A DNA stretch of 64,000 nt from positions 1,113,687-1,177,686 of the forward strand of contig JAWQFM010000011.1 in the NCBI GenBank assembly GCA_033442325.1, in the 5' to 3' direction. The stretch is from Salpingoeca rosetta. Its lineage: Eukaryota > Protista > Choanoflagellata. This document shows positions 1 through 64,000 of the stretch, in pieces. Made by a program: the position numbers and the translations under genes. The notes beneath the pieces were generated by a model that saw only the letters and a list, made by a program, of their open reading frames with translations, was not told the DNA's origin and did no database searches. Position 1 is the first letter of the stretch. Each line of letters begins with the position of its first letter.

Positions 1-858
1 GTCATGTTACACTGCGATGGTGCTGATGATGACAAGCTGGCAGTCATGCCGTGCACGCTAGCCTCCAGCCACCACGTCTCTTCTGCGTGTGTGCTGACAC
101 CGCCACGGTGTACGTGACCGCCATCACACGAGGTATCGTCCAAAGCGGCCGTCATTCCTGTTGCTTGCGCTCCTCCCGACACGCGAAACACAATGTGCCG
201 CACCCTGAGCTCAGCAGTCAACGGAATAGCACGGCTCAGCACATCACCAGCACCATCGCCTGCAGCAACTTCCGCACATGTGTCGTTTGTGTGCGGGTGT
301 GGTTGACCACCACCGAGCCCGCCGCGGCAGTGATGACCTGGGTGTTGCTGCTCTGACTGTGGGTGGCCCTCATGGTCGTCGTTGTCGGCAACGCAGCCAG
401 CGCAGCTTTCCTTAGCACCACCCAACGTCGTGAGGGACGAGAAGACAGCGCTCAGTGCAGCCATGTCATCAGCATGTGCGCGCGCACCCTCGAGTGCAAG
501 AAGAACAACTTCCTCGGGGATGTGCACACACACACCGCCCGGCAGCTGCACAGAGACGTGTGCAGGATCGTCCGTCTTGGACAAACGCACATCAATTCGC
601 GCCGCCACCTCCACTGTACGCACACCAGCGCGAGCGCCTCTCTGATGACTACGAGAGTTTTCATTGTCACCATTAGCCGTGGTTGCGTTGTTGGCAACAG
701 CAGCCGGGATGCCACGTGCGTTGTCGTCGCCGTCTGTTGGTCGTGCTGTGGATGATGTTGTGGGTGGGACTGGAACGTGGTAGGGATGAGTTGTGGCTTT
801 GGCGGCAAATGCGTCAGGACAGCGATCCTCCACATGGCGATGGTGTCCGTCGTCGTCG

Positions 859-897
<39 letters not shown>

Positions 898-3878
898 CCC
901 TTGTCAACATAGTCATCGTGTTCATCAGCATTTCTGTCAACGACACCATCTGCGTGTGCGCATCGAACACCAACAAGCGTGTGCTGCCACATGTCATCTC
1001 GCAACAGCTCGGTTGCCAGCCGCACACACGTGCGCATGGGGCGATGCCGCTGTGTGCATAGGGTCACGTCGCCAAGCAGAAGCGAGTACGTCGATTCGAC
1101 GGCGCTGGTGCGGGCTCGGAACGTTGTACCAATCACTTGCACACGTAGCAGCGGCACCGCCAAGCCAACAATCCCCGCCACATTCCGCAGCGCCTGTGCA
1201 TGCAACACGGCGTTGTGCGAACCAAGCTGCTGACGCTGCTGCTGGTGCTGCTGGTGCTGGAAGCTGAGTCGGTCGTGGTGTGATTGGTTGTGGTGTGATT
1301 GATTGTGGCGTGGTAGGGCATGGTGCGGTTGTTTGTGAAATGCTTGCTCGCTCTGACTGCGTCCCTGCTGCTGCTCTTGCTGCGGAACAAAGGTGTTGTG
1401 TGGCGGTACATCGTGTGCGGGGCTCTCTGCCTTGTACATGACAAGGGTGACGCGGGCAAGCGACACGGCCATGTCCAGGCTCAACTGCGGCGCCCGCGCT
1501 CCTCCAAACAGCACCGAGGACGCAGCGGAGGCGAAGCTGATGGCCGACGCATTCGATGCTGTGCGGCGATGCCCACGTTGATGTTGTTGGTGGCGGTGAT
1601 GGCGATGTTCGTAGTGGCTGCTTGCGAGGTGCGGAGAGTGGAGAGAGTGGAGAGAGTGGCGTGCTTGTGAAAACGACCCTGATGGACTGCGAGTCCCTGT
1701 TGCTGGGATTGGGCGTGTCGGTATCCCGTGGGTCTGCGAGATCCAGGTGGCATGGAAAGTCCTTTCGTCCACTTCAACAAGACCGTCGCTGGCGTGTCTA
1801 CCACCAACATCGCTGACAATATCATCGTCTGCGTATGCAGTCATCATTACCGGAATGCCGCTCAACACCGGTCCCGCTGCTACCGGTGTTGTTGGAGCCC
1901 CTGTCACTGCTGTCGTTGATGGTGATGTCGCTGTGCCCATGCTCGCGCTGCGTGTGTGTCCGCGGACGCGACGACGGTTGCGGGAATGCGTTGGTGACGG
2001 TGATGGCGAGGTGTCTGCACTTCGCAGTCGCCGGCGCTGCTGGTGCTGGTGTTGGTGCTGGTGCTGGTGCTGGTGCTGCTCTTGTTGTTGTGGTTGCTTC
2101 GATTGTCGTTGATGATGTCGTTGATGTTGCTGCTGCTCTTGGTGTAGTTGTGTGTGCGCAATGTCACTGCTGTGCGCACGCGTTGGTGTCAGTGACGACC
2201 AGCGACCAGCAACATCGCGGCCTGGCGAGCGAGTCAGCTTTGCTGCGTACCTGTCCAGCCGTTCCTGTGCCATCCACCACGACGTGGCATACACATCACC
2301 TTCCGCATCGGCTGCATTGCTGTCATCTTGCAGACGCCTGCGGCGTGTCATTGCAGACGTGACGCAGCCCACCCGCTCTTGCCAAGAAGAGTTTGGTGGT
2401 GGCGGCGAACGCCAGTGTAAGTGCGTAAGCGCCAGGGCAAACGGCAGTGCGTTGCTCATGGCAACCTCAAGCATTCCGGCCACTTGGTCGTTGCTGAGAA
2501 ACGCAACAATCTCGTGTGGAGCCTCCACAAGCAGTTCGTGTGTGAGTGTTGCATGCGAATCAATGCCTTGCGCACCATCAACATCAGCGCCGCTGTTACT
2601 GCCACCAGCAGCACCACCGCCGCCTCTATGCGTGGGCACAAGCGTGAACGTGAAATCGAGGTCTGTGATGATGGGAGCCCTCAGTGTCATGTCCCTCTGG
2701 TGCCTGTACACGTCCAGCCACGAGTCTGCAGTGGTGCGTGGGCGAAGCGTGTACGCGGAGATGCCTTTGAGTTGCAGTTGCACGCGAGTGGATGAGCCAA
2801 AGAGTCCGTTTGATCCCAGCGAAAATGCGGCATCCAGCGTCGAGTCAAAGGATGCATTTGGGCCCTTGTCTTGGGCAATGTTTCCATGGGTCCACCAAGG
2901 CTGTCCTTGCGTCTCGTTCACATTCCCTGCTGCTGTTTGCGCAGCTGCTGAGGGCCACTCTGACGCGCACACCCGTGTGCTCTGCAGAACGAACACAAGG
3001 AGCGTCGGGTCATGTTGAGTTGCTGCTGCTGCAGGCGTTGATGCAGTAGCTGCTGCTGCCGTTGTCGGCACGAGCAACGACAACTCTTGCACATCCACAT
3101 CCACATCTAATGCAGACGAAGTGGCACCTGGCGTGAGGGCGTCAGTCAGGTGGTCGTGGGCTGAGAGACCAAGCAGCCCCGCAGCCAAGTTGCTGGTGCT
3201 GGCGTAGCGTGTACTGACACCACTCTTTGACGTGTGCTGGTCATCATCCCCACTGACAGCGTATGCAAGCGTGCGCTCCATGGTGTTGATGACACCGTTG
3301 ATGATGCCGTGACACACGTGAACGGCTGGTGTGAGTGCTGGCATCCATCCCACCAGAGTAGCACCACCACAGCGAACACGCACTGATGGCGCAGCCGCAC
3401 CTCGCTCAGCTCGTTGTTGTTGTTGTTGTTGTTGTTGATGATGATGATGATGTTGTTGTTGTTGTTGTTGCGGCAGGGATACGTCTAGAATAAGGAACGG
3501 CAGCGTGCTGCTTGTCGCAGCAGCAGCAGAAGAAGAAGAAGACATGGAAGGAGCAAGTGGTGGCGCTGTTCCTGTTGGTCGCTGTGAATGCGTGATTGTG
3601 GATGAAAGAGGAGGGCGGGTGCGCAGTAACACAATTGGCGATGGGTCGGTAGCGTCTGCAGCAGTAATTGCCTGCATGCACACGCCTCCAACCTTTAACT
3701 GCGCTTTGACGGCTTTATCCGCGCCGCTGCGCCACACATTTGCATTGACGTCGTCGACTGTCAGGCTCAGGCTGCACAGAGGTGTTGATGGCGAAGATGA
3801 TGAAGAAGACGTCGATGGTGAAGTCAGTCGCAATGATACACTGGGCAAGTGCATGCTGAGTGATCTTAACAGCTGCCG

Positions 3879-3940
<62 letters not shown>

Positions 3941-4961
3941 GGGAGGATGACAGCACGCATGCGAGCAAGGCGAGGGCAGCGTCACGCAAAAGGGTTGTCT
4001 CCATCACTTCCATCACCGCATGAACAGCAGCTTCGTTTGCATCGACAGCAACAGCACCAAGCGCGACGGAGCACCGCAGGCGACCGCAGCCCAACACATC
4101 ACCACCAGCGGGCTTGTAGTGCTGCATGCTTTCATGCACATGCAGGTGGGCGCGTGTTTCTTGCATGCAGGCAAGGCGATGATATGAACCCTGGACGGCA
4201 CGATGCTCAGGGGTCCTGTTGCTGCAGGGTAACACATCCAGAGCAAAGGGAGACACGACGACGGACCACGGCAGCGTCGGTTGTGACAACTCTAGCAGCA
4301 GCGGCAGCTCCGTCATGCGTGTGACGTGTGGTGTGGTGGTGTTGGGGGTGATGGTGATACTCGGCACATGCATCACCATCATTACTGGTGCTTCAACGGA
4401 GCCGACAGCGAATGGTAACCCGCCCAGGTTGTCGCCGCTGCTGTTGTTGCTGCTGTTGTTGTTGTTGAGGCCTGCGGGGTTGGAATGTATGTGGCGGATT
4501 AATGACGGCAGGAAGGACGTACGGGACAAAACGTCGCTGTGATGAACGACAGCAAGGGCACCAGACGCAAGGTCTGCTTGCATGACACAATGCGACAGAT
4601 TTCCCAGCCAACCCTGTCCCTGCTCCTGTTGCGGCTGCTCGCTGCTATGGAGGTTTCTGTCGTTTTGCTGCTGTGGTGTGGACGGCTGCTCTTGCGTTGG
4701 TGCTGAAGCGGCTGCTTCGAGACCAGGCCCACACGACACCAACTCCAGCACGTGAAAGGCAGCGGTGCATGCTGCATCAACGCACGATGCGTCCAGTGCA
4801 CCCGCGAAAGGAGAGGTGGTGATGGTGAACACATTTGGTCTGAAGGTTGACTCCACGGACATTGGGTCCACATCGCCACCACCCGCTCCTGACCATTCAG
4901 CCGTGGTTGATGACGGCCATTCTGTTTCCAGCGTCACAACAAGCGCTGTGCTTGGTTCTGG

Positions 4962-5032
<71 letters not shown>

Positions 5033-5086
5033 GCTGCTGCTGCTGCTGCTGCTGTTGTTGTTGTTGTTGTTGCTGCTGCTGCTGCT

Positions 5087-5118
<32 letters not shown>

Positions 5119-5414
5119 TGCTGCTGTGCTTGGTGGCCGTTCGCAGCAATGTCATTGTTGTGCCAGTGATGGGCGGCTGGCGAGCACGGCATGAGGAAGA
5201 GGGTGCATTGCTCGCCATCAAGCAGAGAGGGGTGTCTGCGCTGGCATTTCAGTTCCACGATGCCACACCGCAGCGCCTGTTGATGCCACGCCACAACCAG
5301 CCAGAGTGAGCAAGCGTGGGCGAGGTGTCACATTTGCAGAAGCCCAAATAACCATGCTTCAACAACACATGCATTCATGGCCAAGGACACGGACACGGAC
5401 ACGGACACGGACAC

Positions 5415-5455
<41 letters not shown>

Positions 5456-7282
5456 AGCACCAGCACCAACACACACACACACACAAACGCACACACACAC
5501 ATATACACAAACGCACCAGAGCTTGATTGACGACAAGTTCAAGGCAGAAGCCGGACGCTGTCAGCACAATCGGACACAGCAATGTTTCCGATTGTTGTTG
5601 TTCGCGGTGCGTGCACTGTATGAGAGCGTGCAGGTCAAGTTCGCCGCGTGCAAGCGTAATGTCAGCGTTGCACGTGCGCACGCACTGCATCCACCGATGC
5701 TGGCTGCCACACCCATCATCGGCCCTGGGAGTGCAGGTAGACTCGCTGTGGCTGTCTGAATCGTCTGTGCATATGAAATCGAGTAGACCTTGTGGGTGCA
5801 CCTCCACCCGACACGCCACCCGCAGCTGCCGGGCCGTGAGCGCTGCCAGCTCCACCTCATCCACCGCCACGTTTGCTTCGTCACGTGCTGTATCATTCTT
5901 TGGCCCGCGTGTTGCAGTCGGTACAGATGTGGAGGACCTGGCACCAGCAGTCACACGCTCGCAGTCAAACTGCACCAGCGCAGTGATTGGAAGCCGCAGC
6001 GGTGCTGGCAACGAAGAAGGCGCTGTCGAGGAGGCTGCACTCTCCGCATCGTGCCAACTCGAGGTGCTCTTTGTGGCCGAGAATGCGGCTGCTGCCAGGG
6101 GCGTTGGGACTTTGATTGATGCCGTCAGGCGGGTGTTGTCAACTGTGCATGCAAGCACGCGTGGAGGGAGTGACTGTGGCTGCATGGTCGCAGCCAGCAC
6201 CCAGCTTGCATCACACGACACGACAAAGTGGTCCAAGCTTCCGGTCAGCTTCAGAAAGCGAAGGCGATCAACGCTCCACAGTGGCGGCGGCGAGACGTCC
6301 TGCTCACCACCGTCATCTCCAGCGTAGTCATCATCGTAGTCCTCGGCACCGTTGCCGTCAAAGTCATCACCACCGCCATCTTGGTTGTCGTGATCATTGG
6401 GTGCAGTGTGTGCAGCGTGTTTGGTGTCGAGTGTTTCGTCTGCTGCATGCGGTGAACTGGCGCCATCGCGCGGTGTACTGGTGTGGCGTGGCGGACGCCT
6501 GTCTTGGTCATCGTCTCCGCTGTGGTGGCCATGAAGCGTGTCTCCGAGTCCGCTACGAAGTTCAGTGGCCAGTTTGTCCACCATTGCCGCGGCACAGTCA
6601 ATGCCATGCATGATGTCAGCATTTAGAGTGACTGCGCACGTGGAAACAACGCACGACACATCCAAATGTGTTCGGCGCGCTGCCGCCGCAGCCGTTGTTC
6701 TGTCACCTCCAACGTGCCTGCGCTGCTGTGGATGACCGTGGGATGGCGCTGCTGCTGTTGACGCTGACGATGGTGAGTCATCAGTGGCTTCGAGCGCGGC
6801 GCGGAGTGAAACCCCGCCATACCGCTGCGATGGCGCCCTGCACGTCATGCATGCGTGTACATGTGTGCGCGCGTGTGTGACCAAGTGAGTGCGCATGTGC
6901 GTGTGTGTATGTGTGAGGATTCGAAAAGAACAAATGTCACAAGTCCCCTCCCACTTTCTAGGAGGAGCACATGCGAGCTCCTTTCGTGCCAGAAGCGCGC
7001 GCGCGAGAGAGAGACAGAGAGTGCGAGTGCATCAACAAGCACCACAGGCAAACGTTTGCCGGACCTTCCAGTGGGCGTGGAAGCTGTTGCTTGGAAGAAC
7101 AGCGTGTCACGAAGATGTGCAGCGCCGTTGCCGACGTCGGCACTGCCACCGCCACGGCCACCAGTACTGTTGCCATCTGGACCTCGCTTCCCGTTCGAAC
7201 CCGCGTGTCGGGCGTGATCGATCTCACTCTCTTCACTGCTTGCCATATCCTTACCGTCACGATTATGGCGACCACCACCACC

Positions 7283-7313
<31 letters not shown>

Positions 7314-8032
7314 GCGGCGGGACGGTCCATGCGCCTCGCATCATGATCTCCACCATCGTCATCGCCGCTGTTCCCGTGACCGCCACTGCGTTGGTTGTTC
7401 GACCTTGCACTGCGCCGGCCAATGAAGACAAAGACGTGGCCATCACCAGCACCAGCATCAGCACCAGCACTAGCATCAATACTCGCTCCTGCTACTGTTG
7501 ATGCAATGTTGGTGTTTAACGATGACGCGGACAGCAGCAAGTGCGACGAGGCACGTGCACGCCCTGCCGTTGCTGCGTGCTGTGCGTTGGACGGCCCAGT
7601 CGCGGTGGCAGCAGGTGTTGCAGAAGCGTGTGGAGGCCGTGGCGGCTGCAAGGACGGCATGATGATACGGAAGGTGTTGAATCCAGCAGTCAGCTGCAGG
7701 TGTGTTGATGGAGACGTGAAAGCAGACAGGCCAGCGCCTGCCAAATGCAAGGACAGCAAGGGCGTCGTGTGCACGCGGCAATAGGCGAGAAAAGGGTCTC
7801 GCAGGACTTGCTGAAGGCTCGTCAGGTGCAAGGACAGCTGCCCCACGTGCACTCCTCCCTGGAACATCACAGCAGCGTCATCGACCGACTGTTCCCGTGC
7901 TGTCGCCGCTCTGCCTTGACGTGTCCTTGTTGTTTTTGGTGCTGCTATGCTGTCACCCCCATCATTGATACCTGGTTCATGTGTATTTGCCCAATCATCA
8001 CTGTCGCCGGTTGCGTTCCCGTCATCATCATC

Positions 8033-8064
<32 letters not shown>

Positions 8065-9021
8065 CTTCATCATTGCCCCATAACCAGAGATTCCACCATG
8101 AGCCAGCGGTTTCTGCCGCCAATGGCGTGTTTACTGCTGTCGCCGCTGCTGTTGCGCGCTGCCGGTTCGGATCGTCCGCTGTCGCATGTGATGTCCCAAT
8201 GACTGCTGCTGCTGCTGCTGCTGTTGTTGATGTTGTTGATGTTGTTGCTGTTGTTGCTGTTGCTACAGCCGCTGCGGTGTGAATGCGATCTGCTGCCAAT
8301 GTGTTGCGAGTGTGTGGGGTAGTGTGTGGGGTACTGGACAGCACAGGACGACGCGCGGCAGCAGCATCTCCAGCGTCCTCTCCACCCTCTTCTTCTTCCT
8401 CCTCTTGTTGCTGCTGCCGGTGAAGACGTGTCAGATGTCGTTCTGTCGTGTGTATGGCTGCGACGATGTCGCATGCTGCTGTGACCAGTGCTGTTAGCTG
8501 CTGGTCGCACAGGGTGATGGTGGCGGAGGGGAGGTGTACGTCTGCTTGCACCAGGCTCGGTCCTGCTGTGAACCCGTGCGTAAACGTCAGCCTACGCGTA
8601 TGTGACGCGCGAGCAATAGGTGCGCAAGTGTGTGCGCATGTGAGTGAGTGAGTGAGTGAGTGAGTGAGTGAGTGAGTGAGTGAGTGAGTGAGTGAGTGAG
8701 TGAGTGAGTGAGTGAGTGAGTGAGTGAGTGAGTGAGTGAGTGAGTGAGTGAGTGAGTGAGTGAGTGAGTGAGTGTGTGTGTGTGTGAGTGTTGATGTGCG
8801 GTTGCAGCAATGACGTCCCGATCAGCGCGTCATGACACCTTTGCATACCTTGAGCGAACATGCACGTTGAGGTTCGACAGCACGGGCGGATACACGACGT
8901 TTGCTGAGCTGTCAGCCTGAAGGGGGGATCAAAGTGTACAAGAGTGATTGAATGTAAGCATACGAATAAACAGCGAAGTGAAAAAGCACACTGACGGCTG
9001 GAGCATTCACATGCACACACA

Positions 9022-9060
<39 letters not shown>

Positions 9061-10172
9061 ACACACACACGTACGCATGCACAAATACACGCACGTGTGA
9101 TTCGTCGAGGTGGAGAGTGATGCCGCTGAAGCTGAGCTGCTTGTGCATGGCAAAGTGCTGGGCGTCTACCTGACACGTGGCGGGTTTCCAGTTTGCACTG
9201 CACGTCATAACTTCGATCGTGTGCACATGAACGCGCGCAACGACCGGGTCCATGCTTGCATGCAGCGTCAGCCCGTTCACCCGAAGCACAATATTAGCCA
9301 GCACGGTGTGCATCAAGTTTTGCAGGTACCCAGGGGCAGACGCGCTGACGCTGGCCGAAGAGGATTTGCGCGACAACGGCGGCTGCTGGCGCTGCTGCTG
9401 CTGCTGCTGCTGCTGCTGTGTGGCGATGATGAAGCGCCACGAGGCGATGTTGCAGTCTGGGTTGCGCTCCCGCGTCGTGGGGACCCACGCCGCGACGACG
9501 CGGACAGCGAAGGGGACGAGGGTGGTGTGCTGCGCGCTGCAGGCGATGACGGTGCATCGGGTGCCCGCGCCGGGTGGGATGACAACAGGTGCGTGAAGGT
9601 GGCGGCGGACACCGCGGCATCGGCGTCGATGGACATGAGCGTGCAGTGGACATCCTCCAGCGTGACAACCACGGGCTCTGACCCGATGCGTGTCCATGGA
9701 ATCTCAATGATGAGGCGGCCAACTCGCCCATGCGCCAGCTGTATCCCCAGCAACCAAAGTCCAGTTGAATGGGGTGATAGCGTATGCATTCAGAAACGCC
9801 AGTGAGCGTGTATCATGCAAGCGAGTACCATGTGGTTTGTGATTGTAAGTGAGTGAGTGAGTGAGTGAGTGAGTGAGTGAGTGAGTGAGTGAGTGAGTGT
9901 GATTGTGAGTGAGTGTTGATGTGCTGCACTCGTACGATGGGAGGGAAGTGGCAGACCAACACGGGTCACCACACAGTGATCGCAGGGAAGCAGCTCACGC
10001 GAAGGCATGGCGGCAGCTCGAGCGTTTCTTGCAGGACAGCTGTGTTCAAGTTGAGGTTGGCCAATGTCGCCTTGCCGTGCCAGAACGACAGGTTCAGCTG
10101 CGATGCATCAAAGTTGGTCACATAGTCCTCCAGGTACCCGGCCACCACTCGCTGCACATACTGTTCAAGCAT
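1..10172 (-). CDS. VPS13B: VPS13B-like bridge-like lipid transfer protein, N-terminal part (spliced; continues beyond left edge)
   Basis: Chorein_N start MLEQYVQRVVAGYLEDYVTNFDASQLNLSFWHGKATLANLNL (10172-9999), then GRLIIEIPWTRIGSEPVVVTLEDVHCTL and PGYLQNLMHTVLANIVLRVNGLTL...HKQLSFSGITLHLDE, which track the animal VPS13B N-terminus. Large exons follow (ORFs 6845..8551, 5328..6896). A final exon begins at acceptor CAACAG|5276 and appears stop-free to position 1. Confidence 0.8.
4960..5125 (-). repeat. (CAA/CAG)n coding trinucleotide repeat giving a long polyQ in the VPS13B-like giant exon
   Basis: (TTG/CTG)n on the + strand, in the stop-free minus frame. Confidence 0.85.
8640..8788. repeat. 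(GTGA)n / (TCAC)n tetranucleotide microsatellite, intronic
   Basis: Direct reading. Similar tracts at ~9848-9898, 47340-47410 and 54946-55072 read (CACT)n on the sense strand near intron 3' ends. Confidence 0.95.
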
Positions 10173-10291
10173 ACGCGCCTGTCAGCAGGAACAAAAGGGA
10201 GGAGCTCCAAAAGAGGGAACCAGTGGGCGAGTGAACGATGTGTGTGTGTGTGCGTAAGTGAACGTTGTGTGTGTGTGTGTGTGTGAACGTT

Positions 10292-10446
<155 letters not shown>

Positions 10447-10587
10447 CGTTGAGGGGTCGGTGTCGTTTCCCTGCTGACTGCTGACAGGACCACCGAGCGG
10501 TTTGTGGGCATTGTGGGCGATTCGCCATATCTTCCAGTAATAACCCACCACCCACGTGAAGGCAACAAGGAAAGCAAACCAGCAAGC

Positions 10588-14165
<3,578 letters not shown>

Positions 14166-14490
14166 CACGGGCATGTGCTTGTTGTTGGGTGTTGTGTCTT
14201 GTCCGGGTCTGAGTCCGTGTGCGTGTGCATGTGTGCGACTTGTGGTCTTATGGAATCATTGTGTGGATTCGCTGTACATATGAATGTGATGCATGTTGTC
14301 GTTGGTGCGTGTGTGTGTGTGTATGTCAAGGTAAACTCGTTTAGCGTCGCCACAATACACGCGCGTTCCACCATCAACGCCAGCGAACAATAGGGAGAAG
14401 AGCACAAGAAAGAGCGAAAGCGCAGGAACAGCTCGGGCAGCAACAAAGAACAGTCGAGAGCCACGTACAAACACAAGACAGAGATAGCAA

Positions 14491-14522
<32 letters not shown>

Positions 14523-14540
14523 ACAATGCTACACGAGTGG

Positions 14541-15914
14541 TCATTCGCCCGTGTCAATGAGCTCCTCGTTGTTTCCCAGCAGCGGCTCCCGCAGACCGCC
14601 ACCGCCACCACCACCGCTGCTGTTGCCATTGCTGTCATTGGGGCGTGTGGGCGTTCGGTCCAGCGAATCTTGCGTCACGTGTGCACGGAATGCTGTGGAT
14701 TGCATCATGGGTGGCCCAAACGGGCGCTGAGTGATGGTCTTGCGGTGGTGCATGTACGTGCCAGCCTCGTCACCAAGGCCAACCTCCTCTTCAATCTCGG
14801 TGCTGGTGAGCAGCGGTGTGGCCTTGGTCGGCTCCAGCCCAAAGGGGATGTGGCCAAAGGTTGCGTCCATGCCAAGGGGCGCGTCCATGGATGGCATGTG
14901 TTTCCAGTAGCGAAACGCGGCGCCCTGACGGCCCCACGACACTTCTTCGTCCCAAACGCGTTTCAACACATGTTCGCAGCCGTGCGCGGAGAAGGGGTCG
15001 TACATCATCGCAGACACCTTGAACCAGCCAACCTGTAAGCAAAGGGGGGGGGGGAGGACAGAGGTGGTGGGATGTTGGGAACGCGAGGAGTGGATGGTGG
15101 GAACGGGAACGTGCGTGTGCGTGTGTGCGTGTGTGTGTGTGTGTGGGGGGGGGAGGATTGTCAGACACGCTCACACAAACAGACAGACAGATAGATCGTC
15201 AGGCAGAGCCACGGACAGACAGACAGGTCGGCAGACAGGCAGACACAACCACAGACACATGTGCACACACAGACACACACACAGACACACACACAGACAC
15301 ACACATGACCACACACAGACACACACACACACACACACAGACCAACACACCACATTAGCTGCACAGGAACAGGTGGCGGAAGCGACTTACGAAGAAGATA
15401 AACTCCATCATGCCAAACCAAGGGAGGTAGTAGTCCACAGTCTCGCCATTACGCAATCGCGGGGAGGATGAGGGAGCAGCTTCGTTGCTGAGGTGGAACT
15501 GGCGCCCAAACACGGCCGCAAGGAAGTACGAGTACACGGCAAAGCCAATGATGTTCACCATGACAATCGGGATGGGGTGGTTGTTGAAGCCACGCAGGAT
15601 GGCGTTTGACGTGCGCCACGCAACCAGCTCCTGATTGCGGCGTGTTGCGTGTTGTGTGTGTTGTGTGTTGTGTGGTGTGAAGAAGAAGAAGGAAGCAACG
15701 GACGGGTGGATCAGAGGGTAAGCGAGACACGGGGCACACACAAGAGCGTTTGAGATGCAAATTCATTTGGAGGCACAAAGTCAAGTCATCCACACACACA
15801 CACACACAGAGAGACAGACAGGCAGATAGATTTACAGACACACACACAGAGATAGATTCACAGACACACATGCAGACAGACAGACAGACAGATGCACAAA
15901 TAACCCCCTGGCCA

Positions 15915-15996
<82 letters not shown>

Positions 15997-17399
15997 CCCA
16001 ACGTTCAGCCACGGCTTGCGTTGCCACTGACCGTCCTGAGGAGGCGGAGATGGGAGGAGGAGACGACGTGTTGCGGGCGGTCGCGCTCGGCCCGGCGAAG
16101 CAGCTCCCCAGCCCACAGATAGCAAATCTCCACCTGCGCCTCGCACGTTTCCAAAAGCTCCCGCTCCTCGTGGGTGAGCAGGCCGGCGTCCATGAAGCTC
16201 TGCAGGTCTGGGTAAAGCTTACGGAAGCTGGTGGAGATGCGCTGGAAGGTGATGCCCATGCCGAGCAGGATCCACCGCATAAACGTCCATCGCACGTGCA
16301 GGCTGCCAGGGGCGAGGAAAGGCGAGGAAAAGCGGGGAGTGGTGGTGATGGTTGTGGTTGTGGTGGTTGTCGTGGTTGTCGTGGAGGTGAACGAGTGGGA
16401 ATGGTGGTGGTGTGAGCATGAGACGCACGAGAAGCAAGGCATTGGAACGCACGCACAGCATTGGAACGCACGCACAGCATTGGAACGTGCGCACAGCATT
16501 GGAACGTGCGCACAGCATTGAAGCGTATGCATATATGCATGCGGAGAGATGAACAGCAGCAGAGTGAAGCATCCAAAGCACATGTCAGAGCAGGCAGGCC
16601 AAAAAAAAAATAAAAATAAGAAAGAAAGCAAACAACAACAGACACATAGACAGCACTGCCAAGCGGTCACACACGGCAGTGGCGTCTCACCCCTCTGGGC
16701 CATCACGGTCGTCCATGTCGTGAATGAGAATGGCAATCTTGCCGATCCAAGGGATGGCTTGCCACTGGCTCCACCAGCGCCCGTAGACTTGTGTGACGTA
16801 GAAGCCCAGCACAAAGGTGAGGGGGATCAAGCCCTGAAAGCTCTTGCAGTAGGAGAAGAACGCCTCCATGCGGGACTGCACATGGTCATCGGACAGACGG
16901 TACACGGCTCCGACGATGCCGTACATCAGCAGCCAGATCAGCAGCTCTGGCACCACAGCCTGCAATGGAGTTGTGATGCGAAGGTGGGGGTGTGAGCGCA
17001 TGCATGGTGTGAGAGAACAGGATGACGAGCAGGCGCGGGTGCAGGCGCGGGTGCAGGCGCGGGTGCAGACGCGGGTGCACGCAAGGGAAAGTACACTGGC
17101 AAAGGAGTGTAGGCTGGGGAAGTGCACTGACAAGGCGTGCAGACTCACGCATACACACACACACACACACATGCAAACAAACACACACACACACACATGC
17201 AAACAAACACACGCACAACCACACACAACCACACACGCACCTGCCAGATGGAGTAGCGCCAGACGGAGAAGAGCCCCTGTCTAAAGATGGACAGTGGTTG
17301 TACATAGGAAGTTGACGACTGCTTGGACCGCCGTAGGTCCTTCTTCCACAACGGCGGGTCCTTCAAATGATCGTACGGATCAGGGTTGAAGATGCCCAT
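14541..17399 (-). CDS. Bestrophin family anion channel (animal-type, divergent C-terminal clasp)
   Basis: [92 protein letters not shown] motifs across five exons. Confidence 0.9.
16439..16521. repeat. 19-bp tandem minisatellite (GCATTGGAACGYRCGCACA) in a bestrophin intron
   Basis: Four full copies plus a partial copy read directly. Confidence 0.9.
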
Positions 17400-18039
17400 G
17401 ATGCTTTGGGGTGCAACGTGGAGGCGAGGTGGAGGTGGGAGTGTTGCAGCGAGCGAGCGAGCCAGCGGCCACAACTCAGACTCGTTGACGACAGCACAAA
17501 AGGTAGTCACACAATCTCCTGCCGTTTTGTTTGTTTGTGTGTGGCGCTTTCCTTTTCCTTCTGATCGCGATCGCCGCTGTATCCCTGCCGCTACCTCTCT
17601 TGTGTTCTGTTTATTGGCGCCGCCTTGAGTGTGCCCTGCCCAACGAACCATTGGCTCCCCCCTCTCTCCCGTGACTGCCTTTCAAGTGCAAGCGTCGTTT
17701 GCGTTTGCGTTTGCGTGTGTGTGTTGATTCGGTTTGTCAATTCCTTTCCATTTTGCGTGCGACAAAGCCCCCCCCCCCGCTTGACTTTACACCAGCGCAC
17801 GTCATCGACAACAGCCGCCACTCTTGTTTGTTGTTGCGTGTTTTGTTTTGGTTTTGTGCTCTGACGCGTGGTTCGCTTCAAGCTAGAAGTGCAGCAAGCT
17901 CTGTGTTGTTCGCACAACCTTGACGACTGCTTGGTTCGTTGGTTCCTCAGTGACTTGCTTGGTTTTCTTCAAACGTTGCTGACTCGGGTCAAATCATCTG
18001 AATGGTCGAGCACTCCCAACTGCGCCCACGCCGTACACC

Positions 18040-19049
18040 ATGCCTTCATCTGACGATGACGACGCAAGTCAACAAGGGGAATCTACCATCGAGCCTCTCA
18101 ATACACGGGAGGCGCGCCGGCCACTTCACCACATCGCTCGTGGACCAGTGGCTCGAGCAGCGCCTCTTCCTCCCTTAAGCATCCATCGTCGCCAGTCAAT
18201 TGCTTCCTCCCGCGCAGACTCGGCCACCGCCGACCACACGCCGCCGCCTTCGTCAACCTCGTCCACCCCTCTTCTCGCCGCCTCACCCTCATCCTCGCGT
18301 TCCTCCTCAGCCGACTCATCGGCGCTCTCCTCGTCCTCCTCGTTGTGCTCGCCTTCCTCGAACGCGTCTCCCCTGCCAAACGCGTTTCCGCCGCATGCGC
18401 TCGCGCCGGCACTGGGCGAGCGGCAACGCGCAAGGTCCCACTCTCTCGATGCGGCGTGGCCGGCGCCCAATCACGCCAAGGACCCTGATGGCGGCGGCAA
18501 CAGCATGATTGGCGCCGCCCTCGCTACACCGCCACGCACTGCCTGCAGCCCATCGTCAAAGATGCTCACGGCGAAGATGGTCACCAAGGAGATTGCGTAT
18601 CTTGACGGCGCCGAGGATGGGTTTGGCCGCCGCCGCGGTGGCCGTACACGACGACCCAACAGGCGCAAAATCATCATCAAGGAGCTCAAGAGCATCGGCC
18701 GCCTCGCTAGCATGACATCCCTGACCACCCTCTTCAGGTTGGTGTGGTGTGCCTGTGCGTCTGTGTGTCTGTGTGTCTGTGTTGGCGTTGCTTTTGCACA
18801 CGCCTTTGCGTCCTCCCTTCTTTCACTCACTCACTCACTCTTTCACTCACTCACTCACGTTATTCGATGTCACGTGCGCCTGCATCTACCGCCATGGCAA
18901 CAGTCTCGCTATCCTGGCCACCAACACGGCGTTTCTTGGCCATCTTGGAACGAACCAGCTTGCCGGCAGCTCCCTCGCACAGGCCTTCATGATTGTGCGT
19001 CTGCAACAAACATGCTGTTGTGGTCAAGTCCGTGTGTGTGTGTGTGTGT

Positions 19050-19083
<34 letters not shown>

Positions 19084-20075
19084 GAAAGTGGGTGAGCGTG
19101 CAGAATGGCGTTTTTTTGATCTCACGCGAGTATTCTCTGGTTCCTTCAACTGCAACGCTTGTCCTCTTGTCCATCACAGCTTGCGACGCTGTTCATGTAT
19201 GGCATGGCGAGCACCATCAACACGCTCGCATCGCAGGCCCACGGCGCCGGCAACAACTTGCTCGTCGGCACCTGGTTCCAGGTGTGAGTGTGTGCTTGTG
19301 TGTGTGTGTGTGTGTTTGTGCATTCTTCTTGTTTTTGTTTGTGTGCGCGCCCGTCGTATCATGGATTGCGATGCTTGCATGAGCACACCCTCACCTCACC
19401 TCACATCCCCATGTCACTTCTCCGCGTGTGCGTGTGTGTGTGTGCAGGTGTCCCTGGTTGGCACCACGGTTCTCTCTATTCCCGTCATCCTCATCTTCTG
19501 GTTTGCGGGACAGGTGAGCGCTTTTCGCAAGCATCGTGGCGCGTCATGCGATTGCGATTGTGCCTTGTGTGTGTGTGTTGTGTGTGTGTGTGTGTGTTGA
19601 TTGTGAAGAGTGGCACGGCTGTTTCACTCACCGCATTATCATGTGCGTGCGAACGTGTGTTTGTGCGTATGTTTCTATTGCAGCTTGTGGGCCTGGTTGA
19701 GGAAAACGAAGACGTCATTCGCTTTGCCACGCTCTTTGCAAGGTCGCGCCCGTGTTTGTGTGCGCTTGCGTGTTCATATGTGTGCCTGTAGCTTCTTGCG
19801 CGCGCGCGCGTGTGTGTGTGCATGAGCGAGACGCGTGTCCTCACCGCTTCGTGACCCCTATCAACACTACTGTGCAATGTACTCTCAGGTGGTCTGCGCT
19901 GACGGTTTGGCCAAACGGCGTCTACGCGGCCGCGTGCCAATACTACCAGGTGCCGCCCACCACTCAAATGCCCCCTTGACGCCCCTTGATGCATTTGCTG
20001 TCTTTGGCGCATGTGTGGTTGGTCGTCGCAAACAACACACAGAAATTCACACCATGTCCCCGTCTGCGTGTCTGT

Positions 20076-20150
<75 letters not shown>

Positions 20151-21528
20151 CGTGTATTTCTCTGTACGTGTATGTGTGTGTGTATGTCTGTGTGCGCCTG
20201 TCTGCCTATCTCCCTCTCCCCCCGTCCTTTGCGTGTGTGCACAGGTTCAAGACATTGTGGTTCCGGCCGCTGTTGTCAATTTCTTCGCCATCTTCGTCAA
20301 CCTTGGATTCAACCAGGTGACGCCGCGCATACGCACGGCATCGACGCGCGCAGTGGCAACTGGGCAGTAGCGCGGACCCGGGGGATAGAGGGCGTCACAG
20401 CATGTGAACGCTCGCACACACATACACACATACACATACACACACATACATACACCTACACACATACACGCGCGCTTGTCTTGCAACATTGTCTTGCAAC
20501 ATTGTTCACGACTGGCTCGTCCAACGTACACCCTGACTCATTCTGCTCTGCTGCGTGCTTCTGTTTCTCTCTTTGTCATCAGCTGCTCATTCACGGCGCA
20601 TTTGGCTGGAGCGGCCTCGGTAAGCTGCGCAGATACCTGTGTACACGTGTACGTGCATGCACGCGTGCAGGAGTCGTAAATGTGAAATGCAGTGGATATC
20701 TTGTTCTTGTTCTTGGTCTCTCATTCTCTTACTCTCACACCACTGCACGTGGCGCGAATGCAATGCCAATCATCCACGACTCACCGCCAACCACGATCGT
20801 GATCACCATCACGCCAGGGTTCGTTGGCAGTCCTCTGGCATCCACTGCCACATCCATCTTCCAGCTCTTCACCCTCTTCGCGTACACGTGCGTGCATGTT
20901 CGCGCGTGGCTTGCTTGTTCACTGAGTTTGGTTGCATGTGCCTGGGTGCGTGTGTGAGACTGTGGGCGTGTGTGTGTGCGTGTATGTGTATGTGTATGTG
21001 TGGGCGTGCGTGTATGTGTGTGTGTGACTAGGTTTTGACATGCTAGCGTTCACCGCGTGACACACACATTTTCACATTTGCGCACACTGCACCCAACGCC
21101 CGGCTGGTCGTTCCCGTCCATCTTGGCAGGATGTGGTATCGGAAGTTGCATGTGCCGACGTGGCCTGGCTGGCACTTCAAGGAGGTCACAACGTCCCGCG
21201 TCATCGCTTTCATGAAGGTAGCAACACCACATGCACATGCACACGTGTAACTTGTGTGGTTGTGTGTGTGTGTAAGTGTGTTTCTATGAAGGGTGCTACT
21301 ATGCACGTGTCTAACGCTGCGCTTTGTGCTTGTGCAACTCATCCCCTGGTGATTTTCCTTCAGCTCTCGCTCCCAAGCGGCCTCGCACTTGTCTTTGATG
21401 AAAGCGTCTTCCAGGTACAAGTCGCCGCACGCAACACACACACACTATGCAGCAACGTGCTCAAGTGTTCAAGTGCTTAGTCGTTGTTCTCTGCTCAAAG
21501 CGTCTTCCAGGTACAAGTCGCCGCACGC

Positions 21529-21568
<40 letters not shown>

Positions 21569-23119
21569 CTATGCAGCAACGTGCTCAAGTGTTCAAGTGC
21601 TTAGTCGTTGTTCTCTGCTCACCTCACTGCATTCTTGTACATGTGTGTTCGTATGTGTTCGTACGTGTGTGTGTGTGTGTGTGTGCAGGCGCTGGTGCTG
21701 ATGGCTGGACGCCTCTCCGAGACAGACGTCGCTGCTCTTGGCATTGTATTCAACCGTACGTCAACAATGCACACACACACACACACACATACTCTCTCTC
21801 TCTCTCTCACTCACACCCACACACTCACACGCTCTCCCACAACCATTGTTCTGCCCCCCCCCTGTCTCCTCTGCTTGGCGTGCAGTGTTTTCGTTTGTGT
21901 GGGGCTTGTGGTGGGGCATTGGCCTCGCCACACAGGTTCGCGTCGGCTTCAACCTCGGCGCTGGCAAACCATTCAGGGTACGCGGACCCCTGCATGCATA
22001 CGGCCNNNNNNNNNNNNNNNNNNNNNNNNNNNNNNNNNNNNNNNNNNNNNNNNNNNNNNNNNNNNNNNNNNNNNNNNNNNNNNNNNNNNNNNNNNNNNNN
22101 NNNNNACACACACACACACATACACACACACACACACACACACATATCACACACACGCACACACACGCACGCATGGTTGCACCAGCTTCTTGTTCACCCG
22201 TGATCGCTGTTGCTCGCGTGTTTGACGATGCCTGCAGGCAAAACTCTCCTTCCTCCTCGGGTCAATCCTGACCCTTGTACTGAACATTTTCGTTTTCATC
22301 GCCTGCATTGGCCTTCGCGGCTACTTGGCGGTTCCTTTCTCAAAGTACGTGATTGGCTGAGCTTGCGCACCCTTGTGGAATGCTTGTTCCCCTGTGTTGT
22401 TTGTTATCTTGCTTGCTGCTTGCTGCGTGCTGCTTGCACAGGGTGACACCACTGATTTGTCTTCACTTTTGTTCGTTCATCCTGCCCCCCCTCTCTCCTA
22501 CTCCATTGTACCCAATTGTGGTTCTCATTCAACTCCCCCGCTCCAAACGTGCTTCACTCACCACCATCATGGCTGGTTCGTGGCAGCTCGAAGCAAGTGC
22601 AGGATGCGACGGGCGATCTTGCAGAGGTGATGGCGCTCTGCTTCACCGCGTACTGTTTCGCAGGCAGCGTCCTCTCAACCCTCGAAGGTGATGCGTGGTG
22701 CTGGTGTTGCGTGGTGTGTAGTGTATTTTCTTGTGCGTTGTTGAAGGACGTGCATGGCATCTCATCAAGCCCGCACATGCTGCCTCGTGTGTACATGCAC
22801 ACAAGTCTCGCCACTTCAACCAACAACAATCACACCAATGATCCTATCCTCTTCCCCAGCCCTCACGTTCTAACTTCCCTGCACACCCATTGACGCCACA
22901 CCGTTGTTGCCTGCAGGCATGGGCCGCATCCTGGTGATGGCGGGCTTCCAGCTGGCATTTGCGTATGCGCTCTCGCTGCCGCTTGCATATGTCCTCTGCT
23001 TCAAGCTCGGGTTTGGAGCGCCAGGCCTTCTCCTCGGCACTGGCATCGGCGACTCGTTGAAGGTGCGCCAAGAGGGGCCAGCTGCAGTGCAACAGCGTCA
23101 TGTGATGTGATGTGATGTG

Positions 23120-23191
<72 letters not shown>

Positions 23192-23402
23192 TCTTGCCAA
23201 AGAGCGAAGGCTGCACGATCGAGCGACGAGAGAATATGCACACAACAAACGCGACATATTCTTGCGCTCACGCTGCCCCCTCCTGGCCGTCCCCGCACGC
23301 CCCCGTCCAACAATGTTTTCCAGTTTGTGTGCTCGTTTGTGTTCTTCGTGCTGTCGACCAATTGGCGACAAGAGGTGTCAGATGCCATTGGCCGCTCAGA
23401 GT

Positions 23403-23439
<37 letters not shown>

Positions 23440-23809
23440 TGATGATGATGGTAGTGACGTGTTGGACGGGCCGTTGATCGTGAACCACGATAGCGGTGCT
23501 GGTGATGAGATCTCCACGGATGGCAGTGACGACACGGCCGACATCAGCTGCCCGTCCACATACCACTCCCTCACCAACTCCGCCACCACCACCAGCGCTA
23601 CCACCACCACGGCCGCACCCCGAGCAACCCACCGCGAGCTTGCTGGTCCACCACACCGCCGCAACCGCCAGCAGCAGCAGCAGCAGCAGCAGCGTGTGTG
23701 GACGGATCCGTTTGGCGCTACATGGCGTCGGCGTCAGCGTGATGGCCGCGCTGATGGAGAAATGTCGGCATCACGGCTCCTGGACGAACGCACGCCCCTC
23801 ATCAACTGA
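18040..23809 (+). CDS. MATE (multidrug and toxic compound extrusion) family transporter, multi-exon, spans an assembly gap
   Basis: FLGHLGTNQLAGSSLA, GMASTINTLASQAHGAGN, GFVGSPLAST, TWPGW, QVRVGFNLGAGKP, GLLLGTGIG. Disordered N-terminal extension and acidic C-terminal tail ending ERTPLIN*. Confidence 0.88.
21401..21620 (+). repeat. Tandem duplication of a MATE exon end plus donor site
   Basis: AAAGCGTCTTCCAG|GTACAAG...TTCTCTGCTC occurs at 21401-21496 and 21497-21620; the copies differ in CA-tract length. Confidence 0.92.
22006..22105. other. Assembly gap (N run)
   Basis: Ns. Confidence 1.
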
Positions 23810-24279
23810 TGCCCACCACTGGAGGCACATACAGTTACTTCCTTGCTTGTTCTGCGTTCGTTTGACTGTCTGCCCTGTTTGTTTGTTTGTTCGTTTGGTT
23901 GGTTGTTTGTTCGTGTGTGTGTGTGTGTGTGTGTTTGTTTGTTTGTTTGTTTGTTCTCTGTTTGACTGTCCATCTTTCTGTCTTTCTGTCTCTTTGTTAT
24001 TCTGTTTCTTCTGTTTGTGTGGTCGAAGTTTACTGCGCGTGCCTCGCCCCACCCCTCCCTCGTTTCAGGGTCGTTGTTCATGCAGCTTTAGCACGTTGTT
24101 GCTGCTGCTTTGTTCTCGTTTTGGTTTACTGATGGGCAAGAGCCACCACACAATTCACACGACACACGTGCTCTCGAGTCCAGTCAAGTAACAGCGGGGG
24201 TGGGACGGGCACAATCAGCGCATGCACACGTGTGTGCGCCTGTCCTCCACACGCACGATTTGTTGGCAGTGTGTTGCAT

Positions 24280-25109
24280 TCACATAAAGTCGACTCCGAG
24301 TGACGCCCAGCCGCCAAGCAGCAGCAACCCTCCAATGGGGGTCACGGGGCCTGTCAAGAACATATGTATGATGGCAAGTGTCAAGAGACAACTTGGCTGG
24401 TGAGAATGTACATACGCGTAAGAGGAAAACGCACGCGCGGTTCACATGACGGCGAAGCATGCTCAAGAGCACATACACCCTGACAAACGCACAAGCGTGC
24501 TCACACCCAGAATCGCACGAAAACACACGCACAGGACACGCAGCCGGAGGCACTCACCGAGGACCTTCCATCTTGTGAGTACGAGGCCATAGATGCTGCC
24601 GGAGAAAAGGATCGTGCCAAGGCTAAACAGGTTGGAAGTTCTGTTGCTGACTTGGTTCCCAAGTGTACCGCACATGCACAGCATCACGCTGTGAACAAGC
24701 TGGTAGTGCGCGGCCGTCTCCCACGACTGCACAACGGGGGGAGGGGTTGTGTATGAGGTGTGAGCGTGGCGAGAAGAATGAAAAACAGCGGGACTCAAAA
24801 CCGGAGAGCCACCGCCACCGCCACACATGTGTACACACGTGCATCTGTGCACACACACACACACACACGCGCGCGCAGCAAATACAAAGGCAACCACATT
24901 CATACACAAGCATGCGCACTCGTATTCAAACACAAGCACAAACACACACGCACACGACACAGAGGCATCCATACTTTGAGCAGGTGTTGGTCGGAGATGA
25001 TGTTCTTGAGACCGTGTGCGCCAAAGGCCCCGAGCGCCACTGCTGCAAACCCAAAAAGCGCTCCCGTGCGCATCACACTGGAAGAAGGAGACAACGGCAA
25101 CGATGACAT
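24280..25109 (-). CDS. TMEM256: TMEM256 / DUF423 small membrane protein (3 exons)
   Basis: GALFGFAAVALGAFGAHGL | WETAAHYQLVHS...GTILFSGSIYGLVLT..LG | PVTPIGGLLLLGGW. Start Met could be 25109 or a nearby ATG. Confidence 0.92.
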
Positions 25110-25268
25110 GGCCAGCTGTGCTGCTTCGAGCTGTTGCTGTGCGGTTGGTTGCTGTGCTGGTCGTCTTCGTCTTTCGCCGTTTCCGCGCATCAAAGTTCTG
25201 AAGATTTGTTGGTGGCATTAACGACTTTCGACGATTTCCGCCGCCGAAACACGACCAGCCATCGCAAT

Positions 25269-27563
25269 ATGCCACAGGTGTTCTTGGCGCTGCAGTGCTT
25301 CAACTGCGACGCGTTCCAAGTCCAGCAACAGAAGAAGGTCGGGGAGTGCGGCCTGAAGATGACCCCTGTGGCGTGGAAGGAACAGCTTCAGTGTGCTAGT
25401 AGTGTTTTTGTGCTGCCTTGCTTGTTGGGTGCTGTGAGCGCGCACTTCAAGGCTCTGCTACATCATATCGAGTGCACACGGGGTCGCTGGCACAACAGCT
25501 CACATGTGGTGATGCCTCATTTCCCTTCCTTGTATGTTTTTTGTTGTCGCCTTTTTCCCCGCCTCCATCAGACGAAGAAATGGAAGTGCAAACTCTGCGG
25601 CGAGGCACAGTCTGTGCGCAAAATCTTCTTCAAGGGCACAGGTACTGCCTGGTGTGTCGTGTGCAGTCAGACCCCCCCCCCCACACACACACAATCGCAC
25701 ACCATTGCTGTGCTTCCTTGCGTGCGTACATTTATGCATGCTTCCTTGCGTGCTGGCAGAGCGACCACCCCAATCCGTGCCCATGATCACCATCGCTTTT
25801 TTTTCCTGTGTGCGCTGTCGAAGGCAAAGATTGCAGAACGCGCGTGCAGGCACTCAACTTGCGGCGTGGAGAAATGGAATCCATTTCGTAAGCTCAGCAT
25901 GTCGACCCTGTGTTTGTGTATGTGTGTGTATGCGTACGTGTCGACACACACACACACACACACTCTGTGCGTGTGTCGACTCCGCCTCTCTCTCTCTCTC
26001 TCTCTGTGCGATGGTTCTGTTCAAGGTCATGGCAGACGCTTACAGTCCACCTCATCGCGTGCATGACAGCGCTGAAACGGCAATGGAACGAGACTACACG
26101 GAGTACGAAGCAGAAGAGGGGGATGCCATGGATTCGTGGCACGCAGAATATGGGGACAGCATTGACAACCCTTCTCCGACCACTCATGCTCCTGAATTTC
26201 AAACACCAAAACAAAGCAAATGGGATGCGTTTGTCGAGGTGAGCACTGCTTCATCATCATATCACACGCACACACATCAGCATTCACACACAAACGTGCT
26301 CTCTATATGTCTGTGTCAACAGCTCGCGATGGCGTGTACTTCACATAGCCCGTCCGACATCGCCTCTGCATTCCACTCACTGCTCACGCTGCCCCATCGC
26401 CCAAATACGCGTCTTTCTCTTGTCCCATGCAGCGACCGCAAGAGGGTGAAGACGATGAAGAAGAAGATGTTACCGGCGTTGGCGGCGTGCAGGTCACGAC
26501 AGATGCCACGCAGTTTTCACAGCTGCTGCGTGATCTTCGTCGAGGACCAAAGCGAAACACATCGGCCCAACAACGCGCGCGCCACCGACAACAACAGCAG
26601 CACCAGCACCAGCAACGAAGACAGCAGGCGAGGACTTGCTATGATCACCAACGGCAACATTTACATGGGCCGCCAGTGCAGAATGTTCGCCGCCAGCCAA
26701 GGCATCGACACGACAGTCTGGAGGATGACAGCGCATTGACAGCGGCAGCAACCGCGGCTGTTGGGGAGGCCGAGGCAGCAGACATGGGCAGTCACATGCG
26801 CGCATCTGCATACGTACGAGCTGCCCACGCGCGTGGGGGCTCAACACACCGCCACAGTGTGGGTGTGCCCAGGCGCAAAAGGATACAGGACGAAGAGCAG
26901 TGGGACAGCGACCACGCGTCCACCGTGTCCCCACTTCAGCATGCGAATGAACGCGTTTGTGGCGTGCGCGCGGGTGCGGGCATGGGTGGTGGGGGTACGC
27001 CAGTGTGCAAGCGGCCCCACTTGTCAATGGGATCGCGGGCACGTGTGGCCGTGCCGGGGACACCGATGGCCGCCCCTGTGAGAATGCCTGCAAGTACACA
27101 CGCAATGACACCGGGAGGCGCAGCAGCGGCGACAGCAACGGCGGCAGCAGCACGGCTGCGGGCGTGGCACCACCACACATCTTCAGCATCACCATCGTCA
27201 TCGTTGTCGTTGTCGTTGCCATTGGCACCATCGAGCCAGCACGTGTCATCATCTTCGGCAGCAGGTGCGCATCGAACGCCGCAGCCACCCCACGACCGCC
27301 ACCACCATCAACACAAGCACCAACAACAGCAGCCGTCGTTATTGACATCAGCGCCACGCACATCGTCTCTTGTACCCACCCGCCCTTCCTCTACCACACA
27401 ACACCAGCGACACCAGCGACACCAACAGCAGCAAGAGCAGCAAGAGCAAGAGGTGATGAGGAAGAAGAAGGCATCCAAGTGGGATCTGTTTGTCACCACC
27501 ACAGCCCACGATGGCGATGATGACGATGACGAAGACGATGATGGCTTGTACGGCCTGGCTTGA
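25269..27563 (+). CDS. MRNIP: MRN complex-interacting protein (UPF0544), N-terminal Zn-ribbon plus disordered tail
   Basis: MPQVFLALQCFNCDAFQVQQQKK | TKKWKCKLCGEAQSVRKIFFKGT | GKDCRTRVQALNLRRG. Later exons carry KQSKWDAF and KASKWDLF. Confidence 0.85.
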
Positions 27564-28033
27564 CAGCGACGATGCAGCAGCCTGTGTCGTGCTGACCTGT
27601 TGCTTGGCTGGTGGTGGTGGCTTGAGGCTTGTTTTGCGTGCATACAGCGTGTTGTGTTGCACGCGTGTGTTGTTTCGAGGGAAACACGCCGTTTCTGCTG
27701 CCTGCTGCCTGCTGTTTGCTGCCTGCTGCTGCTGTTGCTGTTATAATTGTAGGTCGGTGTAAAGGACATGCATGCAAGAAGTTGAGACGGACACACATGC
27801 ACGCGCAGAGAGGCAAACCAACTGCAGCCAGCGCACACATGGCGCAAGTCAAAACGCAACAGAGGCCTGAAATTGCACAGGCAAAGCGTGGTCCTTCCTG
27901 CTTTCCCCTTGTGCGTGCATGTGTGCGTGTGTGCGTGTGCACAAATCCAAACAAAACACCAGCAGCAGAAGCAACCCTAACCACGCAAGCCACGCTCTCG
28001 CCAGCTCACCCACGCCCATCATTTCATCGACGG

Positions 28034-28101
<68 letters not shown>

Positions 28102-28170
28102 TACCTGTACACGTTCATTTCACCAACACTTGCCCCTTTGTTCACCACAACAAGACCAACACCGACACCA

Positions 28171-28863
28171 ATGATGACGACGACGATGCGTGTCCTTGCA
28201 CTCCGCATGACGGCGTCGCGCTTGGCCACTGCCCGACGAAGCCTGGCCGCGCTCACTCGAGCAACAGCAGTCGCACGCACTGCCACTGCCACTGCTGCCA
28301 CTGCTGCTCGGGCACCATGCTTGCAGCAGCGGTGGCTGTGCGTGCGCGATGGGGCGCAGCGACACAGGGACGACGATGACGATGCTGCATCATGCGGTGG
28401 CGCACACGAGCACCTGCACACGAGCAGCACGCAGCTGCGGGCCATTGGCTTGGATGCCATGAAACACTGCGTCGGTGCCCACGACACCTTCATCATGGAC
28501 GTGCGCGAGCCGTCTGAGTTTGAGCAAGGCCACATCCCGACGGCCGTGAACGTGCCGCTCAACACGCTGCTCAACTCGGACGTGGACGCCAGCGACCCCG
28601 AGGACGCGTGGGTTGGCGGCGTGCACCTGCCGACATCAGACCAGAAGGTGGTCGTCTACTGCAAAGCGGGCGTGCGCTCGCATCTGGCCCAGGTGTATCT
28701 CGCCTCCAAGGGGTGGAAGAACTGCTCCAACTACGTTGGTAGCTGGCTGCAGTGGTCACAAGACCCGGAGACGCAGAAGGTGGTTGCAGCGCCCTCATCT
28801 TCCAGCACCGCTGGTGCACCACCAGCAGCAACCGCATCCTCACGCCAAGGTGTGCTTGTGCGC

Positions 28864-28895
<32 letters not shown>

Positions 28896-29503
28896 TTGTG
28901 TGCTTGTGTGTGTGCTTGTGTGTGTGTGTGTGTGTGTGTGTGTTTGTGTGCTTGTGTGCGTGTGCACACGTGTGCTTGTGTGTCCGTGTCTGCGTGTCCT
29001 TGTGCTTGTTTTCGTACTTGCGCGACATCACACCTCCCAGCAGTCATCATCTCACTGTCAGTCCATACACGTCCGCTGTTTCAAACAACACACACAACGC
29101 AACGACCCGCACCCTTCCAGGTCGCACGCAGGGCGATGCAGTGAACGTGCATCTGTTTGATGACCTCGTCGTGCGAAAGCCGCTCAAGTGGACCAACATG
29201 CCGGTTGTCGACCACTTCAGCGCCGACCAGTGGGACGCCCTTCATGCCCTGCCGCTCCTCACCGTGCCGGCCTCCACCCAGCCCACGGACACCCTGCACC
29301 CGAAGGCAGATGCCTTCCTCCTCATGCGCAAGCTGGACGCCAGCGCCACTGCCGGCACAAGTGCTGGGCGCGCACCGAGCAAGGAGGCGGCAGCCATGGG
29401 ATATGAGCTGTACTTTGTGGACACGGCTGGCTACGACACGGCGCGCTACGCCTTCCGTATTGGCTCTCGCACCGCCAGCGCGCTCGTCGCAGACCGCTTG
29501 TAA
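28171..29503 (+). CDS. Single-domain rhodanese (sulfurtransferase) with likely mitochondrial presequence and an extra C-terminal domain
   Basis: IMDVREPSEFEQGHIPTAVNVPL, active-site YCKAGVRS, NYVGSWLQW. Arg/Ala/Thr-rich N-terminus. Phase-1 intron 28850-29120 joins a second exon ending at TAA 29503. Confidence 0.85.
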
Positions 29504-30379
29504 TGCGACCCCCCCCCCCCAACCTGGCCTGACCAACGAAGCTGTTTGAGGGGGCGTGGGTGGCGAGGCGGAGTGGGGAACGTGTGGAGGACGTGGGAAG
29601 GTGTGGTGCGACGCTGCTTGTGGCGTCAGCTGTTACGTAATGGTGTGAACAGCGCGTGTTGCATGCTGTTGCCGCCCTGTTTTGTGTGTTCCACCCTTGC
29701 TTGCGTGATTGCGCGCTGGTCATCATGCACACATGTGTGCGTGTGCGTGTGTGTGTGTGTGTGTGAAATGATGCCTTGTCCGTGTTTGTTGCATTGTTAC
29801 ATGTGTTTCTTCACCTGCTTACATTATGTGTTACAACGAAGCACAAGGTGCACTTGCCCACGTTAGTGTCTGTCGTTACAATGTGGGGTTCCGCAGTGGT
29901 GGAGTGTGCACTGCAGGGGCTCTGAGTGCTGCTGCCCAAATGATGTGATTCACTTATGGACTGGTTCGTGTGTATGCTCGTGTGGATGAATGCATTTGCA
30001 CTTCTGATGATACACACCATAGTCCAAGCGAGAGAACACAAAAGGACAGCAAGCAAGATAGCAAGCGAGTGACGAGAGAAGAAGAAGGAGAGAGAGAGAG
30101 AGAGCAAAAGGTGGAGAAAGAACAAGAACACAAGGATGAATACTGCGGCCAACGCAGGGAGGAGGGGCAGAGAAGGGAGGAGTACACATGCAGACGACAG
30201 ATCATACTGTCAAGTATGACCGGAAAAAGAAACCTCTTGTGGGTGAGTGGGTGAGGAGTGAGTGAGTGAGTGAGTGAGTGAGTGTGCCGTGTGAGTGAGT
30301 GAGGGAGTGTGTGAGTGAGTGAGTGAGTCTGAGGACAGCACAACCGTCTGCCAGCATGACATGTCATGTCACCAACATC

Positions 30380-32207
30380 CTAGAAAACGTAGCCCTTGGG
30401 GGAGAGGTCCCAGAAATCGCAATACTTTGCGCGGATGTTGTTCTGCACGTGCGACTGCACACCGGCAGTGGTGAAGTTGAGGGAGGGCTGCTCCTTCTTG
30501 GTGAAGACGGGCCACGTGACGTTGTGGCTCGTGCCGGGCGCCAGCGTCTTGGCAAAGTTGGTCCAGTACGCGGTGAGCGACTTGGTCAGCTGCTTCTCCT
30601 TGGCATCAAAGTTGACGCCACACAGCGGCGCAGAGTCGAACACAAATGGCAGCTCAACCGCGTGGCAGGCGTGGCCCTCGCAGAACGTATAGTTTGGGCC
30701 CCAGTGCCCGCGCTCGTCCCACGCGTGGTCAAACACGTAATGGTACACGGGCACATTGTCCTCGCGCATGCGCAGCGTGACGTTGCGGGAGGAGCAGTCA
30801 ATGATGAAGTCCGACGCAAGGCGCGAGATGTACGGGCGGTAGTCGTCCATGTGTTCGGGGACCGGGTACATCTTGCGAATCTCCTTGGGCTCGTGGTGGC
30901 CGCCAAAGATGACGTCAATCAGGGCCTCCGCCTCGAGCTTGTTCAGCTTGGGGAAGGCTTCAAAGACAAACGGCCACGCCTCCTGGCCCACGTTGCCGAT
31001 GACCACTGGCACCTTGTTGTACTCGCCCTTGCCAATGGCGGTGAGCGGGTCCGCGGGGAGTAGCTTGCCGTCGACCGTCGGGGTCCACGGAAAGAACATG
31101 ACGAGCGGGCGGTCGAGCCAGATCTTGTTCTGCGCCGTCATCTGCGCCGTCACGACCTGGTCTGGCGTGAGGCTGTACAGGCACTTCTTGTCGCTTGGGT
31201 TGCAACCGGCGTCCTTGGCAAACACGGCGTAGTGTTCGCCGGCCTTGTCTGGCGTGAGCAGCGGCAGCGCATAGGGCGAGCTCTCCACAATAGCGCCGCG
31301 GAAGAGGCCCTTCGACTGCGGGGACACGAGGTGCGTCGACACGCTGGTTGCGCCCGCGCTCTGGCCAAAGATGGTCACCTTGGACGGGTCGCCGCCAAAG
31401 GCCGCCACGTTGTCGCGCACCCAGCGCAGGGAGAACTGCTGGTCGAGGAGGCCGTAGTTGCCCTCGAGGCCCAGGTCGGGCATGGCCAGGAAGCCCAGGA
31501 CGCCCAGGCGGTAGTTGACGGTGACCACAACAACGTCGTGGGCGGCGACGACGCGCTGAGCATCGTACAGCTCCACGCCCTCGGAGCCTTGCTCGTAGCG
31601 GCCACCGTGGAACCACACCATGACGGCGTACTTGCCCTGTTTCAGCGGTGCGTACACGTTCAAGTACAGGCAGTCCTCGCTCAGGTCGGCCTGGCATCCA
31701 AGCGGCGGCAGATGGCATTGCTGCAGTGCGTGTATGTGTGCGTGCATGCGAGCGTGTGCGTGTGTGTTTATGTGAGGAGAGTCGGGGATCGGCGATCAAA
31801 GGATGGGGGTTGGTTAATGCACACACACAGACACACAGACAGACACGCCGCACACACATACACAGACAGACACACACAGACAGACACACACATACACACG
31901 CAGCGCACGTAGACAAATAACCAACCTGTGGGCAGCCGGGACCAAAGGTGGTGGTGTTCTTGACACTGGACCATGGGGTGACCTTGGTGGTGCTTGTCCA
32001 ACGACGCTCACCAACAGGTGGAGCAGCATAAGGAATGCCTTTCCAGATGCGTGCATCCTTCGTGGCAAAACCTTGCACCTCTCCGTCCAGAATCTTCACT
32101 CGGGTCGGCCCTTCACCGGCACCGTTCACAACAGCAGCCATCATGGCCGCACATGCCACCACAGCAAGCAGCAGCACGCTGCCTCGCTCCATCCTCGGCA
32201 TCATCAT
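30380..32207 (-). CDS. Type-B carboxylesterase/lipase (cholinesterase-like), secreted, 2 exons
   Basis: Signal-like hydrophobic N-terminus, WKGIPYAAPPVGERRW, SEDCLYLNVY, WFHGG, NYRLGVLGF, nucleophile GQSAG, acid NVGQE, catalytic His in CHAVELPFVF, YWTNFAKT. Confidence 0.95.
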
Positions 32208-32571
32208 CGTGATCGCGGTCGTTGTGGGCGAAGGAAGAGATGTCGCAAGCAAAACAAACACAAGCCCAAAACACAGAAAGTGGAGCAAATATGGAAGTTT
32301 ATCTGAAGATATCAACGAAAAAGCATACATTGATTGTCCGCTGGCGGCGCGCAAACAAACAGCAGAAGCAACACACTGTCTGCTGATGACAGGCAATTCA
32401 ACGCACTGCGCAAGGGGAAGATTGATGGCTGACTTGCGTTGGACGTGGAACAATCGAGCGAGAAAGCAGCCAGCACGCAGGGAAGGGAGGAAGGCAACCA
32501 ACCGTTCATTCGCTGGCGGCTCTGCGTCGTGTCAGCAGCACTTTCCTTGGGCAGGCACGCACTGCAGACAG

Positions 32572-34163
32572 ATGCTACAGATGGTGGGGATGAAAAGAAG
32601 ACCGCCCTGGCGCTCGTCGAGTCGGTGGTGGTGGTGGTGGTCCGCGATGAAGCCAGGGCGTGCGAGAACGCTGCCACTGCCGCTGCCGGTGTCGGTGCTG
32701 CCGGTGTTTCTTTCGCTCGTGGTGTTTGTGCTCAGCGGCGTGAACGATGCAGTGTCCAACACCAGTGGGGTTGCTGCAGCTGCCTCTGCCGTTGACTTGT
32801 GCGACGCGAGCTTCCTCAACCAGAGTGGGTACACAATTCCAGCGTCGCAGCTTGGTAACGCAGAGCAGCTGCACACGTATGAGGAAGACATTGGCCGACA
32901 GGTTGTGGACATCCACTTTTCGCCTGTGAAGTTTCCGGTCAGCGTGACGTTCGTGCTGCTCGTGCTCCTCTGCATGCGCGTGCTCTTCCACGACCTCAAG
33001 CTCAACAGGTTCATTCCAGACTCCATTGCCACCATCTTCTTGGGCATCATCATCGGCTTCTACCTCAAATCCCAGAACATCGGTCAGCCCCAGGAGATGT
33101 GTGTGTGTGTGTGTTTGCGTGTTTATGTGTGTTTGTGAGGCTGTGTGTTTGCGTGGTTATGTGTGTGTGTGTGTGAGGCTGTGTCGATGTGTGTGTTTGT
33201 GAGGCTGTGTCTATGTGCGTGTGTGCCTGTCTGTCTGGATGTCTGGATGTCCGCGTGTGTGTGTGTGTGTGTCTGTGTGCCTGTCTGTGTCTGTGGCTGT
33301 CTGCGCCATACTTTTGCAGGCTTTGCCCCCCACCTTACTCAACTTGTAACTCATCCTGCTGCTGGCTGGCTGTCGTGCAGAGAGCTTTCGGTTTGACAGT
33401 CACACGTTCTTCATCTTCCTGCTGCCTTGGATCGTGCTTGAGGTGAGAGCCGCAAGACATGGACTGTCATCAACGCGTACTGCAACTGTGAATGAAAACA
33501 CTCGTTGTCGAGCAAGAAAGGTACACCACCCTCGGTCCACGTGCTCGTGAACCAACACGCTTGCGCCAGCTCACATGCACACAATCACGCGTGCGCGTGC
33601 GTGCATATGTGGCTGACCGGCAGGATGGCTATTTCTCCAACCTGCACCGCTTCCTCTCCAACCTGTCCACCATCTTGCTCTTCGCTGTCGTCGGCACCGC
33701 TGCCTCCACCTTTGCCATCGGCTACCTCGCATATGGCGTGGCAGACGGAACGGGCGTGTTCCTCCCAGCAACCGAAGGTTGTGTATGTGCGCGTGAGCGG
33801 TGTGTGCGTGTGCGTGAGCGGTGTGTGCGTGTGTGCGTGTGTGCGTGTGTGTAAGGTGTGAGAGAGTGTGTGCGTGAGCTGTGGTCTCGACGTGCCAATA
33901 GCACGCATGTGTTGATGTTTACTTCACCGCCTTGGCCCAGGGTCCCAGCCATCCTCACTAACGCTGCTATTCATGCCTGCATGCATCGTGGTACCCCTTC
34001 CACAGCGCTTGTGTTTGGCGCGCTGATCAGTGCTGTGGACCCTGTGGCCGTGCTGGCCGTGTTTGAGGAGATTGGTGTGCAGCAGAAGCTCTTCAACGTT
34101 GTTGCCGGCGAAAGCATCATCAACGATGCCATGTCCATCGTCCTCTACAGGTCCGCTGCCGTG

Positions 34164-34230
<67 letters not shown>

Positions 34231-34590
34231 GCGGCTTGCTTCACATCTTGCTTCACACAACTCACAAGAAACTACACCCTCTCTATACACCACGCACATG
34301 CTGCCCACATCATCACGCTCGTTCAGAATCTTTGTAGCGCTGGCATACTCGAGTGCACGCCCTGACAAGCACCTTCATGCTGGCGAGGCTGTTGGTATTG
34401 GCATTGCAGAATTCCTGGTCACTTTCGGAGGTGGGCGCACGCAAGGTGTACAGGTCAAAGGGGAAGCAGAGAGGGAGAGGGGGAAATGCTTGTTGTGCTA
34501 CGCGGTGGGTTGGATGCCTTGTCTTGAGTTGATCTTTGTGGTTTGTTCTTGCGCGTGGCAACCAGCATACACAAAGGAATGTTCACAATC

Positions 34591-34662
<72 letters not shown>

Positions 34663-36497
34663 TCCCAAGGCGGCGTGCTGCTTGGCGGCATCGGCGGCCT
34701 GCTTGCGTCGCTCCTAATCATGCTGACGCCAACGCTGCCCACCGTCGGGCCCATCATCATCGTGGGCATTGGGTACATCACATATCTCACCGCAGAGATC
34801 TTCCACTTTTCCGGAATCATCTCCATCCTCGTCGCCGGCATGGTCATGCAGGTGTGTGTGCGTGCGTGTGTGTGCATGTGTGTTCGTATCTGTGCGTGCG
34901 TGTGTGTGCATGTGTGTTCGTATCTCTGTGTGTGTGTTTGTGTGAACATGCGCAGCTGCGTGTGTTTATGTGGCACATTTCGCAATTGCACGCAAGCTAA
35001 CGAATAAATACCCTGTCCCTCCCCACCAACACACACACACACACACATGCACGCAACACAGCGCTATGCGTCTGGTAATTTGAAGACGCACGCGCGCACG
35101 GGATTGCAGTACATTCTGAAGATTGCAGCGTCCCTGGCGGAATCCATCGTGTTTGTCGTGCTGGGCACTGAGCTGGTGCTGTCGATTGAGAGCGGCTGGG
35201 ACACCGCGTTTGCCTTCTCCATGATCTTTGGCGTGCTGCTCGTGCGCTGCGTACTGATTGTGGCGCTGTGCGAGTTGTCAAATCTCTTTGGCGGCAAGCG
35301 CATCTCCTTCAAGTCGCAGTTCATCATTGGTTATGGCGGGCTCCGTGGCGCCGTCGCCTTTGCGCTCGCTGTTGTTCTCCTCGACGACAGACAGCTGTGC
35401 GACGAGGATGGTGCGCCCTTCCCGCCATTTCGCACGCGGAATCTCATCGTCTCCACCACCATTGGCATCGTCATGTTCACGACCATTGTTCAGGTGAGGA
35501 GGCGCGGTCGTATCGCCACACGGAACTATGAGCTGGGGAGATGGGGAGATGGGGTCATGTCTGGTGTGGTGTAATCGGGGGCAGGTGTTGTAGTGAGAGT
35601 TGTTGAAGGAGTGGTGTGGACGAGAGAATGGTTGATTTCATCAGCTCCTCCTCCTCTACCACCATGAGAGAATGGTTAATTTCATCTGCTTCACCACCAC
35701 CACCACCATCACCATCTATGTGCCGTTCCTGCGGCTTCTTCCAAAGTCCCTCCTTCCCTTGCCTCTTTCCTCACACAATACACCGCCTTGCGTGAACGTG
35801 TGCACGTGACAATCCCCCGATATGCAGGGCCTGACAATCAAGCCCATATTGAAACTGCTGCACATCCCACTTCGCAAGCCCGACGCAAGCACCGAGGGCA
35901 AGAAGACGTTCATGGCGATTGTGGACCTCACCGTCCACCACGCCGCCTCCGCTGCCATCCTCATCAATGGTGGGTACATCGCGGTGCCTGCGATGGAGCG
36001 CTGCAACGCATGTTGGTTGTATGTGCACGTACACTCGCACACACACTCGCACACACACTCGCACACACACTCGCACACACACTCGCACACACACACACAC
36101 GTACACACGCGCTCACACACGCTCACACACGCTCACACGCTCACATTATTTGTCCCATTCCATCCCCCCCCCCCACAACATGCTTCTTTATCCCACCACA
36201 TCAGGCATTTCCCCGGAGAACGTGTTCTGGGTGATGGGCGAGAAGATTGACGAGCATTTGCTCAACTTCTTCCAGGACCGAAACCGCCTGGCGCCAAAGG
36301 CCGTATTCGACTACATTGAGGAGGACATCCATTGCACAGCGCGATCGGTACGAGTGTTGTTGGTGTAGCTCGTGCATTCCATTTTTCTGCTGCTGCTGTT
36401 GTTGTTGCTGTGATGGTGGTGCGTCAGCCATGAGGAGTGCATCATTGCGTGTCTAGTGTGGCCGCCTTAGCTGTGCTCGCTCATGCTCACACGTCTG

Positions 36498-36572
<75 letters not shown>

Positions 36573-38803
36573 CAAACAACCCTCAACCAATACAACAAAC
36601 GTGGCTCGTGGCACATTCACAGATGGTGACGGCAATGCGTGTGAGCGCGCGTCGCATCCGCGATGACACGTCGCTGTCATCGGAGGCCAAAGCTGCGGAA
36701 ATGCACCGAACAGTGCAACACCACCTGACGCAGGCAACGGGGCGCTTGCGTGATCGCGTTTCAAAGGCGTTTACATCCGGTGCCATGCAAGAAGAATACG
36801 ACCGCCACCACCGCGGGCGAAGGTACCAGAACCTGCTCAAGCAGCGCGCGCAGCTTGTGCGGCAAAAACGTTTTGACGAGGAGGACTGGGCGCACCATCA
36901 GCGAAACGCGTTCAGACAGGCTGCCCACCACCGGCGAAGGGTGGACGAGCCAGACCGCATGCCAAGCATCACGCGTCGCCCACACTCTTACGAGCTGGAC
37001 TGCGTGCATCCTGACAGTCACGGCAACGCTGGCCGGTGGCACCGTCTACTGCGGCGTGGGCACGAGTGGACGAAGCAGATGGCTGCGGAGAACACGGGGA
37101 GTGCGGCGGCATCAACAGCATCAGCAGCAGCGGCAGTAAGGAGGCGACGAAGAAAGGGCGGCGAAGGAGGACGAGGACGAGGAGGAGGCGGGGATGCACA
37201 ACTGTGCGACCGAACAGAGAGCGAGCCGCGACCAGGTGCCGGCACGTCCGTTGGACTGCCAACACGCGCGCCAAGCAGCGGTTCGCGGGATGTTCATGGT
37301 CGCGGCAATGGGGGCCTGCTGTCGTCGTGGTTCCGGCGGCTCAGTGGACGTTCAACGCCGTCGCCGCTGCTGTCACCAAAGGCGGCGTCGACCCCTGCTG
37401 CTCCCCTCGCGCCACTCAGCCCAACGAGCAGCGATGGGCATGATGGACACGGTGGCGTGGACGGCGGTGATGGCCAGGGGAGGCGGCACGAGCAACAGCG
37501 CGATTTGCGATTGAGTGATGGTGATGATGATGGCACAGCGCGGAAGCAGCTGGGGCAGTCCTCAACACAAACAAAGGGAGTTCAGGTGTCGGAAGAAGGC
37601 GAGGGCACCAGCAGTGCTGAAGTGCGAGGCCGGGCCGGTGGACGCGGCGGTGCTGGCGGTGGCGGCGCACGTGGCTCGCTCTCCGTGCGGGGCATGACGA
37701 GTGTGTCAAGTGAGCGGCTGGCAGCGAGCGAACCGAGTGTGGAGGATGAGGAGATGGAGCGAAGGTCAGGGGCTGGACTGCCGCTGTACTCGCTGGAGGA
37801 CGACCGGATCATGACGCCGTCGTCAGCACGAAGCAGCAGTGAGGTGGCAACAGCGGCAGCCCGCAGCGTTGGCGATGATGGTGATGGTGATGGTGGTGGT
37901 GGTCAGAAGCGTAGGGCTGGGCGATGGAGTGGTGGGGAGCGGGATGAGCGGTATTGCTACTACGCACAGAACCGTGGGCGAAAAGGGATCAGCAACACGG
38001 AGGAAGAGGAGGAGTGGAAGCAGCACGAGGGAGAGGAGCACGTGCGGGTAAAGGAGGCGGGAGAGGGGGGCGGCGGCCGAACAGAACGTCGTGGTGAAGG
38101 GGCCGAGCACGTTACCGACGGCGATGAAGAGGAGGGAGAGGAGGGGGAGGAGGGAGAGGAGGGAGAGGAGGGAGAACAGGACGTTGGTGGTGGTGGTGGA
38201 AAGACGCGTGACACGAAGCAGGGCAAGGACAAGAAAGCAGCAAGAAGAAGAACGAGAAGACGAAAGCGAAGCACAGCAACACGCAGCAGAAGAGGGAGTG
38301 AGTGGGGCTACGACAGCCTGTATGCGCCGGAACTGGTTGCAGAGGAGATGACAGACCTCGCTTTTCGACCAACAGCGTCGTGGCCCCTCACGACATCGCA
38401 GCAGCAGGCGGAGGCAGTGGAGGATCGTGCTGGCCGCGGTGAGCACCGACCGCGCAGTGCAGAACGACGCAGGGGGAGAGGCTCGAGCCGCAATGGCATG
38501 CATTGGATGGGCAGTGACGCGCTGGCGCGGTGTGGTGATGGTAGTCGTGGTGATCGTGATGGTGATGGTGGTGGTGATGACTCGAAGGGGCAGGGAGGCA
38601 GCGTAGGCGAAGGCGTGAGTGCTCGGGAACGAGGGGAGCAACCCGTGACGGCGAGAGGAGAGAGGGAGACACGGCGCAGTGGTGCTGGTGATCAGGGTAC
38701 ACGGGGTGGCAGTGATGATAACGATCATCATCACGACAACCACGACCATGACGGGGAAGGTGGCTCATCTGGTTCAGATGATGCCATTGTGTTTATCGTG
38801 TGA
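32572..38803 (+). CDS. CPA1 Na+/H+ exchanger, NHE1-5 (plasma-membrane)-like, with long disordered C-tail
   Basis: [80 protein letters not shown]. Last exon ~36623-38803 is low complexity. Start codon uncertain. Confidence 0.92.
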
Positions 38804-39211
38804 TGTGAGCCCGTGTGCTGTGTGGTTATGCATGACGACACCACATCATGACGTGACTCTGATGTGAACGAATATATTTGACATGATGTGACATGGTGTG
38901 ACATGACATGAATTGAAGCCCGCAAACCAATGGCAGTTATGGAGCGAACAACGGCTCAAGAGACAATGTATGAAGCATCATTGGCTTTGATGGTGGGTAC
39001 AAGTAAGCTAGTCACGCGAAAAGAAAAGAGAGTGGTGGGGGTGGGGGTGTCGCAGTTGGCAGTGCACGATGAAGCCAGCCTGGTTTCAGTGCATGTGCAT
39101 GTGTATGTGCGCACAAAAAAAGATGCGTGCATGTGTATGTGATACGTTGGGAGCAACCGCGCATGCCTGTGACACGATGAGGAAAGTCACTTGACACTTG
39201 GCTGCACTTCG

Positions 39212-41251
39212 TCAATGGTGCGTGAGATGAACGTCGCTGTTCCCCGTCTCCATGTCGTAACCAAACGCCTCAAACGCGGCGCCCCACCGCCTGTTGATTG
39301 CGTCACGCTGTGCGGACGTCAGAGGTTCAAAGACGTTCTTCTGAAAGTCGCGAATCTCATTCAGATGCTCCTTGAGTTTGGGCAGCGCCACCGTCTCAAA
39401 GTCTGGCCAGCCGAGCTGCTCGTACACTTTGCGAATCTGGTCCAGCATCACCGTGCATGTCAGCAAAGGGATGGGAAGTGACAGACGGTGAGTAGCATGT
39501 TCGATGGTGGCTTGTGCGGTTTTGCGTGCACGTGCGTTATGCACAACGGCAGACACTTTCGTGCATGCGCACGCATAGACACACGCAGGCACAGAGAGAG
39601 AGAGAGAGACACACACACACACACACACAGAGGCACACACATGCACATACACATACACACACACATACACATACACAGGCGCACACAGGCGCACGTACAC
39701 ACAGGCAGCACGCATTTTCCCCACCACTTACGCACGCATGCACGCACCGTGCCGATCTTGTCTGCTTGCAGCTCGTCGTATGAGATTTCCACCAAGTTGT
39801 GTTTTGGAATCAGCTTCCGGTCCTCCATGTAACCGGCAAAGAGTTCCTCATACATCGCAAACACAAACTCGTTCATCTGCGCATTTGTTGGCATGGACAG
39901 GAAGTTGTACCACAGCAACTTGTCTGCAACAATGAAGATTGAAGTGGAGAGAGAGTGTGTGTGTGTGTGTGTTTGTGGTGTGGGAGCGGTGTGTGTGTGG
40001 TGTGTGTGTGTGTGTGGTGTGTGGTGTGTGAATGTAGTGGTGGTGGCGGGGATGGTGTGAGCAGGAGAGTGAGTGTACTTTTGCGAGCGAGTGAGGGTGT
40101 ATGCTGTTGGTTTCGGGATAAAGGCGCAGTACAGGGCTTAAGATCACAAGCACACCAGTGCTGACCAAAGAGATTGATTGTCGACCGGTACACGCGGTAT
40201 GGGTTGCGGTGGATGTACACAAACTGTGCATCAGGAAACAGCTCCAGCAGCAACTTCACCTGTACGCACGTTCGTGTGTGTGTGTGTGTGTGCATATGCA
40301 AGTGTGTTCGCACCAAAAGGTGGAGGCGGAACAATCGAGGGATGAGGCATCCTCAGTGCATTCTCACACACACACACACACTCTCTCTCACTCTCACACA
40401 TGCATACAGCATGCTGGCTCACTTTGCCTGTGTGGCTTGGAGATTTGAGGAGGAGGCGCCTGCCTTTCGCCATCACGCTCAACCGACGCACAAAGTCCAT
40501 GATTGCAGACTTGTGTCTGCAGTGTCAGTGTGTGTGTGTGTGTGTATGTGCATGTGTGTGTGTATGTGTATGTGTGCGTGTGTGTTTGAGGAGGAAAGGC
40601 AGCCTTCTCCACAGCAAAGCATCATCCCACAACTGAGGGAACCGATGCGTGTGACCGATGCATCGTCCGGCAGCAGGCACCATCAAACTCTCCTGCGCTC
40701 CTTGCAACCTACTCGTCTCGTTCGCGCTGGTCGACATCCTTGAGGCGGATGTATTTCTTGAGCTCCTCCGAATGCGACATGAAGATGAACGACGCATACA
40801 TGGACACGCCAGCTGTGGAGCGCTGGTGGCGGCGGTGGTGGTAGTGTGGACGACGTGAGTGTGGAAGCATTGAAGCATTGAAGCATTGAAGCATTGAAGC
40901 ATTGAAGCATAGAAGCATTGAAGCATAGAAGCATGGAAGCAGCGCGCGTCTCACGAGCGCACGCGAAGCACAAGCAGATGCACAACACATAATGCGTGCG
41001 AGTACACACACACCTACATGCATGCGATCACACAAACGGCGTGACGACAAGGGCGTACCAAATATGCAAATTCATCCTCCTGCGGTGTGTCGATGTTGAG
41101 CGCCACGTCGTCCATGGGCCGCGTCTTTGTCAAGTGCTGGCCGTGCTTGTGCCGCAGGTTGTAGCGCCAGATGAAGCTCTTGTGCAGGCCAACCTGTCTC
41201 AAGAGGAAGGGAACCACCAGTGCAGCAACACATTATGTGTGTGTGTGTGTT

Positions 41252-41301
<50 letters not shown>

Positions 41302-41320
41302 GTACACGTGTGGGGTGTAT

Positions 41321-41392
<72 letters not shown>

Positions 41393-42085
41393 CATGAAGC
41401 AGATGGTGCCTGAGGGCCTTGTCACACATGTGTGCGCTGCACTTACGATGAATGTTGTTGGGCAGAAGAAGTCTGTGGTGTTCTCGGACAGGAGGTTGTG
41501 CAGCAGCGTTGTTCCAGAGCGCGGGTGGCCTGAAGCAGGAGGAAGGAGGAAGGAAGGAGGAAGGAAGGAAGGACCACAGGCGACCAGGTGAGACACCATG
41601 ACACCAGCGAAGATCAGCCACATTCGTGGCTTCTGTTGAGATCAACGGCGCATGGCATCATGTCTTGAGATGGACACACCGAGCACGAAGACGGGGCGCT
41701 TGTTGATGGCGGCGTTTCTGATCTTGGCACCATTGAGGATCCACTCGATGATTGCAAAGGCTGTGGAGACGATGGAGGCAAAGGTAACGGCCAAGATGCG
41801 TCTCCAGTACACGCGCCAGGTGATGATAGATCGGAAGCGCCACAGGAACCTGATCCAGTTCCACAGCAACACGCCACCCATGAAGTTCAGCTTCAGCGTG
41901 GAATCCCTTTGAAGGTGTTTGTGTTGTGTTGTGTTGTGTGTGTGTGTGTGTGTACATGGGTGAGTTGACAAGGAAAAGAGGGAGAGAGGAAGCGTGGGCG
42001 TGTGATGCATCCATCAACCTCCCATCACCATCACCATCAGCATCACCAACAGAGCCAGCAACAACCCAAACACAAGGGCACGCAC

Positions 42086-42146
<61 letters not shown>

Positions 42147-42292
42147 ACACACACACACGCACACACACGCACACACACGCACATGCATACATACATGTGC
42201 TTGGGGGTAAAGGTGAACAAGTCATCGTCACTCTTTACAAAGCTGGCAGCCGCAGCCGCATTCGCTACCGAGGAGGAAGGAGGTGGTGACAT
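39212..42292 (-). CDS. PAPS-dependent sulfotransferase, Sulfotransfer_3 / bacterial Stf3-like type (multi-exon)
   Basis: PVFVL|[14 protein letters not shown] (5'-PSB loop), [51 protein letters not shown] (3'-PB), [18 protein letters not shown]. Confidence 0.9.
40864..40940. repeat. 8-bp tandem repeat (GAAGCAT[T/A]) in a sulfotransferase intron
   Basis: Direct reading. Confidence 0.9.
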
Positions 42293-42509
42293 GCCTGTGG
42301 TGTGATGGTTATGGCGCTGATAGGCCAGTGAGAGAGCGATGTTTGTGGTAGAGAGAGAGAGTGTGTGTGTGTGTGTGTGTGTGTGAGCGATGGCTCAGCT
42401 CATACAGCCCATCGATGGCGTTTGGCCGCGGAATAGTGTATGATATCATTCACCAATTCTCATCAACGCTGGGTCCTTCCTCACTCTTGCTTGACAGAGC
42501 AGAGAGGCG

Positions 42510-43868
42510 ATGGTGGTGTTGGCTGTGCTGGGTTTGGTGCGGGTTGTGCTTGCAGCAGCTGCAGCTCTCACAGGACACGCCCATGAACACGAAGGCAGCA
42601 GTAACAGCAACAGCACTAGCAGCAACAGCAACAGCAACAGTAGCAGCAACAGCACGAGCAGCAACAACAGCAACAGTAGCAACAACACTAGCAGCAACAA
42701 CAGTAGCAACAACAGCAACAACAGTAACAGCAACAGCAGGAATAGTCGCAGTAGTGGAAGTGAGTTGGCACGAGCAGCTACAGAGCAAGCCCGAAGCCCA
42801 ACTGCGACAGCGGACGCGACATGCACGACCGGAGAACCACAGACACTTGAAGAAGGCGGTGGCGACCCGGGTGCATCGCTGTTACCAACCGTGCGCGTGT
42901 CAAGCGCAGACAGGCCCATCTGCTTGTTGATGGACATTGGTTCGTTGCGGGCAGGGTCTGTGTTGAGTATGCGCAGAATTGCAGACGCGTTGACACTGAA
43001 GCTCGTTTCAGGTCATCCTCCACAGCACAGAGACAGCCTCCAGCACACTGGGGCAAGCTTGGTCGTGCCCACGAGCATCGGCTTTTCCAATCGCATTGGC
43101 GTGCGCGAGTTGAACGGGCAGCCAGCGGAGACAACAGTACAGGCGCTGGAGCGCTTTGTTCGCGCGGGGCACCGGCACTTTGTTGTGCTGCCGCTGTTTC
43201 TTGGACCCAGCACAGCCATCACCAAGTGCACGCGTGCACTGCGCGCAGCTGCAGGCAAGCTGACATCGGATCATGTCTCCATCAAAGTGGCACCACACCT
43301 TGTGTCACCGTCAGACCCCAGAATAGCGCAGGCCATCGCCACAAACGTGCACGTGGTTCTTGACGACGCTGGCGTATGGACACCCGCCACAGGCAGCACA
43401 GACAGCAAGGCGTCCGTTGCAGAGGCGGGTGCGCCGGGATCCGTAACACGCAGCACCACAAACCGCATCCACGTTGTGGTCGTGGACCATGGCACGCCAA
43501 CGCGCGCCGTCAATGACGTGCGCAACCTGCTTGCTGCACAAGTTCGGCGGGAACTTGGATCGAACGTGGTGATTGTTCAGGCGGCATCCATGGAGCGCCG
43601 ACGCGGCCAGGAGTACGACTTCAACGACCCGTTGCTGGAGGACGTGCTGGACACATTGCCATGGCAGCCCGGTGACGTCGTTGTTGTTGCGTTGGCCTTC
43701 ATCTCGCCCGGGCGGCACGCCGGGCCACAGGGTGACATTACCCGCACTGTGGAAGGACTGCGGGCTGCGTATCCAGCACTCACGCTGCTGGTCACAGACG
43801 TGCTTGGGCAGCGGCAACAGCTCTCAAACACCCTCATCGACAGGTTTCACGCAGCAGCGGCGGTCTGA
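42510..43868 (+). CDS. Intronless CbiX/SirB-like class II chelatase (two-domain)
   Basis: Uninterrupted 452-aa ORF with LMDIGSLR, VVLPLFLGPS, VVVDHGTP, AASMERR.GQEYDFNDPLL and FISPGRHAGPQGDI, preceded by a hydrophobic leader and an Asn/Ser repeat. Confidence 0.8.
   Translation: MVVLAVLGLVRVVLAAAAALTGHAHEHEGSSNSNSTSSNSNSNSSSNSTSSNNSNSSNNTSSNNSSNNSNNSNSNSRNSRSSGSELARAATEQARSPTATADATCTTGEPQTLEEGGGDPGASLLPTVRVSSADRPICLLMDIGSLRAGSVLSMRRIADALTLKLVSGHPPQHRDSLQHTGASLVVPTSIGFSNRIGVRELNGQPAETTVQALERFVRAGHRHFVVLPLFLGPSTAITKCTRALRAAAGKLTSDHVSIKVAPHLVSPSDPRIAQAIATNVHVVLDDAGVWTPATGSTDSKASVAEAGAPGSVTRSTTNRIHVVVVDHGTPTRAVNDVRNLLAAQVRRELGSNVVIVQAASMERRRGQEYDFNDPLLEDVLDTLPWQPGDVVVVALAFISPGRHAGPQGDITRTVEGLRAAYPALTLLVTDVLGQRQQLSNTLIDRFHAAAAV
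42590..42740 (+). repeat. (AAC/AGC)n coding repeat giving an Asn/Ser linker in the CbiX-like ORF
   Basis: Direct reading. Confidence 0.85.
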
Positions 43869-44147
43869 CGTTGTGACGGATGGCATGCATCTTGACGTAT
43901 GTACTGTAACTTGTTGTGTCAAAATACACCAAACCACACCACGCATCAGCACACACGGCACATCACCACCTGTCCTTGAACAACACGCCAGCACACATGC
44001 ACACCCTTTACCCCCCCCAAACACACACACACTCAAACAGACAAAAAGCGTCCACAGTGCAAAAGCACAAGAACATGCTTGCTTCTTGCAGGCACACACA
44101 CACACACACACCCACACACCCACACACACACCAAAGAGAGTGTGATA

Positions 44148-46483
<2,336 letters not shown>

Positions 46484-46875
46484 CGCTGCGGTGTTGTGCT
46501 GGTGTGGCTGCTGGTGTGGCTGCTGGTGTGGCTGCTGTGAGTGCTCTTGTCGCTCGTCGCTCGTCGCACGTGGGTGTGGACAAGAAACACCAAAAAATGC
46601 ATTTTGGGCACGGCACAGCGATCAAAACAAGACAGACGTGTAATATGAATTGGATTTTCCATGTATGTTTTTAGCAAAAAATCTCATTGCTGCATCCACT
46701 TTTGCATCCGCCCACCACCACCACCGGCCACAACAACAAACAAGCACACCACTGCCACCCACCCAAACGTGGGCTCTTGACCAGCTGGGCTTGTTGTGAT
46801 TGTTGAGCGTTGCAGGTTGAACAACCAACCACAAGCAACCACACACACTGCAAGCAAGCTAGCAAGGGAGGGGAC

Positions 46876-55976
<9,101 letters not shown>

Positions 55977-56117
55977 GTATGTTTGGCAGAGAAGAGGGGG
56001 GGGGGGCTGCAGTTTTGACACTGGTTTCCTCTCGTGTCATTCAATGCCCTGCCTACATTTTGCGCAAACGTCGATCCCCTCACATGTACGTTCATATCTC
56101 TCATCACGTCGCAACAC

Positions 56118-56171
<54 letters not shown>

Positions 56172-56463
56172 TTCAGCATACGCTGTCATATGCTCTTGAG
56201 TCTCTCTCGGTGCGAATGAGGTCGAAGGGCTCCCTCCATATCGCGGGGGTGACAAACGGCGTGTCTTCCCTCATCACCAGCTCGTACTGCAGCGGGCGCC
56301 CTTTCTTTCTGTTCGCTTCAGGAACTTGCGCAGACGCGGGAAGAACGGGCGCGAGAATTTGTTTAGCGGCACCTCCGGCTCGTCAATAGTCTCTCACATG
56401 ATCTCCTGTTGGTCAGGGTAAGAGGAGGGCCAAGAGGGGCAAGGGGCATGAGAAGATGTGAGA

Positions 56464-56520
<57 letters not shown>

Positions 56521-56525
<5 letters not shown>

Positions 56526-56552
56526 TGTGATGTGTGTGTGTGTGTGTGTGTG

Positions 56553-56627
<75 letters not shown>

Positions 56628-56687
56628 ATGTGTGTCGGGGAATGGTGTCATGTCACAGCGTGTGTGTGTGTGTGTGTGTGTGATGTG

Positions 56688-56765
<78 letters not shown>

Positions 56766-56799
56766 ATGTGTGTCGGGGAATGGTGTCATGTCACAGCGT
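56521..56799. repeat. Duplicated intronic block ending CATGTGTGTCGGGGAATGGTGTCATGTCACAGCGT (2 copies) in a Dcp2-like intron
   Basis: Direct reading; copies end at ~56661 and ~56798. Confidence 0.85.
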
Positions 56800-56881
56800 T
56801 TCAAGGGAATCAAGTCACAGACAGTCAGGTTCCAAGCAAACGTCCACTCACGAGCACACACACGCACCTTGATTTCGCCTT

Positions 56882-57068
56882 NNNNNNNNNNNNNNNNNNN
56901 NNNNNNNNNNNNNNNNNNNNNNNNNNNNNNNNNNNNNNNNNNNNNNNNNNNNNNNNNNNNNNNNNNNNNNNNNNNNNNNNNNNNNNNNNNNNNNNNNNNN
57001 NNNNNNNNNNNNNNNNNNNNNNNNNNNNNNNNNNNNNNNNNNNNNNNNNNNNNNNNNNNNNNNNNNNN
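56882..57068. other. Assembly gap (N run) inside the Dcp2-like gene
   Basis: Ns. Confidence 1.
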
Positions 57069-57418
57069 TGTTTGTGTATCTGTGTGTGTCGGAATGACAG
57101 GCGCGAGCTGATGCAGCAAAGATAAAAAATAAACGACATATAGAACAGCAGTATGTTAAAGGATGCGGCGCGCACACTCTATTGGCGTTGTGTAGCACGT
57201 CCTCCTCTTGGATGTACATGTCACACCGGAAATGTGTCTTCCTCATATGCCTGTGATTGTGGTGGGATGTTGTCCCACGTGGAATTGAAGTCAAGGGTGG
57301 CAAGACAAGGAGGGAGAAAGGGGCTAACAAATGGCAAAGCAACCCATTGGTAGAGGTGTACGAAAGAGAGAGAGAGGCAGACAGACAGACAGACAGACAG
57401 ACACACACACACACACAC

Positions 57419-57455
<37 letters not shown>

Positions 57456-58144
57456 GAACCGCACACACGGCACAGAGAGAGAGACAGACACAGACAGACG
57501 CACACACGCACACACAGACACACACACACGCACACACGCACACACAAACAGACACAGAAGTCAATCGAGCATCCATGGGTCAGTGGAACATGCGTGTAGG
57601 CACGAGTAGGTGGATAGGCAACGTACCTCGCGAAGGGCGCAGGACAGCAAGTCCTCGCCTTCCTCAAGCTTGCCCTTTGGGAACCCATAAGTGGTGGCAT
57701 CGTGGCCCTTGACCAGCAACACTTTTGTTCTTGTTGGGTCGACCAGCGCCACCCCGCACGTCACCTTCTGCCAACCCCGCTTCACAAACGCTGTCCTCAA
57801 ATGCATGTATGTGTGTGTGGAAGGTTGGTGTCGCAGGCAGACGTGCATGGAGTTGCAGAGCAAGTGGAGCAAGCGCAGATGCATCGCAGATAGGATACAG
57901 ACAGCACACGGCATCGCACCTTGGTAGCGCTTCCAACCGTGCTTGGCTTTGGGTTGTAATGCTTTGATGTACTTGAACACCAAGCGTACAAACTCCTCCT
58001 CTGACAGGTTGGGCAGTCCTTTCTGGCAGTGCGCCAGTGCGCACGCAATCAGAGAAAGTGTGGTCGGGTTCCCACGGGACATCCAACATCAATCAAACGT
58101 GTGGGTCAACTGCACGCCAACGTTGCACACACACATCACACACA

Positions 58145-58202
<58 letters not shown>

Positions 58203-58222
58203 CACACACATCACACACACAC

Positions 58223-58277
<55 letters not shown>

Positions 58278-58376
58278 CACACACACACACACATCACATC
58301 ACACACATCACATCACACACACACACACACACACACATCACACACACACACACATCACACACATCACACACACACA

Positions 58377-58443
<67 letters not shown>

Positions 58444-59267
58444 TCACGCATCACTCACCTGGCCCTGGTGGTCGTCGATGTAGTTCCACCACATGTGCTG
58501 TATCGCTGCTCCAATGACATCCTCATCCTCAAGCTGTGCTGCGTCGTGCGGCATGTGGTGCACAGCAATGTCGCACACCACATCCCTCAACTGCTGGCTT
58601 TTGTTGTCGCTCATCGTTGGTGTTTGTGTTTTGTTGGAGAGAGAAATGAATGCACTGACGATACGTCAAAGGTGCCTTGCTGTTGTTCCCCCCCCCCCAC
58701 ACACACACACACACACCTACCACCTCCACGCCACGGTCTTCTCATTTGCTTTAACGGTGATGTACACAGCGTATATCAGGTATCACGCACGCACGCACTC
58801 GGGCAAGCAGGCAAAGGGGAGAAAGAACGACAAACGGCAATCGAGGCAGGCAGGCAGGCAAATGAGAGCGAGACACACGGAGAAAGAAATACGCAGGTAC
58901 ATGTGTATCATCGTGTCATGTCGCACACACAAGGTGAAGGAACATCCACTGTTCACCCGTCTCCCTCTTCCTTCCCCTTTATGGGATCACACACGCCCGC
59001 CAGCCAAGGACCAGAGCCAAGCTTCGCTCCTCCCCTCAAAAAGAAAAAAAAAAAACGCCTGCCGCTAGATCATCACCATCGCTCAGAGACTTACGACCGC
59101 CACCAGCCTCACCCCCCGCCCTCACCACCTGATGAAGCAACCAGCCCACCACCACAAAGACAACAACACCTCAACCGGAACGAATAGCTGCTGCTGCTTC
59201 GACTCACCAACACCACCACCACCACCACCACCACGCACGGCTCACCAGACCCCTGGCTCACGTGCAA

Positions 59268-61891
<2,624 letters not shown>

Positions 61892-63446
61892 TGCGGCGGG
61901 TTGGTGGTCTAGTAGTTGGCAGCAGCAGGACACATGCGTGAGCTGCATCGGGACAAGCGGAAAGCCGCGAGATTTGTCGTTTGGTGCAAGACCGCGAGAG
62001 ATCGGCGGTTGGAGAGAAGGATCAAACCGTGCGGCGAAAGCAGATGCAGCAGCTCAACCACGTTACCTGTGTGAAGAGGATGAAGAGGGCGGGATCAAAT
62101 CAGCAGATGGATGTCAATCTCGACTGCTTTGGAGGCGGAGTGCTGGAATGCGATGGTGGTGGCGCAAGCAGCGAATCAGCAACATGCACGAAATGTGAGT
62201 TGTTGGATCCAGAATCAACACACGAGGTCAGCGGATAGGCGTGAGACAGAGAAGAAGGAGAAACAGAAAGCAAAGAAGCATCAAGATCGCTGCCCGTGTG
62301 GGTGGACGAGAGATCGGTCAAGTAAATGGCACATCAGTATCATCATCATGGTGATGCGCACAGAAACTTGGGCACGATCTTTTGCTGACGACCAACAATG
62401 TGTGTGTGTGTGTGTGTGTGCGCGCTCTCACAACGAGATTGTGGGTTGGTCGTGGGCAGGTGCGGGGGATGAAAGAGACAACCCAGACAAGCCAACGCAC
62501 AAGGCCACGCGCACGCACCTGTGTAGGCCGTGACAGAGAGCAACCAGGCGACCGCAATGCAGGTAGGCGGAGAGGGCAAGCCGGTCAGCAAGTCTTGTGG
62601 TACCGTGTGACACGACGACGACGATGTCTTGCTCGTTTGGTCTTGCTCTGGTGGTGGTTGTGCGCGGTGTGATGGGGATGGGAGAAAAAGAGAGACGGAG
62701 CAGTGCTGTGTGTTGGTCAGCAGAGACCGAAACTTGTGAAAGGTGCCAGGGAATGGTAGCTGAAAAAATCATCATTTATTATGCTGAATGCATTTTATCA
62801 TGTTCTTTGTAAGGGACATCCGATCCGGGGGTGCGTCTGCATTCCCGGTGGCCCACTCACCGCTCCTGAGATTGCTCCCCACCACACACCCAATATTCTG
62901 CCTTTTGAAAAACGTGTCTGACCCAAATAAACATTTTTGCAACGACCCCGTCCTCCCCACCACACTGCACAACCCCACTGCCCTCACCCACCAACCCCTC
63001 CCCACTCCAACGATGGCATCCATCCACACCACTCCCGATCAAATCTCTCCTGAAGACTTGGTCGATACCCTCGGTGCGCACTTGTCATCCCCACGTCTCT
63101 TGCCCACAACCAACAGCCTTCATGTGGTGTTCAAGTGTTCCCCTGCCTGGCTGTCCCTCACATGATCGCTTGACTTCACACAACAACCACCCTGACCTCC
63201 TCTTTCGTCTGTCCGCGACCGCATCACTGAAGAGTTACTGCCTCTGCCCGACGAATCCGCCAATGACACACACGGTGCGCAATGGCCCCATCCTGCCTGT
63301 GTCCGTATGTGCATGAGTGTCTATGTGTGTATCTCTGAGTGATTATATGTGTGCGCCTGTGCGTGCGTGTGCGTGTGTTTGCGCTCTTGCGTGTGTGTGT
63401 GTGTGTGTGCTTGTGCATGTGTTTGCGCTCTTGTGTATGTGCGCTC

Positions 63447-63493
<47 letters not shown>

Positions 63494-63497
63494 GGAG

Positions 63498-64000
63498 TGT
63501 GTGGAAAATTCGACAAGTTTGTGTGGGGATTCTGGAACTACGAGGACGATGGCGATATAATTACAATTAAAACTATAAAAAGAGGAAGGGTGACGTCAAG
63601 CAATAAAATCGGAAATTATCAGGTTAGTACAGCGATAAGTAAACGACTAGCATATGAACCGCAGGTTAAACAGCATTGGTCAGCAAGAACAAGATTTTAA
63701 GTCCGTAATAAAGGTTCCCGCGTATATCATGAAAGAATACTGCAAAGATAAGGGCTTAACCTCTCGACTCGTGTCAATGTGTACGATGTGTATGGGGGAG
63801 AGAATGCAGACGCAGTGGAGTGAGTGATAGTAGTAGAGGGAAGTGATGAGGAGGGTGCGTAATTCACGAACATAGATATCGACTCCATAAACGCAGGTAG
63901 AGTAGCAGACTCCGACAGACCATAGTGCATACCAGATTATGACAGTCGATTGTGCGCCAGTCGATGTGAATGAAAAGTAGTATGTATTTTAAACCATAAT
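63498..64000. mobile_element. Candidate edge (LTR-like) of a transposable element
   Basis: Abrupt change from a (GT)n tract to microsatellite-free, visibly AT-richer non-coding sequence, starting TGTG(G)... at 63498 or 63522. No enzyme domain or second terminus in the window. Confidence 0.3.

Follow-up and report, generated by a model that had tools for sequence, protein, structure and literature searches.

The window (the whole stretch of 64,000 nucleotides analysed here) is eukaryotic DNA of ~55% G+C from Salpingoeca rosetta, and within it we have resolved a bestrophin gene of five coding exons on the minus strand (window 14541-17399; 1431 bases, 476 codons). The exons and the features of the encoded protein are collected in Table 1. 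The exon model was obtained by reading positions 14400-17800 frame by frame and inspecting the borders, and all four introns, which are CA-rich, run from GT to AG. The exon translations are exact substrings of a single database protein, P0001 (PTSG_04541, 476 residues, "Bestrophin homolog" in UniRef), which was found at 100% identity in the search with exon 3; only residue 143, encoded by a split codon, falls between them. Full-length analyses were carried out with this database record, matched exon by exon. The original prediction, that of a bestrophin lacking the acidic Ca2+ clasp, had reported no disabling lesion, and the GT-AG borders of the five exons, the 476 codons and the match to P0001 bear this out. 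The string of 27 residues on which it was built is reproduced exactly by the minus-strand translation of 14530-15035, and the range it gave (14950-15032) is right to within one codon (the codon of G315 begins at 15029, and that of the last Asp finishes at 14949). The clasp segment sits at the beginning of the final coding exon, directly past a canonical AG acceptor.

An exon able to restore the acidic E-D-D-D-D run of animal bestrophins had been named beforehand as a refutation of this prediction. When the minus-strand frames of 13500-18000 were read (with 15249-15323 masked), there was no run of four acidic residues and no P-F followed by acidic residues, and therefore the locus holds no exon that would restore the clasp. 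Three transcript-derived orthologues (see below) carry the same loop and splice to it; expression and splicing in S. rosetta are presumed from these transcripts and from the annotation. For the S. rosetta gene itself, the contigs encoding P0001 came from the NCBI genome record only, with no cDNA-like contig among the matches, and ~0.4 of the sampled words were present in sequencing runs guessed to be RNA, a value near the exonic share of the stretch that gives a weak indication of expression.

Regarding the surroundings of the gene, all four introns are full of (CA)n/(GT)n and (GACA)n tracts (15036-15390, 16033-ca.16000, 16303-16690, and 16960-17240), 15249-15323 being the CA-rich part of intron 4. 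The neighbouring gene (window ca. 11110-11690, plus strand, and beyond), annotated with Pfam RTC and RTC_insert in the NCBI record, codes for an RNA 3'-terminal phosphate cyclase and is convergent with the bestrophin gene. Between the two lies a perfect trinucleotide repeat of great length (~60 units; window ca. 12075-12290), which reads as poly-Asp, poly-Met, poly-Ser or poly-His depending on frame and strand.

Table 1. Exons and protein features of the S. rosetta bestrophin gene (positions in the window, residues of P0001).
Feature	Position	Strand	Residues	Description
Coding exon 1	17241..17399	-	1-53	ATG at 17399; GT donor after 17241; matches P0001 1-53; start ATG, clade-conserved N-terminal extension, beginning of helix S1
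Coding exon 2	16691..16959	-	54-142 and two bases of codon 143	AG/GT borders; TM1, neck helix, PWIG loop; best PF01062 exon match (75 bits)
Coding exon 3	16032..16302	-	Last base of codon 143, 144-233	Cytosolic helices; family RFP motif reads L-Y-P (Y173, P174)
Coding exon 4	15391..15630	-	234-313	TM3 and TM4; clade-invariant R-G-F-N-N-H-P motif; aligns to chicken BEST1 215-283
Coding exon 5	14541..15032	-	314-476 and TGA	End of TM4, remodelled clasp, post-clasp helix, low-complexity tail
Hydrophobic neck	16801..16827	-	I98/F102/F106	I76/F80/F84 of animal BEST1, by alignment to chicken BEST1
Coupling tryptophan	15024..15026	-	W316	W287 of animal BEST1, by alignment
Remodelled loop	14970..14999	-	D325-P-F-S-A-H-G-C-E-H334	Occupies the place of the animal clasp; AlphaFold2 loop 325-335, pLDDT ~82-84
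Animal BEST1 E300			A329	By alignment
Animal BEST1 D301			H330	By alignment
Animal BEST1 D302			G331	By alignment
Animal BEST1 D303			C332	By alignment
Animal BEST1 D304			E333	By alignment
Animal BEST1 F305			H334	By alignment
Post-clasp helix	14919..14966	-	336-351	AlphaFold2 pLDDT ~95; clade-conserved; outside the Pfam bestrophin profile match
L-x-x-P-L-L motif	14577..14594	-	460-465	Kept in all five clade proteins, rest of tail unconserved; L464/L465 invariant

Fold, neck and clasp region of the protein

P0001 matches the Pfam family PF01062 with 220 bits (cut-off 24.2) over residues 43-327 (profile positions 20-298 of 324), and Pfam adds no further domain to the bestrophin one. The end of this match, at residue 327, falls just ahead of the clasp. 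Among PDB sequences, phmmer retrieved BEST1 and BEST2 chains only (E 6e-42 to 6e-37), in alignments with chicken and human BEST1/BEST2 that are unbroken across the G-W-x-K-V...P-F end of TM4 and stop at residue 329 or 330. Used by itself, the clasp exon (45 aa) was too short to yield a bestrophin match among the same PDB sequences, and the alignment was anchored via exon 4 and the full P0001. An AlphaFold2 model of the protein, based on an alignment of 46 sequences (mean pLDDT 83.9), displays the bestrophin protomer fold, i.e., four transmembrane helices and a helical cytosolic domain, and its top 22 Foldseek matches are all BEST1 or BEST2 chains (chicken, human, mouse, and bovine) with target TM scores of 0.80-0.90 and 25-30% identity. 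By homology, we infer that the S. rosetta protein is a homopentamer conducting anions.

The hydrophobic neck, defined in animal channels as I76/F80/F84 (PMC8496536), is intact as had been predicted, with I98, F102, and F106 aligned to these three residues. In the G-W-x-K-V...P-F end of TM4, the column of W316 is nearly invariant in the 46-sequence alignment; its animal counterpart W287 couples the clasp to the neck in BEST1 (PMC6342527). The RFP signature of the family is altered to L172-Y173-P174, with the Pro alone retained. Tyr at the Phe position of this signature is fixed in the clade described below, while at least 85% of the canonical proteins have Phe.

In the animal clasp, Ca2+ is bound by the D301 and D304 side chains, by three backbone carbonyls (A10, Q293, N296) and by a water molecule, while E300, D302, and D303 assist its binding and mutations in the acidic cluster produce Ca2+-insensitive channels (PMC8496536). 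The S. rosetta protein has a different loop in the same place (Table 1). The gapless alignment first proposed, with A-H-G-C-E under E-D-D-D-D, is supported by HMMER up to the clasp and by MAFFT together with a motif table of 154 homologues at the clasp itself. A carboxylate is left at the D304 position only, D301 being replaced by His (Thr in one relative) and D302/D303 by Gly/Cys. The original observation is confirmed, and its interpretation is partly supported, in that a bestrophin which is intact in other respects and under selection lacks the canonical acidic clasp.

The N-terminal segment, which closes the clasp in animals (V9/A10), has a different sequence in S. rosetta and is ~22 residues longer than in metazoan BEST1-4, with a conserved motif of its own; alignments of this segment differ by ~5 residues, and residues 16-34 are modelled with pLDDT <50. 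Residues 11-30 (window ca. 17310-17369, minus strand) form an extension that is absent from animal bestrophins and modelled as disordered. Its motif, beginning D-P-P-L-W-K, is conserved in the four full-length proteins of the clade, and the extension may be a regulatory or phosphorylation segment.

The five-protein clade

To find relatives of P0001, we ran two word searches against 5.8 billion proteins and scanned 1.84 billion cluster representatives once with HMMER. Among the matches listed, there are four close relatives, designated P0002 to P0005, and a word search repeated with residues 60-375 recovered the same five clade members as the full-length search, in which low-complexity words were dominant. 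Three of them come from EukProt transcriptome assemblies, in which their ORFs are complete: P0002 with 75% identity to P0001, P0003 with about 60%, and P0004 with about 53%. The fourth (P0005, about 50% identical) is encoded by an ENA metagenome contig. Taking together the identity levels and the EukProt naming, we infer that P0002-P0004 come from other choanoflagellates, and the five proteins apparently constitute a small, choanoflagellate-specific subfamily. No further clade member appeared when JGI metagenome contigs were scanned with the clade patterns. In the ENA contig (L004, 3387 bases), P0005 is encoded mostly by one long exon, with a separate bestrophin-like exon upstream (678-947 and 1379-2464), and the intron layout therefore differs from that of the five-exon S. 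rosetta gene.

The replacement loop is uniform within this clade. G-C-E-H (G331, C332, E333, and H334) is invariant in all five proteins, and the preceding His is kept in three of the four relatives, the exception being P0005 with Thr. Identity within the clade reaches 0.85-0.87 over residues 322-345, compared to a mean of 0.60 over residues 60-375, which places this segment among the three most conserved stretches of the protein (over residues 331-345 the value is 0.85). Invariant sites are also enriched in residues 324-350 (17 of 27, vs. 88 of 259 elsewhere; Fisher p = 0.003). We gauged selection by protein-level conservation, since P0002-P0004 exist as proteins only and the synonymous sites of P0005 would be saturated at ~50% identity. 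Neutral evolution, another outcome that had been set against the prediction, does not agree with a loop that is invariant in five proteins and a segment that is among their most conserved.

Outside the clade the picture is very different. Nearly all the other top ~150 representatives with a locatable motif, from the 1.84 billion proteins scanned, carry G[EDG]DD[DE]D, with a few partly acidic exceptions (P0030, P0072, and P0148), and the nearest matches beyond the clade, a nematode and a centipede protein, both have the full clasp. In an unrooted maximum-likelihood tree of 75 sequences the five proteins are monophyletic (SH-aLRT 100), and their stem, with ~2.6 changes per site, is the longest branch, with the clade on one side and everything else on the opposite one. 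The distant bacterial-type family has no clasp, and nearly all the other PF01062-type proteins have it. A separate observation concerns the clusters of P0148 and P0132, which were recovered from marine metagenomes (Tara 0.22-3 um fractions among them). These are animal-type bestrophins, short (~320 aa) but complete, and have partial or altered acidic clusters (G-S-D-A-D-S and N-N-D-D-D-D, respectively). Either picoeukaryotes or large viruses are possible as their source.

To describe what else is particular to the clade, we compared it with 39 canonical sequences, taking the positions at which these are conserved to 80% or more. Two fixed changes turn PWPD into PWIG (P103 to I and D104 to G), another replaces a near-invariant Gly by R138, and F150 to Y accounts for the LYP in place of RFP. 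The remaining ones belong to the clasp region: N296 to D, D302 to G, D303 to C, D304 to E, F305 to H, and R313 to E. Judging from these sequences, it is the whole sensor region that is remodelled, beyond the acidic run alone.

Gating of the channel and its alternatives

Without Ca2+, the clasp of animal channels is disordered and their neck closed, and binding of Ca2+ orders the clasp and allows the neck to open; W287 relays the state of the clasp, and the W287F mutant is nearly Ca2+-independent (PMC6342527). The loop described above suggests that the S. rosetta channel is probably gated differently from all the animal bestrophins studied. We consider it reasonably probable that it would not be opened by Ca2+ through the canonical clasp and that something else keeps the loop ordered. 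This could be the packing of the loop itself, or a soft ligand of the Cys/His type such as Zn2+, which would also confer redox or pH sensitivity, and in both cases the state of the loop would be passed to the neck via W316. Independence from Ca2+, one of the possibilities raised by the original prediction, is plausible. A more specific version, contained within this reading, is that the Cys-Glu-His loop (with His330 in most members) would act as a transition-metal (Zn2+-type) or redox/pH sensor that has taken over from Ca2+ and opens the neck via W316. We rate this version as rather unlikely. A His-x-Cys-x-His metal site with three ligands is weakened by the Thr that P0005 has at the position of H330. 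H251 is among the other conserved His residues of the S. rosetta protein.

Alternatively, the Ca2+ site could have been rewired and the channel would still be activated by Ca2+, with the carboxylates of E333 (D304 position) and D325 (N296 position) as ligands, backbone carbonyls providing the rest, and Cys and His in a structural or affinity-tuning role. The change of D304 to E is conservative, and Asp at the N296 position, fixed in the five clade members, is rare in canonical proteins. Moreover, the canonical site employs only two side-chain ligands, three of its five protein ligands being backbone carbonyls, and neither W316 nor the neck nor the overall fold has changed. However, His or Thr has taken the place of the direct ligand D301, none of the three auxiliary acidic residues is left, and channels mutated in the acidic cluster are reported to be Ca2+-insensitive (PMC8496536). 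A Ca2+ site would also leave the strict invariance of the Cys and the His unexplained, and the segment that donates the A10 carbonyl has been replaced by clade-specific sequence with pLDDT below 50. We regard a rewired site as the main rival, a real one though less likely than the reading above.

A modulatory subunit, for which the original prediction had also allowed, or a dominant-negative one would co-assemble with canonical Ca2+-clasp bestrophins. Bestrophins are pentameric, and mixed assemblies are conceivable, but the 55.4 Mb S. rosetta assembly contains one PF01062 gene, with all three exon matches above the cut-off at this locus, and when the same assembly was searched with a canonical nematode bestrophin, this locus alone was matched, revealing no canonical paralogue. 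Lacking a canonical partner in the genome, this reading therefore fails, and we consider it very improbable. For two other S. rosetta loci the only match is to the distant bacterial/fungal Bestrophin_2 family PF25539, one of them (L005, G000:C4:526070-526717) with 137 bits and an open frame of 295 codons without stops, and the other (L006, G000:C7:1509096-1509224) with 35 bits. Finally, a decaying or neutrally drifting gene with an eroded clasp is hardly credible, for it would account for the loss of acidic residues and nothing more, against a complete ORF with canonical splice sites, a replaced segment that is more conserved than the remainder of the protein in five proteins, and orthologues recovered from transcriptomes as complete ORFs; a pseudogene was rejected on the intact ORF and the conserved replacement segment.

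The S. rosetta protein can be compared with several known bestrophins. It shares with metazoan BEST1-4, which are Ca2+-activated Cl- channels, the PF01062 family and fold, the I-F-F neck, the equivalent of W287, the G-W-x-K-V...P-F end of TM4, and the position of the loop past TM4. The two differ in the clasp (E300-D304 and F305 in metazoans, A-H-G-C-E and H in S. rosetta) and in PWPD, RFP, N296, and R313, which become PWIG, LYP, D, and E; and, unlike the metazoan proteins, that of S. rosetta is no longer matched by the Pfam profile past P-F. The clasp is conserved among metazoans (PMC6342527). On the other hand, KpBest from Klebsiella pneumoniae is a pentamer without a Ca2+ clasp and is insensitive to Ca2+ (PMC8496536), and therefore the bestrophin fold can gate clasp-free. 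KpBest is of the bacterial/fungal type (PF25539), with ~14-15% identity to the S. rosetta protein and a Foldseek E of ~1e-5 (vs. 1e-16 for the animal channels), and has an IIF neck and Na+ selectivity, whereas the S. rosetta protein, a member of the animal-type family, has an IFF neck of the anion type. The bestrophin fold is also found in the plant thylakoid VCCN1/Best and in the algal rhodopsin-bestrophin fusions (bestrhodopsins), where gating is by voltage or light and not by a Ca2+ clasp, but these are distant subfamilies or carry fused sensor domains. Compared to them, the S. rosetta protein has no added domain and is altered in the clasp region alone. In our literature search, no paper treated choanoflagellate bestrophins in substance, and none contained the locus tag PTSG_04541.

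Bestrophins have been studied almost solely as Ca2+-activated Cl- channels. In the present case, an animal-type bestrophin from the sister group of animals has a different, equally conserved sensor loop set on the same neck and coupling tryptophan. Such a natural replacement of the clasp could reveal how the clasp region controls the gate, and it bears on the timing of Ca2+-activated chloride conductance relative to the origin of animals. Were the metal or redox sensor to prove true, the closest unicellular relatives of animals would be pairing the bestrophin scaffold with another ligand, and activation by Ca2+ through an acidic clasp would have arisen, or been kept, separately on the lineage to animals. 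As S. rosetta is amenable to genetics and carries just one bestrophin gene of the animal type, knock-out, tagging, and heterologous recording should be straightforward. At the other end of the protein, the L-x-x-P-L-L motif of the tail may be a sorting signal.
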